A DNA stretch of 64,000 nt from an uncultured Gemmatimonadales bacterium (GTDB lineage: Bacteria; Gemmatimonadota; Gemmatimonadetes; Longimicrobiales; RSA9): NCBI GenBank assembly GCA_963741945.1, contig CAVUKA010000006.1:224001-288000 (forward strand), given 5' to 3'. The notes under the pieces are model-generated. The model made no database searches and was not told the origin of the DNA. It saw nothing but the letters and a program-made list of their open reading frames with translations. This document shows positions 1 through 64,000 of the stretch, piece after piece (within the stretch, counting starts at the first letter, position 1; the number at the start of each line of letters is the position of its first letter). Both the position numbers and the translations under genes were made by a program.

Positions 1-321
1 CCAACCCCGGTGTGCCGGCCCCGGATCGAAGGAGAACGAGAGCACGAACGGCCAGTGGATGAAGGCGAACCCCACGATCAGGATCGCCACCCACAGGATC
101 GGGGTGAGCGCGGCGATGGCCGGGCCGCCGAGCGTGAGGATGCGGTCGTTCGGTCGGCCGCGGCACCTGCCGACGAACCGCGTCAGGCGCCACACGGACC
201 GGCTCTGCACACGTGTGAGCGGACCCGCGTGGGCGGTGGGATGGAAAACCGTCAACAGGACGTCGGCCAGCACGAGGGCCACCAGGAGCGCGCCCGCCAG
301 GAGCACGGCGGCCGTCACCAC
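1..321 (-). CDS. Potassium channel family (Ion_trans_2-like) membrane protein, N-terminal part, runs off window
   Basis: Not in ORF track. Manual translation from GTG 321: VVTAAVLLAGALLVALVLADVLLTVFHPTAHAGPLTR...LGGPAIAALTPILWVAILIVGFAFIHWP, open to base 1. Two TM helices and a 'DVxxTVxHP..GPLT' pattern recalled from small K+ channel-like proteins; pore motif not inside window. Confidence 0.6.
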   Translation of the reverse strand, partial: MVTAAVLLAGALLVALVLADVLLTVFHPTAHAGPLTRVQSRSVWRLTRFVGRCRGRPNDRILTLGGPAIAALTPILWVAILIVGFAFIHWPFVLSFSFDPGPAHRGW

Positions 322-442
322 TCGGCGGCGTCGCTGAACACGTGGAGAGGAGCTTCGGACTGGGATCGCATGGCTGTCACTCCCGCTTCGGTGCGAACCC
401 GGCACCGTGCACGACCCGCGCCAGACTGCCGGGGCGGGTCGC

Positions 443-1873
443 TCAGGCGATCTCGTCCCGCGCCAGCCGCAGCGGAAGCCGGACTTCGAACCGGGTCCGC
501 CCGGGCTCCGCGTCCACGGTAATGCGTCCCCGATGACGGTTGACCACGATGTTGTGGGCCACGTGCAGACCCAGCCCCGTGCCCGTTCCCGCCGGCCGCG
601 TGGTGAAGAAGGGATCGAAGATGCGGGAGCGGATCTCGGCGGGGATCCCGGGGCCACTGTCGATCACGTCTACCACCACGTGGTCCCCGGACCGCCGGAC
701 CTGGAGCCGGATCCGGCCGTGGCCGTCCATGGCATCGATGGCGTTCGCGATCAGGTTCGTCCACACCTGGTTGATCTCGCTGCCGTACCCCTCGACGGGG
801 GGCAGGTCGGGCTCGTACTCGCGCTCGACCGTGACGCCCTCCTTCAGTCTGTGCTTCAGGATGACGAGCGTGGTCTCCAGCGTCTGGGGGATGTCCACGT
901 CCTGCACCGGGGCGCGGTCCATGTAAGCATAGCTCTTCACCGCCTTGACGATCTCCGAGACCTGCCGCGCGCTCGTCTCGATCTCTTCCCGCAGCCCGCG
1001 CGCCGCCAGGCCGGCGCCGAGCCATCGCAGCACAACCTCGAGCTGGTCGGCTGCCAGGCGCTCCGCCAGCGTCTCGACCCGCTCCACCGTCCATCCGTAG
1101 GCGACGAGGGGCTCCGCGATCTCCCAGCCGGCCTCCACCCCCCGTTCCTCCAGCCAGTCCGTCAGGCGGTCCTCCTCCAGGCTGCACGTCAGGGCGTCCG
1201 TTCTCGCCGGGCCGGGGCGGGTGAGGGCGTCTTCCAGCTCCTGCACGGCCGCCCCCCCGTCCTCGCCCGGCCGAAGCGCGCCCAGGCGCGCGGTCCACGC
1301 CTGCCACGCCTCCAGCGCTTCCCCCAGCTGCGCCACTGCGCGCTGGATCGCCGCGGCCGGGTTGTTCAGCTCGTGGGCCAGTCCCGCCGCCAGCGTGCCC
1401 AGCGACGCGAGCTTCTCCTGCTCCATGAGGGAGGACTCCGTGGAGCGGAGCCGGGCCGCCATGGTGCGGAGGATCGAGGCCGCAGCGTCGGGGCTGGCGG
1501 CCAGCAGCCCGCGGAACGCCGCCGGCTGGATCACGAGAAGCTCGCTCGGCTCGACGGCCCGCACCGTCGCTGACCGGGGCGCCCCCTCCAGCAGCGACAT
1601 CTCCCCCAGGAACTCCCCCGGCTCCCGCAGGGCCAGCACCACGTCCGCCCCGCTTTCCCGGGTGAGGACCTCGAGCCGCCCCTCCACGATGATGTGCAGC
1701 CCGTCCGCCGGCGTGCCTTCCTCCATCACGGTCTCACCGGCCGCGTAATGCTGGCGCGTGGCCATCCGGCAGAGGCGGCTCAGGTCGGCTTCGGCCAGAT
1801 CCGAGAACAGCGGGAGGCGACGCAGGAACTCCTTGTTCGTCCGGACCGTGCGGAGCGGGCCGGCGCCGGTCAT
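443..1873 (-). CDS. Sensor histidine kinase with N-terminal cyclic-nucleotide-binding domain
   Basis: Start ATG 1873 overlaps upstream stop (ATGA). cNMP motifs LPLFSDL, GEFLGEMSLL..PRSATVRA; H-box AGLAHELNNP, N-box NLIANAIDA, DSGPG, FFTT, GTGLGL. Confidence 0.93.
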   Translation of the reverse strand: MTGAGPLRTVRTNKEFLRRLPLFSDLAEADLSRLCRMATRQHYAAGETVMEEGTPADGLHIIVEGRLEVLTRESGADVVLALREPGEFLGEMSLLEGAPRSATVRAVEPSELLVIQPAAFRGLLAASPDAAASILRTMAARLRSTESSLMEQEKLASLGTLAAGLAHELNNPAAAIQRAVAQLGEALEAWQAWTARLGALRPGEDGGAAVQELEDALTRPGPARTDALTCSLEEDRLTDWLEERGVEAGWEIAEPLVAYGWTVERVETLAERLAADQLEVVLRWLGAGLAARGLREEIETSARQVSEIVKAVKSYAYMDRAPVQDVDIPQTLETTLVILKHRLKEGVTVEREYEPDLPPVEGYGSEINQVWTNLIANAIDAMDGHGRIRLQVRRSGDHVVVDVIDSGPGIPAEIRSRIFDPFFTTRPAGTGTGLGLHVAHNIVVNRHRGRITVDAEPGRTRFEVRLPLRLARDEIA

Positions 1874-3603
1874 CGGGAGGACACCGCGGCCGACCGCGGG
1901 GCGAGAACGGGTCCCGTCATGTGCTGGTGCACGAACTGCACGGCCATGGCGCCCTCGCCCACCGCCGAAGCCACACGCTTCACCGACCGGTGCCGTACGT
2001 CGCCGGCCACGAAGATCCCGGGCACGCTCGTCTCCAGCCAGAGCGGGGCCCGCCCTGGGGTCCACCCGGCGGGGCGCTCGCCATCGCGCAGGACGTCCGG
2101 GCCGGACAGGATGAAGCCGCGGGCGTCCCGTGCCACCAGTCCGCCCAGCCATTCCGTGCGCGGGACCGCGCCGATGAAGACGAAGACGGCGTGGGCCGCC
2201 AGCGTTTCCCTGGCCTCCGGCTCCCGCGTCTCCACCACGATCCGCTCCATCCGCTCGTCGCCTTCCATGGCCACCACCTGCGCGCCCGTGCGGACGGTGA
2301 TGTTCTCCGTCTCCTCGATCTGAGCGATGAGGTAGTGGGACATGCTCGTGGCCAGCGTCGGGCCGCGCGCCAGGATGGTGACCGACCGGGCGAATCGGGC
2401 CAGGTACATCGCGCCCTGGCCGGCGCTGTTCCCCGCCCCGATGACGAACACGTCCTCGCCCGTGGCCTCGATGGCTTCCGTGATCGCCGCCCCGTAGTAC
2501 ACGCCCGCCCCGGCCAGGCGGTCGGCCCCGGGCACGTCCAGCCGGCGGTACGACACGCCCGTCGATACCAGCAGCGCCTGGCCCGTGATCTCCGCGCCGT
2601 CCGAGAGCGTCACCACCGGATAGCCATCCTGGAGTCGCAGCGCAGTGGCTTCCGCAGGCGTCAGGATCTCCGCGCCGAAGCGCCGGGCCTGCGCCACCGC
2701 CCGCCGGGCCAGGTCGCCGCCGCTCAGACCCACGGGGAAGCCGAGGTAGTTCTCGATGCGCGAGCTCTGACCCGCCTGGCCGCCGGGCGCCTCCCGCTCG
2801 ATCAGCAGCGTCCGCAGCCCCTCCGACGCCCCGTACACGCCCGCCGCGAGTCCTGCCGGCCCCGCGCCCACGATCACCAGGTCGTATGCGTCCGCTTCCG
2901 CCTGCAGCCGCAGCCCGATCCGCTCCGCAATGGCCGGATTGTCGGGACGCGCCAGGTGCGAGCCATCCGGGAATACGACGAGCGGGAGCATTGCCGCGTC
3001 GTCGGCTCCGCCCCCGCCATGGTCGCCGCCGGCGCCCCCCGTCGCCAGCTCCAGGAGCCGGCGAGCCTCCGGATTCTCCTCCACGTCCAGCCACTGGAAG
3101 GGCGTGAGGTTCCGGGCCAGGAAATCCTTGACGCGATGGCCATCCGCGGACCACCGGTGACCGATCACGCGGACGCCTTCGAAGCGCGGACGGAAGCGTG
3201 CGCGCCACGTGTCCAGCAGGTCGGTGAGCACCGGGTACAGGTGCTCCTCCGGCGGGTCCCACGGCTTCATCAGGTAATGGTCCAGCCGGATCTCGTTGAT
3301 CGCGCTGATCGCCGCGTCCGTGTCGGCGTAGGCAGTCAGCAGCACCCGCTTCGCGTCCGGGAACAGGAGCATGGCTTCGCGGAGCATCTCCACCCCCGTC
3401 ATTCCCGGCATGCGCTGGTCGGCCAGGAAGAGCGCCACCGGCTCCTCCTTCAGCTTCAGCTCCCGCGCCGCTGCCAGCGCTTCCATGCCGGACGTGGCGC
3501 GCAGGATCCGGTACTCGGAGCCGTACTCCTTGCGCAGGTCACGGGCGACGGCGCTCAGGACGGCGGCCTCGTCGTCCACGGCGAAAATGATCGGCTTGGT
3601 CAT
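1870..3603 (-). CDS. Response-regulator receiver + glutaredoxin-like + thioredoxin-reductase-like FAD oxidoreductase fusion
   Basis: REC motifs VDDE, ADQRMP, LLTAY, MKPW; FAD motif VGAGPAG; IENYLGFP; NAD(P) motif IGAGNSA; C-terminal GIFVAGD...RVASAVGEG. No CxxC. Confidence 0.92.
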   Translation of the reverse strand: MTKPIIFAVDDEAAVLSAVARDLRKEYGSEYRILRATSGMEALAAARELKLKEEPVALFLADQRMPGMTGVEMLREAMLLFPDAKRVLLTAYADTDAAISAINEIRLDHYLMKPWDPPEEHLYPVLTDLLDTWRARFRPRFEGVRVIGHRWSADGHRVKDFLARNLTPFQWLDVEENPEARRLLELATGGAGGDHGGGGADDAAMLPLVVFPDGSHLARPDNPAIAERIGLRLQAEADAYDLVIVGAGPAGLAAGVYGASEGLRTLLIEREAPGGQAGQSSRIENYLGFPVGLSGGDLARRAVAQARRFGAEILTPAEATALRLQDGYPVVTLSDGAEITGQALLVSTGVSYRRLDVPGADRLAGAGVYYGAAITEAIEATGEDVFVIGAGNSAGQGAMYLARFARSVTILARGPTLATSMSHYLIAQIEETENITVRTGAQVVAMEGDERMERIVVETREPEARETLAAHAVFVFIGAVPRTEWLGGLVARDARGFILSGPDVLRDGERPAGWTPGRAPLWLETSVPGIFVAGDVRHRSVKRVASAVGEGAMAVQFVHQHMTGPVLAPRSAAVSSR

Positions 3604-3635
3604 GGGCTCCAGGGGTGTGTGGCCCGGCCGCAGCG

Positions 3636-6600
3636 CTACTCGGCTGCGCTGGCCGGAGTGAGCTTGATTTCGGTTCGGAGCTCGCCGGCGCGGGAGCGGG
3701 CGAGGGCGGCGTCATCGCCTCGCCCTGCGCGGTCGTGGATGCGTGCTTGCAGCTCCAGCGCCCGCGCTTCGTACGCCGGCATCTGCGCGGAGCGGTAGAA
3801 CTCCAGCGCGGGCGAGAGGGTCCGCACCGCTTCCTCGAGGCGGCCCTCCCGGAAATGGGCGCGCGCCAGGCGCTCGGAAGCCGTTGCGGCCGAATACTCG
3901 TCCTGGTCCGCCCGCGCGTTCGCGATGGCGTCCTCCAGCTCGCGCACGGCCGCGGCGGAGCCCTGCTCGAGGCCCACGGACGCGGTGCCCACGTGGATCC
4001 GGCTCCCGTACCCGCTCCACCCGCTCCAGTCCCCCTCCTCGAGGAACGTCCGGGCGCTGGCGAAGCTCCCCATGGCCCGGTCGAGCTCCTTCTTCTCGAG
4101 CTCGCCCATCCCCACCACATAGAACCCGGCGCAGGCACATTCGAAAGCGTTCCTGGAACGGGCCAGCTCCGTGCCACGGCGCGCGTGCTCCAGCCCTCGC
4201 TCCAGGTCGCCCAGCTCGTAGAAGACGCTGCCCACGATCAGGTGCACGTCCGCTTCCTTCACCGGGTGCCCTCCGCTCGGCGCCGCCGCCAGCGCTTCGT
4301 CGATCCGCGTCCGCGCCCGCTCGTAGTCGCCCGCTCGCGCGTATGCCAGCGCGCTGGAGGCCAGCGCATGCCCCTCGATCTCCGGCATCCCGTATTCGCG
4401 CGCCAGCACGATCACTTTCTCGAACTGCTCCACGGCCCGCCGCGGGTCCCGGTCGAGCAGCGTCTCGGTGGCGAAGAAGAAGGGCAGCAGCAGCAGCTGC
4501 TCCATCCCGAGCGCCGCCGCCAGCTCCGCGCTCTCCCGGATGTACGGTGCCGCCCGCGACGGCAGGCCCGTGACCATGTAGATGAGGGAGATCCACGACA
4601 GGATGCGGGCGAGTCTCACACCGTCATCGATGGCGCGCGCCCGCTCCTCCGCCTGCTGAAGCCGCTCCAGGACACCCTCGTAGTCCGCCAGCTTGTACCG
4701 GACCACTGCCCATCCCACGATCGCATCGAGCAGGCGCTCCGGCGGCGCATCGGGCAGCCGGGCCAGCGCTTCGAACGTGCGCTCGTAATGGCCACTCGCT
4801 TCGGTCAGCGCGTACAGCGATACGGCCCGCTCGGCCGCCTTCGTGGCATGGTGAGCCGTGCGCTCCGGATCGTTTCCCTGCCAGAAGTGATGGGCCAGCA
4901 CCGGGGCGAGTTCCTCGAGCCGGTCCGCGTACAGCGCCTCCAGCGCCGCGCCCGCCCGCGCGTGCAACTCCCGGCGACGCTGCTTCAGCAGCAGCTCGTA
5001 CGCCGCCTCCTGCGTCAGCGCATGCTTGAAAATGTACTCCCGCTCCGGGACCGTGGTCCGCTCACGCACGAGCTCTCCGTACGTCAGCGTCCCCAGGTGC
5101 GGATCGACGTTCTCGATCCGATCCGGCGGCGGCGCGGCGCGGCAGACCGACGCCAGCGCCCGATAGAAGAACGTGCGCCCCAGCACGGCGGCCGTCTGCG
5201 CCACCCGCTTCGTGGCATCCGGGAGCCGATCGATGCGCGCGCTCAGCACGCCGGCAAGCGTCTGGGGGATCGCCACGCTCGTGATCTCCCGCGTCGCCCG
5301 CCAGTGGCCGTCTTCGCGCACCACGTGCCCTGATTCGATCAGCGAGCGCAGCACCTCCTCGAGGAAGAACGGGTTCCCGTCCGACCGCCGCAGGATCAGC
5401 TCGCGCACGCTGCCGGGAAGCGCTTCGATGTGCAGCAGGTTGCCCAGCAGCTCGCCCGCACGCGCTCCGTCGAGAGGCTGCAGGTCCAGTCTCGCGTACC
5501 TCGACCCGAGGCTACCCGCCAGACGGTCCAGCAGCCCCCAGCTCGGCGCCTGCCGGTCCGGACGTAGCACGCACACCAGCAGCAGCGGCTCCGAGGCCGC
5601 GATCGTGGCCACCTGCCCGATCAGTTCCAGCGACGCACCATCCGCCCAGTGCAGGTCGTCGAACACCAGCACGTGCGGCCGCCCGGTGTCGCCCTGCGGT
5701 CCGCTCCCCTCGCGCATCACCGCCCGGAGCGCGCCGATCACCACGTCCGCGATCCGCTCCACCAGCGCCCCGCCCTCCAGCTCCCCCAGCGCCTTCCTCG
5801 CCGCGGGCGTCTCAACCGCCAGCAGCGTCTCCATGACCGGGAGCGCGGACGGATCGAGCGACAGCCGGTCCACGAACGCCTCCAGCCGCTCCCGCACTAC
5901 CGCCGGCCCCTCCATGTCCCCCGCACCGATCATCTCCCGACCCAGCTGCTGCCACGGCTGGTAGGCGAGCGACTGCCCGTACGAGACCGCCCGGCCTTCG
6001 TACCACGCCACACCGGCCGCCCCGGCACCCGACCGCACCTCGGCCATCAGCCGCGACTTGCCAATGCCGGCCTCGCCCACCACCGCCACCACGCTCCCGG
6101 CCCCACGACCCAACCCCTCCAGCGCCTCCGCCAGCGCCGACAGCTCCGCTTCCCGACCCACCAGCGGCGATGCCAGCCCTTCACCCTCCAGCCCGCGCGT
6201 CTTACCCGGCCGCGCTTTCGCTCCGAGCACCGCGAACGTCTCCACCGCTTCCTGCTTGCCCTTCAGCTCCACCACGCCCCGGGGCTCCAGCTCGAACAGC
6301 CCTCGCACCAGCCGGCGCGTCTCGCCGCTGATCAGGAGCGTTCCGGGCGACGCCAGCGATTGCAGCCTCGCGGCCACGTTCGCCGTGTCGCCCATGGCCG
6401 TGTACTCCGCCTTCACCTCATCGCCCATGTACGCCAGCACCGAAGTCCCGGAGTTGATCCCCACCCGCACCCGGAACTCCACACCGTAGCGACGCTCCAC
6501 CATCTCCCCGTACTCCGCCGCCGAGTCCAGCAGCGCCAGCCCGGCCCGCACTGCCCGCTCGGCATCGTCTTCGTGCGCTACCGGCGCGCCGAACAGCGCC

Positions 6601-6872
6601 AGCACCGCATCACCCATGAGCCGCGCGACCGTGCCGCCAAAGCGCGTCACCGCGGCATTCATGAAGCCGAACCCGCCGTTCATGATCGCCGCCCAGTCCT
6701 CCGGGTCCAGCCGCTCCGCCAATGCGGTCGAGCGGACCACGTCCGCGAACAACACCGACGTCAGCTTCCGCTCCCCCTCCACCGGCCGGGGGGCGTCCAG
6801 ACTCCCACCGCACCGGTTGCAGAATCGGGAGTGATCCGGGTTCTCGGTGGAACAGATGGGACAGACAATCAT
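3636..6872 (-). CDS. Class III adenylate/guanylate cyclase with Zn ribbon, STAND-like AAA ATPase and TPR-like helical C-terminus
   Basis: CPIC..FCNRC Zn ribbon; cyclase motifs LFADVVRST, MGDAVLALFG, RVGINSG, YTAMGDTANVAARL; Walker A GEAGIGKS, Walker B LVFDDLHW; GNPFFLEE; FKHALTQEAAY. Confidence 0.93.
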   Translation of the reverse strand: MIVCPICSTENPDHSRFCNRCGGSLDAPRPVEGERKLTSVLFADVVRSTALAERLDPEDWAAIMNGGFGFMNAAVTRFGGTVARLMGDAVLALFGAPVAHEDDAERAVRAGLALLDSAAEYGEMVERRYGVEFRVRVGINSGTSVLAYMGDEVKAEYTAMGDTANVAARLQSLASPGTLLISGETRRLVRGLFELEPRGVVELKGKQEAVETFAVLGAKARPGKTRGLEGEGLASPLVGREAELSALAEALEGLGRGAGSVVAVVGEAGIGKSRLMAEVRSGAGAAGVAWYEGRAVSYGQSLAYQPWQQLGREMIGAGDMEGPAVVRERLEAFVDRLSLDPSALPVMETLLAVETPAARKALGELEGGALVERIADVVIGALRAVMREGSGPQGDTGRPHVLVFDDLHWADGASLELIGQVATIAASEPLLLVCVLRPDRQAPSWGLLDRLAGSLGSRYARLDLQPLDGARAGELLGNLLHIEALPGSVRELILRRSDGNPFFLEEVLRSLIESGHVVREDGHWRATREITSVAIPQTLAGVLSARIDRLPDATKRVAQTAAVLGRTFFYRALASVCRAAPPPDRIENVDPHLGTLTYGELVRERTTVPEREYIFKHALTQEAAYELLLKQRRRELHARAGAALEALYADRLEELAPVLAHHFWQGNDPERTAHHATKAAERAVSLYALTEASGHYERTFEALARLPDAPPERLLDAIVGWAVVRYKLADYEGVLERLQQAEERARAIDDGVRLARILSWISLIYMVTGLPSRAAPYIRESAELAAALGMEQLLLLPFFFATETLLDRDPRRAVEQFEKVIVLAREYGMPEIEGHALASSALAYARAGDYERARTRIDEALAAAPSGGHPVKEADVHLIVGSVFYELGDLERGLEHARRGTELARSRNAFECACAGFYVVGMGELEKKELDRAMGSFASARTFLEEGDWSGWSGYGSRIHVGTASVGLEQGSAAAVRELEDAIANARADQDEYSAATASERLARAHFREGRLEEAVRTLSPALEFYRSAQMPAYEARALELQARIHDRAGRGDDAALARSRAGELRTEIKLTPASAAE

Positions 6873-6919
6873 GGCCGGCGACGGGGGTCCTGGGGCGAGG
6901 GTTGAGCGTGCAGTCCTTC

Positions 6920-7018
6920 AATATGGTGCCGGCCGACGCCCGCGTTCAAGGGTTATGTCGATGTCGATGTGGGGAATTGCCCCTCGCACTGGAACCGCGT
7001 GGCGCGCGCGCCTACATT
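6920..7018. promoter_or_regulatory. Candidate divergent sigma70-like promoters
   Basis: Minus: TTGAAC(6949-6944)-N18-CATATT(6925-6920) toward the cyclase. Plus: TGGAAC(6990)-N17-TACATT(7013) toward 7054. AT-richer island between divergent genes. Confidence 0.35.
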
Positions 7019-7053
7019 CACGTGGACTCCTACTCTCCGAGGAGAAGAACATC

Positions 7054-7758
7054 ATGAGCCCCATCCGCATTACCACGGCCGCAGCGGTCGTGCTCTCACT
7101 GGTTGCAGCGACGGCCCCCGCCGAGGCGCAGGAGACGGATCATTCCGTGTCCAGCGGCGGCATCATGGTCCCGGGCTGGCAGGGCGCCGTGGACTCGCGG
7201 GCTGCCGCGTCCGGGCAGACGGTGGCGGACTCCCGCTTCGTCGAGACGTCGGGGGGATACCACATCACCACCGGCCCGGCGACGACGTACTGGAATCCGG
7301 CGAACACGGCCGAGGGGGACTACACGGTGACGGCCACGTTCACCGAGCCGAAGTACATGAACCGGAACGACCACCCGCATCCCTACGGTCTGTTCATCGC
7401 CGGAAAGGACATGGGCACTGCCCGGGAGCAGATGCTGTATTGCGAGGCGTACGGGAACGGCACGTTCATCGTGCGCGGCTTCGGTCCGGAGCCGTTCCAG
7501 ATGAACGGCCGCAGCGGTGAAGCGAACCCGGCCGTCCACAAGGCGGCGGGCAAAGGGGAGCCGGTGACGCAGACGATCTCGATGTCGGTGAAGGGGGACC
7601 GCGTGGACTGCGCCATCAACGGGAAGGTGGTGGCCAGCTATCCCAGGTCGGAGGTTACCGGCCCGGGCAAGCTGTCGGCCACGGATGGCGTCTACGGGAT
7701 CCGGTTCGCCCACAACACCGAGGGAACGGTCACCGGTCTCGAGCTGACCCGGCCGTAG
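7054..7758 (+). CDS. Secreted beta-sandwich hypothetical protein (DUF1080/LamG-like)
   Basis: GAGGAG SD before ATG 7054; signal peptide ending AEA-Q; beta-rich sequence (GDYTVTATF, YGLFIAG, CAINGKVV, GVYGIRF). Confidence 0.75.
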   Translation: MSPIRITTAAAVVLSLVAATAPAEAQETDHSVSSGGIMVPGWQGAVDSRAAASGQTVADSRFVETSGGYHITTGPATTYWNPANTAEGDYTVTATFTEPKYMNRNDHPHPYGLFIAGKDMGTAREQMLYCEAYGNGTFIVRGFGPEPFQMNGRSGEANPAVHKAAGKGEPVTQTISMSVKGDRVDCAINGKVVASYPRSEVTGPGKLSATDGVYGIRFAHNTEGTVTGLELTRP

Positions 7759-7772
7759 CTCAGCGGCGAGGC

Positions 7773-7842
7773 GGCGCCGTCGCGGCTTGCGACGGCGCCA
7801 TCCTCGGCGGCGGCGGATCCGTTCGCCGGACCCGCCGCCCGC
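7773..7842. terminator. Tandem GC-rich hairpins between convergent genes
   Basis: Perfect 11-bp stem GGCGCCGTCGC-GGCTT-GCGACGGCGCC (7773-7799), then a second imperfect stem; no U-tract. Confidence 0.55.
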
Positions 7843-7849
7843 CCGGGGA

Positions 7850-10804
7850 TCAGTTTCCGCCGCCCGCCGCCTCCCGAGCGCCGGACGCCATTGTCCCTTC
7901 CGCGCTGTCGAGCCCCAGCGTCCTCCCCTTCTCGGTGGCCGGGATGCCGTCCGTCATCCAGACGGGGGCCGGCGCGCCCTGGAGGTAGTGGTCGAAGAAC
8001 TGCTGCATGCGGATGTTCCAGTCCCGGATGTCGGCCGGGGTGACCGGCCAGTGCGGCGCGTCGTTGTAGACGATCATCCACGCTGGCTTCTGCAGGCGTC
8101 GCATCCCGAGGAAGAGCTCGATCCCCTGTGTCCACGGCACTGCGCTGTCATGGTCGTTGTGCATGATGAGCAGCGGGGTCTTGACCTTGTCGAGCTCGAA
8201 GATCGGGCTGTTCTGGATGTAGCGCGACGGCTCTTCCCAGAGAGAGCCGCCGATCCGGCTCTGGGTGCGCTCGTACTGGAACATCCGGCTCGTGCCCGTG
8301 CCCCACCGGACCCCGCCATAGGCGCTGGTCATGTTCGCCACGGGGGCGCCCGCCTCCGCCGCGGCGAAGAAGTCGGTCCTGGTCACCATGTAGGCGATCT
8401 GATAGCCGCCCCAGGAGTGCCCCTGCACGCCGACGCGCTTCGCATCCACCCACGGCTCGGCCGCCAGCTTCAGGACGCCGGGCATGATGGCGTCCATGGC
8501 GCTCTCGCCCGGGTACCCGTCCTCGTACACGATGTCCGGCTCGAAGACGATGTACCCCCGGCTGGCGTAGAACGTGGGCCGGATGACGGACCGGTGCGGC
8601 AGCGGCGGCGAGTAGGCGTTGAGCTCGTCGCTGCTCCGCTCGTAGAACGTCACCATCATCGGGTACTGCCGTGAGGGATCGAAGTTCTCCGGCCTGTACA
8701 CCAGCCCCTGGAGCGGAATGCCGTCCGTGGAAAGCCAGCTCACCAGCTCCACGGTGGCCCAGTTGTACTCCTTCTGCTGCGGGTTCACATCACTGATCCG
8801 GTGCGCGCCCGAGAACGAGCGGTCGGCCACCCACAGGTCCGGGAATTCGGCCACGTCTTCGCGCGTGTAGAGCAGCGCGTCGGCGTCCTCCGCCCGCACG
8901 GGGCGCCCGAACTGCTTCGCTCCCCACACGAGCCGCTCCGGCGCCCGGCCGCCGTCCACGTGGTCGCGGAAGAACCCGGCATCTTTGGTCCGGAGCTGGA
9001 ACCCGGAGAGCAGGAGCGGCGCGTCACTCTCGAGGGCGTCCTGCTCCGGGTCCAGATCCACGTAGCGCAGGCGGATGTCGTTCTCGCGGCCAAACCCCTC
9101 CGTGATGGCCCGGGGGTCCCCGCGCCCGGTCGGCGAGACCGCCCACACGTCGTAGCGGTCGTAGACCAGCAGCGCCCGGTCCCCTGCCGTCCACCCGGCC
9201 ATGCCGTACGGCGATGGCAGCATCGGGTGATCATCGTCCTCGTCCCAGAGTGGGTACGGGATCCCGGCAGTCACCGCCACCGGCGCCCTGCCGTCCACCG
9301 GCATGGCCATCCACTGGCGGGCCCGGTAGTCGTACCAGGCCACGTGCTTCGCCTCCGGCGACAACGTCGTTCGCGCCACCTGCCCGTCCTGCACCACGCG
9401 CCGCCGCTGCCCCGTGGTCACGTCGACGAGCCAGATATCCGCGTGCTCGGGGGCGTCGATCCCCACCAGGTGCCGGTACGGCACGCCCGTTTCCGCCACA
9501 GCCACGTCGGCGTCACCCTTCCGGCCCACATCCACCTCGGGCATGGCCTCATTCGCCAGCTGAACGATCCGGTCGCGCTGGTCGAGGAGCACCACGGCCC
9601 GGTACGCCCGCTTTCGCTCCCGCTCGATCTGGAGCTTCTGCATCGGCTGGATCAGCGGGTCCTGCCAGTTCCAGACGTCCAGCTCGACCTTCTCATCGTC
9701 CAGCAGCGTGTCCTCGGATTCCGGCGCCGGTCTGGGCGACGTCCCGAAGAACAGGCGCCGGCCGTTCTCGGAAAACGACGTCTCCGCGTCCCTGCTCACC
9801 CACCAGCCGTCCGGGATCCCGGCCGATCCCTGCGCCGCCGCCTTCGTGGCCACGTCCCGGCCGTCGCGCCAGTGATAGAGCGCGAACGACGGCTGCTCGG
9901 CATCGACGTCATCGCGATCGGTGACGAACGCCAGCTGCGCACCATCCCCGCTCAGCACCAGCTGCTCGTAGGCGCCGCGCCCGCCCAGCACCGGCCGCGC
10001 CGCGCCCGTGGCCGTGTCCATCACGTACACGCCGTCGCCACTCCCGTCCTCTGTCGAGGCCGTGTACGCCAGCGTTCGGCCGTTATCCGACAACGCGTAC
10101 GCCACAGCGTCGCCGACCCGGTACTCCTGGCCCGTCGCCGCATCCCGCACCACCAGCGTGTACGTATCCGGCCGCTTCCGCTCCTTCGCCTCCGGGGCCG
10201 CCGGCCCCTCCTCCTTCTCCCCCGCGGGGGCCGCCGTGGGCTTTCCCCCCCGAGGCTCCGCGGCCCCTTTCTCCTCTTCGCCAGGCGCAGACTTCTCGGG
10301 CTTGACCAGGTAGGCGACGACGGAGCCGGCCACCTCCGGCAGCTTCCACGACTCGAGTCCCGGCACCCGCACCACTTCGCTGGTGCCGAGGTCGATGATC
10401 CCGAGAGTGTCCGGCGGCAGGTCGGCCTTCTTCGTCTTCTTCAGCTTGAGCGCGCGCACGGAATCGTGCGCGGGCAGGATGGTCACCACCACGAACCGGG
10501 AGTCCGGCGTGAAGGCGGCATTGCCCGCGCGCTCGATCCGGATGGCGTCGCCTGCGTCGGCAGGCGTGACCACCAGCGTGGCATCGCCCACCCGGGGCTC
10601 CGTCCGGTAGAGCACCCACGCGCCGTCGGCCGAGACCCGCTCCCCGCGGATGGTCCGCCACACATCGTAGGCGTCGTGATCCAGCACCTTCTTCTGCGCG
10701 GCCGCGCCGCCAGCGAAAGTCAGGGTCAGCATGAGCGCGAGAGCGCCCGGCAGCCGCGCGAACGTCGTCGCAGCGGAAAGGTATCCCTTCATGGGTCTCG
10801 TCAT
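7850..10804 (-). CDS. Secreted S9 family prolyl oligopeptidase / dipeptidyl aminopeptidase
   Basis: Signal peptide; beta-propeller repeats; nucleophile elbow GHSWGG; Asp in HNDHDSAVP; His in DAPHWP. Confidence 0.92.
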   Translation of the reverse strand: MTRPMKGYLSAATTFARLPGALALMLTLTFAGGAAAQKKVLDHDAYDVWRTIRGERVSADGAWVLYRTEPRVGDATLVVTPADAGDAIRIERAGNAAFTPDSRFVVVTILPAHDSVRALKLKKTKKADLPPDTLGIIDLGTSEVVRVPGLESWKLPEVAGSVVAYLVKPEKSAPGEEEKGAAEPRGGKPTAAPAGEKEEGPAAPEAKERKRPDTYTLVVRDAATGQEYRVGDAVAYALSDNGRTLAYTASTEDGSGDGVYVMDTATGAARPVLGGRGAYEQLVLSGDGAQLAFVTDRDDVDAEQPSFALYHWRDGRDVATKAAAQGSAGIPDGWWVSRDAETSFSENGRRLFFGTSPRPAPESEDTLLDDEKVELDVWNWQDPLIQPMQKLQIERERKRAYRAVVLLDQRDRIVQLANEAMPEVDVGRKGDADVAVAETGVPYRHLVGIDAPEHADIWLVDVTTGQRRRVVQDGQVARTTLSPEAKHVAWYDYRARQWMAMPVDGRAPVAVTAGIPYPLWDEDDDHPMLPSPYGMAGWTAGDRALLVYDRYDVWAVSPTGRGDPRAITEGFGRENDIRLRYVDLDPEQDALESDAPLLLSGFQLRTKDAGFFRDHVDGGRAPERLVWGAKQFGRPVRAEDADALLYTREDVAEFPDLWVADRSFSGAHRISDVNPQQKEYNWATVELVSWLSTDGIPLQGLVYRPENFDPSRQYPMMVTFYERSSDELNAYSPPLPHRSVIRPTFYASRGYIVFEPDIVYEDGYPGESAMDAIMPGVLKLAAEPWVDAKRVGVQGHSWGGYQIAYMVTRTDFFAAAEAGAPVANMTSAYGGVRWGTGTSRMFQYERTQSRIGGSLWEEPSRYIQNSPIFELDKVKTPLLIMHNDHDSAVPWTQGIELFLGMRRLQKPAWMIVYNDAPHWPVTPADIRDWNIRMQQFFDHYLQGAPAPVWMTDGIPATEKGRTLGLDSAEGTMASGAREAAGGGN

Positions 10805-10958
10805 CTCCTCGGGTCCGCAATGGCTCCGGCCCCCGGACGGGTGGCCGGCCAGACAGGGGCTCCCTCAAAGTGGGCCCCGAGCGCGCTGCCGGTCAACCGC
10901 GGGCACGCTGCCGATCAGCCGGGCGGAGGAGGGCGCCGCCCCATGTTCGCGGCAGGTC

Positions 10959-11684
10959 TCAGAAAGGCACGCCCGCAGCTTCGCACAGCCACGCCATCAA
11001 CGGTGAGCCAGCCCGGCAGAGCTCGGCGAACCGCTCCACGAATCCATCCGCCACCACCTCTTCTTCCGTGAGATCGACGGAAGCGACGAAGTCCTTTCGC
11101 TTCAGGTCGTCGATCAACGGGTGGTCACGGTCATAGCCCGCAGGGCCGCGCTTCAGCGAATCGCCACCCAGCTCGAGCGCCGCGCCGGGCTGCGGGGCCG
11201 GGCGGACCGCGATCCAGCGCTCGGGGTCCGCCACCATCGCATCGCGGATCGCAGTCAGCGTGTCGCGATCCGGCCGCCAGACGCCCATCGCCGCCATGCT
11301 CCCCGCCCCGCCGCCGTACTCACCCGGCCCGCCCGAGGGCTCGAGATGAAGGTAGAACCCCGGCGCGTGAACGTCGCCGCCGGCCGTGTGGCGGAACTGG
11401 ATGCCCGCGTGCGTCTTGTACGGCGGCCGGTCCGGGTGGAACCGGCGGTTGTTGTGGATCCGGAAAAGGGACCCGCCCCGGACCCGGGGCTCCGCCTGGA
11501 AGTGCGGGCTGACCCTGCGCAGCTCCGACCGGAACGCCAGCACGAAGATCTTGCTCGGCTCGAGGACGTGCTCCTCGTACCGGTCGCGGTTCGCCTCGAA
11601 CCACTCCTTCCGGTTGTTCTCCCGGAGGTCCCGGAAGAAGCGGAAGAGCTCCGGCGTGAACGGGCTGGGCTGGGGCGCGGTCAC
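10959..11684 (-). CDS. DUF2461 / TIGR02453 family protein
   Basis: FFRDLRENNRKEWFEANR, LFRIHNNRRF..DRPPYKTH, PGFYLH, LKRGPAGY..DHP..DDLKRKDF. Confidence 0.9.
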   Translation of the reverse strand: MTAPQPSPFTPELFRFFRDLRENNRKEWFEANRDRYEEHVLEPSKIFVLAFRSELRRVSPHFQAEPRVRGGSLFRIHNNRRFHPDRPPYKTHAGIQFRHTAGGDVHAPGFYLHLEPSGGPGEYGGGAGSMAAMGVWRPDRDTLTAIRDAMVADPERWIAVRPAPQPGAALELGGDSLKRGPAGYDRDHPLIDDLKRKDFVASVDLTEEEVVADGFVERFAELCRAGSPLMAWLCEAAGVPF

Positions 11685-11687
11685 GGC

Positions 11688-13862
11688 CTACCACCCCGCC
11701 CTGTTCGCCCGCGCGGACGCGCCCGGATCCCCGCCCCCCGGCGCCTGACGCCCGGCCGCCGACCGGCTCGCGGGCACGCAGTCGAGCGTGAGCACCTCGA
11801 ACGGCTCCAGCCGGAACGCCCGCGGCTGCCCGGCGCGCAGCGCCATGGGCTGCGCGTTGCGGCCATCGCGCCAGGGACTGGCGGCGAGGTAGCTCCCGGC
11901 CCCGTGATCGGGCAGCTCGAACGCGTCGGCCACGTCGAGCTCCAGCGTGCGTGGCGAGTCGCCGGGATTGCGCAGCGTGAGGATGCCGCGGTCCTGTGAC
12001 CATGCGGCCCAGCCGTACGGCTCCAGCGACCCCGGATCGCCGCCGACCCAGTGCGTGTCCACCAGGGTGGCTGCGCGGGCGCGGGACCAGCGGGCGCCCT
12101 CGGCGATGGAATCCCAGTCGTCGTCGCCCAGGAGCGATGGCGTGATGTACATCTCCTGGAGCTGTGTCCCCGAGCCGAAGTAGGAGCGGACCTCGGCCTT
12201 GAAGTCGTGGTCGGGGTCGTCGCTCAGTCCACGGGCGTGCTGCGCGTAGATGAGCCCGTGGAGCATGAGGGCGTTGAGCGGGTAGAGCGGCCCTTGCCGC
12301 ACCACGCCCTCGTACGTCGCCGCATCGCGGTACGTGATCCACTGCTGCCGCTGACTGCCCACACCGGCGAAGTCGTGGTCGCTCCCGCCCCGCCACGTCG
12401 AATCGGCGTAGCGCAGCCAGAACGGCGAGGGGTAGGTCCCGGTGGTGAGATTCACGTAGAGGTCGGGCTCGGCCTCACGGAGTCGGCCGATCAGGTGGAT
12501 GGCGGCGTCGAAGTCGCTGTCGAAGTGGCTCCCGGCGATGGCGTGCCCGGTGTCGCCGGTGCCGTCCAGCTTGAACTGGTTCACGCCGTAGCGCTCGACC
12601 ATCTCCAGGCAGACGTCCTCGAATCGCGGGTAGTACTTCGGGCCGGAGAGGGCGAGACCGCTCTCGTTCGTCTCGAATCCCCGGGCCCGGGCGCTGGCGA
12701 GGCGCTCCTTCCGGGGCTCGCCGTAGCCACCCCACGGTGACAGCCAGACACCGGGCGAGGCGCCATAGATCGCCGCGGCGTCCCGCACGCGGGCGAAGCC
12801 GTCGGGGAAGTCGCGGCTGAAGCGCCAGAGGTGGTCGTGGTCGTCCCAGCCGTCGTCGAAGAGGAAGGAGCTCAACACCACCCGGCGCTCCTCGTGCAAC
12901 GCACGGCCGAAGGCGTGGATGCGGTCCAGCGCCCCTGCCTCGTCGTACGGGCTGAAGTAGCCGAGATCGTACCAGGAGTTGTAGTGCAGGAAGGGGCGGT
13001 AGGGATGGGCCCGCTCCCGCTCGATGTAGTCGAGGAAGCCTCGCCGCAGCTGCCCCGTGGGCACCACGCCCACCACAGAGGACACGGTCGTGGGGGCTCC
13101 GGGCCGGAGCGGCAGCCCGCGCGCGAGGGCGCAGCGGGCGCTGGCATCCGGGCCGCTACCGTCAACGCGGCTTTCGCTGAGCGGGTGCTCGAACGCAAGG
13201 AAGACGTCGCCCGCCACCACCGGCGAGCCGTTCACGGCGCCGTGTACGGCGCCGCCCGGCAGCGGCAGATCCCAGAGCACGATCTCGCGCACGGGCAGCT
13301 CACCCCCCGTCGCCTCCAGCTCGACTGCCTGTCGCACGTAGCCGGCGCCATCCCGGAGCTCCGCGCGCCAGGTGGCGCGCAGCCGACCACCCGGGTCCGC
13401 CAGCTCCACCGTGATGCGCTGACCGCCCAGCCGCTCGGCCAGTCGGGATGCGCCAGGGCGAGGCGCGATCCGCTCCAGCCGCGGCCCGGCCTCGAGGCGC
13501 ATGGAAGACGATGCCAGGGCGGTGCCGCCGGGGAGGCTGAGAACGAAGACGTCCGGCGGCAGCGCCAGCGTGCGCCCGTGGCGGCGATCCTCCAGGCGCA
13601 CGGCCCTCAGCGTGGATTCCTCCAGCGTCCAGGTCACGGCGATGGCGTCCCCCATGAGCGCCAGCTCGCGACCGCGCCGGACCACGCGAGCCGCCCGGCC
13701 ACCGGCCTCCCGGGCTGCGCCAGCGCTGCCCGGCCGCCCGAGCCTCCCGACGGCCCCGGGTACCAGCGGCAGCAGCGCGAGGCTCGCAGCACCCTCCGCC
13801 GCACGGCCGAGAAAGGCGCGGCGCGTGAGCGGATCGGGCCAGATCGCGTGTTCGTTCGACAT
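11688..13862 (-). CDS. Tat-exported glycoside hydrolase-like protein (GH36/clan D-like TIM barrel)
   Basis: Start ATG 13862; Tat motif TRRAFL; HYNSWY, FLFDDGW, FPDGF, GVWLSPWGG, FKLDG motifs. Confidence 0.75.
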   Translation of the reverse strand: MSNEHAIWPDPLTRRAFLGRAAEGAASLALLPLVPGAVGRLGRPGSAGAAREAGGRAARVVRRGRELALMGDAIAVTWTLEESTLRAVRLEDRRHGRTLALPPDVFVLSLPGGTALASSSMRLEAGPRLERIAPRPGASRLAERLGGQRITVELADPGGRLRATWRAELRDGAGYVRQAVELEATGGELPVREIVLWDLPLPGGAVHGAVNGSPVVAGDVFLAFEHPLSESRVDGSGPDASARCALARGLPLRPGAPTTVSSVVGVVPTGQLRRGFLDYIERERAHPYRPFLHYNSWYDLGYFSPYDEAGALDRIHAFGRALHEERRVVLSSFLFDDGWDDHDHLWRFSRDFPDGFARVRDAAAIYGASPGVWLSPWGGYGEPRKERLASARARGFETNESGLALSGPKYYPRFEDVCLEMVERYGVNQFKLDGTGDTGHAIAGSHFDSDFDAAIHLIGRLREAEPDLYVNLTTGTYPSPFWLRYADSTWRGGSDHDFAGVGSQRQQWITYRDAATYEGVVRQGPLYPLNALMLHGLIYAQHARGLSDDPDHDFKAEVRSYFGSGTQLQEMYITPSLLGDDDWDSIAEGARWSRARAATLVDTHWVGGDPGSLEPYGWAAWSQDRGILTLRNPGDSPRTLELDVADAFELPDHGAGSYLAASPWRDGRNAQPMALRAGQPRAFRLEPFEVLTLDCVPASRSAAGRQAPGGGDPGASARANRAGW

Positions 13863-13873
13863 GAGCCTACCAG

Positions 13874-15982
13874 TCAACGTGTGAGCAGGGCGCGCCCCAC
13901 TTCCACCAACACCAGCACGCCCACGCCGGCCGCCGCCGAGCGCTTCGCCGCATCGCCGAACGACCGCCGGCTCGTGTACCCCCCGGCGAAGGTCATCACC
14001 ATGAGGGCCAGCCACGGGATCGGGAAGATGGCGAACGCCGCCGCATTCAACACCAGCATGATCCACCGGATCCCCGGGACCCTGTCCAGGATGCCGGCCT
14101 TCCCGTGCGTGCCGAAGCAGTCCAGCTGCCACTGCGAGAGGCTCGTGCCTTCCTGCTCCGAGCTGCGCGCGCCGCAATCCGGGCAGCGGTGCGTGGCCTG
14201 GCTGCTGTCGGAGCCGCCGTCGTCGGCCTCCGACAGGGGCTCGAGCCGCACACTCCCGCACCGCGGACAGGCTTTCCGGAAGAACGCCTTCCGCACCAGC
14301 CAGGCCCCCGTGAGGAAGAGCGGTATGAGCACGAGGAGCAGGGCGCGCTGGTCGCCCACCGGGAAATCGAAGAACCCGGTCGGTCTCCAGATCCCGGAGA
14401 TGGCCAGCAGATGCGGGTCGCCGCCGCCGAACGTGAGCGCCAGCAGCACGGCCGCCGGGACCACGGGGAAGAGGAGCCGGGGCGTGCGGTTCGAGGAGCT
14501 GGCCCCGACTTTCGCGCTCCCGGCCTGGTACACCGCCGGGTAGCTGCTCTGCAGCCACTCCGCGTCCCCCAGCAGCGCCTCGCCGCAGCGGCGGATGTGC
14601 TGCTTGTGGTCCGCCTCGATGCGGTCTCCCATCGTGGCCGCGAAGTACATGCAGTCAACGACCTTGCGCCGGACCGACTCGTCGAACCGGTTCATGAACT
14701 CGATGGCCAGCGTCTTCCCCAGTTCCGGGTAGCGGGCTGGAATCTCCTGGAACGACTCGTCATCGAGAAGCCGCTCGTGGATGTCGAAGCTGAACAGCTC
14801 CCCCTCCAGCTCTTCCAGCAAGTGCTGATAGTGCTCCTGCGCCCGCGCCTCGTCATCGTGATCCCGCTTATGGGCGAGGATCGGGTGCAGCAGGAGGATC
14901 ACCGAGGCCGTGTACTGCTCGTGGGGCGTGTATCCCTCCAGCCGGTTGATGATCGCTTCCCAGTCCTCGTCGTGGACCTCCGGGAAGTTCTCCCGCTCAA
15001 TGGCGTACCGGTGGTTTACAGCCAGCTCGAAACGACCCTCCACCCGCTCGGGGTCCGTCAGCACCATGGTGCGGTCACCCACCCGGACGAACGGCACCGG
15101 CGCGAGCGTGAAGTAGCCGATGCCGAAGTCCTCCGGGATGTGGAGCCGGAAATCGGTGTCCAGCGCCACTTCGGTCTTGGCGGGGATGTTCTGGTCCTCG
15201 TTCTCCAGGAGGTCCCCCTCGAACACCACAGTGTCCTCCGGCTCGACTACCAGCCCTATCCTGAAGGGAGCGGGCATGGGTATGCCGTGCTCGTTCGCCA
15301 GGACCACGCCGTTGATCGTGAACGAGCTGCCCGCCGTGAAGACGCCGTTCCGGCGCGAGCCATCATCCACGACGTTGATGGTGTGGGGATGCAGTCCGCA
15401 GGACGCGCTCATGTACGGCAGACCGTTGATGTCGGCCAGGTACGTGCTCGAGCCGGGTTGTCCGGTGGACCCGCTGGCGCCCCAGGGGTCGCCCCGGCCA
15501 GCCAACCCGCCCTGCCCCCCCCTCGCCGTCACCCGGATCATCGGCAGCAGGCGCGGATCCTCCGATCGCACCACCACCTCACCGCCGTTGCCGCCGCGGC
15601 CGCCGTTGCCGCCCCGCCCGTCATTCCCCTTCCGCCCGGGCGGGTTCCCCGAGCCGCCCGAGCCGCCTCGCCCGCCGTTGCCGCCGTTGCCGCCCTTGCC
15701 GCCCGAAACGTCGATGGTGACCGGGCCCGTCACCTCGTACCGATGCTCCCCGCTGGTGAGGAAGATGTGGTCGTCCTCCACCACCACGTCGAAGCCTACC
15801 CGCTGGCCATCCGTGGCGTGGGTACCGTCACCGGCGTTCGTGCCGGGCGTGCCGTCCTCACCCTGCTTCTGCTCGTTCTGACCCGTATGCGGATTCCGGA
15901 CCGTACGCCCCGCCGCCCCCGCCCTCCCGTTGCTCCCGTCGATCCCGCTCCGGCCGTCACTTCCTTTGAAATCCAGGTACAT
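13874..15982 (-). CDS. Hypothetical mosaic protein: Gly-rich GxxG N-terminus, beta domain, helical domain, TM helices and CxxC..CxxC Zn ribbon
   Basis: 702-aa ORF with protein-like composition; AAGGGG SD-like before ATG; GGKGGNGGNGGRGG runs; CPRC and CPDC between hydrophobic segments. Confidence 0.75.
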   Translation of the reverse strand: MYLDFKGSDGRSGIDGSNGRAGAAGRTVRNPHTGQNEQKQGEDGTPGTNAGDGTHATDGQRVGFDVVVEDDHIFLTSGEHRYEVTGPVTIDVSGGKGGNGGNGGRGGSGGSGNPPGRKGNDGRGGNGGRGGNGGEVVVRSEDPRLLPMIRVTARGGQGGLAGRGDPWGASGSTGQPGSSTYLADINGLPYMSASCGLHPHTINVVDDGSRRNGVFTAGSSFTINGVVLANEHGIPMPAPFRIGLVVEPEDTVVFEGDLLENEDQNIPAKTEVALDTDFRLHIPEDFGIGYFTLAPVPFVRVGDRTMVLTDPERVEGRFELAVNHRYAIERENFPEVHDEDWEAIINRLEGYTPHEQYTASVILLLHPILAHKRDHDDEARAQEHYQHLLEELEGELFSFDIHERLLDDESFQEIPARYPELGKTLAIEFMNRFDESVRRKVVDCMYFAATMGDRIEADHKQHIRRCGEALLGDAEWLQSSYPAVYQAGSAKVGASSSNRTPRLLFPVVPAAVLLALTFGGGDPHLLAISGIWRPTGFFDFPVGDQRALLLVLIPLFLTGAWLVRKAFFRKACPRCGSVRLEPLSEADDGGSDSSQATHRCPDCGARSSEQEGTSLSQWQLDCFGTHGKAGILDRVPGIRWIMLVLNAAAFAIFPIPWLALMVMTFAGGYTSRRSFGDAAKRSAAAGVGVLVLVEVGRALLTR

Positions 15983-16221
15983 TCCGCCCCCTTGAGCACC
16001 TCAAGAGTACAAGGGCCGAGGCTGCAGCCCAGGCGGAGTAGGGGCCGTGGATGGACGCATGTTAGACCCTCGCACACCCCGTGACAACCGTTCCGTGACC
16101 GCAGCCGCGCACAGTGTCATCACGACGGCGGGCCCGTTCCGTTCCATCCCGCGACGTGCCACATTCCCGTAGCGCACGGTGGGCGCCGCCGGCGCCCCGC
16201 GCTCCTCGCTCCGGACCAGCT

Positions 16222-16785
16222 GTGAAGATCGCATTCATCGGCAGCCACGGCGTGGGCAAGACCACGCTCTGTTTCGACGTGGCCGCTCGCCTCAAGCGGC
16301 TCGACCTTGGCGTCGAGCTGGTGAAGGAAGTGGCGCGCGCCTGTCCACTCCCCATCAACCGGAACACGACCGTGGAAGCGCAGGCCTGGATCCTCCACTC
16401 CCAGGTGGCCCAGGAGATCGTGGCGTCGTCCCGGTATGACGTGGTCCTGAGTGACCGCTCGGTGCTGGACAACTACGCCTACATGGTCCACCAGGCGGGG
16501 CCCGCACCTGCGTACGCGCCGCTCGTGCGGGAGTGGATGGGCACGTACGACGGCGTGTTCAAGGTCCCGATCGTGGAGCCCCCTTCGTTCGACGGCACCC
16601 GGGACACGAGCGCGACGTTCCAGCGGGAGGTGGACGCGATCATCGACCAGCTGCTCGAGACGTTCTCCGTCCCCTGTCATCGCCTCGACCCGCGCGACCG
16701 TCCGGCATGGACCGACGCCGTGGTGCGCATCATGGGCCTGCCCACCGCGCCGCCACAGATGGAGATCTTCGCCGCCGGTAGCTGA
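16222..16785 (+). CDS. P-loop NTPase, AAA_28 / NadR-Ttd14-like nucleotide kinase fold
   Basis: GTG start; KIAFIGSHGVGKTT Walker A; EVAR; LSDRSVLDNYAY; DGTRD. Confidence 0.85.
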   Translation: MKIAFIGSHGVGKTTLCFDVAARLKRLDLGVELVKEVARACPLPINRNTTVEAQAWILHSQVAQEIVASSRYDVVLSDRSVLDNYAYMVHQAGPAPAYAPLVREWMGTYDGVFKVPIVEPPSFDGTRDTSATFQREVDAIIDQLLETFSVPCHRLDPRDRPAWTDAVVRIMGLPTAPPQMEIFAAGS

Positions 16786-16786
16786 G

Positions 16787-18118
16787 ATGCCCTTCCGAAC
16801 GACCCTCTCGCCAATGCCATGCCGCGCCCGCGAGCGCCGGACGCTCCGGGCGCTCGCCACTGTCGCGCTCGTGGCGGCGGCCCTCGTCGCCCTGCCGGCC
16901 GCGGCCGCGCCCCAGGCGGATCAGGACCGTACGGACAGCCTGCGCGTCTTCCTCCTCACGTTCGGGAAGGGGGAGGCGGTGTGGGAGCGCTTCGGCCACA
17001 ACGCGCTCTGGGTCCACGACCCCGGCGCGGGGACGGACCGGGCGTACCACTACGGCCTGTTCGACATGAGCCGGGCGGGTTTCATGGTGGATTTCCTCCA
17101 GGGGCGGATGTTCTACTCCATGGGGGAGGTCGACGCGCTCCGCCTCATCGACGCCTACCGCCGCATGGGGCGCCCGGCCACGATCCAGTCGCTGAACCTG
17201 TCACGCGAGCAGATCCGGGAGCTCCAGGAGTTCCTCGAATGGAACATGCGTCCCGAGAATCGCGGCTATCGCTACGACTATTTCCGGGACAATTGCTCGA
17301 CGCGCGTGCGGGACGCGCTCGACAGGACGCTGGGCGGTCAGCTCTCCGCGGCGTTGCGGGGGCGGGGCACGAACATGACCTACCGCTCGGAAGCGCTCCG
17401 CCTCACGGCCGATGACCCGCTCCTCACGCTCGGCCTGGACGTCGGGCTCGGGCCGCTGGCCGACCAGCGCCTCGATCGCTGGCAGCTCGCCTTCATTCCC
17501 ATGCGGCTCCGCGACGACGTTCGGACCATCACCGTGCTGCGGGACGGTCGCTCCGTTCCGCTCGTGACGGGCGAGCGCCACCTGGATGCCCGCGGCGTAC
17601 CGGACGGCCAGATCGAGGTGTCCGGAGAAGCGACGGGCGGCCGGCTCGGCTGGATGCTCGCGCTCGGCCTCGCGTGCGCCCTGCTCTTCGCCGCGCTGGG
17701 ATGGGGAGCGACCCGCCCGGGGGCGGACCGCCTCGGCGCCACCATCGCGCGGTGGACCCTCGGCCTCGCCGGCGCCGCGTGGGGCCTGCTCGCCGGAGGC
17801 ATCGGCGTCATCCTTGCCGGGCTCTGGCTGTTCACCGACCACCAGTTCGCTCACGCCAATGAGAATCTATTCCAGGCCAACCCGCTGGCGCTCGGACTGG
17901 CGGTGCTGGTCCCGCTCGCACTGACGGGGCGAGCCATCCGGCCGGCCGCCCGGCTTGCCGCCGCCCTCGCCGCGCTGTCGCTGACCGGCCTGCTCGTCTA
18001 TCCGCTCCCCCTCACCCACCAGGCCACGCTGGGCATCATCCTCCTGGCGCTCCCGATCCACCTGGCCCTCGCCTGGACCCTCGCCCGCCTCCGGCACGTT
18101 AGCAGCGGCACGCGCTGA
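16787..18118 (+). CDS. DUF4105 / Lnb-like lipoprotein N-acyltransferase domain membrane protein
   Basis: WERFGHNAL, YHYGLFD, YRYDYFRDNCSTRVRD (His/Cys pair), AFIPMRL, then about 5 TM helices with TDH..NENL. Exact start uncertain. Confidence 0.82.
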   Translation: MPFRTTLSPMPCRARERRTLRALATVALVAAALVALPAAAAPQADQDRTDSLRVFLLTFGKGEAVWERFGHNALWVHDPGAGTDRAYHYGLFDMSRAGFMVDFLQGRMFYSMGEVDALRLIDAYRRMGRPATIQSLNLSREQIRELQEFLEWNMRPENRGYRYDYFRDNCSTRVRDALDRTLGGQLSAALRGRGTNMTYRSEALRLTADDPLLTLGLDVGLGPLADQRLDRWQLAFIPMRLRDDVRTITVLRDGRSVPLVTGERHLDARGVPDGQIEVSGEATGGRLGWMLALGLACALLFAALGWGATRPGADRLGATIARWTLGLAGAAWGLLAGGIGVILAGLWLFTDHQFAHANENLFQANPLALGLAVLVPLALTGRAIRPAARLAAALAALSLTGLLVYPLPLTHQATLGIILLALPIHLALAWTLARLRHVSSGTR

Positions 18119-18510
18119 CCCGGGCAGCGCCCCGGTCATGGCCCATCGCGGCACATACCCTGTGCCGGGGCGTGACGCCCGGCGCACCTCCCGGACGCCC
18201 CGCTTTCCACGGAAATCCGCGTCCTTGCGGCCCCTCCGTGAGCCGGGGGCGAACGGCTCGGATGGTGCATTTCTCGGCCGGCACGCGCGACTAGGGAAGC
18301 GGCTCGCCCGCTCAGCCCCCGAAACCCGCGCCTTGTGGATGCGACTCGATGACGTGCATCGTCAGAGTGCGGCATCCCAGTGGTTGGCCATCTGGAGGCA
18401 GGCAACAGGCAATGGGTCGCACACGTTCATCGGGCACGCGAATCGGCGTCCCGCTCCGCCGCCGGATACGGTGGAGGGCGGGCGACAGCCGCATCGTGGG
18501 CCGACGGTCG

Positions 18511-19200
18511 ATGCGACGGTTCGTGTACGGCGTCCTGGCGTCCCTCGCCGCACTCTCCACGGTCACCCCGCCCGCCACTGCCCAGGCGACGGCGGATCAG
18601 AGCCGGCGCATCGTCGTTTCTCTCGGCCAGAAGGAGCTCTGGCTCCTGGAAGGTCAGGACACGCTCCTCGCGGCCCCCGTGGCCGTGGGGCGGGACGAGT
18701 CCTTCCGCTACGGCGGGAAGTCGGTGGAGTGGAGAACCCCCCGGGGCACCCGCTCCGTGCTGGCCAAGCGAAGCGACCCGGTATGGACCGTCCCCGACTG
18801 GCATTACTACGAGCGGGCGGAGGAGGAGGGGCTCCGGGTGATACGCGTGGACCGGGGGCAGCGCTATCCGCTGCCGGACGGCACGCGGCTGGAGGTGCGG
18901 GGAAACAACGTGGTCCGCGTCAGCGGGGATCGTTTCTGGAAAGTGCCGCAGGGCAGCGAGATCATCGTGGATGGCGTGCTCTACATGCCCCCGCCCGGAA
19001 CGGTGCAGCGCCGCGTTCCCGGGGCCCTCGGGACCCGGGCCCTGGACCTGGGCGACGGCTACCTGATCCACGGCATCACGCCATACAACCGTTCGTCCAT
19101 TGGCGCCAGCGTGAGCCACGGCTGCATACGGATGCGGAATACCGACATTGAGCGTTTGTTCGACCTCGTCTACGCAGGGACGCCGGTGCTCATTGAGTGA
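18511..19200 (+). CDS. L,D-transpeptidase (YkuD family)
   Basis: Signal peptide; IVVSL, PVAVG, TPRG, DPVWTVP, GALG, LIHG..SIG..VSHGCIRM catalytic motif. Confidence 0.92.
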   Translation: MRRFVYGVLASLAALSTVTPPATAQATADQSRRIVVSLGQKELWLLEGQDTLLAAPVAVGRDESFRYGGKSVEWRTPRGTRSVLAKRSDPVWTVPDWHYYERAEEEGLRVIRVDRGQRYPLPDGTRLEVRGNNVVRVSGDRFWKVPQGSEIIVDGVLYMPPPGTVQRRVPGALGTRALDLGDGYLIHGITPYNRSSIGASVSHGCIRMRNTDIERLFDLVYAGTPVLIE

Positions 19201-19236
19201 CATGGCACCCGTCCCGTGGAGTGAAGGCAGAGCGAG

Positions 19237-19797
19237 ATGACCAGGAAGAAGAAGTGGGGGATCGCGATCCTTCTGTCTCTGATCGCGCTGCTGGTCGCCG
19301 CCGTGGCGTTCATGGCGGGGGCTCGTGCGGGCGGGCCGCAGCTCGTGGATCAGCTCGCCATGGCAGAGGCGCCGAAGGAGGCGGCGGACACCGCTGAGCC
19401 GATCGCGTCGAAGCCGGTCTACACACCGCCACCGCTCCAGCCGGCGGTGGGCTGGCCGTTCGAGCCGCTTCCGCGGATCGCGAAATTCACGCGCACCCTG
19501 CCGGAGGTCGAGCTGGCGAACACCTTCTCGGACTATCTGCACTCCCCCGAGATCCGGAGCCTGCCGGTCGCGGCTTCCGCCGCCCCGGTCAGCCGCTCCC
19601 CGTCCGTCGCCTGGGTGCTGCCGCCACTCGCGGCCGCCGGTGGGCTCGCCCTGGGATCCAGGGAGTCCAGCTGGGGAGGAAGCTCCGTCGTGCCCGAGCC
19701 CGGGACCATTCTCCTCCTGGCCACTGGACTCCTGATCCTGGGCCTCATCGTCGTCCGACGCAGGCGGAAGGCGGGCAGCGCGACGACGGAATCGTGA
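19237..19797 (+). CDS. PEP-CTERM sorting-domain protein
   Basis: C-terminal VPEPGTILLLATGLLILGLIVVRRRRK; N-terminal basic + hydrophobic segment. Confidence 0.85.
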   Translation: MTRKKKWGIAILLSLIALLVAAVAFMAGARAGGPQLVDQLAMAEAPKEAADTAEPIASKPVYTPPPLQPAVGWPFEPLPRIAKFTRTLPEVELANTFSDYLHSPEIRSLPVAASAAPVSRSPSVAWVLPPLAAAGGLALGSRESSWGGSSVVPEPGTILLLATGLLILGLIVVRRRRKAGSATTES

Positions 19798-19843
19798 TGC
19801 TCCCCGGGAGCGGGCTTCCCGGCCCGCTTCCGTCCCCTGCGTC

Positions 19844-20473
19844 CTAGTTCGACCGGGTCGTGGCGGAAGCGGGCTCCTTCCCCAATCCAAGCACGTACGT
19901 CAGCCCCAGGTCCACCGTGAGCTCCGAAACGCTCGTGCTCGATTCCCGGCCGTTCGCTTCCACCTTGAACGAGTAGTGCCGGTATCGCGCTGTCGGCCGG
20001 AGGAACAGCCCCCGGGCCGGTAGCGCGATCTCCACACCGGCTCCCCCTTCCAGGGTCGAGATCCCGTCGGTGTCCACGTGCGCCAGGTCGCCGCCCGCGA
20101 GCAGGGGATCGAGATTGTGCCAGCCGATGCCGAGCCTGAGCCACGGCTGCAGACGCGATGAGTCGCGGACCGGGACCCACAGCTGCCCGCCCACGCCCAC
20201 CCCCGAGTCGACCCAGTTCCCGTCCCCGGGATTCGCCGCTCCATCCGCCACACCGAACGACGCCCGCTCATACGAACCGTAGACGCCCAGCAAACGGGTG
20301 ATCCGCACGCTCACGGACGCGTCGACGCTCCACCCCACCTTCGCGCCATCGTCCGCGAACGCGCCCAGCGGGACCGCGACGCCTCCCCCTCCACTCAGGA
20401 TGAGCGCGGGAACCTCCTGGGCTCCGGCCGACGTGGCCAGCAGCAGTAGTGGCAATACCAGTGCACGGCGCAT
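19844..20473 (-). CDS. Outer-membrane beta-barrel protein (small, 8-strand type)
   Basis: Signal peptide MRRALVLPLLLLATSAGA-Q; alternating amphipathic strands; LQPWLRLGIG; terminal DLGLTY. Confidence 0.75.
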   Translation of the reverse strand: MRRALVLPLLLLATSAGAQEVPALILSGGGGVAVPLGAFADDGAKVGWSVDASVSVRITRLLGVYGSYERASFGVADGAANPGDGNWVDSGVGVGGQLWVPVRDSSRLQPWLRLGIGWHNLDPLLAGGDLAHVDTDGISTLEGGAGVEIALPARGLFLRPTARYRHYSFKVEANGRESSTSVSELTVDLGLTYVLGLGKEPASATTRSN

Positions 20474-20552
20474 GGCTCTCTCCATCCGGTTGCGTGAGCG
20501 GCTCGGTGCCGATTGTGGGCAGGCGCCCGTGATCAGGCCGGCCCGGAAACGG

Positions 20553-23500
20553 TCACCTCTGCGAATCGAGTCGCTCGAGGAGTGTCCGGACCGCCGCCTC
20601 CAGCTGCTGATCCTGCCCGCGGCTGACCACGTCATAGTCGTTCCAGACAGGCACGTCCACCTCGGTCTGCCAATTCTCGAGATAGCGGCCGGAGACCGCG
20701 TCCTTGACGCCCATCCCGGGCACACCCCAGACCACCCCGTTCTGGAGCATCTCCCAACCGGCGAACGTACACGTGCCGGGCACGGGCTGGCCTACCAGCG
20801 GCCCGATTTCCAGGTGGCGATACGCCCACGCGTAACAGTCGCCGTCGCTGTACGCGGCCTCGTTCACGATCGACACGCTCGGCTTCGTCCAGCGGAAGTT
20901 CGGCTCGAAACCGACGCTGCGGGTGTCGGTGGTGTAATCGAAGAACCGCTTCCCGCTCAGGAACATGGCCAGGTCCGCCACCAGGTCCCCGCCCCCATTC
21001 CAGCGCTCGTCCACGACCAGTCCGTCACGGTTCGGATACTTCCCCATGACCGTTTCGAAGGTGGACCGGTAGGCCCCGTCGTTCATGCCGGGGACGTGGA
21101 CGTACCCCAGCCGGCCATGACTGAGGCTGTCCACTTCCGCCTCGTTGCGCTCGACCCAGCGCAGGTATGCGAGCCGTCCTTCCTCGCGTGGCGTGATCGG
21201 CTTGACCACGACATCGCGCGTGCTCCGCGCCCCGGGGTCCCGCACCGACAGCAGAACGTTCCTGCCCGCCTTCCGGTTTAGCAGTGCGGCGAAATCCACG
21301 TCCGCGCCGATGGCGACGCCGTCAATGGCCGTGATGACGGACCCGGACTTCACGTCCATCCCCGGCCGGTCCAGCGGACCGCGCTTCATGACCTCCACGA
21401 CCTCCACGCCCGGTTCGGTGCGGCCGTAGTCGAAGAAGATCCCCAGCGACGCCGTCTCGTCCCCGTTCTCACCGCGGCTCGAGTAGCGCGCCCCGCTGTG
21501 GCTCACGTTCAACTCGCCCAGCATCTCGCTGAGCAGCTCCATGAAGTCGTATTCGTCGCCCACTCCGCTCAGGTACTTCCCGTACTGGGGACCGAGCGCC
21601 AGCCAGTCCACACCATGGTAGCCCTCGGTGTAGAACGTGTCCCGCGTCCTCCGCCACACGCGGTCGAAGAGCGCAGCCCGCTCCGCGTCCACATCCACCC
21701 GCATCTCCCCGCGCACCTTGATGTTCTCCCGCTTCCCACTGGACGGGTCCACGAGCGACATGCCGCCGTCCGACACCAGGAAGATCTTCTTCTGCGCGCT
21801 GTCCCATGCCATGCTGGCGCTGCCGACGTCCAGCGCCAGCACCATCTTCGTCTCCTTCGTGCGCAGCTGCGTCGACCACAGGTTCATGCCCTTCTCGAAC
21901 CGCGCCAGGTAGTACAGCGTCTCCCCGGCCTCGTCCATCAGCGCTCCGCCCATCCGCGAGGAATGGATCGTCAGACGCCCCTTGCGGTCCTGCGCTCCGT
22001 CCAGCTCCAGCACCACGGACTCGGGCAGGGACGGCTTCCGCTCCGCTCCCTTCTCACTCTCCTTTCCGGCCGCCTTCTTCGCCGCCGCCTCCGAGTCCTT
22101 CAGCAGCCGGTAATCCTCTTCGCTCAGGTTGAACCGGTCCCAGCCATCGCGGGTGAAGAACATGGCGTACGCATCCGTCTGGTCACCGCCGGACATGGCC
22201 ATGGACCGCATCCCGTCCCGGTTGCTCTGCCAGAGCATGGCTTTGCCACCCAGGATCCAGCTGGGCGCGAAATCGTTGAAGCCGCTCTCTGTCAGGTTGA
22301 TGGCCGGCTCGCCACCCGCCGCCCGCACCAGGCCCGCCTCGCCGGGCGCCAGCCCGGGGACCGCGTAGTCGAACAGGATCCACTGACCGTCCGGGCTCCA
22401 CTCGAAGTGCTGGCGCGGGCCCGTCCCGAACAGCTCCCGCTCCGTCAGCAGCGTTCGCGTCTCGCCGCTCGCCACATCCCGCACACGCAGGGTGTTGAAG
22501 TCCTCGATGTAGGCGATCTGCTTGCCATCGGGCGAGTACGACGGCTGGAAGTTCTGGTGCTCGTTCACGATCACCGGCTCCTCCGCCAGCACCGTCGAGG
22601 CGAAGAGGTACGGCTCCGCCTCCCGCGTCCGCTTCGCCCGGTACACCCCCCACTTCCCGGCTCGCTCGGACGCGTACAGCAGTGTGCGGCTGTCCGGCGA
22701 GAAGACGACGCCGGTCTCGGCTTCCGGCGTCACCGTCACCTGTTTCGTCGTCGCCCCGTCCACCGACGTGACGAACACATCCCCGCGGTAGACGAAGGCC
22801 ACTTCCTTCCCGTTCGGCGCCAGCACCGCTTCCCGCGCGCCGTTGCTGAACGTTTCGACCCGGGTCCCGTTCGTCGCCTTGTCCGTCGCCACCGTCACGT
22901 GCACGGGGCGCGGCTCGCCTCCCGGCGCCATCGTGTAGATCCGCCCCGCATGCGCGAACGCCAGCGTGCCGTCCCCGGAGCGCGTCAGGAACCGCACCGG
23001 CCCGCCCGCTGCGAAATGCGTCACCTGCCTGGACTCGCCCCCGGACAGCGGCATCCTGTGGACGTTGAACGTCCCGCTCTCCTCGCTCAGGTAGTAGACC
23101 GTCGAATCGCCGTCCGCGAAAACGGGGTTCCGGTCCTCGCCCGCGAACGTCGTGAGCTTGCGGTGCGTGTTCGCAGCCGCGTCGTAGACCCAGAGGTCCC
23201 GGGCCACCGACGACGTGTGGTGCTTCCGCCAGGGATTCTCCTGACCCTTCCGATCTTCGTACAGCATCAGCCGGCCGTCCGCGCTCGGCGCCACCGCTTC
23301 CGCCGGCGTGGTCAGGAGCTGGCGAGGCCGGCCACCGTTCACGGAAACACGGTAGAGCTCCGGCTGCGCCCCCGTCGGGAACAACCGACTCGCGGCCCGG
23401 TCCAGCCTCGTCGCCCCGTAGAGCACCGCCGCGCCATCCGGCGTGAACGCGTACGGGTACTCGTCGGCGCTGTGCACCGTCAGCCGCCGCGCTTCGCCGC

Positions 23501-23792
23501 CCTCCGCCGGGACCACGTACACGTCGAAGTTGCCGAACCGATCGCTGGCGAATGCGATCCGCCGACCATCACGGCTCCACACCGGCATGAAATCGTGCGC
23601 CGTGTGCGTGGTCAGCTGCGTCGCCGCGCCGCCCGCACTCGGCACGCGATACAGGTCCCCCCTGTACGCGAACACCAGCGTGGCACCATCCGGCGAAAGG
23701 GCCGGGTAGCGCAGCCACACGGCTTCCTCCTGGGCGGCAACAGGAGCGGCGAAAAGGCAGAGCGCGGCCAGGAGCAGCCAGATCCGGGTCAT
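20553..23792 (-). CDS. Tricorn-like S41 family peptidase with PD40 propeller and PDZ domain
   Basis: LRYPALSPDG and WSRDG repeats; GELNVSH; PDZ-like (GPLD, AIDG); GYVHV, DERWNGGG, AYSDGD catalytic Ser. Confidence 0.93.
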   Translation of the reverse strand: MTRIWLLLAALCLFAAPVAAQEEAVWLRYPALSPDGATLVFAYRGDLYRVPSAGGAATQLTTHTAHDFMPVWSRDGRRIAFASDRFGNFDVYVVPAEGGEARRLTVHSADEYPYAFTPDGAAVLYGATRLDRAASRLFPTGAQPELYRVSVNGGRPRQLLTTPAEAVAPSADGRLMLYEDRKGQENPWRKHHTSSVARDLWVYDAAANTHRKLTTFAGEDRNPVFADGDSTVYYLSEESGTFNVHRMPLSGGESRQVTHFAAGGPVRFLTRSGDGTLAFAHAGRIYTMAPGGEPRPVHVTVATDKATNGTRVETFSNGAREAVLAPNGKEVAFVYRGDVFVTSVDGATTKQVTVTPEAETGVVFSPDSRTLLYASERAGKWGVYRAKRTREAEPYLFASTVLAEEPVIVNEHQNFQPSYSPDGKQIAYIEDFNTLRVRDVASGETRTLLTERELFGTGPRQHFEWSPDGQWILFDYAVPGLAPGEAGLVRAAGGEPAINLTESGFNDFAPSWILGGKAMLWQSNRDGMRSMAMSGGDQTDAYAMFFTRDGWDRFNLSEEDYRLLKDSEAAAKKAAGKESEKGAERKPSLPESVVLELDGAQDRKGRLTIHSSRMGGALMDEAGETLYYLARFEKGMNLWSTQLRTKETKMVLALDVGSASMAWDSAQKKIFLVSDGGMSLVDPSSGKRENIKVRGEMRVDVDAERAALFDRVWRRTRDTFYTEGYHGVDWLALGPQYGKYLSGVGDEYDFMELLSEMLGELNVSHSGARYSSRGENGDETASLGIFFDYGRTEPGVEVVEVMKRGPLDRPGMDVKSGSVITAIDGVAIGADVDFAALLNRKAGRNVLLSVRDPGARSTRDVVVKPITPREEGRLAYLRWVERNEAEVDSLSHGRLGYVHVPGMNDGAYRSTFETVMGKYPNRDGLVVDERWNGGGDLVADLAMFLSGKRFFDYTTDTRSVGFEPNFRWTKPSVSIVNEAAYSDGDCYAWAYRHLEIGPLVGQPVPGTCTFAGWEMLQNGVVWGVPGMGVKDAVSGRYLENWQTEVDVPVWNDYDVVSRGQDQQLEAAVRTLLERLDSQR

Positions 23793-23987
23793 GAATCGCG
23801 TCCAGTTTCAGGGTTCCAGGGTGGGGCAACCGGCAATATGCGGAGCCGGACCGTCGCCGTCCACCAGCAGGGCGACGTCGGAAAGCTCCGGCCACGGGCA
23901 CGCGCGCGTCGGCCCCGCGCGGGCCATGCCGGACACCGCCGGCCTCCGCTTGCGCATCGGCGCGGGCCATGGCACATTCGTCGTTGA

Positions 23988-24004
23988 TTGAGAATGAATC
24001 TCAA
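23988..24004 (+). promoter_or_regulatory. Fur-box-like inverted repeat upstream of feoAB
   Basis: TTGAGA-ATGAA-TCTCAA, AT-rich palindrome in GC-rich DNA directly upstream of ferrous iron uptake genes. Confidence 0.7.
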
Positions 24005-24054
24005 CTGCGCACGGAACCGATGCGCGGACCGCAGGCGGAGAGAGGCAGGGATGA

Positions 24055-24384
24055 GACGACGGCAGCGCACGAGGAGCGCGCGGAAGCGGCGGCGGGCCGG
24101 AGGGGCTGCGCCTGTCGCAGGTCCCGCTGGGCGAGGAGGTCGAGCTGGACTCCATCGAGCTGCCGCCCGCGGAGCTGGAAGCGCTTCTGGAGCGAGGGCT
24201 CCTCCCCGGCTGCCGGATCTGCACGGTTCGTCGTTCACCGTTCGGTGATCCCATCGTGCGAGTGGACGGGACGGTGCTCGCGCTGCGCCGGGAAGTGGCG
24301 AGGTGCCTGTGCGTCCGTCGCCCGCCGTCGCCGGGCGGAGGCGGTGACGGGGGCGGGTGGCGGGGGCGAGGGCGAGGGCGGTGA
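24055..24384 (+). CDS. feoA: Ferrous iron transport protein A (start unresolved: CTG 24106 or 1-nt frameshift)
   Basis: Absent from ORF track. Manual translation LRLSQVPLGEEVELDSIELPPAELEALLERGLLPGCRICTVRRSPFGDPIVRVDGTVLALRREVA; stop 24382-24384 overlaps feoB GTG. Confidence 0.85.
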   Translation, partial: DDGSARGARGSGGGPEGLRLSQVPLGEEVELDSIELPPAELEALLERGLLPGCRICTVRRSPFGDPIVRVDGTVLALRREVARCLCVRRPPSPGGGGDGGGWRGRGRGR

Positions 24385-26375
24385 GCCCGGGAAGCGCCGG
24401 GGCGACGTGTCACGATCGGGGTGGCGCGGCCGTGGCAACGGCGAATGGGGCGGGACCGGACGGCCGCACGGGTGGAGCTCCACCGCTCGTCGCCCTGGTG
24501 GGGCCACCGAACGCGGGGAAGACCACGCTCTACAACCAGCTGACGGGTCTTCGCCAGAAAGTGGCGAACTACCCGGGCGTGACGGTGGAGAAGCACGTCG
24601 GTCGCGTGCGCCTGGAAGGCGAGCGCGAAGTGCGGCTGGTGGATCTGCCGGGCGTGAACGGGTTCACGGGCCGGACACTGGACGAACGGGTGACGCGGGA
24701 CGTGCTGGCGGGGCGCGTCGAGGGGCTTCCCCGCCCGGACGCGATCCTGGCCATCGTGGACGCCACGCGGCTCGAGACGCAGCTCATGCTCATCGAGCCG
24801 ATCCTGGAGATGGGCCGCCCCACCCTGCTGCTCCTGAACATGGTGGATGAGCTGGAGGCTCGGGGCGGCCGGATCCAGGATGGGGCGCTGGCCGAGCGCT
24901 TCGGCGTCCGCGTGGCCCGGACCAACGCACGCGCGGGCCACGGACTGGAGCGCGTCCGTGAGTTCCTCTCCGCCGTCGCCGCGGGCGAGCTGGACGGCGG
25001 GACGCCTGCGTGGAACGGCCGGTCCCCCGCGGCGCCCGGCGAAGAGACCGCCGTGGCGGGCTTCGGGGCGCGCAGGAACCTCCCGGTGCTCGACGCGTTC
25101 GCAGAGCGCCGCGCCCGGGTGCGCTCGGCGGTGGAAGCGGCGGACCATCGGCCGCCCGAGCCCTCCGCGCTCAGCGAGCGTCTCGACGCCATCCTCCTGC
25201 ATCGCGTGTGGGGGCCGCTCGTGTTCCTGGCCGTCGTGCTCGTGGTCTTCCAGGCCATCTTCACATGGGCCGCGCCGCTCATCGACGGCCTGGAGTGGAT
25301 CGTGGCCACGTCCGGCGAGTGGCTGGCGCCGCACCTCCCGTCGGGCTGGGTGCGGTCGCTCATCATCGACGGCGTGTGGTCCGGCGTGGGCTCCGTCGTC
25401 GTATTCCTTCCCCAGATCCTCCTGCTCTTCCTGTTCCTGGCAGTCCTGGAAGACTCCGGCTACATAGCCCGCGCGGCGGTGATCGCGGACCGCCTCATGT
25501 ACCGGGTGGGATTGCAGGGTCGAGCCTTCCTGCCGCTCATCAGCGGATACGCCTGCGCCGTCCCGGCGATCCTCTCGGCCCGCACGGTGGAAAACGAACG
25601 GGACCGCCTGGCCACGATCTTCGTCACGCCGTTCATGACCTGCTCGGCCCGACTCCCCGTGTACGCGCTTCTGATCGCGGCGTTCATCCCGGCGAAGCCG
25701 CTGCTGGGCCCCGTCTTGGGCTCACGCACCGCCGTGCTCCTGGGACTCTATGGACTGGGACTCATCGCGGCCATCGGGACTGCGTTCCTCCTCAAGCGGA
25801 CGCTGCTGAGAGGTGGGGAGACGGGCTTCATGATGGAGCTGCCGCCGTACCGGCTGCCATCCCCGAAGTCGGTGGGCCTGCGGCTGCTGGACCGGAGTCG
25901 CATCTTCTTCAGTCGCGCCGGGAAGATCATCTTCACGGTCACCATCGCGCTCTGGCTGCTCACCCAGGTGCCGCGGACGCCGCAGGGCCCACCTCCCATC
26001 GGCGACAGCGTGCTCGGCCGCGTCGGCCACGTGATCGAGCCCGTCATCGAACCGCTCGGGTTCGACTGGACGGTGGGCGTCGGGCTGGTGTCGTCACTGG
26101 CCGCGCGGGAGGTGATCGTGGGGACGCTCGGCACCATCTACGGCGTCGAGGACGCGTCCGAGTCCTCCATCTCGCTGCAGTCCAATCTCCGCCAGCACCT
26201 GGACACGGGGGCGGCCGTGGCGCTGCTCGTCTTCTTCGCCTTCGCGTTGCAGTGCACGTCCACCATCGCCGTGATGCGCCGCGAGACCGGCGGGTGGAAG
26301 TGGCCGGCCATCCAGTTCGGCTACATGCTCGCGATGGCCTTCTCAGGGGCGTGGCTCGCGAACTGGCTCCTGTAA
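24381..26375 (+). CDS. feoB: Ferrous iron transport protein B
   Basis: G1 GPPNAGKT, G2 NYPGVTV, G3 DLPG, G4 NMVD; LEDSGY, GYACAVP, PFMTCSARLP, MELPPY, AAREV. Confidence 0.96.
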   Translation: MSPGSAGATCHDRGGAAVATANGAGPDGRTGGAPPLVALVGPPNAGKTTLYNQLTGLRQKVANYPGVTVEKHVGRVRLEGEREVRLVDLPGVNGFTGRTLDERVTRDVLAGRVEGLPRPDAILAIVDATRLETQLMLIEPILEMGRPTLLLLNMVDELEARGGRIQDGALAERFGVRVARTNARAGHGLERVREFLSAVAAGELDGGTPAWNGRSPAAPGEETAVAGFGARRNLPVLDAFAERRARVRSAVEAADHRPPEPSALSERLDAILLHRVWGPLVFLAVVLVVFQAIFTWAAPLIDGLEWIVATSGEWLAPHLPSGWVRSLIIDGVWSGVGSVVVFLPQILLLFLFLAVLEDSGYIARAAVIADRLMYRVGLQGRAFLPLISGYACAVPAILSARTVENERDRLATIFVTPFMTCSARLPVYALLIAAFIPAKPLLGPVLGSRTAVLLGLYGLGLIAAIGTAFLLKRTLLRGGETGFMMELPPYRLPSPKSVGLRLLDRSRIFFSRAGKIIFTVTIALWLLTQVPRTPQGPPPIGDSVLGRVGHVIEPVIEPLGFDWTVGVGLVSSLAAREVIVGTLGTIYGVEDASESSISLQSNLRQHLDTGAAVALLVFFAFALQCTSTIAVMRRETGGWKWPAIQFGYMLAMAFSGAWLANWLL

Positions 26376-26393
26376 CAGTCCGGCCTCCGCAAC

Positions 26394-26936
26394 TCAGTTC
26401 ATCGATGGATCGTACGGCATCCGCGACAGACGCCGGTACTCCGGGCCCTTCCGCTCGAGCACCCGCGCCCACAGCGTGTCCGGCGCATCCGTGAAGACGT
26501 CCTCCTCCCGCGCCGGATCGACGATCCAGGAGCCCGTCTCCATCTCCGCCTCGAGCTGACCCGGACCCCAGCCCGCGTGTCCCACGAACACGCGCGCGCG
26601 ACGCAGCACCGGGAGGACCTCCGGGGAGATGTCCCCGGTCAGGAAGCCCACCGTGCCGAACACCGGGACGTCGGCCAGGGCGGCGTGCGCCAGCTCGGCC
26701 AGCAGCACCGGCTCCCGCGGCTGGACCGGACCGCCCCGGTACACGAGCTCACCCGGGCCCGCCAACGCGCTCAGCGGCGGGAACGCCGCGGCCACCGGGA
26801 CGTCCAGCGGCCGGTTCAGCACCACGCCCAGCGCCCCGTCCTGATTGTGCTCGCCCACGAGCACCACCGTGTGGCGGAAGTTCGGATCGAAGAGGCCGCC
26901 GCCGGAGATCAGCAGCCGTCCGCGCAAGCTCTTCAT
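26394..26936 (-). CDS. YqgE/AlgH family protein (DUF179)
   Basis: DPNFRHTVV, GALGVVLNRP, YRGGPV, GHAGWGPGQLEAE, DPSMN. Confidence 0.93.
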   Translation of the reverse strand: MKSLRGRLLISGGGLFDPNFRHTVVLVGEHNQDGALGVVLNRPLDVPVAAAFPPLSALAGPGELVYRGGPVQPREPVLLAELAHAALADVPVFGTVGFLTGDISPEVLPVLRRARVFVGHAGWGPGQLEAEMETGSWIVDPAREEDVFTDAPDTLWARVLERKGPEYRRLSRMPYDPSMN

Positions 26937-27074
26937 GGCGACAAGTTTAGGCCCTGCGGCTCGTCACGGGCAAGCGTCCTGCTCCTTGCTTTGTAGCGCA
27001 AAGCGCTTTACTGTGCACGCGGCAACGCAGGCCGCTGTGGCCGCGCTGCCGCGTGCCCCGGACGGGTGGTGACC

Positions 27075-28958
27075 ATGACGGCATCGTGGGCGAGGCGGGC
27101 GGGCGGATACCTGGTGGACGCGCTGCGCGGTGTCCGCGAAGCTCCCATCGAGATGGTCGCCACGGCGACGGTGGCGGCGACGTTCTCGTGGGCGCTGGAG
27201 TCGCAGGGGTCCGGGACGGCGTTCCGTGCGTGGTGGGAGATCGCCGTGCCGTGTGCGCTGGTGCTGGTGATCGCCTGGACGGGGACGCTGCTGCACGCCA
27301 TGGGTCGCTGGGACGCGACCCGGCGCTGGGCGTTCACACTGGCCGGCGCGCTGGCGGTGGCGATCTACGCGTGGACGGTGGTGGATTTCCGGTACGAATC
27401 GGAAGCGTGGAGAGCCGGGCTGCTGCTGGCGGCCGCGGTGGCGTGGCTGGTTGCGCTCCCCGCGTTCGGGGGGCGAGGCCGGGGTGAAGCTGGCGGGGAG
27501 CGGATCGGGCGGATGCGTCGGGTGGGCGAGCGTTTCGCGCTGCGGGCGATCGGGGCGGTGCTTTACGGTGCGGTCCTGTTCGCCGGTCTGGCGCTGGCGC
27601 TGGCGGCCGTGGACAACCTGTTCGAGCTGGGCCTGGAGGAGCAGATCTACGGTCACGTCTGGGGGTGGATCGCGTTCGTGCTGATCCCGTGGATCGTGCT
27701 GGGCGGGCTGGACGACTACGTCCTTGCCGCGGACCGGGCCGAGGCGGACGCGATCCCGGCGACGTGGTCGGGGGTGAGTTCCGTCGCCTACCGCATCATC
27801 CTATGGCTGGTGCCGCCGCTGCTCGCGCTCTACACGCTCATCCTGTACGCGTACGCGGCCCGTATCCTGGTGACGGGGGAGCTCCCGAAGAACCTGGTCT
27901 CGCCGATGGTGCTGGCGGCGGGCGGGCTCGCGGCGCTGGCGCTCATCCTTTTCGATCCGCGGCCGGGGCGTGGCGGGCTGGCTCGCGGGCTCCGGCTCGC
28001 CCCCGCGCTGTTCCTCCCGCTGGCGCCGGTCGGCTATCGCGCGCTGCTGCTGCGCGTGGACCAGTACGGCTGGACGGAGTTCCGGGTGGTGCGCGTGGTC
28101 GTGCTGAGCGCGCTCGCGGCGCTGGCGATCGGGGCGACGGTCCAGCTGGTGCGACGCCGGGCGTTCTCACTCCACGCGGCGCCTCTCGTGCTCGCGGCCG
28201 TCTTCCTGCTGAGCGCCGTGGGCCCATGGAGCGCGCTGGCCATATCGCGGGACAGCCAGCAGGAGAGGCTGGCCGCGGCGCTGACGGAGGTGGGGGTGCC
28301 GCCCGGGGCGACGTCCGTCCGCGCAGCCGACCGGCCCCCGACCGGCGCAGGCCCCGACTCGGCGCACACCGTGCCCGCGGCCACGTACGAGCGGATCCGG
28401 GACAGCGCGCGCTATCTGTCCAGCCACTTCGGCCGCGAAGCGCTCCCCGGCGGTGTCGCCGGTTTCGCGCACGACCACCCCGGCAGCGTCGACTACGCGG
28501 CACAGCTCGGCCTCCGCCCGGATGCGCTCCCCGCGCGCGAAGGGCTGAGCGTCGGCGGCACGCTGTCGCGGGGTGCGCCGCTCCGGCTCGAGGGAGGGCT
28601 GGCGTACCGCGTCGAATGGACGAGGGGGCCCCGCGGGGAGGAGCGTCCCGGCGGGGCCGTCGAGCCCGCGGGCCGGAGCCCCATGACCGTGGCCGTGCGC
28701 GACGGCCAGCGCCTGGAGCTGAGCGTGGGGAGCGCACTCCTGACGGCGGACCTCGGCCCGCTCATCCGGGAGCTCGAGCGTACGGCGGACCCACGGGAGC
28801 CCGGGCGGCTGCCGCCGGATCGCGCGGTCGTGCCCCTGGTGGGCGGGAGCGGCGCCCGGGCCGGTGAGCTCGTGGTGTGGCAGATCTGGGCTCAAGCCGA
28901 TTCCGCGGGCTGGCGGCTCCAGCGAGTGGAGGCGCTGGCGGTGGTGGGCGCGAACTGA
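27075..28958 (+). CDS. DUF4153-like multi-pass membrane protein
   Basis: About 10 TM helices; LYTLILYAY, GELPKN, RVDQYGWTEFR, GPWSA..SRDSQ motifs. Start 27066 or 27075. Confidence 0.8.
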   Translation: MTASWARRAGGYLVDALRGVREAPIEMVATATVAATFSWALESQGSGTAFRAWWEIAVPCALVLVIAWTGTLLHAMGRWDATRRWAFTLAGALAVAIYAWTVVDFRYESEAWRAGLLLAAAVAWLVALPAFGGRGRGEAGGERIGRMRRVGERFALRAIGAVLYGAVLFAGLALALAAVDNLFELGLEEQIYGHVWGWIAFVLIPWIVLGGLDDYVLAADRAEADAIPATWSGVSSVAYRIILWLVPPLLALYTLILYAYAARILVTGELPKNLVSPMVLAAGGLAALALILFDPRPGRGGLARGLRLAPALFLPLAPVGYRALLLRVDQYGWTEFRVVRVVVLSALAALAIGATVQLVRRRAFSLHAAPLVLAAVFLLSAVGPWSALAISRDSQQERLAAALTEVGVPPGATSVRAADRPPTGAGPDSAHTVPAATYERIRDSARYLSSHFGREALPGGVAGFAHDHPGSVDYAAQLGLRPDALPAREGLSVGGTLSRGAPLRLEGGLAYRVEWTRGPRGEERPGGAVEPAGRSPMTVAVRDGQRLELSVGSALLTADLGPLIRELERTADPREPGRLPPDRAVVPLVGGSGARAGELVVWQIWAQADSAGWRLQRVEALAVVGAN

Positions 28959-28973
28959 GGGCTTGCGGCCGGG

Positions 28974-29002
28974 TTGCCGCCGTCCTTAGGTCCGCCTAAA
29001 CT
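28974..29002 (+). promoter_or_regulatory. Sigma70-like promoter overlapped by TTAGG-N4-CCTAA operator
   Basis: TTGCCG(28974)-N17-TAAACT(28997); palindrome TTAGGTCCGCCTAA at 28986-28999. Confidence 0.6.
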
Positions 29003-29093
29003 CGGTCATCGGTCCGCTGCGGGGACGGCGTGCACGCGCGCACTCCCGGGGGCGGTTCCGGGACTGTTCGATTCCAGGTCAGGAGGTCGCGCA

Positions 29094-29810
29094 ATGGAAG
29101 AAGTCGGCTGCGCTCGACCCACGGGAGGACCCGTCGGCGCCGCGCCGGCGGACGGGGAGGACGCGCTTCCGCAGTCAGCCACGCAGGAGGAGGCGAAGAT
29201 GATCAAGGTGGGCCAGAAGGCGCCGGACTTCACGGCACCCGCATATCACGAGGGGAAGTTCACGGCGGTTAAGCTGTCGGACTACCTCGGCGGGTGGATC
29301 GTCCTCTGCTTCTACCCGGGGGACTTCACGTTCGTCTGAGCGACGGAAGTGTCTGCGGTCGCAGACAAGCATGCAGTATTCCAGGAAATGGGCGTACAGG
29401 TGCTCTCCATGAGCACCGACAGTGTCTTCGTGCACAAGGTGTGGAACGAGGCGGAGCTGTCGAAGATGGTGGACGGCGGCGTTCCCTTCCCCATGCTCTC
29501 GGACGCCGGCGGCAAGGTGGGAGCCGTCTACGGCGTCTACGACGAAGCCGCGGGCGTGGACACGCGCGGGCGCTTCATCATCGACCCGGACGGCGTGGTG
29601 CAGGGCTTCGAGGTCCTCACCCCTCCGGTGGGGCGGAACGTGGCGGAGACGATCCGGCAGCTCCACGCCTTCCAGCTGGTGCGGGAGACCGGTGGTGCGG
29701 AGGCGACGCCCTCCGGCTGGCACCCGGGCAAGCCCACGCTGAAGCCGGGGCCGGACCTGGTCGGTCGGGTCTGGGAGGTCTGGAGCCCCCGTATGGAGGA
29801 GGAAGGCTGA
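29094..29810 (+). CDS. prxU: Selenocysteine-containing peroxiredoxin (AhpC/Prx1-like, PrxU type), 238 aa, Sec82 = TGA 29337-29339
   Basis: AGGAGG SD at 29081; ORFs 28974-29339 and 29349-29810 share a frame; reads [15 protein letters not shown] (PxxxTxxU); downstream [28 protein letters not shown] intact. Confidence 0.93.
29350..29367 (+). promoter_or_regulatory. Putative bacterial SECIS element
   Basis: Perfect 7-bp stem TGTCTGC-GGTC-GCAGACA after a 10-nt spacer from the TGA; loop begins with GG. Confidence 0.8.
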
Positions 29811-29814
29811 GGGA

Positions 29815-30558
29815 TCAGGGGAGCCGCGTGTAGCTGACGGTGATGCCCACCATGTAGCCGGTTCCTGCCTGGAAGATCCGTCGCAGCCCGAGGTGCACGT
29901 CGAGTCCCCGCACCCCGACCTGCTGCGCCGCCACCCCGACGCCGGTGAACACGGCGATCCCGGTGGACGGCGCGGCGGAGGAGCAGCGGATGTCCAGGAG
30001 GGCGCCGGGCGAGACGAACGCGGCCACGCGGACGGTCCGGAGCATCGCGATCGAGAACGGCGTGGAGAGGTCCACGGTGCATGCGTTCACCCCGGGGAGC
30101 ACCCCGGGCGCGTAGCCCACGCCGAGCACGGTGCCCAGTGTGCTCGTGGCCGTGTAGTCGCCGATCAGTCCGGCCAGCGTGGGTCCCGCCGTGATGACGT
30201 TCAGCCGCGCGCGGGCGCCGAACATGGCATGGCCGCCGCATTCGGACCCGGCGAGCTCGCAGTCGCGCTGGACGTACCCTGCCGTCACGCCGAATGTCGA
30301 CCCGCCGAGCCACTGCAGGTCGACGCCCGCGCCGTACGCCATGCGGAGCGGACCGCCCCCGCGCAGCTCGCCGACCACCAGCCGGCCGGCCCAGTAGCTC
30401 TTGTTCCGGGCGGCGGGCATGGGCAGCGCCAGCGGCGGGAGCGCGCCGACGGGGGTGGATCTCAGCCGTACGGCGCGCACGGAGGAAGACGCGTCCTGCG
30501 CTGCCGCCGGGGGCGCCAGCAGGAGGAGCGCGGCCGCGACCCACAGGCGCCTACTCAT
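29815..30558 (-). CDS. Secreted hypothetical protein, probable outer-membrane beta-barrel
   Basis: Signal peptide ending AAA-Q; Gly/aromatic amphipathic strands; ends GITVSY; overlaps upstream stop by 8 nt. Confidence 0.65.
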   Translation of the reverse strand: MSRRLWVAAALLLLAPPAAAQDASSSVRAVRLRSTPVGALPPLALPMPAARNKSYWAGRLVVGELRGGGPLRMAYGAGVDLQWLGGSTFGVTAGYVQRDCELAGSECGGHAMFGARARLNVITAGPTLAGLIGDYTATSTLGTVLGVGYAPGVLPGVNACTVDLSTPFSIAMLRTVRVAAFVSPGALLDIRCSSAAPSTGIAVFTGVGVAAQQVGVRGLDVHLGLRRIFQAGTGYMVGITVSYTRLP

Positions 30559-31630
30559 GGGGCTCCAGCCAGCGCGTGTAGACGAGCCCCCCCGCACCGT
30601 GACGGTCGTAGCGGAACACGCGCAACAGCACGCCCCGGGGCTTCAGGATGTCGAGGCGCATGAAGCCGAGGCTCTGCTGCGCCACGTAGTAGCTCTCCCT
30701 CATCCAGACCGCGCACGCCGTCTTCGAGCCCGCGCCGCTCACGAGCAGGTAGGGCAGCGTATGCCCGCTGCGCAGGACCTGCAGGACGTGCTCGTGCCCC
30801 GCGGCGTACACGAGTGGAGGATGGTCGGCGAAAGCGCTCGTGATCGAGTCACGCATCGTGCGGTTCGCCCTGGAGACGATGTCCTGGTTGCGCCCCCCGA
30901 AGCGGTGGAACGGTCCGCTCGGACCGCAGTACCCGCCGTGGGTTCCGCCTGTCATGAGCGGGTGGTGCCCGGCCACCACGGTGACCCGGTCCTCCCGCCC
31001 TGGCGCCGTCATCGCCCGCAGCTTCGCCGTGACCTCGCCCGGGTCCGAGGTGCAGTCGGACCGGGCGTCCCGGACAATGTAGTCGTGCAGCCACCACTGC
31101 GTGTCCAGCAGCACCAGGTGCAGCCGGCCCGTGTCCACCGCCACCGGCCCCGGGCAGCCGTTTGCGGGGAGCATCCGGATCGGGCGGCCGCCCGCGAGGG
31201 ACGCGAGCATCTCCTGCTCCAGCCGCACGGACCGGAGCCCGAACACTTCGCCGCTCGCCCAGTCGTGGTTGCCCGGGATGAAGATGGCACGCACGCCCGC
31301 CGGGACCGACCGGAGCTGCCCCCGCAGGCGACGCCGGGCGTCCGCCCGCTCCGCCGCACCCTCTTCCCGCGCCCCCACCGGCTGGATCCCGTCCGGGTAG
31401 ACGTTGTCGCCCAGGAACAGGATCAGCGACCGCTCTGGCGCTTCGGCCGCCTGGACCGCGAGCGAATCGAGCGGGGTGCTCAGCGCGCGGCGGGGATCCG
31501 GCTCGCCCGCGTCGCCCACCAGGAAGAGCGTCGTCTCGATGGACGACGGCTCCGGCTCGACCGGGCGCACGGCGCCGTGGCAGCCGGCGGCGGCGGCGAG
31601 GAGGAGGGTGATGGACAGGTGTGGGCGCAT
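30551..31630 (-). CDS. Metallophosphoesterase lipoprotein (calcineurin-like)
   Basis: Lipobox AAGC; VGDAG, GDNVYP, GNHD, GHHP, GHEH motifs. Confidence 0.9.
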   Translation of the reverse strand: MRPHLSITLLLAAAAGCHGAVRPVEPEPSSIETTLFLVGDAGEPDPRRALSTPLDSLAVQAAEAPERSLILFLGDNVYPDGIQPVGAREEGAAERADARRRLRGQLRSVPAGVRAIFIPGNHDWASGEVFGLRSVRLEQEMLASLAGGRPIRMLPANGCPGPVAVDTGRLHLVLLDTQWWLHDYIVRDARSDCTSDPGEVTAKLRAMTAPGREDRVTVVAGHHPLMTGGTHGGYCGPSGPFHRFGGRNQDIVSRANRTMRDSITSAFADHPPLVYAAGHEHVLQVLRSGHTLPYLLVSGAGSKTACAVWMRESYYVAQQSLGFMRLDILKPRGVLLRVFRYDRHGAGGLVYTRWLEPHE

Positions 31631-31741
31631 GGGTGTCGAATTCGGTGACCGTCCGGTCCGCTGCGCAGGTTGCGGACCAGCGCCGCGGCCCGGCCCGCGG
31701 TCGGCGGGTCAGTCCCGCTCCGTGCGAGGGGCGAGGCCCGG

Positions 31742-32956
31742 TCAGCCGAGCGGCGCGAGCTCCACCTTCACCCACCCCTGCTCCCGCCGGTCGAACGCTT
31801 CGAACGCCTCGATGGCGTCGCTGAGGGGCTCGAGCTGCGTGAGGATGCGCGACGGCTCGAACACGCCGCCGGCCACCATCTGGACCAGCTCCGGGATGTA
31901 CTTGCGGTGGTGGCAGTTCCCCATGTTCAGCGACAGGTTCCGGTTCATGGCCTCGCCGATCGGGAACGTGGTGGTCGTGCTGTCGTAGACCCCGATGATG
32001 GAGAACGTCCCGGCCTTGGCCACCGCCTTCACCCCCCAGCGCAGCACCTGGCTCGGCGCGTCCCCCGGCTTCCAGAGATCGCCGTCCGGATTGCGATCCG
32101 GGGCGTTCCGCTCCACTTCCTTCCGGAACTCCTCGGCGTGCTGCGCGGCTTTCTCCGCCGCAGGGCCCGCGTGGGCGTGCTCGGCGTCGATCCCCACCGC
32201 GTCGATCACGCGGTCGGCCCCGATCCCCCCGGTCAGCTCGCGGATCGTTTCGACCGGGTCCTCCTCGTCGAAGTTGATGACCTCCGCGCCCTGCTCACGG
32301 GCCATGTCCAGTCGGGATGGGACCGCGTCCACGGCCAGCACCCGGCCCGCGTCCATGAGGAGCGCGCTGGCGATGGCGAACTGGCCCACGGGCCCGCAGC
32401 CGAAGACGGCCACGGTGTCTCCGGGCTCGATCTCGGCCATGTCGGCTCCGAACCAGCCGGTGGGGAAGATGTCGGAGATGAGGATGGCGTCGTCGTCGCT
32501 CACGCGGTCCGGCAGCTTCACCAGCCCGACGTTGGCGAAGGGGATGCGGGCGAACTCGGCCTGGAGCCCGTCGAACGGACCGCTGGACGCGGGGCCGCCG
32601 AAGAACGCAGTGCCCGCCTGGGGGCCGTTGGGGTTCGCGTTGTCGCACTGCGCGTAGTAGCCCGCCCTGCAGTAGGAGCAGTAGCCGCACGCGATCGTGG
32701 ACGGGATCACCACGCGGTCGCCCGGAACCAGGTTCCGGACGCCGCGCCCCACCTCCTCAACCACCCCCACGCCCTCGTGGCCGAGGATCGTGCCCTCTCG
32801 CATCCCGGAGAGCGTGCCGCGTACCATGTGCAGGTCCGTTCCGCAGATGGCGCTCGCCGTGATCCGCACGATGGCGTCCGTCGGCTCCCGGATCTCCGGC
32901 TCCGCCACGTCCTCCATCCGGATGTCCCCGATCCCGTGCCAGACCACTGCCTTCAT
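31742..32956 (-). CDS. Zinc-dependent alcohol dehydrogenase (formaldehyde dehydrogenase-like, MDR family)
   Basis: MKAVVWHG; ICGTD, GHEGVG, CGYCSYC..C, SDIFPTG, GCGPVG; GGAGGG SD. Confidence 0.93.
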   Translation of the reverse strand: MKAVVWHGIGDIRMEDVAEPEIREPTDAIVRITASAICGTDLHMVRGTLSGMREGTILGHEGVGVVEEVGRGVRNLVPGDRVVIPSTIACGYCSYCRAGYYAQCDNANPNGPQAGTAFFGGPASSGPFDGLQAEFARIPFANVGLVKLPDRVSDDDAILISDIFPTGWFGADMAEIEPGDTVAVFGCGPVGQFAIASALLMDAGRVLAVDAVPSRLDMAREQGAEVINFDEEDPVETIRELTGGIGADRVIDAVGIDAEHAHAGPAAEKAAQHAEEFRKEVERNAPDRNPDGDLWKPGDAPSQVLRWGVKAVAKAGTFSIIGVYDSTTTTFPIGEAMNRNLSLNMGNCHHRKYIPELVQMVAGGVFEPSRILTQLEPLSDAIEAFEAFDRREQGWVKVELAPLG

Positions 32957-33184
32957 CGCGCCCTCCCGCTCGGTGATGGAAGGCGCCGACTTCCTGACCG
33001 CTCCGGAGTCGGCGCGCTGAGCGCCTGTGAAGGCGCAGCCCGCGTGCCAGCCCCCGCCGATCAGGGCGCAGCGCTGCACCGCCTCCACGTCACGGCGGGG
33101 GCGTGCCCCTTGTATCCCCCGGGCTTCCGCCGCATGCTCCGCGTGCGAGACCAGCACCCCCATCCTCCGGACGGAGCGCTCACA

Positions 33185-33703
33185 ATGCCGATCTCCAGCC
33201 GCGGTGCCGCCCTCATCGCCCTGACCAGCGGACTGCTCGCCGCCGGCGCCACGGCCGCGGCCATGAGGCGGCCGGAGCCTGCGGCTGCGCCCGCGTCCAG
33301 CCGGGCGCACCGCGTGCACGAGATGGGCGCCGCCGTGATGCCGTTCGCGCTCGACCGGACCACGCACGTGTTCGAGATGACGGTCGACGGCGGCATCCAG
33401 GACGTGGTGGCGAAGGACGCGGCCGACACGGCCACGATCCGGCTCATCCGGCAGCATCTCGGGCACGAGGCCGCACGGTTCGGACGGGGCGACTTCGAGG
33501 ACCCGATGGCGCTGCACGGAGCCGCGATGCCCGGCGTGCAGGATCTCGCGGCCGGAGCGGACCGCCTGGAGGTCGAGTATCAGCCGCTTCCCGACGGCGG
33601 CCGGATCACCTACCGAACTGCGGATCCGGCACTCGTGACGGCCGTGCACCGGTGGTTCGGCGCCCAGCTCTCCGACCACGCCGCCGACGCCACGTATCGC
33701 TGA
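33185..33703 (+). CDS. Secreted His/Met-containing hypothetical protein
   Basis: GGAG SD, signal peptide, VMPFALDRTTHVF, IRQHL, GDFEDPMALHG..MPG, HRWFGAQLSDH. Confidence 0.75.
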   Translation: MPISSRGAALIALTSGLLAAGATAAAMRRPEPAAAPASSRAHRVHEMGAAVMPFALDRTTHVFEMTVDGGIQDVVAKDAADTATIRLIRQHLGHEAARFGRGDFEDPMALHGAAMPGVQDLAAGADRLEVEYQPLPDGGRITYRTADPALVTAVHRWFGAQLSDHAADATYR

Positions 33704-33779
33704 CCTCGGCCGCGCGGACTCCCGGTTGGAGCTTCCGGGGCCGCGCATCGACACGGACCCCGGTGCCTGCGGGCGCGGC

Positions 33780-34307
33780 TCAGCCCACGGCCTTCTCCAC
33801 GAGCGCCTCGATCCTCGCCTCGACGGCAGGCGTCAGCTCCATCAACGCGAAGGACGTGGGCCACATGGCGTCCTCGTCGAGACCGGCCTTGTCGCTGAAG
33901 CCCAGCGTCGCATACCTCGCCTTGAACTTCTGCGCGCTCTGGAAGAAGCAGATCACGTCCCCGTCCTTCGCGTACGCCGGCATTCCGTACCACGTGCGGC
34001 ACGTGAGCTCCGGGGCGGCGGCCCGGATGAGCCCGTGGAGCCGCTCGGCCATGGCCCGGTCCCGGTCCGGCATCTCCGCGATCTTCGCCAGAACATCGGC
34101 CTCGCCGTCCGACTTCCCGCCGGCGCCGCCCCGGGCGGCCGCCCGGACCTCCCGCGCCCGCTCCTTCATCGCTGAGCGCTCCTCCGCGGTGAATGCGTCC
34201 TCGGCGCCGGACTTCTTCCCACGCTTCCCACTCTGCCCGCTCTGCCCGCTTTTCCCACTTTTCCCGCCCTCCCCGGCCGACTTCCGCGTGCCCTTCCCTG
34301 GACTCAT
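33780..34307 (-). CDS. DUF1801 (YdhG-like) domain protein
   Basis: [48 protein letters not shown]. Confidence 0.88.
34215..34268. repeat. Six imperfect 9-bp tandem units encoding (S/R/G)G(K/Q) repeats
   Basis: cttcccacg cttcccact ctgcccgct ctgcccgct tttcccact tttcccgcc. Confidence 0.85.
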
Positions 34308-34354
34308 CGATCCCCCTTCGCTCCGCGAGTTCCCGACACCGTCCCCGATCCCCG

Positions 34355-35716
34355 TCACGCCGCCTCCTGGCCGCCCCGGCGCCACCGCATGGCGCCATAC
34401 ACGGGCAGCCCAAGAACGAGCAGCAGGAAGCCCCAGTACACGGTGTCCCGCCCGGCTCCGATGATCGCCACGACGGAATACGCGAACGCCAGGGCGGCCA
34501 CCGCGAGGCGCACGACGCTCCGTCCGCCCGCCCCCTTTCGCAGCTCCAGCATCGCCGCGGTCGTGCTCGAGAAGATGTACGGCATCAGGGTGGAGAGGGT
34601 GGCGAGCAGGATCAGGAACGTGAACGTCTCCACCAGCCCGCGCGTGTAGTTCATCGCGATCAGCACGGTGGCCACGCCGCTCGAGAAGACGAGCCCCACG
34701 GCCGGCGTGCCGCGCGCGTTCAGCCGGTGCAGCGGGCGCGGAAGAAGGTGGTCCAGCGCCGCGGCGCGCGGCACCTGGCCCGAGATCAGGACCCACCCGT
34801 TCAGCGCGCCGAAGCACGACACCGCGGCGCCAGCGGCGATCAGGCCGCGGCCCCACCCGCCCCAGATCACGGCCGCGGCGTCGGCGAATGGAGCAGTGGA
34901 CTCCACGAGGTCAGCCGGCGCGATGATGCCCATCACCGCCACGGTCGTGATGATGTAGACGGCGGCGGCGATGAGCGTGCCGAGCAGGGTGGCCCTCGGG
35001 ATGGTCCGCGACGGATCCCTCACGTCGCCGGCCGGAACGGTGCCGGACTCCAGGCCGAGGAACGCCCACAGCGTGAGCGTCACCGTCGCCATCACGGCAC
35101 CGAGGGGGCTATCCCCGGACGGGTTGAACGGGACGAAATGCTGGGGCCGGAACGCGAAGAACCCGAACAGCGCCACGGCCACCAGCGGGAGGAGCTTCAG
35201 CACCGTCGTCGCAAGCTGGACCCGCCCCGCCTGGCGCACCCCCATCAGGTTGACGCCCGTGAGAAGCCACAGCGTGCCGATCGCCGCCACGGCACCGGCC
35301 ATCCCGGACGTCCCGAGCGCTGGCAGGAAGACCGTGGAGTAGCTGACGAACGCCACGGCCAGCGCAGCATTCGTCGTCCACACGGAGATCCAGTACGCCC
35401 ACGCCACCCAGAAGCCCCCGAAGTCGCCGAACCCCTCGCGGGCGTAAGCATACGGACCCCCCAGCCGGGGGAGCGCCGCCCCGAGCCAGGCGAACACGAG
35501 CGCCAGACACACCGCGCCGCCCGCGCTCACCAGCCACCCCACGATGCTGATCCCGCCGTACCGAGCCAGCGACGACGGCAGCAGGAAGACGCCCGAGCCG
35601 ATCATGTTCCCCACGACAAGCGCCGTGCACACCCAGAGCCCCAGCCCCGCGCCGCGCGCGGCCGCGGATCCGCTGTCGGCGGGCTCCGCGCTTGGACGAG
35701 TCGCGGGTCGGGTCAT
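34355..35716 (-). CDS. APC family amino acid permease (AdiC/PotE-like)
   Basis: [33 protein letters not shown]; about 12 TM helices. Confidence 0.93.
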
Positions 35717-35794
35717 GGGCACGCTCCGGAGGGGATGGGATCGGGAAGGGGGCGTCCCCACGCTAGGGCGCGGCCCCCCGCACCGCAATCCCGC

Positions 35795-36268
35795 TCACCC
35801 GCCCGATGAGCGCGCCTGCTGCCGCCAGCGCAGCACCACGATCGTCAACAGGAACACGCGCGTGGAGGGCGCCAGCTCGTCCATCCCTTCCAGCACCGCG
35901 CTCCGGCTGAGAAGACGCGCCGGCCGGATCTCGCCGATCCGCCGGTCCCCGTGCTGAACCACGAACCGCCGCCCGGGGAAACGCGCCCGCAGCGCCAGCC
36001 CCCGGTTGTCCGCCCGGACCTGGAAGCCCGCCGGCAGCCGCGACGACTGCTCCGCCCGCGCCACCTCCCGCGCCTCCCGCCCCTGCCGCTCCAGCACGTA
36101 CACCGGCCGCAGCACGCCTTCCCGATGAACCTCGTACCACTCGCCATCGAGCTCGAACGCGGCACCCGACCGGATCCGCGTCAGCTCCAGACGCGTGAGC
36201 ACACGGCCATCCAGCGAAATCTCGTAGACACTCGCAAAGAGACCTTCCCGCTCCGCCCGCATCGTCAT
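35795..36268 (-). CDS. Hypothetical protein (beta-rich with C-terminal helix, tubby/LURP-one-like)
   Basis: 157-aa ORF with GAGAGG SD; repeated beta-hairpins (EGLF..YEI, EGVL..YVL) and hydrophobic C-terminal helix. Confidence 0.65.
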   Translation of the reverse strand: MTMRAEREGLFASVYEISLDGRVLTRLELTRIRSGAAFELDGEWYEVHREGVLRPVYVLERQGREAREVARAEQSSRLPAGFQVRADNRGLALRARFPGRRFVVQHGDRRIGEIRPARLLSRSAVLEGMDELAPSTRVFLLTIVVLRWRQQARSSGG

Positions 36269-36424
36269 TCGGAATCCTCTCTCCGGCCCGAGAGTCCGCG
36301 GCCCCCCGACAAGCCAAGCCGGCGTCGTATAGGGTGGGCTCGCCCTCGTGGATCAATGGATCGATCCGTGGCCTCGCCGGGTCAAGCTTCCTTCTCTCCC
36401 GGCCCCGTCCATGCCCCCCTCCTC

Positions 36425-36472
36425 TTGACAGCTACAGAACAACCCCCGACACTCTTGTAGACGGCTACAAGA
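36425..36472 (+). promoter_or_regulatory. Promoter and palindromic PadR-type operator
   Basis: TTGACA(36425)-N17-GACACT(36448); perfect inverted repeat TCTTGTAG-ACGG-CTACAAGA at 36453-36472. Confidence 0.75.
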
Positions 36473-36487
36473 ACACGGAGACGGGAC

Positions 36488-36823
36488 ATGGCCGCACGTT
36501 CGCAGTCGGACGCCCTGCGGGGCTCGCTCGACCTCCTGGTGCTGAAGACGCTCTCGCTGGAGCCGATGCACGGGTGGGGGATCAGCCAGCGTGTGCAGCA
36601 GATCTCGGAGGGAGTGCTGGAAGTGAACCAGGGCTCGCTGTACCCGGCGCTGCAGCGGCTGGAGAAGGAGGGTCTGATCACGAGCGACTGGGGGCGGACG
36701 GAGAACAACCGTCGGGCCCGGTATTACGCGCTGACGGGAGCGGGGCGCGGGGCGCTGGGGGAAGAGGTCCGGAACTGGCGCAGGTTCGCGGCGGGTCTCG
36801 AAGCCGTGTTGAGCACCGGTTGA
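36488..36823 (+). CDS. PadR family transcriptional regulator
   Basis: GSLDLLVLKTL, HGWGI, GSLYPALQRLE, ENNRRARYY.LT..G. Confidence 0.95.
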   Translation: MAARSQSDALRGSLDLLVLKTLSLEPMHGWGISQRVQQISEGVLEVNQGSLYPALQRLEKEGLITSDWGRTENNRRARYYALTGAGRGALGEEVRNWRRFAAGLEAVLSTG

Positions 36824-39450
36824 TGGGGTGGGTGAGCGGGCTTCGGGCGCGTCTGCGTCTCCTGAAGGGTGGGGAGGCGGAGACGCGGATGCGCGAGGAG
36901 ATCGCGTTCCACGTGGACATGGAAGCGGAGCGGCTGGAGCGGGAGGAAGGTCTGGCTCCGGCGGAGGCTCGGCGCCGTTCGCTCGTGGCGTTCGGGGGCG
37001 TGGAGCGGACGAAGGAAGAGCTGCGGGCGGGGCGCGGTCTCGCGTGGCTGTCGGGGCTCCGGCTCGACCTGAAGCTGGGCGCGCGGATGCTGTCGAAGTA
37101 CCCGTTCCTGACGGGTACGAGCGTGCTGGCGCTGGCGCTGGCCGTGGCGCTGGCGGTGAGCTGGTTCGAGTTCATGTCGAACATGAGCCACCCGCGGCTG
37201 CCGCTTCCGGACGCCGATCGGATCGTGCTGGTCCGTTTGCAGGACGAGGAGAGCGGCGGGCAGGAGCGGCGGGCGCTGTTCGATTTCGAGCTGTGGCGGG
37301 ACGGGCTGGGCACGGTCACGGACCTCGGCGCGGCCACGACGGTGGAAGTGGTGGTTCGCACCGGGGATGGGCGGTACGCCACGCTGGAAGGGGCGCGGGT
37401 CACTCCGTCCATGTTCCCGTTCTCGCGGCTGCGGCCGGTGTACGGCCGGCCTCTCCGTCCGGACGACGCGGACCCGGGCTCGCCTCCGGTGGCGGTGCTG
37501 GCGTACTCCGCCTGGCGGCGGTTGTGGGACGGCGACCCGGGTGCGGTGGGGCGCACGGTGCGGGTGGGCTCCGAGACGGTGACGGTGGTGGGGGTCATGC
37601 CGGAGGGGTTCGAGTTCCCCACCTATCAGGAGATCTGGCTGCCACTCCGCGACCGCGGGGTGGACGTGGGGCCGCGGCAGGGCCCGCCGCTGACGCTGTT
37701 CGGGCGGCTGGTGCCGGGCGTGTCGCTGGGCGAGGCGAGGGCGGAGCTGGACGTGGTGGGGCGCCGGATCGCCAGCGCGTACCCGGCCACGCACGAGCAC
37801 CTTCGCCCGCAGCTTTACCGGCCGAGCATGTTCGGCGGCGCGGCGGCGTTCGCCGGGCTGCTCAACCTCCCCTTCCTCCTCTTCCTGATCGTGGTGAGCG
37901 CGAACGTGGCCACGCTCCTCTTCGCCCGCACGGCCACGCGGGAAGGCGAGATCGCGATGCGGACGGCGCTGGGCGCGAGCCGGCGGCGCATCGTGCTCCA
38001 GATGGCGGCCGAGGCGCTGGTGCTGACGCTCACCGCGGCGGTGCTGGGACTCCTTCTCGCCCGCTGGGCGTTCCCCCGCGCCCTTACGCTCTTCCTGGAG
38101 ATCCAGCAGACGCGTCGGCCATTCTGGTTCGATGACACCGTGTCGATCCGCGGCGCGATCTACGTCCTGGCGCTGGCCGTGGTGGCGGCGCTCGTCATCG
38201 GAGGGCTCCCGGCGCTCCGGGCGACGCGGGGCGAGCTGCGTCAACGGCTCACCAGCACGGGCACCGGGCTCTCCTCCATGCGATTCGGCGCCATTGCCAC
38301 GGCGGTGATCGTGGTGCAGGTGGCCATCACCGTGGCGTTCGTGCCGCTGGCGGTCGACCGGGCGCTGGAGGCGCTGCCGAACCTCGGTCCGGCGGACTTC
38401 CCCGCGGACCACTTCCTGTACGGCCGGCTGACGCGGGAGCACGCGGCGACGATGGGCGGTGGTGACGGGCTGGGCGGCGAAGGGGAAGGGACGGCGGCGT
38501 TCGACGAGGTCGAGCGGAGGCTGCGCGCCGAGCCGGGCGTCGTCGCCGCGACGCGCGCCAGCTGGCTCCCCGGCTTCAACCACCAGACCACGGCCCTGGA
38601 AGTGGAGGGAGACCCGGCGCTGATCCGTCGGCGGGTGCTGGACGTGGACCCGGACTTCTTCGACGTCATGGGCGCCCGGATCGTGGGCGGACGGGGCTTC
38701 CAGGAGAGCGACCGGCTCGGCGATGCCGCGGTGGCCATCGTGGACCGCGAGTCCATCGACGCGCTGTTCGCCGGCAGGAACCCCATTGGCCGCAGGATCC
38801 GCTTCATCAGGGACCCGGGGGCCGACTCCGCCGGGCCCTGGCAGCGGGTCGTGGGCGTGGTCGATGGGATGGAGCCGGCCATCGGTCCGGGACAGCCCGT
38901 CGGCGTATACCGTCCCCTCCGTCCCGAGCGCCACGCGTCGCTCCACTTCTTCATCCGGACGCTCGGGCGCCCGGACGCTCTCGTGCCCCGGGTGCACGAC
39001 CTGGTGGCGGCCGTGGATCCCGACCTCGGGATGGCGCAGCTCGAGCCGCTGGATGCAGTCTGGCGACCCGTCCAGCGCGGCGACGCCTTCCTCCTCACCG
39101 CCCTCGGCGCCGTCGCCGCCGTCATCGTCTTCTTCGCGCTCATGGGGATTTACGCCCTCACCGCGTTCACCGTCGAACGACGCGCGCGGGAGATCGGCAT
39201 CCGGCAGGCGCTCGGCGCCAGCCCCGTTCGCCTCCTGGCGGCGGTGTTCTCCCGGGCGATCCTGCAGATCGGGATCGGCGTCGCGCTCGGCGCCGTGCTG
39301 GTCGGCGTCGCCCTCGCCGATCAGCCCCGCGGCCTCCTCCTCGTGGCCGGGGTCTCGCTCTCCATGCTCCTCGCGGGCGCGCTCGGGGCGAGCATCCCGG
39401 CGCTCCGGGCCCTCCGGATCCAGCCCACCGACGCGCTCCGGGCGGAGTAG
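36823..39450 (+). CDS. Duplicated MacB/FtsX-type ABC permease (ADOP-like)
   Basis: TGATG coupling to PadR; EEIAFH prefix, VVGVMP, ANVATL..AR..R..E..R.ALGASR, second REIGIRQALGA, ends P.DALRAE. Confidence 0.92.
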   Translation: MGWVSGLRARLRLLKGGEAETRMREEIAFHVDMEAERLEREEGLAPAEARRRSLVAFGGVERTKEELRAGRGLAWLSGLRLDLKLGARMLSKYPFLTGTSVLALALAVALAVSWFEFMSNMSHPRLPLPDADRIVLVRLQDEESGGQERRALFDFELWRDGLGTVTDLGAATTVEVVVRTGDGRYATLEGARVTPSMFPFSRLRPVYGRPLRPDDADPGSPPVAVLAYSAWRRLWDGDPGAVGRTVRVGSETVTVVGVMPEGFEFPTYQEIWLPLRDRGVDVGPRQGPPLTLFGRLVPGVSLGEARAELDVVGRRIASAYPATHEHLRPQLYRPSMFGGAAAFAGLLNLPFLLFLIVVSANVATLLFARTATREGEIAMRTALGASRRRIVLQMAAEALVLTLTAAVLGLLLARWAFPRALTLFLEIQQTRRPFWFDDTVSIRGAIYVLALAVVAALVIGGLPALRATRGELRQRLTSTGTGLSSMRFGAIATAVIVVQVAITVAFVPLAVDRALEALPNLGPADFPADHFLYGRLTREHAATMGGGDGLGGEGEGTAAFDEVERRLRAEPGVVAATRASWLPGFNHQTTALEVEGDPALIRRRVLDVDPDFFDVMGARIVGGRGFQESDRLGDAAVAIVDRESIDALFAGRNPIGRRIRFIRDPGADSAGPWQRVVGVVDGMEPAIGPGQPVGVYRPLRPERHASLHFFIRTLGRPDALVPRVHDLVAAVDPDLGMAQLEPLDAVWRPVQRGDAFLLTALGAVAAVIVFFALMGIYALTAFTVERRAREIGIRQALGASPVRLLAAVFSRAILQIGIGVALGAVLVGVALADQPRGLLLVAGVSLSMLLAGALGASIPALRALRIQPTDALRAE

Positions 39451-39466
39451 GAGCCGCCGTGAGCCG

Positions 39467-40921
39467 TCAGTGCATCCGCTCCGCCCGCGCCGCGCCGGCC
39501 CGGATCGCCGTGACGGCGCCGTCCGCGTCGCGCTCGAACGTCAGTGTGATCCCGCGCCCGAGGTACATGAACGCGTCGGCCCCCGTGGGCACGAGCTCCA
39601 GCGGCGTGCCGCCATCCTCGGACAGCATGAGGCGCTCGCCTTGCACCGTGACCTCCAGCCTGGTCCCGCCGACGGCATACGTCCCGGTATAGTCGGCCAG
39701 TGCGGCGGGATCCACGGGTGCGGGCGTGATCTCGCGCGGCGCCAGCCCCGGCCATCCGTATACGCGGGCCACGGCCAGGATGACTTCCTGCGCCAGCGGA
39801 GAGCCGGTGTCGCTGTTCGTCATCACCACCACGCCCTCGCCGCTCCCGGCATAGCCCACGAACTGGCTGCGAAAGCCCTCATTGGCGCCGCCGTGGGAGA
39901 AGCGGAGCGAGTCGGCTGAGCCGGCGATCCCCAGCCCGAGCCCGTACTCGCCCAGCACGGGCGTTAGCATGGTCGCGGCCATGTCCTGCGAGATCACGGT
40001 TTCCGCCCCTCCCGCGTACGCGCGCTGGACGCCCATGACGTAGCGGGCGTAGTCGGACGGCGTGGTCCACAGCCCCGCGGCGGCCATCTCGGGATACGTG
40101 TGGTAGAGCCCCTCCACCGGCTCGCCACCCTGCCGATACCCGGTGGCCGCGCGCTCCCGCATGGCCGCGGGAAGCGGCTGACGGTACATGCTCTCCCGCA
40201 TCCCCAGCGGGTCCAGGACCCGATCCCGCATCAGGTCGGGGAACGGCCGCCCGGCCCGCTCCGCCATGAGCAGCTGGGCGACGGTGTAGCCGCCGCCCGA
40301 GTACCGGTAGATCGAGCCCGGCACCGTGTCGACGACGATGGGCGCCGTATTGCCCGCGCCCTCCAGCACCTGGACGGTGGTGGGCACGGCCTCCCCCGCC
40401 GCGTACCCGGGGAAGCCGTGCACGGTGGTGCCCGCCGTGTGCGACAGCAGCGCTCGCAGCGTCACCGGGCGCGCCGCCGTGAACCCGTTATCCGGCACTT
40501 TCCAACCCGCGAGCGCATCGTTGACATCGGCGTCGAGGGACAGCAGCCCATCCTCCACCATCGTCAGCGCCCCGAGCGCCGCCACCGACTTGCTCATGGA
40601 AGCGGCCTGGAAGAGCGTCGCCGACGTGGCCTCCCGCTTGGAGGCCACGTCCGCCCACCCCCACGCGTGCGCCCAGTCGATGCGCCCGTCGTGCACCACC
40701 ACCACGCTCACGGCGGGCACGTCGTAGGCTCCCATCCGCTGCGCGATCGTCCACCGCTCCGGCGTCCGGCCGACGACGTGGATCGCGCGCTCCAGCCCGC
40801 TGGCCACCGCCGCCATCCGTGCGTCCGGCGTGGCTGGTGTGCTCGGGAGCTGGGCGAGGGCGGGGGCGGCGCCCCCGAACAGGAAAAGAAGCGGCAGCAG
40901 TGTGCGACGCAGTGGGCTCAT
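39467..40921 (-). CDS. Secreted serine hydrolase, beta-lactamase class C-like, with C-terminal accessory domain
   Basis: SxxK (ASMSK), LLSHTAG, YSGGGY, AAAGLW, HGG; signal peptide ending ALA-Q. Confidence 0.9.
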   Translation of the reverse strand: MSPLRRTLLPLLFLFGGAAPALAQLPSTPATPDARMAAVASGLERAIHVVGRTPERWTIAQRMGAYDVPAVSVVVVHDGRIDWAHAWGWADVASKREATSATLFQAASMSKSVAALGALTMVEDGLLSLDADVNDALAGWKVPDNGFTAARPVTLRALLSHTAGTTVHGFPGYAAGEAVPTTVQVLEGAGNTAPIVVDTVPGSIYRYSGGGYTVAQLLMAERAGRPFPDLMRDRVLDPLGMRESMYRQPLPAAMRERAATGYRQGGEPVEGLYHTYPEMAAAGLWTTPSDYARYVMGVQRAYAGGAETVISQDMAATMLTPVLGEYGLGLGIAGSADSLRFSHGGANEGFRSQFVGYAGSGEGVVVMTNSDTGSPLAQEVILAVARVYGWPGLAPREITPAPVDPAALADYTGTYAVGGTRLEVTVQGERLMLSEDGGTPLELVPTGADAFMYLGRGITLTFERDADGAVTAIRAGAARAERMH

Positions 40922-41032
40922 CAGTCGCTCCGCGGTCGAGTCAGGGTGCACGCGGCCCGGCGGCCACAAGCAAATCACGCCGTCACCGTCAAGCCGGCCG
41001 GGGAGGTCCGGGCCGAAGCCCGGAACCCGTGC

Positions 41033-41212
41033 TCAGCTGGCTGGCCGGTGCATCCGCTTCCGCACTGGATCGAAGTGGATGCCGCGCATCCGCTTCACAC
41101 CGTCCTCCGTCTCCTTGTAAACCGTCTTGTGGTCCCTGGCGGACGTTTCCTTGTCCGACCAGAAGTAAGGCGACGGCGAGCCATCCGGCTTGGTGATGCT
41201 GACCTTGGCCAT
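41033..41212 (-). CDS. Small basic hypothetical protein (59 aa)
   Basis: GGAG SD 7 nt before ATG 41212; high GC3 codons; MAKVSITKPDGSPSPYFWSDKE...GIHFDP. Confidence 0.65.
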   Translation of the reverse strand: MAKVSITKPDGSPSPYFWSDKETSARDHKTVYKETEDGVKRMRGIHFDPVRKRMHRPAS

Positions 41213-41398
41213 GGGACTACTCCAGTGCTGCGGGGGAGAAGACTCGAACCGTGTGAGGCGTTCGAGGTGGTGAGATGATTGGTACACTCCGCAAGGACAA
41301 TCGGTCCTCGATGGGCGGCAAAACGGCCGGCCCGGTGCAATACCGGGGCGGCCGTTGCTGCCGTTGGGCTGGCGAGCCCACGCGACATCGACGCGAGG

Positions 41399-41605
41399 TC
41401 AGATCGCGCTGACGTTCTCCGCAGCCGGCCCTTTCTGGCCCTGCACGAGGTCAAACTCAACCATCTGGCCCTCGGCCAGGCTCTTGAAGCCCTCGCCCTG
41501 GATGGCACTGTGGTGGACGAAGCAGTCCTTCGTGCCGTCCTCCGGCGTGATGAAGCCAAAGCCCTTCTCGTTGTTGAACCACTTCACGGTTCCCTTGGTG
41601 CGCAT
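41399..41605 (-). CDS. Cold-shock protein (CspA family)
   Basis: [15 protein letters not shown] (RNP1), FVHHSAI (RNP2), GFKSL.EGQ, KGP.AENV. Confidence 0.97.
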
Positions 41606-41690
41606 GCTACCGTACTCCCCTGGGTCGTTGGGTGCTGTCGGGGTGCGGTATCTCCGTACCTCTCGAACTCACCGCTTCATGGCGGCAACG

Positions 41691-41716
41691 AAAAAACCCG
41701 GGCGTAGCGCCCGGGT
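41691..41716 (-). terminator. Intrinsic-terminator-shaped hairpin in csp 5' leader
   Basis: Minus strand ACCCGGGCG-CTA-CGCCCGGGT-TTTTT (six T in total). Confidence 0.65.
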
Positions 41717-41765
41717 CTTCTCAAGCTGCTGGCTCCGACACGCGCCGGAGTAATCGCCAACGGTG

Positions 41766-41794
41766 AGTATTGCGCGATCACGGCGCCGTGTCAA
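41766..41794 (-). promoter_or_regulatory. Sigma70-like promoter of csp
   Basis: Minus strand TTGACA-N17-AATACT. Confidence 0.7.
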
Positions 41795-41924
41795 TGCCTG
41801 CGTCACGGGCCCACGGCGAGCCCGGGGCACATCGTGACCCACCCCGCCGGAGCAGAAGGATCCGGCAGGGCGACATCCCGGTCAGGCTGGCGGCGCGAGG
41901 GGCGGGCGCCCCTTATCTTCCGGC

Positions 41925-42377
41925 ATGAAGATCTGGATCGACGCCGATGCCGCCCCGAACGCGGTGAAGGAGATCGTGTTCCGAGCGGCGGCGCGGCTGG
42001 AGCTCGAGACGGCGCTGGTGGCCAACCGGCGGCTCTCCACGCCGGCCAACAATCCCCTCGTCACGTCGGTGATCGTGCCGGGCGGCCCGGACGTGGCCGA
42101 CCGGCACATCATCGAACACGCCGGTGAGGGCGACCTCGCGATCACCGCCGACATCCCCCTGGCCGCCGCGCTGGTCGAAAGAGGCGTGCTGGTGCTGGAC
42201 CCGCGGGGCGAGCGGTACACGGAGGCGAACGTCCGCGAGCGCCTCTCCATCCGCGACTTCATGGACTCGCTCCGGAGCAGCGGCGTCGAGACGGGCGGAC
42301 CGAAGCCATACGGCAAGCAGGAAAAGCAGGACTTCGCCAACGCCCTGGACCGGCTGCTCACGAGGTACGGTGAGTGA
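41925..42377 (+). CDS. YaiI/YqxD family protein (DUF188)
   Basis: MKIWIDADA.P..VKE, GDL.ITADIPLA, PRGE.YT. Confidence 0.94.
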   Translation: MKIWIDADAAPNAVKEIVFRAAARLELETALVANRRLSTPANNPLVTSVIVPGGPDVADRHIIEHAGEGDLAITADIPLAAALVERGVLVLDPRGERYTEANVRERLSIRDFMDSLRSSGVETGGPKPYGKQEKQDFANALDRLLTRYGE

Positions 42378-42434
42378 AGGGTGGGGCGCGCCCGCAGCGT
42401 GCCCGGTTTCAGGGCGGCGACGGCAGGGGGAGGC

Positions 42435-43679
42435 ATGACGCAGGGACTGGTTCTCGTGGACCGCCCGTACGTGAGCGAGCACCTGCGGGCGCTGATCCGC
42501 GAGCGCGGTCTGCCGGTGGTGCTGACGCCGTCGGCGCGGGAGCTGGGCCTGGGCCCGGCTCCCGGGGGTGGTGGGGGTGCGGCGCTGGAGGGGGCGTCGG
42601 AGCGGCAGCCTTCCGGGTGCGGCGGGCTACTGACGGAGGCCGAGGCGGTCGCCGCGGCGCGATCGGCCGACCGGGTTCTGGTCTACACCAGCTCCGAGAA
42701 CGCGCTGCCATGGGTGACGCGGCACCTGCCGTTCACTCACCTGCCGGCGTTGGCGATGCGGCTGAAGAACAAGGCCCGGTTCCGGGAAGCGCTCCGGCCG
42801 CGCTTCCCCGACTTCTTCTTCCGCGAGGTGCCGGCGGATGCGCTGGCGGCCGTGGACGCCCGGGCGCTGCCGCTGCCGGTGGTCGTCAAGCCGACGGTGG
42901 GCTTCTTCAGCCTGGGGGTGCTGAAGGTGGCGGAGCCGGGGGAGTGGCTGGCGGCGCGCCGCACGCTCGAAGCCAAGATGGACGCGGCGCGGGGGCTGTA
43001 TCCGCGCGAAGTCCTGGACGCGGCATCCTTCCTGGTTGAGGAGTGGGTGGAGGGGGAGGAGTTCGCGGTGGATGCCTGGTTCGATGCCGCCGGCGAGCCG
43101 GTGATCCAGGGGATCTGGGCTCACACCTTCGCCTCGGAGGCGGACACGAGCGACCGGGTCTACAGCACGTCGGCGGCGATCGTGCGGGAGAACCTGGAGG
43201 AGTTCGCGGCGTTCCTGGATGAGCTGGGGCGGCTCACCGGTGCTCGCGATGCTCCCGTCCACCTCGAGCTGCGCCGGACGGGCGACGGCCGCCTGGTGCC
43301 CATCGAGCTCAACCCGCTCCGCTTCGGTGGCTGGTGCACGACGGCGGACCTGACGTGGCACGCCTGGGGCTTCAGCCCGTACCTGAGCTTCCTCGAGCAG
43401 CGACGACCCGACTGGCCCGCGCTGCTGCGCGACGCCGACGAGGCCATCTACAGCATCGTCGTGCTGGACAACAGCACGGGGATCGATGGCCGTCGGATCG
43501 CGGCGTTCGATTACGACGCGCTGCTCGCGCGCTTCCACCAGCCGCTGGAGCTGCGGCGCGTCGACCACAGACGGCAGCCGCTTTTCGGCTTCCTGTTCCT
43601 GCGGACGCCGGCCGGGTCCCGGGACGAGCTTGAGTGGGTGCTGCGTTCCGACCTGCGGGAGTTCGTGCGGGAAGCGTGA
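42435..43679 (+). CDS. ATP-grasp domain protein
   Basis: GGAGG SD; KNKARFRE, LPVVVKP..GFFS.GV, VEEWVEGEEFAVD, HLELR, IELNPLRFGG. Confidence 0.88.
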   Translation: MTQGLVLVDRPYVSEHLRALIRERGLPVVLTPSARELGLGPAPGGGGGAALEGASERQPSGCGGLLTEAEAVAAARSADRVLVYTSSENALPWVTRHLPFTHLPALAMRLKNKARFREALRPRFPDFFFREVPADALAAVDARALPLPVVVKPTVGFFSLGVLKVAEPGEWLAARRTLEAKMDAARGLYPREVLDAASFLVEEWVEGEEFAVDAWFDAAGEPVIQGIWAHTFASEADTSDRVYSTSAAIVRENLEEFAAFLDELGRLTGARDAPVHLELRRTGDGRLVPIELNPLRFGGWCTTADLTWHAWGFSPYLSFLEQRRPDWPALLRDADEAIYSIVVLDNSTGIDGRRIAAFDYDALLARFHQPLELRRVDHRRQPLFGFLFLRTPAGSRDELEWVLRSDLREFVREA

Positions 43680-43749
43680 TCACGCACGTCCCCCACGGCG
43701 GCCTCCCCGGGCGGGGGACCCGCCGGGGAGGCGTTCCCGTGGACTCGCC

Positions 43750-45255
43750 TCAGGTCGTGACCTCCTTGGTGACGGCCTCCGCCGCCACCGCTTCCTCCCA
43801 CGGCCCTTCGCTCACGGCCGACAGCTTCTTCATCGTCGGGATCACCGCGGCGGCGATCAGCGTTCCGGCCACGGCCACGAGGCCCAGCTTTGTGAAGAGG
43901 TTCGTGTAGAGCGGCAGCGTGGCGACGGGGTCCGTCACGTTCTGGGGCACACTGGCGAACGTCGCCACGTAGCTCCCCACGTACTGCGAGATCCCGGTGG
44001 CGAGGAACCAGACGCCCATGATGAACCCGCGCAGCGACGGGCCGACATAGCGGGCGACGACCGCGAGTCCAAGACCGCTGATGAGGAGCTCACCGAGCGA
44101 CTGGAATCCGTAGCCGGTGATCATCCACCAGAACGAGACCTTGCCGTCCGTGGCGAAGTGTCCGCTGAACCCGTAGGTGAAGAAGCCGAGGCTCAGCACG
44201 GCGAAGCCCATGGCGAACTTCGTGGAGATGTGGAAATCTCCCCCCTCGCCCTTCCCGAGGTGCGTGTAGAGCCAGGCGAGCCCGGGGCTCAGGATGAAGA
44301 CCCAGATCGGGTTCAGTGCCTGGACCTGCCCCGCGGGCACGTGGTACCCGAACAGGCCGAGGTCGACATTGCGGAGCGAGAAGAGCGTGAGCGACGTCGA
44401 CATCTGCTGATAGAAGATGAAGAACAGCATGCCCAGCCCCGTGAGGATCAGCACGGCGATGAGCCCCTTCCGCTCCCGCTCGCTCCCCCGTCGCATCATG
44501 ATGCCGAAAATGGCGAGCATGGTGAAGAACCCGAGGATGACCGTGCCCTGCGCGACGGTGCGGTTCTGGACGATGAACGTCACGAGCACGATGCCGACGG
44601 CGATTCCGACGAGCACCTGAAGGAGCCGCTTCACGTCGAGGGGACGGAAATCGGGCTCGGAGCCCACGTGCCGGAGGTAGCGGCTCATGGCGAAGTAGTT
44701 GAGGAGACCGACCACGAGCCCGGCCGCGGAAACGGCGAAGGCGGCATGCCATCCGAACTTGATCGCGATGAGCGGCGTGGCGATCTGTGATGCGGTCGCA
44801 CCGATGTTGACCGCCATGTAGTACATGGTGAACGCGCTGTCGATCTTGGCGGAGTCTCCCTCGTAGAGCTTGGAGATCATGTTGGCGGGGTTCGCCTTGA
44901 ACACGCCTCCGCCGACCGCCACGAGCGCCAGGGCCGGGAAGAGGAGGGCGGGATGGTCCGGAATCGCGAGCCCGATGTAGCCGAGGGCGAGGATCAGCGC
45001 ACCGAGCACCATGGTGCGGCGGCTCCCGAGGAGCTTGTCGCCGATCCAGCCGCCGACCGCCGGAACGGTGTAGGCGAGCGCCGCGAACGCGCCGAACGTG
45101 AGGGTGGCGCGGTCGTCGGTATAGCCGAGCTTCTGCACCATGAACAGCACGACCACAGCGGTCATGCCGTAGTAGCCGAACCTCTCCCACAGCTCGATGA
45201 GGAAGAGGGTGGTGAACCCCTTGGTCCGCGACGGCGTCAGCGCCTGGGTCGTCAT
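43750..45255 (-). CDS. POT family proton-dependent oligopeptide transporter
   Basis: ELWERFGYYG signature, GGWIGD, FKAN, FTMYYMAVNIG, QALNP, LGEL.IS. Confidence 0.95.
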   Translation of the reverse strand: MTTQALTPSRTKGFTTLFLIELWERFGYYGMTAVVVLFMVQKLGYTDDRATLTFGAFAALAYTVPAVGGWIGDKLLGSRRTMVLGALILALGYIGLAIPDHPALLFPALALVAVGGGVFKANPANMISKLYEGDSAKIDSAFTMYYMAVNIGATASQIATPLIAIKFGWHAAFAVSAAGLVVGLLNYFAMSRYLRHVGSEPDFRPLDVKRLLQVLVGIAVGIVLVTFIVQNRTVAQGTVILGFFTMLAIFGIMMRRGSERERKGLIAVLILTGLGMLFFIFYQQMSTSLTLFSLRNVDLGLFGYHVPAGQVQALNPIWVFILSPGLAWLYTHLGKGEGGDFHISTKFAMGFAVLSLGFFTYGFSGHFATDGKVSFWWMITGYGFQSLGELLISGLGLAVVARYVGPSLRGFIMGVWFLATGISQYVGSYVATFASVPQNVTDPVATLPLYTNLFTKLGLVAVAGTLIAAAVIPTMKKLSAVSEGPWEEAVAAEAVTKEVTT

Positions 45256-45355
45256 CTTCGTTTTCCTGGATCCGTGAATCTCGGCGGGTCGCACACTATT
45301 ATCCCCTGCGCGACACCGCCGCGCCACTACCACACGCCAGACCGGGGAGTTCCCG

Positions 45356-46621
45356 ATGATCGCGTTCAATGACCCGTCCACCATCCTGGGCCGCACCCGG
45401 ATCGTGGAGCGCCTGCTCGACTACGTGCGCATCGACACACAGTCGGACGAAACCAGCTCCAGCTGCCCGAGCACCGCGAAGCAGCTGGAGCTTGCGCGCC
45501 GGCTCGTGGACGAGCTGAAGGAGCTGGGGCTCCAGGGCGTGGGCGAGGCCGAGGTCACCGTGGATGGGAACGGCTACGTCCTGGCGGAGCTCCCCGGCAC
45601 CACTCGCGGCCGGGTGGGCCTCTGCGCCCACCTGGACACGGCGCCCGCCTTCACCGGTGCCGGCGTGAGTCCGCAGCTGGTCGAGGGCTACGATGGCGGA
45701 GTCATCGACGTGGGCGGCGGCGTGGTCCTGGACCCGGGCGACACGCCCGAGCTGACGGAGTGCGTCGGCGACACCATCATCACCACCGATGGTCGCACGC
45801 TCCTGGGGGCCGACGACAAGTCCGGGATCGCAGCCATCATGGGCGCGCTGGAGATCCTGGTCCAGGAGCCGGAGATCCCGCGGCCCACGGTGCGCATCTG
45901 CTTCAACCCGGACGAGGAGATCGGCCGGGGCGCCGACCGCTTTCCCCTGGAACGCTTCGACTGCCCGGTGGCGTTCACCGTCGACGGCAGCTTCACGGGG
46001 GAGGTCAACGTCGAGACGTTCTCCGCCGACAAGGCCGTGGTCACCTTCACGGGCGTCGCGGTCCACCCGGGGACGGCACGCGGCAAGATGGTCAACGCGC
46101 TCACCTGGATGGGAAAGCTGCTGGACCGGCTGCCCATGGCTGAGGCGCCTGAAACCACGGACGGGCGGGAAGGCTTCTACCACCCGGTCGCCGCCTCCGG
46201 TGATGCCGCCTCCTGCACGCTGCAGCTCATCCTCCGGGATTTCGACACCGGCGTGCTGGAGGAGCGCGGCCGCAGGCTGGAGCGGATGTGCGCCGGTCTC
46301 ATGGCCGAGGAGCCCCACCTCGACGTGGACGTCGACATCACGAAGCAGTACCGGAACATGTACGACGTGCTGAGCGGCCACCCCGACGTGACCGACAGGC
46401 TCATGGAGGCGGTTCGAGCAGGCGGGATGACTCCGCGGCTCGAGCCCATCCGCGGCGGGACGGACGGCTCCCGGCTGACCGAGCTCGGCATGCCCACGCC
46501 CAACGTCTTCGCGGGGGGCGTGAACTTCCACGGCCCATCGGAGTGGATCTCGACCCGCGTGCTGGCACAGTCGGCGTGCACGATCCTGAACCTCGTGCAG
46601 CTCTTCGCCGAGCAGGATTGA
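45356..46621 (+). CDS. pepT: Peptidase T (M20 tripeptide aminopeptidase)
   Basis: YVRIDTQS, AHLDT, LLGADDKSG, PDEEIG, HPG.A.GKMVNA, PIRGGTDG, NFHG. Confidence 0.95.
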   Translation: MIAFNDPSTILGRTRIVERLLDYVRIDTQSDETSSSCPSTAKQLELARRLVDELKELGLQGVGEAEVTVDGNGYVLAELPGTTRGRVGLCAHLDTAPAFTGAGVSPQLVEGYDGGVIDVGGGVVLDPGDTPELTECVGDTIITTDGRTLLGADDKSGIAAIMGALEILVQEPEIPRPTVRICFNPDEEIGRGADRFPLERFDCPVAFTVDGSFTGEVNVETFSADKAVVTFTGVAVHPGTARGKMVNALTWMGKLLDRLPMAEAPETTDGREGFYHPVAASGDAASCTLQLILRDFDTGVLEERGRRLERMCAGLMAEEPHLDVDVDITKQYRNMYDVLSGHPDVTDRLMEAVRAGGMTPRLEPIRGGTDGSRLTELGMPTPNVFAGGVNFHGPSEWISTRVLAQSACTILNLVQLFAEQD

Positions 46622-46632
46622 CAGCGGCGGCC

Positions 46633-46671
46633 CCGCGCCGCGGTCCTCCCGGGCGGGAGACCGCGGCGCGG
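46633..46671. terminator. Long GC-rich hairpin after pepT
   Basis: CCGCGCCGCGGT-c-CTCCC-GGGC-GGGAG-ACCGCGGCGCGG, 11 nt after the stop; no U-tract. Confidence 0.55.
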
Positions 46672-46733
46672 CGCGGATCTCGCGAGTGGCCCTGCCGTCG
46701 GAATGGCGCCTGTACGGGAGCGGACGCACGGTG

Positions 46734-47990
46734 ATGGCGGGATTTCTGCATTGGCTCGAGAGCTACGGGTACATCGGCGTCGCGGCGGGCGTACTGCTCG
46801 AGAGCATGGGCCTGCCGATCCCGGGGGAGACCGCGCTCCTCGTGGGGGCGTTCGCGGCGGCGAAGGGATCGCTGCAGATCGGGTGGGTGATCGTGGTGGC
46901 CGCCGCAGCAGGGATCCTCGGCGACAACCTCGGCTACCTGCTCGGTCGAAGGCTCGGACGCGGCTGGATCCGCGAACACGGCCAACGCTTCTTCTTCCCC
47001 AGCGAGCGGCTCCGGAAGATGGAGCGCTTCTTCGACCGCTTCGGTGCGGCCGCGGTTGCGCTCGCCCGCTTCGTCACCGGCGTTCGCGTCGTCGCCGCGT
47101 TCGCCGCGGGCGTGAGCCGGCTCGCTTGGGGGAAGTTCCTGGCCTTCAACATCCTCGGGGCCGTTGTCTGGGCGGCGACGATCGGCGGGCTCGGCTATGC
47201 TGCCGGCCGGGGCTCCTCGGCGCTGGGGGTCCAGCCGTGGATGTTCGGTGCCGTCATCGTCGGCGTCATAGCCCTCGTGGCGGCAGCCGCGTACCTGCGA
47301 CGCCGCGCGGGCGAGCCGCTGACGCGGTGGGTCAGGGAGAGCTGGCTGGGCCGGCTGCTGTGGCGCGAGGCATGGGTTCTCGCGCTCAGCGTGTCGGGGC
47401 TGGTGCTCTTCGCCAAGGTCGCGGAGGACGTGACGCAAGCGGAGTCCGGGGCTTTCGACGCCGCGATCCGCCATTGGATGCTGACCCACCCGTATGCGCC
47501 GGCGAGGACGATCCTCGGGGGGCTGAGCTGGCTCGGCGCCCCGGTCGTCGCCCTGCCGGCAACCCTCGCCGTCGCGCTCTGGCTCTGGTGGCGACGGCGT
47601 GCCCTGGCACCCGCCGTGGTCCTGATCGCCGCCCTGTTGGGCTCCGCGCTCTTCCTCGGACTGAAAGCCGCCTTCCACGGCAGCTATCCGGCCACCGTCC
47701 CGCTGGGCCCGACGCCGCATTACAGCTTCCCGAACGGCCATGCCACCGTGATCACGGCCGTGGCCGCCACGACGGCCTACATCCTCGTACGCTCCGGACG
47801 GCTCGGGTGGGGCGTGGCGCTCGCCGCGTCGCTGCCGGTGATCCTGGTGGTGGGGATGGCGCGCGTGTACCTGGACCTGGCACACGCCACCGACGTCATC
47901 GGCGGGTGGGCCGTGGGACTGTTCGTTTCCGCCATCGCCGGAACAGCATACGAGACGCTGAGGGACTACCGGCGCAGTCCGCCGCCCTGA
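46734..47990 (+). CDS. DedA + PAP2-like bifunctional membrane protein
   Basis: ESMGLPIPGE, GDNLGY.LGR, ARFV.G.R, FNILGA; C-terminal YSFPNGHA and RVYL...H.TDVIGG. Confidence 0.88.
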   Translation: MAGFLHWLESYGYIGVAAGVLLESMGLPIPGETALLVGAFAAAKGSLQIGWVIVVAAAAGILGDNLGYLLGRRLGRGWIREHGQRFFFPSERLRKMERFFDRFGAAAVALARFVTGVRVVAAFAAGVSRLAWGKFLAFNILGAVVWAATIGGLGYAAGRGSSALGVQPWMFGAVIVGVIALVAAAAYLRRRAGEPLTRWVRESWLGRLLWREAWVLALSVSGLVLFAKVAEDVTQAESGAFDAAIRHWMLTHPYAPARTILGGLSWLGAPVVALPATLAVALWLWWRRRALAPAVVLIAALLGSALFLGLKAAFHGSYPATVPLGPTPHYSFPNGHATVITAVAATTAYILVRSGRLGWGVALAASLPVILVVGMARVYLDLAHATDVIGGWAVGLFVSAIAGTAYETLRDYRRSPPP

Positions 47991-48072
47991 CCTGGAGCCC
48001 CCGGCGCGCCTTGCGCGGTCGGCTCCACCGCCCCTGACGCGGACACGGTGAACGAGGTGTCGGACGGGCGCG

Positions 48073-49941
48073 TCAGTCGGTCGGGCGACCCCTGGCCGCG
48101 GCTCGCTCCCGGTACGCCGTGTTCCCGTTCGGCAGTCCGAGCCTATCCAGGATCGCCGCGAATCGCGGCTCCTCCCGCATTCCGTCGTACTCGCCCAGCA
48201 CGGCCGCCAGGCCGATCCATGGGTTCCGGTCGGCGGCGCCGGCTTCGACGACACGGATGGCGTCCTCGGTGGACCCGGCCCAGCTGTAGAGGGCGGCCAC
48301 GAAGTAGAGGCCGGGGCCGGTCTTCCGCTCCAGGTCGCGCACAGCGTCGATCGCGGCGGGCGAGGGATCGGTCCCGGGATACGCCCGCGCCACGTCCCGC
48401 AGTGCGCTCTCCGGTGCGGCCTGCCCGTGCGCGAGCGCCTCGAGGCTGGCCGCCGCCGCGCGGCGTTGACCGAGCCGGAACAGGAGCCCCGCTTCCATGA
48501 GCCGTGCCAGCGTGATGTCCGGCTCGAGCACCAGCGTTCGCCGGACCTGCGCCAGCGCCTCCTCGTCCCGACCGAGGCCCGCGAGAGGCAGGGCGAGCAG
48601 CAGGTTGGCGACCGCGCCAAGCGGGTTCAGCTCGACCGCCCGACGGCAGGCGGAAAGCGCTTCGGCGTCCCGCCCCTCGATCGCACGGGTCTCGCACAGC
48701 CAGGCGTACGCCGGCTCGTAGTTCGGATTCAGCTCTATCGCGCGCAGGAGGTAGCGCTCACCCTCCGCGAAATCGAACTCGTACTCCGTCGCGATGATGC
48801 CGCGCGCCGCGCGCGCCTCGGCCAGGTCGGGAGCCAGCCCGAGCGCCCGCTCTGCGGCGTTCAGGGCCTCCGGGTAGGCGACCCTGCCCGTCACGGTACG
48901 GTCGTAGAAGGGGAGGACGCCCCATGCGTCGGCGAGGCCGGCCCAGGCGAGGGCGAAGGTCGAGTCGCGAGCGATGGCCTGCTCGTAAAAGTCGATCGCC
49001 TCGCGCAGGGAGCGCGCGTTGCGCGTCGCCCACTCGTGGCGCCCGCGCAGGTAGAGGTCGTACGCGGCGAGGTCGAGCGTCCGCCGCTCCGCCTGGAGGT
49101 TGGCGGCCCCCGGTCGCAGCTCCCGGGTCAGTGCCCCCGCGATCTGGGCCGTGAGCTCGTCCTGGATCGCGAACACGTTGGCGGCGGTCAGCTCCCGTTC
49201 CAGGACCTCCGACCAGATCTGAAAGCCGTCGCTGGTGCGGCTGAGCTGCACGGCGATGCGAATCGTACCGCTCGACCGGCGAACGCTGCCTTCGACGATT
49301 GCCCCGACGCCGAGATCCTGTCCGATACTGCGGGCGTCCACGTCGCGCCCCTTGAACGCGAGCGAGGAAGTGCGTGCCGCGACCCGCAGACCGTCGACCT
49401 GTGAGAGGGCGTTGCTGAGCTCCTCGGAAAGGCCGTCGCTGAACGACTGGTCCTCCACGTCGTCGATGCTGGTGAAGGGGAGCACGGCCACGAAGCCGAT
49501 CGGAAGCGACTCGGCCGGGACCCGCGCGGCGGCCGCCGTGCCGGGCGCCACACCCCGGTCTTCGCCCACACGGATGCCGGCCCACCAGGTGCCGCTCATG
49601 AGCAGGACGACGCCGGACAGTCCGAGCAACCCGGCCGCCCAGCGCTTCGAGCGCGGCTGGGCCAGGATGGCATCGAGCTCATCGTTGCGCGCGTGACCGG
49701 TCCGCTCCACGCCGTGCGTGGTGAGGTCGAAGGTCCAGGCCACGAACACGGCGAACGGAAAGGCCGCCAGGCAGAGCACGATGAGCCAGGTCACGGCGCT
49801 CTCCGGCAGGCCCAGCGCGGGGAACACGATGTCGGCGAGCTGCAGGAGGGCGAACGCGCCGGCGCCGTAGATCGCCATGGCCCGGAAGACTTTCCGGCGC
49901 TTGAAGTCGGCGAGGAGACGCGGCCAGAATCGGGGCGTCAT
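48073..49941 (-). CDS. Membrane-anchored TolB-N-like + TPR protein
   Basis: FKRRKVFR..Y, 3 TM helices; VAVLPF, FSDGLSEEL, LRVAARTSS..FKG, EGSVRR; TPRs (AYDLYLRGR, AIELNPN). Confidence 0.88.
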   Translation of the reverse strand: MTPRFWPRLLADFKRRKVFRAMAIYGAGAFALLQLADIVFPALGLPESAVTWLIVLCLAAFPFAVFVAWTFDLTTHGVERTGHARNDELDAILAQPRSKRWAAGLLGLSGVVLLMSGTWWAGIRVGEDRGVAPGTAAAARVPAESLPIGFVAVLPFTSIDDVEDQSFSDGLSEELSNALSQVDGLRVAARTSSLAFKGRDVDARSIGQDLGVGAIVEGSVRRSSGTIRIAVQLSRTSDGFQIWSEVLERELTAANVFAIQDELTAQIAGALTRELRPGAANLQAERRTLDLAAYDLYLRGRHEWATRNARSLREAIDFYEQAIARDSTFALAWAGLADAWGVLPFYDRTVTGRVAYPEALNAAERALGLAPDLAEARAARGIIATEYEFDFAEGERYLLRAIELNPNYEPAYAWLCETRAIEGRDAEALSACRRAVELNPLGAVANLLLALPLAGLGRDEEALAQVRRTLVLEPDITLARLMEAGLLFRLGQRRAAAASLEALAHGQAAPESALRDVARAYPGTDPSPAAIDAVRDLERKTGPGLYFVAALYSWAGSTEDAIRVVEAGAADRNPWIGLAAVLGEYDGMREEPRFAAILDRLGLPNGNTAYRERAAARGRPTD

Positions 49942-50122
49942 CCTCGGGCGCGCTCCAACCCGCCCGTAATTCCGACCATTGCCATGGAAACCGGCTCCAG
50001 TACTATCGAGAGACCCGAACCACGACAGGCGTTCGACGGATTGGGATGCGTGCTACACCGGGACCCGTGGGACGGTCCCGGGCACATGGCGCGGAGCGCG
50101 GTCCGCCCCACCCGGTCGTGCT

Positions 50123-50147
50123 CCGGCCGCGCTCCCCGCGCGGCCGG
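50123..50147 (-). terminator. 10-bp hairpin just downstream of the 50152 stop
   Basis: CCGGCCGCGC-TCCCC-GCGCGGCCGG; a second 8-bp stem at 50058-50081; no U-tract. Confidence 0.5.
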
Positions 50148-50151
50148 GCCG

Positions 50152-50436
50152 CTACGCCGGGGTCTCCGGACGGTCCGCCACGGCCGGGGGTGGCGCCTCC
50201 GGTGCCTGCATGCGCGCGGCGAGGAGCTGCCGATTGTGCTCTTCGATGGCGCGCTGCGTCCGACTCCTGAGCCCGTGCGGCGCGAGCCGGCCACATTGTC
50301 CGCTGCCCTCGCGGTCCGGGACACAAAGTCCGTAACACCAGGATGTCCGATTCCGGGTGAGCGGGCAGCCGCGCGTGTATTCTCTCACGCCCTTGCGGGC
50401 TCGGACCTTACGAACCGAGTTCTTTCCGTCTCGCAA
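50152..50436 (-). CDS. Small basic 4-Cys hypothetical protein (94 aa, TTG start)
   Basis: GCPLTRNRTSWCYGLCVPD..G.GQCGRLAPH; fills an otherwise 690-bp gap; hairpin 4 nt after stop; TGG-TACGTT extended -10-like upstream. Confidence 0.55.
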   Translation of the reverse strand: MRDGKNSVRKVRARKGVREYTRGCPLTRNRTSWCYGLCVPDREGSGQCGRLAPHGLRSRTQRAIEEHNRQLLAARMQAPEAPPPAVADRPETPA

Positions 50437-50632
50437 CAGTCACCGTCCGGGGCAGGAGTCGACGCGGCGGGCCCTCCCCGTCACGCCGCCGCGCGCACGC
50501 ATCAACGTACCATGTGCCGCGCGGGCGAAACAGCATCTCGTTCGCCTCCGAAGCCGGGTGGGGCCACTGGCGGATTCTGCGGGCCGCGGGGGCATTGTCG
50601 TCGCAGCCCGCCCATGCTACGCTTGCCGGACC

Positions 50633-51601
50633 ATGCGCACCGATGAGCTTCGGCTGCCCGCCACCGACGGCAAGCAGATCTTCGTCTACCGCTGGGCCCC
50701 GGAGGACGACGATCCGGCCCGTGGCTCGGTCCAGATCGCGCACGGCATGGCCGAGCACGCCGGCCGCTACGCTCGGGTGGCGGAGCGGCTGACCGCGGCC
50801 GGGTACGTGGTCTGGGCGAATGACCTCCGGGGGCACGGTCGCACGGCCGCCTCTCCGGCGGAGCTCGGCTCGCTCGGAGACCACGACGGCTGGACGTTGA
50901 CGCTGCACGACCTGGCCACACTCGACGAGCACGTCAGGACGGAGCTGCCCGGCGTGCCTCGCTGCCTCCTCGGGCACAGCATGGGCTCCTTCCTGGCCCA
51001 GGCGGACATGGCCCGCCGGCCCGGCGCCTACCACGCCGTGGTGCTCAGCGGCTCAAACGCCGGCGGGGGCGCCCTCGTCACGGCCGGCCGCCTGATCGCG
51101 CGGCTCGAGCGCGTGCGCCTGGGGCGCCGCGGGCACAGCCCTCTGCTGAGGGGCATGACCTTCGACAGCTGGAACAAGGCCTTCAGGCCCAACCGCACCG
51201 GGTTCGACTGGCTGTCGCGTGACGAGGCGGAGGTCGACGCGTACGTGCGCGACCCGTTGTGCGGCATCCCGATCGCGACACAGATGTGGATCGACCTGCT
51301 CGATGCGCTCAGCCGGCTGGGGCGCAGCGAGACGTACGCGCACATCCCGCGCGATCTCCCGATCCTCGTCATCGCCGGAACGCGTGATCCCGTCGGCGAC
51401 TTCACCAGGGGCCTCGAGCGCCTGCTGCGCGCCTACGGCCGCGTCGGGCTCACGCGCGTCGCCCACCGCTTCTATCCGGGGGCGCGCCACGAGCTGTTCC
51501 ACGAGACCAACCGCGACGAGGTGCTCACCGACCTGGTGGAGTGGCTCGACACCTCGCTGGCCAGCCCGGGCGGCACTCCGGGGTGCATCTTCGGAGCATG
51601 A
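50633..51601 (+). CDS. Alpha/beta hydrolase (lysophospholipase / monoacylglycerol lipase-like)
   Basis: HGMAEH..RY, DLRGHG, GHSMG, DWLSRD, G.RDPV, RHEL. Confidence 0.92.
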   Translation: MRTDELRLPATDGKQIFVYRWAPEDDDPARGSVQIAHGMAEHAGRYARVAERLTAAGYVVWANDLRGHGRTAASPAELGSLGDHDGWTLTLHDLATLDEHVRTELPGVPRCLLGHSMGSFLAQADMARRPGAYHAVVLSGSNAGGGALVTAGRLIARLERVRLGRRGHSPLLRGMTFDSWNKAFRPNRTGFDWLSRDEAEVDAYVRDPLCGIPIATQMWIDLLDALSRLGRSETYAHIPRDLPILVIAGTRDPVGDFTRGLERLLRAYGRVGLTRVAHRFYPGARHELFHETNRDEVLTDLVEWLDTSLASPGGTPGCIFGA

Positions 51602-53112
51602 ACGACGCGTCACCCCAGGGCCGCACGCCGGACGCGGCGGGCCAAGCGCCGTGCGCGGGCGGGATCGTGCTCCTCACGGGCGCCACCGGCTATGTCGGCG
51701 GGCGGCTGCTCGCCCCGCTGCTCGAGCGGGGCAACCGGATTCGCGCCCTGTCGCGGCGGCCGGACGAGCTCCGGGCGCGCCTGGACCGGGACGTGGAGGT
51801 GGTGGGCGGCGACGTCCTCGACCCGGACTCCCTGGGCGCGGCGCTGGACGGTGTGGAAGCCGCGTACTACCTGGTCCACTCGATGGGCTCCGCCGGCGGC
51901 TTCCGGGAGGAGGACCGGGAGGCGGCGACGAACTTCGCCGCGGCCGCGTCGGCTGCGGGCGTGCGTCGCGTGATCTACCTGGGCGGGCTGGGTCGCGACA
52001 CCGACCTCTCGCCGCACCTGGCGAGCCGGCAGGAAGTCGGCCGGATCCTGCGCGAGCAGGGACCACCGACCATCGAGCTGCGGGCGTCCGTGATCCTCGG
52101 ATCGGGCAGCCTCTCGTTCGAGATGATCCGCGCGCTCGTGGAGCGCCTCCCCGTGCTGGTGACACCGCGCTGGGTGAATCGTCGGGCGCAGCCCATCGCC
52201 GTGGAGGACGTGATCGCCTACCTCCTGGCGTCGCTCGACGTCCCGCTGGACGGCTCCGAGGTGGTGGAGATCGGCGGCGCCGAACGGATCTCCTACCGCG
52301 GACTCATGGAGGAGTACGCGCGACAGCGGGGGCTGCGGCGCGTGTTCCTGCCGGTGCCGGTGCTCACCCCCCGGCTGTCGTCGCTCTGGCTCGGGCTGGT
52401 CACGCCGATCTACGCCCGCGTCGGACGGAAACTCATCGACAGCGTGCGCTACGACACGGTCGTGGAGTCGCCCCGCGCCCGCGAGCTCTTCCCGGAGATT
52501 CACCCCAGGGGCGTGGCCGACGCCATTGCCCGCTCACTGGCCCGGGAGGACTACGACTTCGCCCGCACCCGCTGGTCCGACGCCCGCTCCGCCGCGGGCG
52601 ACCCGCAGCCGTTCGGCGGCGAGCGCCTCGGCTCGCGTCTCGTCGACACCCGCGAAGCCGCCGTCGCCGTGCCGCCGGCACGGGCGTTCGAGCCCGTGCG
52701 CCGCGTCGGCGGCGGGACCGGCTGGTACTTCGGCGACGCGCTCTGGCGGCTTCGCGGATTCCTCGACCTGCTGGTGGGCGGCCCCGGCCTCCGCCGAGGA
52801 CGCCGCGACCCCGCCACCCCGCTCCCCGGTGATGCCATCGACTTCTGGCGCGTGGAAGCGTACGAGCCCGACCGGCTGCTGCGGCTCCGTGCCGAGATGC
52901 GCCTGCCGGGCCGCGCCTGGCTCCAGTTCGAGGTGGACGATGACGGCCGCGGCAACGCCCGCATCCGCCAGACCGCTCTCTTCGAGCCCGCCGGACTGGC
53001 GGGCCTCGCCTACTGGTACGCGCTCTGGCCGGTCCACTCGCTCGTGTTCGGCCGCATGCTGCGCGGCATCGCGGCCGCGGCCGGCGAGGAGGCGAGCGCC
53101 GGCGGACGGTAG
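51598..53112 (+). CDS. Atypical SDR family oxidoreductase with DUF2867 (YbjT-like)
   Basis: ATGA overlap; TGATGYVG, YYLVHSM, SPHLASR, SLSFEM; C-terminal GG..GWY, DFWRVE, AEMRLPG.AWL, G.AYWY. Confidence 0.92.
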   Translation: MNDASPQGRTPDAAGQAPCAGGIVLLTGATGYVGGRLLAPLLERGNRIRALSRRPDELRARLDRDVEVVGGDVLDPDSLGAALDGVEAAYYLVHSMGSAGGFREEDREAATNFAAAASAAGVRRVIYLGGLGRDTDLSPHLASRQEVGRILREQGPPTIELRASVILGSGSLSFEMIRALVERLPVLVTPRWVNRRAQPIAVEDVIAYLLASLDVPLDGSEVVEIGGAERISYRGLMEEYARQRGLRRVFLPVPVLTPRLSSLWLGLVTPIYARVGRKLIDSVRYDTVVESPRARELFPEIHPRGVADAIARSLAREDYDFARTRWSDARSAAGDPQPFGGERLGSRLVDTREAAVAVPPARAFEPVRRVGGGTGWYFGDALWRLRGFLDLLVGGPGLRRGRRDPATPLPGDAIDFWRVEAYEPDRLLRLRAEMRLPGRAWLQFEVDDDGRGNARIRQTALFEPAGLAGLAYWYALWPVHSLVFGRMLRGIAAAAGEEASAGGR

Positions 53113-53177
53113 AGAACCCAGACGCTCACGGCAACTTCGATCGACGAGGCCGGGTGGCCGGCACACCGGTCTTCCAC

Positions 53178-54956
53178 TCACCCCCCTCTCGCCCCCACCG
53201 CCGCGCGCCGCAGCCCCATGAAGAACCGCCGCGCGTTCACGCCCAGCGTGCGGGTCCTGTACCCGCCCTCCTGGACGACCAGCGTGGGCAGCCCGAGCGC
53301 GCCGATCCTCTCGCCGTTCTTCTCGAAGTCCTCTGCCGCGAGCGACCAGGTGCCGGTCGGGTCGTTCTTCGCCGGGTCGAGGCCGAGCGCGACGACCAGG
53401 AAGCGCGGATCGAATTCCTGCACGCGGGCGAGCGCCTTGCCGAGCGCCTTCCTGTAGCGGGCTCCATCGACGCGCTCGGGCAGCGCGAGGTTCACGTTCA
53501 TCCCCTCGCCCTCCCCTTCCCCGACCTCCTCCTCGAAGCCGGAGAAGTACGGGTAGGCGAAGCGCGGGTGGCCGTGGATCGAGACGGTCAGCACATCCGC
53601 GCGCCGCCAGAAGATGTCCTGCTGGCCGTTGCCATGGTGGTAGTCGACGTCGAGGATCGCCACGGTGCCGTGCTCGGCCAGCAGCTCCGCGGCCACCGCG
53701 GCGCTGTTGAAGTAGCAGAACCCGCCGAACGAGCGGCGCTCGGCGTGGTGGCCGGGCGGGCGAACGAGCGCGTAGCCGAGCCACACGCCGTTCAGCACCT
53801 CGTCGGCTGCGGTCAGCGCGCAGTCGACGGCGCCGCGGGCGGCGAGGTAGGCGTTGCGGTTGAGCGGCGTGAACGTGTCGATGCAGTAGTAGCCGGCGCG
53901 CGTGGCCAGGTCCTCGGGCGGGCGCGCCGCGTTGCGGATCGGGAAGACGTACGGGTACACCGACTTCCCTTCCGGCGTCTCCGCGCACACCCGCTCGAGG
54001 TAGCGGACGAAGCCGGCATCGTGGACCCGGGTGATGCGCGCGTCCGGGAAGGGGCGCGGCTCCACGCGGCGGAACGCGCCGGTCGGCTCCAGCTCCTTCA
54101 GGATCGCCGGAATCCGCACCGGCGCCTCCACGTAGCCGCGCTCACGGACGTGGTGGATCTGGTGCCCCTCGTTGACGACGAGCGCGACGACGTGGGGCCC
54201 GCTGGCGACGCGGCCACCCGCCGCCGCGACCGCCGCCGCGCCGGGCCCCCTGTGGTTGCCGCCCGGTTTCGGCCGCGGCCCGGCGAGCGGCTCGAGGCGC
54301 ACCGGGTGGTCGGTGAACGAGGCGACGACGCGCTCGATGTACTCCGCCGGGCAGTAGCCGCCGTAGCGGCGCTCGAGGATGGCGCGGGCGATGGCGGCGC
54401 CCTCGTCGCGTGCCAGCGGCCGGTCGCGACCGAGGCCGTCGTACAGCAGCAGCGGCGCTTCAGAGTCCGACCCGACGGGGGTCTCCCACGCCGTTCCGGC
54501 GACGCGCTGGACGCCCCACTGCGCATAGAAGCGGAGGCGGGCGCGGTTGGCACGGCGCGCGTCCTCGCCGAGCTGCGGATCGTCGGCGGGCATCACTTCC
54601 ATGAAAACGCCCACGCAGCCGAGCGCCGCCGCCTCCTCGCGCACCCGCTCGTACAGCGCGCCGCCGACGCCACCGGTCTCCCCGCGCGCGGCCGCGATGA
54701 AGTCGAGGAACGCGAAGCGGAGATCGGGCGCGTGCCGCACCAGCGCGAAGCCCCGCGTGCGCCCCGCGCTCGTCTGCGCAACGAACAACAGCGTCCGGAA
54801 ATCGGAGCGGGCCGGATGTCGCAGCTCGTCCGGCATCGCCGCCACCAGCCGCTCCGCCACGCCGCGGAACCGGGCCCTCAGCATGGCCTGCGCCTCCTCC
54901 ACCGCCGCGGCGTCCTCGGCGGCGCGGATGTCGTAGATGCGGCGGATGCGGAGCAA
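53178..54956 (-). CDS. GNAT-like domain fused to histone-deacetylase family (acetylpolyamine amidohydrolase-like)
   Basis: N-terminal LDFIAA..GETGGVGGALY..RLRFY; C-terminal RPPGHH, GGFCYFN, DVDYHHGNG, LGLD, QEGGY; TTG start. Confidence 0.9.
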   Translation of the reverse strand: MLRIRRIYDIRAAEDAAAVEEAQAMLRARFRGVAERLVAAMPDELRHPARSDFRTLLFVAQTSAGRTRGFALVRHAPDLRFAFLDFIAAARGETGGVGGALYERVREEAAALGCVGVFMEVMPADDPQLGEDARRANRARLRFYAQWGVQRVAGTAWETPVGSDSEAPLLLYDGLGRDRPLARDEGAAIARAILERRYGGYCPAEYIERVVASFTDHPVRLEPLAGPRPKPGGNHRGPGAAAVAAAGGRVASGPHVVALVVNEGHQIHHVRERGYVEAPVRIPAILKELEPTGAFRRVEPRPFPDARITRVHDAGFVRYLERVCAETPEGKSVYPYVFPIRNAARPPEDLATRAGYYCIDTFTPLNRNAYLAARGAVDCALTAADEVLNGVWLGYALVRPPGHHAERRSFGGFCYFNSAAVAAELLAEHGTVAILDVDYHHGNGQQDIFWRRADVLTVSIHGHPRFAYPYFSGFEEEVGEGEGEGMNVNLALPERVDGARYRKALGKALARVQEFDPRFLVVALGLDPAKNDPTGTWSLAAEDFEKNGERIGALGLPTLVVQEGGYRTRTLGVNARRFFMGLRRAAVGARGG

Positions 54957-55070
54957 GGTTCCAGGTCCGGGGTCGGGGGTCTCGACGCCTGCCGGACCAT
55001 CCGGCGCATCGTAGTCCGTCGAGGCCGTGAAAAGAATATGCGGAAAACGCGTGCCGCGCCGGCTTCCGGG

Positions 55071-58000
55071 CTAGAAGCGGTGGGTCCAGAACAGGAAGGT
55101 CCCGAACGAACGCGCGAGCGTCGGGGTCTGGAGGGTCAGCGACGGGTCGCTGGGCAGGTACCGGGGCTGCCACGTGGTCTCCCAGGAGAAATGGCCCGGG
55201 GTCCGGTACTCCACCCGGATGCCGGGGATGCCGCTGGAGATGCGCTCCTGCAGGCCCAGGTAGATCCGCGGGCTCACGTACTTCCCGGCCTCCACCTCCG
55301 TGCTGCGGAGGAAGTTCTGGAAATAGCCGTCGAAGGACAGCTCGGTGGGCAGGGACGCGGGGTGGATGCGGAAGACGTCGAGCCCGGCGCGGGTGCCGCT
55401 CCGCTGAATCTGCGAGACCTCTCGGTCCATGAAGCTGCCCAGCGCGAGGCCCGTGAGCTGCTGCTGGGCGATGGCCGGGAGGCCGTCGGCGCCCCCGGAT
55501 GCGGCAGTGAGCCCGCTCCCCTGGAGGCTGAGGAGGGAGGACGAGGTGCGCCCGAACGCCAGGTAGCTGATCAGCTCGCTCTGAGGCAGCGGCGGCTGGG
55601 CGTTGCTCTCGAGGGAGATCCGGGGCTGCCGTGCCGTCCCCAGCACATGGATCTGGATCAGCAGCGTCTCCCGGTCCTGGCGGGGCACATCGTACTCGCC
55701 GTTGATATGGAGCAGCGGATCGATCTGCTGGGCGCCGGTGAACGTGATGGCACCGGACGTGAGGCGGAAGAGCCGCCCCGCGTAGGTGTACTCGCCCCGG
55801 TCCGCGTTGACCACGCCGCGCAGCGTGAGGTTCTGGCGCCCGTGCGACATCCGGATGTGCAGCGGCTCCGTGCCACCGCCGGTGTAGACTTCGACGTTGC
55901 CATCCGTGTTCCGGACCCACGTGTTGCGGGCGATGCTGACCCGCACGTCCGCCGTCAGGTTGGACAGCAGCGGATTGCTGGTTGGCAGGACCCCGGGTCG
56001 CACCGCGGACGTGTCGATGGCCGGTGCGATCTCCGGGTTCTGGAGATTCGTCACGTGCCGGATGCTGGTGGGCGCCGGCGCGTAGATCGCGCCGCCCAGG
56101 ATGTGCACCTGTCCGGTCACGTCCAGCGTCGGGTAGCGGCCGCCGATGTCCAGGTCGCCATCGGCGCGCACGCGACCGAGTGAATTGTCGAACACCAGCG
56201 CGTTCCGGGAGCGAACCGTGAGGTCGAACGCGGGCGAGCTGAGCGGCTTCAGTCCGATCCCCCCGCTCACGATGAAGCTCCCGGGTCCCGTGCGGGCCAC
56301 CAGTGAGTCCACGCGCGCGGAGTCGCCCCGGAGAACCAGGGCGCCGGTCACGGCATTGAAGTCCACGCCGGTGTAGGCGACGCGGAGCGATGACAGATCG
56401 ACGCGCAGGTCGCCCCGCGTCACCGGCTCGTTCCACGTCCCTCGCACCGTCAGGTCACCGGCCAGGCCACCGTGGACATCGGACACCCCGCTGCTCACCC
56501 GGGACAAAAGGTCCGCCGGGAGCGAATCGGCGCGCACGTCAACGGAGATCGGCCCCGGGAGCCGCCGCGAGCCGGGGACGCTGGTGAGGGAGAGATCGAA
56601 CGGCAGCGTCGCATCCGCCACCACGAGCGTGTCCGTGGTCACCGCGCCCCCACCGGCGGCCGGCGTGGCACCGGCGGTGGTGGCGACGACCGGCGCGGCG
56701 GGCTCCACGGACCGGGCCAGCGTGGCGTGGGTGGTGAGCCGCCGGTCTGCGTAGTCGAGCCGGGCGTGGGCGCGCGGCAGGGCGATGGTCCCCCAGGAGC
56801 CGTGGACCAGGCCCACGGTCGCCCGGAGCTGCGGCGACGACCGGGGCCCGCGCAGCCCCGCATGGAGCGAGAGGAGCCCGGTGATGGGGGTGGTATCCTG
56901 GATCAGGGTGGTGACCTGGCCGAGGGCTAGGCTGTCCACGTCCAGCGTCATGTCCGCCGGCCCGCTCACCGGCACCTGCCCGTCGAGGATCACGCGCCCG
57001 CCCGCGTTGCTGGCCAGCGACAGGCTGTCGACGGAAAGGCCGGGTCCGCCCCAGTCGATGGCGCTCGTCCGCGTCGACCGCCACGTGGTGGTGTCGAAGC
57101 GGAGCAGGACCCGGTTCAGCTGCGCGTGGTTCCGGTTCAGGGAGAGGGAGAAGCTCGAACCCAGCCGGTACTCGGTGGCCGTGTCCTGGAACAGCGCGAT
57201 GTCGGCGGTGCCGTGCCCCTGCCGGGTCTTTCCAGTGTACGCCAGGCGGACGTCCGCGCTGTCGAACGTGAACCCACGAGTCCGCAGCGTGTCGACGGTG
57301 CCCGCCAGCACGACCGCAGGGGAGTCGGTGCCGAAGTCCCGCACCTGGTACGTGGCGGCCGCGTGCGCCACCGCGCTGCCCACCATCACCACGTGGTCCA
57401 CTGTCGCGCTCCCCCGGGTGTCGAAGCGATGGATGTTCCCGGTGATCGTACCCCGCGCCCGCACCGACCCGGCCACGGAGTCACGCGGCAGGGGCGGGAT
57501 CGTGTCCAGCCGGAGCCTCGGGGGCGGCGGATATCCCACGGCCATCCGCTGCACTTCCGTCTGTCGCGCCAGTCTCGCGGAATCCCGCTTCGCCCGGGCC
57601 AGCGCCCGGGCCTGGCTCGCGGGCCGGGGCGCGACCACGCCCGTGCCGGACGGGAATGCGGAGCTGTAGGCGCCGAGGGAGTCGAGCCGGATGTCGTACG
57701 TCAGTGTGCCGCTGGTCCCGGCGACGAGGCCGAAGCGGCCGTGGGCGTCCGCCGCCAGCGAGTTCATCCGCACCTGACCTCGCCGGACATCGGCCACGCC
57801 GTTCTGGAGCCGCACCGCCACGTGCGTAGAGTCGAGCCGGCGTCCCCGGACGGCCAGGTCGACCATGTCGGCCCGCACGGTGGCATCCATGGTGGCCAGG
57901 TGCGTGCCCGCCCCGGCCACCGAGGCGGTTCCCGTGAGCAGCGTTTGGGGCGCCCGGGTCGAAGCGGCGCTGGCATCGAAGTGGTCGAAGCGGGCCGCCA

Positions 58001-59960
58001 GGTCGTAGCGGCGGGGCGTCTGCCGCAGGGCCAGGGTCCCGGTGGTCGCCACGTCGCCATCGCCCACCACTCCGAGATCCACCGCCACCTGCATCCTCGC
58101 CATGGTGCCGTGGACAGACACCGTGCCGTGGGCCGTCCCGTGCAGCCCGCCGTTCATGGGCACCACCCGATCGATGGTGCCGAGCGCCAGCTCCGGCGTG
58201 CGCAGGTCGAGGGCGAAGGAGGCGGGCGGCCCCGGTCGCCGCTCGGCGGTCCCGATGAAGTGCGACGGGCCCGCGGGGCCATGGTGAACCAGGTCCACCA
58301 CGGCGGACAGTCGCTTCGATGGCGCGCCCGTGATGGTGGCGGTGCCCGACAGCGTTCCTTCCACCGGCAGCCCGGGCATCATCGGCTTGACCGCGGCCAG
58401 CTGGAGCGGCTCGAGCCGGAGGTGGAGTCCCTCGGCCCGGAAGCTGCCCTTCAGGCCGAGGTCGCCGCGGGCGAGGAGGTGCGATTCGCCCGCGGACGGG
58501 TCGTGCTGGATGAGATCGGCGTCGACCGAGACCGCGGACCGGGTGGATCCCGTGAGCGTCGCGGTGCCCGTCACGGTCCCGTTCACGCCGGCCGGCAGCG
58601 ACGGGATGACCTGGCGAGCGAGTGCCAGGTGGAACGGCATGAGGCGCAGTGTGAGGTCGCGCATCTGGACACCGCCGCCGGTTGCGGTGCCGAGGCCGCC
58701 GTGGGCCGCGATGGTACTCGGCAGCCCGTGCACGGGGTTGAAGCGCACGTGGCCGTTCAGCGACAGCTCCGCGGGTCGGCCGGACAGATCCAGGTCGCCG
58801 GCCAGCGACCCGTGCACGGGGAGCGTGTCCGATGGCATGAACCGCTCGATCAGGCCCGTGGTGATGCCGCTGAAGCTGAGGTGAGCGGGGCCGAGCTGCG
58901 TGGTCGTGCCGAGCTGTACCGCGCCCCGGGCCAGGACCTTCGCCCCCTCCGTGTGCAGCGCAAGCTGCTGGACCTGCAGCCGGGTGTGGCCCTGCCGCCG
59001 GGCCAGGACCCCGCCCTGCAGCGTGCCGCCGCCCGGTGGCAGTGAGGGCCGGAAGAAGTGGAAGTCCGGGAAAGCGATGGAAGGTGCGCTGGCGTGCAGT
59101 CGCAGGCCGCCGCCGTTCATGACGTACGCCCCCTCACCCTCGATTCGGGTGCCCGGAAGCGCCAGCACGAGGTTGTGGAGCTCGATGGAGTCCGGCCCCA
59201 TGACGAACCGCCCCGCCAGCTGCTGGATTCTGGCCACCGGTGGACGGTAGGGGAGTGCGAGCATCTGCAGACTGTCGATGGCGATCAGCCTGGATGCCGT
59301 GTCGGGGTTCGCCACCCGTAGCATCGGCAGATACGCGTCGATGCCGTACAGCTGCTCGATGCGCTGGTACCCGCCCGGGACGCGGACCACCCACGGCCGG
59401 GCCGACGGCGACAGCTCCGTCCGGATCGCCGCCTCGCGCGCCGCGCCGGAGAGGGAGTCCGGCGGCGACCACGGCATCCTCACCACCACTTCGCCTCTCC
59501 GGATCCTGGTATCCACCAGGCGAATCCAGGAGCCGAAGCCCGGGATGGTGTCGGCGGCGGTCCCGGGCTTCTGCTTCAGGACATGCTTGTAGTTCCACTC
59601 GCCGCCGGGCGGCCGGTTCAGCACGATGGCCAGGTTCACCAGCCGGACGTTCCTGAGCACCAGGTGTTTGTGGATGATGTCGCTCAGGGAGTAGTGGGCC
59701 ACGATGGTGTCGGCCACCAGGAACGTGTTTCCGGTGCTGTCCGTGAGCTCGACATCGACGAGGCGGGCGCCCGTGAGCAGGTTCCCCTGGATGGAGCCCA
59801 CCTCGAGCTGCCCGTTCAGGCTGTTCCGGAGCTGGCCGAGGACGAAATGCCCCACCTTCTCCCGCCCGAAGCTCGTGTTGGTGAGCACGAACACCGCGGC
59901 CGCCATCAGGAGCACGAGGCCGAGCACCACGCCGAGCACGATCCGGAGCCACCGGGGCAT
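55071..59960 (-). CDS. tamB: Translocation and assembly module TamB-like protein
   Basis: N-terminal membrane anchor; 1629 aa of AsmA-like beta repeats; DUF490-like end (G.ITFTG..DP.L, GT..QP.I.L.S..PPLPQSELISYL.FG, EAGKY). Confidence 0.88.
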   Translation of the reverse strand: MPRWLRIVLGVVLGLVLLMAAAVFVLTNTSFGREKVGHFVLGQLRNSLNGQLEVGSIQGNLLTGARLVDVELTDSTGNTFLVADTIVAHYSLSDIIHKHLVLRNVRLVNLAIVLNRPPGGEWNYKHVLKQKPGTAADTIPGFGSWIRLVDTRIRRGEVVVRMPWSPPDSLSGAAREAAIRTELSPSARPWVVRVPGGYQRIEQLYGIDAYLPMLRVANPDTASRLIAIDSLQMLALPYRPPVARIQQLAGRFVMGPDSIELHNLVLALPGTRIEGEGAYVMNGGGLRLHASAPSIAFPDFHFFRPSLPPGGGTLQGGVLARRQGHTRLQVQQLALHTEGAKVLARGAVQLGTTTQLGPAHLSFSGITTGLIERFMPSDTLPVHGSLAGDLDLSGRPAELSLNGHVRFNPVHGLPSTIAAHGGLGTATGGGVQMRDLTLRLMPFHLALARQVIPSLPAGVNGTVTGTATLTGSTRSAVSVDADLIQHDPSAGESHLLARGDLGLKGSFRAEGLHLRLEPLQLAAVKPMMPGLPVEGTLSGTATITGAPSKRLSAVVDLVHHGPAGPSHFIGTAERRPGPPASFALDLRTPELALGTIDRVVPMNGGLHGTAHGTVSVHGTMARMQVAVDLGVVGDGDVATTGTLALRQTPRRYDLAARFDHFDASAASTRAPQTLLTGTASVAGAGTHLATMDATVRADMVDLAVRGRRLDSTHVAVRLQNGVADVRRGQVRMNSLAADAHGRFGLVAGTSGTLTYDIRLDSLGAYSSAFPSGTGVVAPRPASQARALARAKRDSARLARQTEVQRMAVGYPPPPRLRLDTIPPLPRDSVAGSVRARGTITGNIHRFDTRGSATVDHVVMVGSAVAHAAATYQVRDFGTDSPAVVLAGTVDTLRTRGFTFDSADVRLAYTGKTRQGHGTADIALFQDTATEYRLGSSFSLSLNRNHAQLNRVLLRFDTTTWRSTRTSAIDWGGPGLSVDSLSLASNAGGRVILDGQVPVSGPADMTLDVDSLALGQVTTLIQDTTPITGLLSLHAGLRGPRSSPQLRATVGLVHGSWGTIALPRAHARLDYADRRLTTHATLARSVEPAAPVVATTAGATPAAGGGAVTTDTLVVADATLPFDLSLTSVPGSRRLPGPISVDVRADSLPADLLSRVSSGVSDVHGGLAGDLTVRGTWNEPVTRGDLRVDLSSLRVAYTGVDFNAVTGALVLRGDSARVDSLVARTGPGSFIVSGGIGLKPLSSPAFDLTVRSRNALVFDNSLGRVRADGDLDIGGRYPTLDVTGQVHILGGAIYAPAPTSIRHVTNLQNPEIAPAIDTSAVRPGVLPTSNPLLSNLTADVRVSIARNTWVRNTDGNVEVYTGGGTEPLHIRMSHGRQNLTLRGVVNADRGEYTYAGRLFRLTSGAITFTGAQQIDPLLHINGEYDVPRQDRETLLIQIHVLGTARQPRISLESNAQPPLPQSELISYLAFGRTSSSLLSLQGSGLTAASGGADGLPAIAQQQLTGLALGSFMDREVSQIQRSGTRAGLDVFRIHPASLPTELSFDGYFQNFLRSTEVEAGKYVSPRIYLGLQERISSGIPGIRVEYRTPGHFSWETTWQPRYLPSDPSLTLQTPTLARSFGTFLFWTHRF

Positions 59961-62296
59961 CAGAACGCCTCGCCGATGGCCAGGTGGAGCTGGAGCCTGG
60001 AAAGGAGCCGGCGCAGCCCGCCATAGCCGGCGCCGGGGTCGTATTGCTCGGTGGTGGCGAGCCGCACCAGGCGAGGCTGCCCGTCAGGCCCGGGCACCTG
60101 CGTGACGACGCCGAGGGCTTCGCTCCCGAGCTGGTGAAACGCCAGGTCGATCCGAACCGGCCCCACGGGCGACGAATAGCGGATCCCGACGCCCGGCGTG
60201 ATGGCGCTGCGGGGGCGACCCGGCAGACCCGCGCCCGGGGCACCGACCCGTGCGCCGTCCACGAAGACCGCGCCGGTGAGGGCGTTCAGGATCGGGAACC
60301 GGTATTCGACGCTCCCCTCCAGCACCGAGGTGCCACCCACCGGGCGGGGCGTGAAGGCGCTGGCGGGAAGGATGTTGGGGTTGCAGCTCGCGTCCGCCAG
60401 GCTCGCTTCGGTGCAGGTCGCCGCCCCCGAGTCGGAAGCCGTGAGCAGGCGCTGCGGGTCCACGGTGAGGATGCGCGGCCCGAGCTGGTTCTCGCCGTAG
60501 CCGCGGACAGACTGGGATCCGCCGGCGTAGAACCGCTCCTGTGGGTGGAGCAGTGCCGTCTGACTGCCCTCGAGCCCCATGGCGCTCGCGGTGCTGGACA
60601 GGGCCCGTACCCAGCCGGCGCGCACGTGAGCCGCCAGCGTGGAGTGGAGGCCGACGGAGAAGTAGTGGCTGTAGTCGGCTTCCAGGCGGTTGTACCGGAA
60701 CTGCGAGCCCGTGAGCGCGGACGCATGCTCCAGCGTCACGCTGGCCTTCGACCCGGCCGTGGGCTCCAGAGGATCGTCGGAACGGTCCACCTGGAGCCGC
60801 AGCGTGAGGGGGGAAAGACGATGCGTGCCGCGCAGGGTGGCGATGGTAGCCTGGTCGCAGACGCCGAAATCGATGCAGAAGTACACCTGGTCGGCTTCCT
60901 GCCGCGTCTGGCCAAACCGGTAGTCGAGCGACAGGGGGACCCCGTCCGCCAGCCGGCGCGTGAACGTGAGCGTCCCGCCGTAGTCGCGCTCGATGACAAT
61001 GCCGGGGATGCTCCGGCGGGTCGTGAACCCGCCCACGCCGAGCGACAGCCTGGGCGAGAAGAACCAGGGCTGGTTGAATTCGAGCGACACCTGCCAGGTG
61101 GGGGAGAGATACGCCGGGTCGACAGTGCCGCCGATCCCGCGTGGCACCGCGCTCCCGAAGATGGACTGGCCGTAGAGCTGGGGTGCCAGCAGGTTCCCGA
61201 CGGCGGTGTTGAGCGTGAGCGTGCGCGCACCGCCGAGCCAGTTGTAGAGCGTATAGTGGGCCTCGGCCTGGGCGAACTCCACGGTGTTGAAGCCCGCGCC
61301 CAGACGCAGCGCGTGCAGGGGCGCCTCCTGCACCGTGACCACCACCGTCTTCGCGCTGTCGGTGGTGTCGGGCACGGTCACCAGCGCCTGTCGGAACATC
61401 TGGGAACGGTAGAGCCGGAGCTGTGCCGCGTTCAGGCTCCGACGCTTGTAGACCTGGCCCCGGGACAGGTCAAGAAGCCGCTCGATGCTGCGGGTGCTCA
61501 CGGCCTGATTGCCCTCGACGACCACCGTGTCGATCGTGGTCACGGGGCCCGGTTCGATGGTCACCTCGAGGTCCGCCCGGGTGAGCGAATCGCTCACGAT
61601 GGCCGTGTCTTCGATCGCGGCGTTCCCGTGGCCCCTGTCCCAGAGCTGGTTCTTCAACCGCTCCCGGGCGGTGTCCAGCTGCACCAGGCTCAGGCGGTCT
61701 CCGGCGGCCGGGATCCCCGCCCGCCCGATCTGGCCCCGGGACAGGACCGGTCGGGTCTGGTGGACGGACCGCTCCGCCACCTGGACCGGCGTGCCCGGCT
61801 CCACCACGAATGTCACGGCCACACCCCGCCCCTGCGGTGTGACGGTTGCCCGCGCCTGCGCGTGCCTCCACCCCCGCAACCAGTAATAGGCCCGGATCCG
61901 GAGCTGGTCCCGCGCCAGTTGCTGCGGATCCAGGTCGTGTCGCGCGTAGAACGCCGGCGCGTGGCTCACCAGGCAGAACAGCTTGAGGACGATGCTGCGG
62001 CACTGGCTGCTCTGCGTGTACAGCGTCGCCTTCAGCTCCGAGACGTCCACAGGACCGGTGCCCTCGAACTGGAGCGACACCACGGCCCGGTGGTCCTCCG
62101 GACCGGATTGCTGCGCGCTCAGCGGCGCCGGCCGGGCCGCCGCCGTGGCGAGCCCCAGGACCAGGCCCGCGAGCGCAGACCACCGCACCACCCGACCGCG
62201 AGCGGGCGGGCGGTGGGGGCGCCCTGGCGAGATGCCAGGCGGCGCATTCCGCAGAGACGGCGGCGCCCAGGCGCCGCCCGGTATCGCAACCGGCAT
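59960..62296 (-). CDS. tamA: Omp85 family TamA/BamA outer-membrane protein
   Basis: POTRA-like segments; ERFYAGG..SVRGY; FVDG; G.RY.SPVGPVR.D; ends IGEAF; TGATG-coupled to tamB. Start may be later. Confidence 0.88.
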   Translation of the reverse strand: MPVAIPGGAWAPPSLRNAPPGISPGRPHRPPARGRVVRWSALAGLVLGLATAAARPAPLSAQQSGPEDHRAVVSLQFEGTGPVDVSELKATLYTQSSQCRSIVLKLFCLVSHAPAFYARHDLDPQQLARDQLRIRAYYWLRGWRHAQARATVTPQGRGVAVTFVVEPGTPVQVAERSVHQTRPVLSRGQIGRAGIPAAGDRLSLVQLDTARERLKNQLWDRGHGNAAIEDTAIVSDSLTRADLEVTIEPGPVTTIDTVVVEGNQAVSTRSIERLLDLSRGQVYKRRSLNAAQLRLYRSQMFRQALVTVPDTTDSAKTVVVTVQEAPLHALRLGAGFNTVEFAQAEAHYTLYNWLGGARTLTLNTAVGNLLAPQLYGQSIFGSAVPRGIGGTVDPAYLSPTWQVSLEFNQPWFFSPRLSLGVGGFTTRRSIPGIVIERDYGGTLTFTRRLADGVPLSLDYRFGQTRQEADQVYFCIDFGVCDQATIATLRGTHRLSPLTLRLQVDRSDDPLEPTAGSKASVTLEHASALTGSQFRYNRLEADYSHYFSVGLHSTLAAHVRAGWVRALSSTASAMGLEGSQTALLHPQERFYAGGSQSVRGYGENQLGPRILTVDPQRLLTASDSGAATCTEASLADASCNPNILPASAFTPRPVGGTSVLEGSVEYRFPILNALTGAVFVDGARVGAPGAGLPGRPRSAITPGVGIRYSSPVGPVRIDLAFHQLGSEALGVVTQVPGPDGQPRLVRLATTEQYDPGAGYGGLRRLLSRLQLHLAIGEAF

Positions 62297-62437
62297 GGTG
62301 GCCGGACCGGCGCAAGATGGGCGCCAGCGGCGGCATCATCGGGCGGGCTGGACTGGCGCGGCGTCATTGGCGCTGAGGCGGGCGGCGACCGATCTTGAAA
62401 CGGACACCGCTGGTCCCACCACGACAGGGAGGCGTTC

Positions 62438-62800
62438 ATGCGCATTGTTTCCGGCCGGGTCGTCCCCCTCGGCTACGGCACCTTCGTGCGCTCCGACCGC
62501 ATCAGCGCGGTCCAGCCGATCGAGGAGGGGCGCGGTCCAGGGCGGCGCACCATGGTCTACGTGGACGACCTCCCCGAGCCGCTGATCGCTTCCCGCTCCG
62601 ATGCGGCCATCGTCCGCGACATGGTCGAGCCCGTATCCGAGGGAGGGGAGACGCTCCAGCTCCGACAGCTCCTGGGCGACATCCTCGACACCATCGACCG
62701 GCTCGAGCCCATGCTCCGCTCCATCATCCGCGACCAGGCCGGCTGGAACCTGGACCGCCTCGAGGAGCGGATCCGCGATGCGCTGGGGGAGGAGGGCTGA
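62438..62800 (+). CDS. Hypothetical protein (beta N-terminus, helical C-terminus)
   Basis: GGGAGG SD; high GC3; LGYGTFVRSDRISAV..RRTMVYV..PLIASRS. Confidence 0.8.
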   Translation: MRIVSGRVVPLGYGTFVRSDRISAVQPIEEGRGPGRRTMVYVDDLPEPLIASRSDAAIVRDMVEPVSEGGETLQLRQLLGDILDTIDRLEPMLRSIIRDQAGWNLDRLEERIRDALGEEG

Positions 62801-62813
62801 CCGAGACGGTCCC

Positions 62814-63782
62814 ATGGCCATCGACATCACCACCCTGGGAGGTCTGCGCGTCCGGGACGACGCACGTGAGATCCCGGCGTTGGCGGGTCAGCCGGTCCGG
62901 GCGGCCCTCCTGGTCTACCTCGCCATCGAGCGCGAGGCCACTCGCGATGGGGTCATGGCCGTGCTCTGGCTGGAGCGCGACCGTCGTCGTGCCCGCCACG
63001 CGCTGAGCCAGACGCTCTACGAGCTCCGCCGCATGCTGGGCGAGGACTGGCTCGACGCGCACGGGGAGGTGCTGCGTGTGACAGACGTGGGTGCGCACGG
63101 ACGCGGCCGGTCTCGCCCGGGCCGTGGACGTGCCCTGGAGACGGCGCGGCGCTGGGCCGTCGTCGAGCCGCTGGAAGCCGAGGCGCAGCACGCGGTCATC
63201 GGGGTGCTCCTGGAGTCGGGCGACCCGCAGCGGGCGCTGCGCCACGCGCGCGGCTACGAGCGCCGATTGGTGAGAGAGGAGATCGAGCCGCTGCCCGAGA
63301 CGCGGCGGCTGCTGGAGCGGATCCGGTTCCAGCTGGGCCGGGCGGGGGATGGCGATGCGGCTGATGTAGCGGGGGGTGGACTTGGGTCCGCGGGACGGGA
63401 GCGCTCGGCCGGCAGGTGCCTGGAACGACCCGGCACCGACCTTCCGCCATCTCCCTCGGCACACCCGCTTCCTCCACCGCATCCGCGACGACGCACCCGG
63501 GGACTGGTGTGCCGCGCCAGCTACTGCCCCGGCCCCCCGCCGCCGTGCGCCTGCAGGTATGTCGTTACGCTGTCCACTTCGGGCGCGGTGAGGGGCTGGA
63601 CGTCCATCTTCGCCATGTTCGATCGCATCTTCTGCACGACCCGCGGCCATTCGGCGGCGGTGTGCGCCGAGGGCGAGGGCGTTTCGTGGCAGACCGAGCA
63701 TCGCCGTGCGAAGAGCCTGGCTGAGGGAGACTGGCCGACTTCCCCCGGCTTCGCCACCGGCAGGGCGTTGCGCTGGAGATAG
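62814..63782 (+). pseudogene. SARP/BTAD-type regulator, apparently internally deleted with degenerate 3' end
   Basis: wHTH motifs TLGGL, ALLVYLA, R...LW, LSQTLYELRR and BTAD tail EPL.E....L...GD...AL..Y...EP.PET present; central BTAD segment absent; frame runs 262 nt into the convergent gene. Confidence 0.6.
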
Positions 63783-64000
63783 GCGATGATGCTGTCCTGC
63801 TGATCGGCGTCCGGGTACCCCACCTTCTTGATGATGTCCACCATCCAGCCGCCCACGAGGCCCCGGGTCACCGGGCCACCGATGCGGTCCTTGAGGATGC
63901 CCGCGCGCAGCATCATCCGGCGCACCAGCAGCGGCCACTCGGCCGCCGAGTGCATCTGCGGAGAGGGGAGCCAATGGCACTGCTCACAGTACACCTCCAG
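63521..64000 (-). CDS. c-type cytochrome with at least two haem motifs, 5'-partial
   Basis: CEQCH and CSVCH, each followed by PSPxxHxAAEWPxxVxxM; frame open to the window edge. Confidence 0.88.
   Translation of the reverse strand: MEVYCEQCHWLPSPQMHSAAEWPLLVRRMMLRAGILKDRIGGPVTRGLVGGWMVDIIKKVGYPDADQQDSIIAYLQRNALPVAKPGEVGQSPSARLFARRCSVCHETPSPSAHTAAEWPRVVQKMRSNMAKMDVQPLTAPEVDSVTTYLQAHGGGGPGQ

Follow-up and report, generated by a model that had tools for sequence, protein, structure and literature searches.

Predicted selenocysteine peroxiredoxin gene prxU with a candidate SECIS hairpin in a high-G+C genome of the Gemmatimonadota

The first peroxiredoxin that contains selenocysteine (Sec) was reportedly described by Sohling et al. 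in 2001, from Eubacterium (Peptoclostridium) acidaminophilum. That paper (Biol Chem 382:979) is cited in the text of PMC13188914 and PMC7231847. Twelve Sec-peroxiredoxin genes had already been counted in 2006, according to the text of PMC1794560, and a table of prokaryotic selenoproteins in PMC13188914 includes peroxiredoxin (PF00578, TxxU). PrxU is an already catalogued, experimentally founded selenoprotein family, of which the gene described here is an orthologue.

Recoding of UGA in bacteria depends on an RNA hairpin, and in the fdhF element of Escherichia coli a bulged U and the nucleotides G23 and U24 have a role in SelB binding. We analysed a 64,000-nucleotide (nt) stretch of a contig, called the window throughout, in which a sequence-only reading had proposed a UGA-recoded peroxiredoxin with a visible selenocysteine insertion (SECIS) hairpin. 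On sequence evidence, we place at about 95% the probability that this gene is a functional prxU, encoding a Sec-peroxiredoxin built on the scaffold of the Prx1/AhpC proteins.

The closest experimentally founded relative is prxU of P. acidaminophilum DSM 3953, which is annotated in RefSeq on an 809-kb megaplasmid and matches the gene in the window with 62.7% identity over 95% of the query (tblastn, E 5e-86). The two genes have in common the TGA codon, the offset of the hairpin from it, an N-terminal GCARP peptide, an internal AAGGAGG that precedes a Met codon, and a Cys that precedes FYPG. They differ in the hairpin, which reads UUUCAGC-AGUU-GCUGAAA in P. acidaminophilum, whereas G–C and U–A stem pairs and a GGUC loop are found here. 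The hosts differ as well: the prototype comes from a strict anaerobe, whereas the present gene is carried by a member of the Gemmatimonadota with 70% G+C and four homologues of haem-copper oxidase subunit I.

Two further systems frame the comparison. The SECIS element of E. coli fdhF (UGA140, NC_000913.3) likewise follows its UGA directly, as a hairpin within the coding sequence, and has an identical apical GGUC; this loop occupies positions 22–25 in fdhF and 21–24 here (the U of UGA being position 1), one nucleotide nearer the UGA. The stem in the window is a short, perfect 7-bp helix from which the bulged U of fdhF is absent. With the typical 2-Cys peroxiredoxins of the Prx1/AhpC type, the encoded protein shares the fold family (as judged by sequence), the PxxxTxxC geometry, a conserved Arg and a C-terminal GWxPG segment, but it has Sec in place of the peroxidatic Cys, Thr205 in place of the resolving Cys, Cys72 in place of a Phe and an extra N-terminal arm of 35 residues that contains Cys6.

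Gene layout, family and active site

When UGA82 is read as Sec, the gene is a single frame (Table 1) that matches the NCBIfam equivalog NF040737 (peroxi_PrxU) with 409.5 bits (cut-off 270), residues 4–233 aligning with positions 2–232 of the 233-position profile. The sequence-only reading had held that the family is not new and that both halves of the gene are in frame and undegraded, and this nearly end-to-end match bears out both points. Pfam matches of the read-through protein are AhpC-TSA (5.9e-37) and 1-cysPrx_C. Under translation table 11, the gene falls into two open reading frames (ORFs; 28974..29339 and 29349..29810), the splitting by standard gene callers that had been foreseen. Both halves are coding-like, and the G+C content at third codon positions (GC3) of the gene is 0.866, compared with 0.862 for the genome. 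Of 80 orthologues in which the equivalent first start was located, 70 likewise have a Shine–Dalgarno-like motif 5′ of it.

Table 1. Features of the prxU locus, in coordinates of the window
Feature	Position	Strand	Remarks
Shine–Dalgarno AGGAGG	29081..29086	+	7 nt 5′ of the first prxU start codon
prxU coding sequence (predicted)	29094..29810	+	ATG at 29094; 238 codons, counting UGA82 as Sec, and a stop
Conserved N-terminal peptide, residues 5–15	29106..29138	+	Cys6 at 29109–29111
Internal Shine–Dalgarno-like AGGAGGAGG	29185..29193	+	within the prxU coding sequence
In-frame ATG, Met36	29199..29201	+	candidate second start; the resulting form would have 203 residues, with Sec as residue 47
Cys72 (LCFYPG)	29307..29309	+	family-specific, 10 residues N-terminal of Sec; invariant in 77 sequences
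Active site P75-G-D-F-T79-F-V-U82 (PxxxTxxU)	29316..29339	+	aligns with PxxxTxxC of Prx1/AhpC structures
UGA of predicted Sec, residue 82 (FTFV-U-ATE)	29337..29339	+	TGA in 83/83 orthologues
Candidate SECIS hairpin	29350..29367	+	arms 29350–29356 (TGTCTGC) and 29361–29367 (GCAGACA); loop GGUC 29357–29360
Arg158, conserved peroxiredoxin active-site arginine	29565..29567	+	invariant in 77 sequences; aligns with the RG(L)FIID Arg of Prx1 structures
Thr205, at the canonical position of the C-terminal resolving Cys	29706..29708	+	EATPSGW, compared with EVCPAGW of 4fh8 and 5zte
Ordinary UGA stop of prxU	29808..29810	+	TGA is stop here and Sec at codon 82

The in-frame UGA falls at the peroxidatic position itself, with P75, T79 and U82 following the pattern PxxxTxxU, which confirms the placement made in the sequence-only reading. 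The nearest structures in the Protein Data Bank (PDB) are typical 2-Cys Prx1/AhpC proteins (4fh8, AcePrx-1; 5zte, BAS1; and 1qmv, human Prx2), with E values of 2e-44 to 1e-41. These homologues align from residue 36 or 38 to residue 219 or 226, and residues 1–35 have no counterpart in any of them; at the position of Cys72, the closest carry Phe.

Cys6 and Cys72, both invariant among 77 aligned sequences, are the only cysteines of the protein. The C-terminal resolving Cys with its VCP motif, by which typical 2-Cys peroxiredoxins are defined, is absent, and T205 at that position is nearly invariant in the PrxU family. As Thr205 replaces the resolving Cys, we do not file the gene under the typical 2-Cys peroxiredoxins, although the scaffold is shared. 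In the mechanism that we propose, a selenolate at PxxxTxxU, positioned by Thr79 and Arg158, would reduce peroxide, and reducing equivalents would come from thioredoxin, as the name of the PrxU family suggests. With Thr in place of the resolving Cys, and Cys6 and Cys72 kept throughout the family, a protein thiol may act first on the oxidized selenium.

A scan of positions 28800–30000 returned no promoter and no terminator. Upstream of prxU (24357–28958 of the window) lie genes for FeoB, an AlgH-like DUF179 protein and a DUF4153 membrane protein; 3′ of it, on the opposite strand (29815–33754), are genes for a 260-residue protein with no Pfam match, a metallophosphoesterase and a zinc-dependent alcohol dehydrogenase. 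No redox partner gene adjoins prxU within these two intervals. Nor was a conserved operon partner found: among seven neighbour proteins searched for in flanks of about 3 kb, DUF179 is the only one that recurs, at 1 of 11 loci of the Gemmatimonadota type.

The UGA codon and its hairpin

We compared 83 orthologues, made up of the gene in the window, two copies from related genomes and the best 80 of 115 relatives obtained by contig search. The Sec codon is TGA in all 83, which span at least 10 phyla. In 78 of them, this was established with a pattern that allows any residue at the position, and in the other 5, which have DYTFV instead of DFTFV, by eye.

The hairpin that the sequence-only reading had pointed out is present as described: a perfect 7-bp stem with a 4-nt loop, starting 10 nt 3′ of the TGA. 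The minimum-free-energy and centroid folds both include it, and on its own it has a folding energy of −9.7 kcal/mol. Its stem uses codons that are rare in the genome, TCT accounting for 2.8% of Ser codons and GCA for 5.4% of Ala codons across 1,839 long ORFs, as had been noticed from the letters. Among 80,193 TGA trinucleotides genome-wide, 269 are followed at a distance of 5–20 nt by a perfect hairpin with a 7-bp stem and a 4-nt loop, and 12 by one with an NGUN loop. The folding energies of a 64-nt and a 51-nt stretch are unexceptional relative to shuffled sequences (z of −0.84 and −0.77, respectively); the proven SECIS element of fdhF scores 0.10 in the same test, which therefore has no power here.

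In an ungapped 45-nt alignment of the 83 orthologues, 8 pairs (columns 14–21 with columns 24–31) form a helix, and of its 664 cells 99.1% are paired. Changes on both sides occur at three of these pairs: 15–30 (UA in 49 sequences, GC in 15, CG in 13 and AU in 2), 18–27 (GC in 53, AU in 22, UA in 4 and GU in 4) and 21–24 (AU in 45 and GC in 38). All six columns involved are third positions of codons. The innermost pair, represented in the window by G29357 and C29360, covaries as an eighth pair around a GU that is invariant in all 83 sequences. The covariation score is 0.378, compared with a mean of 0.140 for shuffled alignments; none of 500 shuffles scored as high, a statistic that overstates the significance because the orthologues are related to one another. 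Two controls are independent of this kinship: partners slid out of register score 0.05–0.11, and the combinations at the varying pairs are complementary only.

The copy on a plasmid of a Chloroflexota strain illustrates the same constraint, as its residues differ (ELTAVAVK) and its stem is nevertheless a perfect 8-bp helix around GGUC. In seven distant Cys-type peroxiredoxin paralogues, retrieved by pattern from 14 related loci, 3–6 of the 8 hairpin columns pair; this is a weak control. A scan of positions 29000–29900 with Rfam gave chance-level matches only (E 1.9–9.5, far under the gathering scores) and none to a bacterial SECIS family. Judged by its location directly 3′ of the UGA, its compensatory changes and its G/U apical loop, the hairpin has the properties expected of a bacterial SECIS element, and the RNA-level constraint that had been suspected from the unusual codons is upheld by the alignment.

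We propose that SelB, with GTP and Sec-tRNA(Sec), would bind the GU-loop hairpin as the ribosome reaches UGA82, so that Sec would be inserted and translation would not stop. The second UGA (29808) would terminate translation; folding of the sequence 3′ of that stop (29808–29810) gave no short hairpin at the position of a SECIS element.

Release factor and SelB are known to compete at Sec codons, and UGA82 might accordingly act mostly as a terminator, with an N-terminal fragment of 81 residues as the main product and full-length Sec-peroxiredoxin as a minor, selenium-dependent one. Against this, the 156 codons 3′ of UGA82 are under strong purifying selection, with many invariant columns among 77 sequences. 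Such selection implies that regular translation through UGA82 is required, and we regard predominant termination as very improbable.

Still less credible is that the TGA arose by nonsense mutation or through faulty assembly, in which case the gene would be a pseudogene or would really encode Cys. In favour of this, prxU is split under table 11, and the read support consists of one contig run at a depth of 2.4×. An identical TGA recurs in every orthologue, however; both halves look like coding sequence and together match the PrxU profile from end to end; and the hairpin covaries. The sequence-only reading had named TGC or TGT at 29337–29339 as a finding that would count against Sec. The low-depth contig run, which may come from the source sample and covers the region at a depth of about 2–5 with gaps at 29142–29237 and 29750–29781, lists no difference at these three nucleotides.

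Two starts and the N-terminal cysteine arm

The arm that sets the protein apart from its structural homologues contains a conserved peptide, which is in frame in 79 of the 83 orthologues and in which G5, C6, R8, P9 and G11 are invariant (77 sequences). Synonymous variation beneath this peptide is free, with all four codons for Gly, both for Cys and six for Arg in use. Free synonymous change under a conserved peptide indicates translation of the extension and selection on its amino acid sequence. The stretch of around 20 residues that follows is variable, and leads to Met36, which is again invariant in the 77 sequences.

Within the 14 nt just 5′ of Met36, 79 of 83 orthologues have a GGAG, compared with 886 of 15,852 other codon positions in the same genes (5.6%); for AGGAG, the figures are 65 of 83 and a background of 0.64%, with a spacer of mostly 6–9 nt. 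The hexapeptides encoded over this internal motif are nearly all different (78 distinct among 83). As GGAG is kept while the hexapeptides vary, it is the RNA that is conserved, in keeping with a ribosome-binding site.

The prototype prxU of P. acidaminophilum has the same two-start layout. Counted from its equivalent Met (Met38 of the RefSeq sequence), Sec is residue 47. We take U47 to be the numbering used for the purified P. acidaminophilum PrxU, which would fit a count from Met38. Taken together, these patterns indicate that prxU probably has dual initiation, with a long and a short isoform.

A more specific scheme can be put forward only tentatively: the gene would yield two isoforms, a short one of 203 residues from Met36 and a long one with the GCxRP arm, and either the arm or Cys72 would resolve Sec82 through a selenenyl-sulfide. 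This combination is possible but, in our estimation, rather less likely than its absence, and we offer a part for the Cys arm in recycling as a hypothesis only. An AlphaFold2 (AF2) model of the monomer (pLDDT 83.6, pTM 0.79) has pLDDT values below 50 at residues 1–32 and is therefore uninformative about the arm. A full-text search on PrxU found no paper on a two-start prxU. The layout, with its N-terminal Cys, provides a modest lead on how Sec-peroxiredoxins that lack the usual resolving Cys are recycled.

Sec decoding in the host genome and distribution of prxU

The assembly from which the window was taken comprises 4.09 Mb in 8 contigs, is 96.7% complete and has a G+C content of 70.0%. A genome search found each of the genes on which decoding of Sec depends. 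tRNA-Sec reaches 72.5 bits (gathering score, 47) and is identified by ARAGORN as tRNA-SeC with anticodon tca. selA (568.8 bits) and selB (348.7 bits) are both over their cut-offs and without internal stops, and selB covers positions 2–574 of a 581-position profile, including the C-terminal part. selD (394.8 bits, and 400.5 bits with TIGR00476) lies on contig 5 at 624574–625728; it too is over its cut-off and has, as its one internal stop, an in-frame TGA of its own, in SHGAG-U-ACKLG; the host selD is itself a selenoprotein gene. The host thus appears to have the complete Sec-decoding trait (tRNA-Sec, selA, selB and selD), as the sequence-only reading had predicted from one gene.

TGA is also the commonest ordinary stop of the genome, ending 1,214 of the 1,839 long ORFs. 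That TGA ends most long ORFs, and prxU itself, implies that UGA has undergone no general reassignment in this host. A genetic code in which UGA means Trp (code 4) or Gly (code 25), with residue 82 accordingly not Sec, would agree with the W that stands at the Sec position in most of the closest public proteins, but in view of these stops, of the complete Sec machinery and of the chemical meaninglessness of W at a peroxidatic site we give it next to no probability.

The practical bearing of the gene is mainly on annotation. Among the 120 closest near-full-length public homologues, the residue at the Sec codon is Trp in 102, Cys in 11, Gly in 1 and Ser in 1, and 5 have no match to the motif. As W would be chemically meaningless there, the Trp entries are best read as gene-caller artefacts, made on short contigs under a code in which TGA is Trp; the 11 with Cys may be genuine Cys forms or may have C standing for Sec. 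Plain gene callers thus split or mistranslate prxU, and as a consequence the antioxidant capacity and the selenium dependence of such genomes are under-read.

Another Sec-peroxiredoxin of this genome, belonging to the BCP/PrxQ type, is encoded on the minus strand of contig 3 (687131–687862), with TKG-U-TVQ at the active site and a hydrophobic N-terminal leader. It shares the TxxU site and the decoding machinery with PrxU, but differs in its score against the PrxU profile (46 bits), its best match (thiol peroxidase, NF006960), its leader and its hairpin. A home-made genome screen for TGA followed by a hairpin gave 127 candidates, which do not include prxU and do not amount to a census of the selenoproteome; among 10 hand-picked candidates, the real selenoproteins were selD and one BCP-like peroxiredoxin only.

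Four homologues of haem-copper oxidase subunit I exceed the Pfam cut-off (contig 5, 458847; contig 3, 124078 and 128067; contig 7, 117584), which makes it unlikely that the host is a strict anaerobe. The oxidases suggest aerobic or microaerobic respiration in the carrier of a selenoprotein that has been reported mostly from anaerobes. What prxU adds is a Sec-peroxiredoxin in a genome with such oxidases; general knowledge of Sec decoding and of peroxiredoxins is unchanged by it.

The sequence-only reading had also suggested that the host lineage may be new. For Sec use as such, this does not hold. Of 401 Gemmatimonadota genomes sampled evenly across the phylum, 321 gave a selA match (318 over the cut-off; the tally includes two unpublished genomes), and NCBI has already named SelA in metagenome-assembled genomes of the Gemmatimonadota and Longimicrobiales. 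Among the best 120 relatives of the host SelA, nine bear organism names, all of them Gemmatimonadota, Gemmatimonadetes or Longimicrobiales; like the record titles of the closest PrxU copies (below), these names point to a host within the Gemmatimonadota. Given the frequency of selA and the SelA proteins named by NCBI, Sec use is not new to the Gemmatimonadota, and PrxU is merely rare there. A literature search found no paper on Sec in Gemmatimonadota, and no word beginning with Gemmatimonad occurs in the text of PMC13188914, PMC13326102 or PMC9312934, the supplements of which may list the group.

For PrxU, the suggestion of novelty stands in a weak form. The gene occurs in 4 of the 401 genomes, each time with one TGA, and in 3 of 41 closer relatives (a denominator that includes four unpublished genomes, all negative). 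The rarity of PrxU where the Sec trait is common fits patchy inheritance. Among the best 80 of 115 relatives, the closest copies, at 76–83% identity, come from records titled Gemmatimonadota, Gemmatimonadales or Gemmatimonadaceae. When the 83 proteins are placed in a quick maximum-likelihood tree, 11 of them form a clade (SH-aLRT 99), which consists of the protein from the window, those from the two related genomes and eight with Gemmatimonadota titles; one more Gemmatimonadota protein lies outside it. We draw neither a donor nor a direction of transfer from this tree.

Of 72,556 plasmid records searched with tblastn, only 2 gave a prxU match at E ≤ 1e-40. One is the 809-kb plasmid of P. acidaminophilum (NZ_CP007453.1) and the other is a 180-kb plasmid of a cold-seep Chloroflexota strain (CP069395.1).
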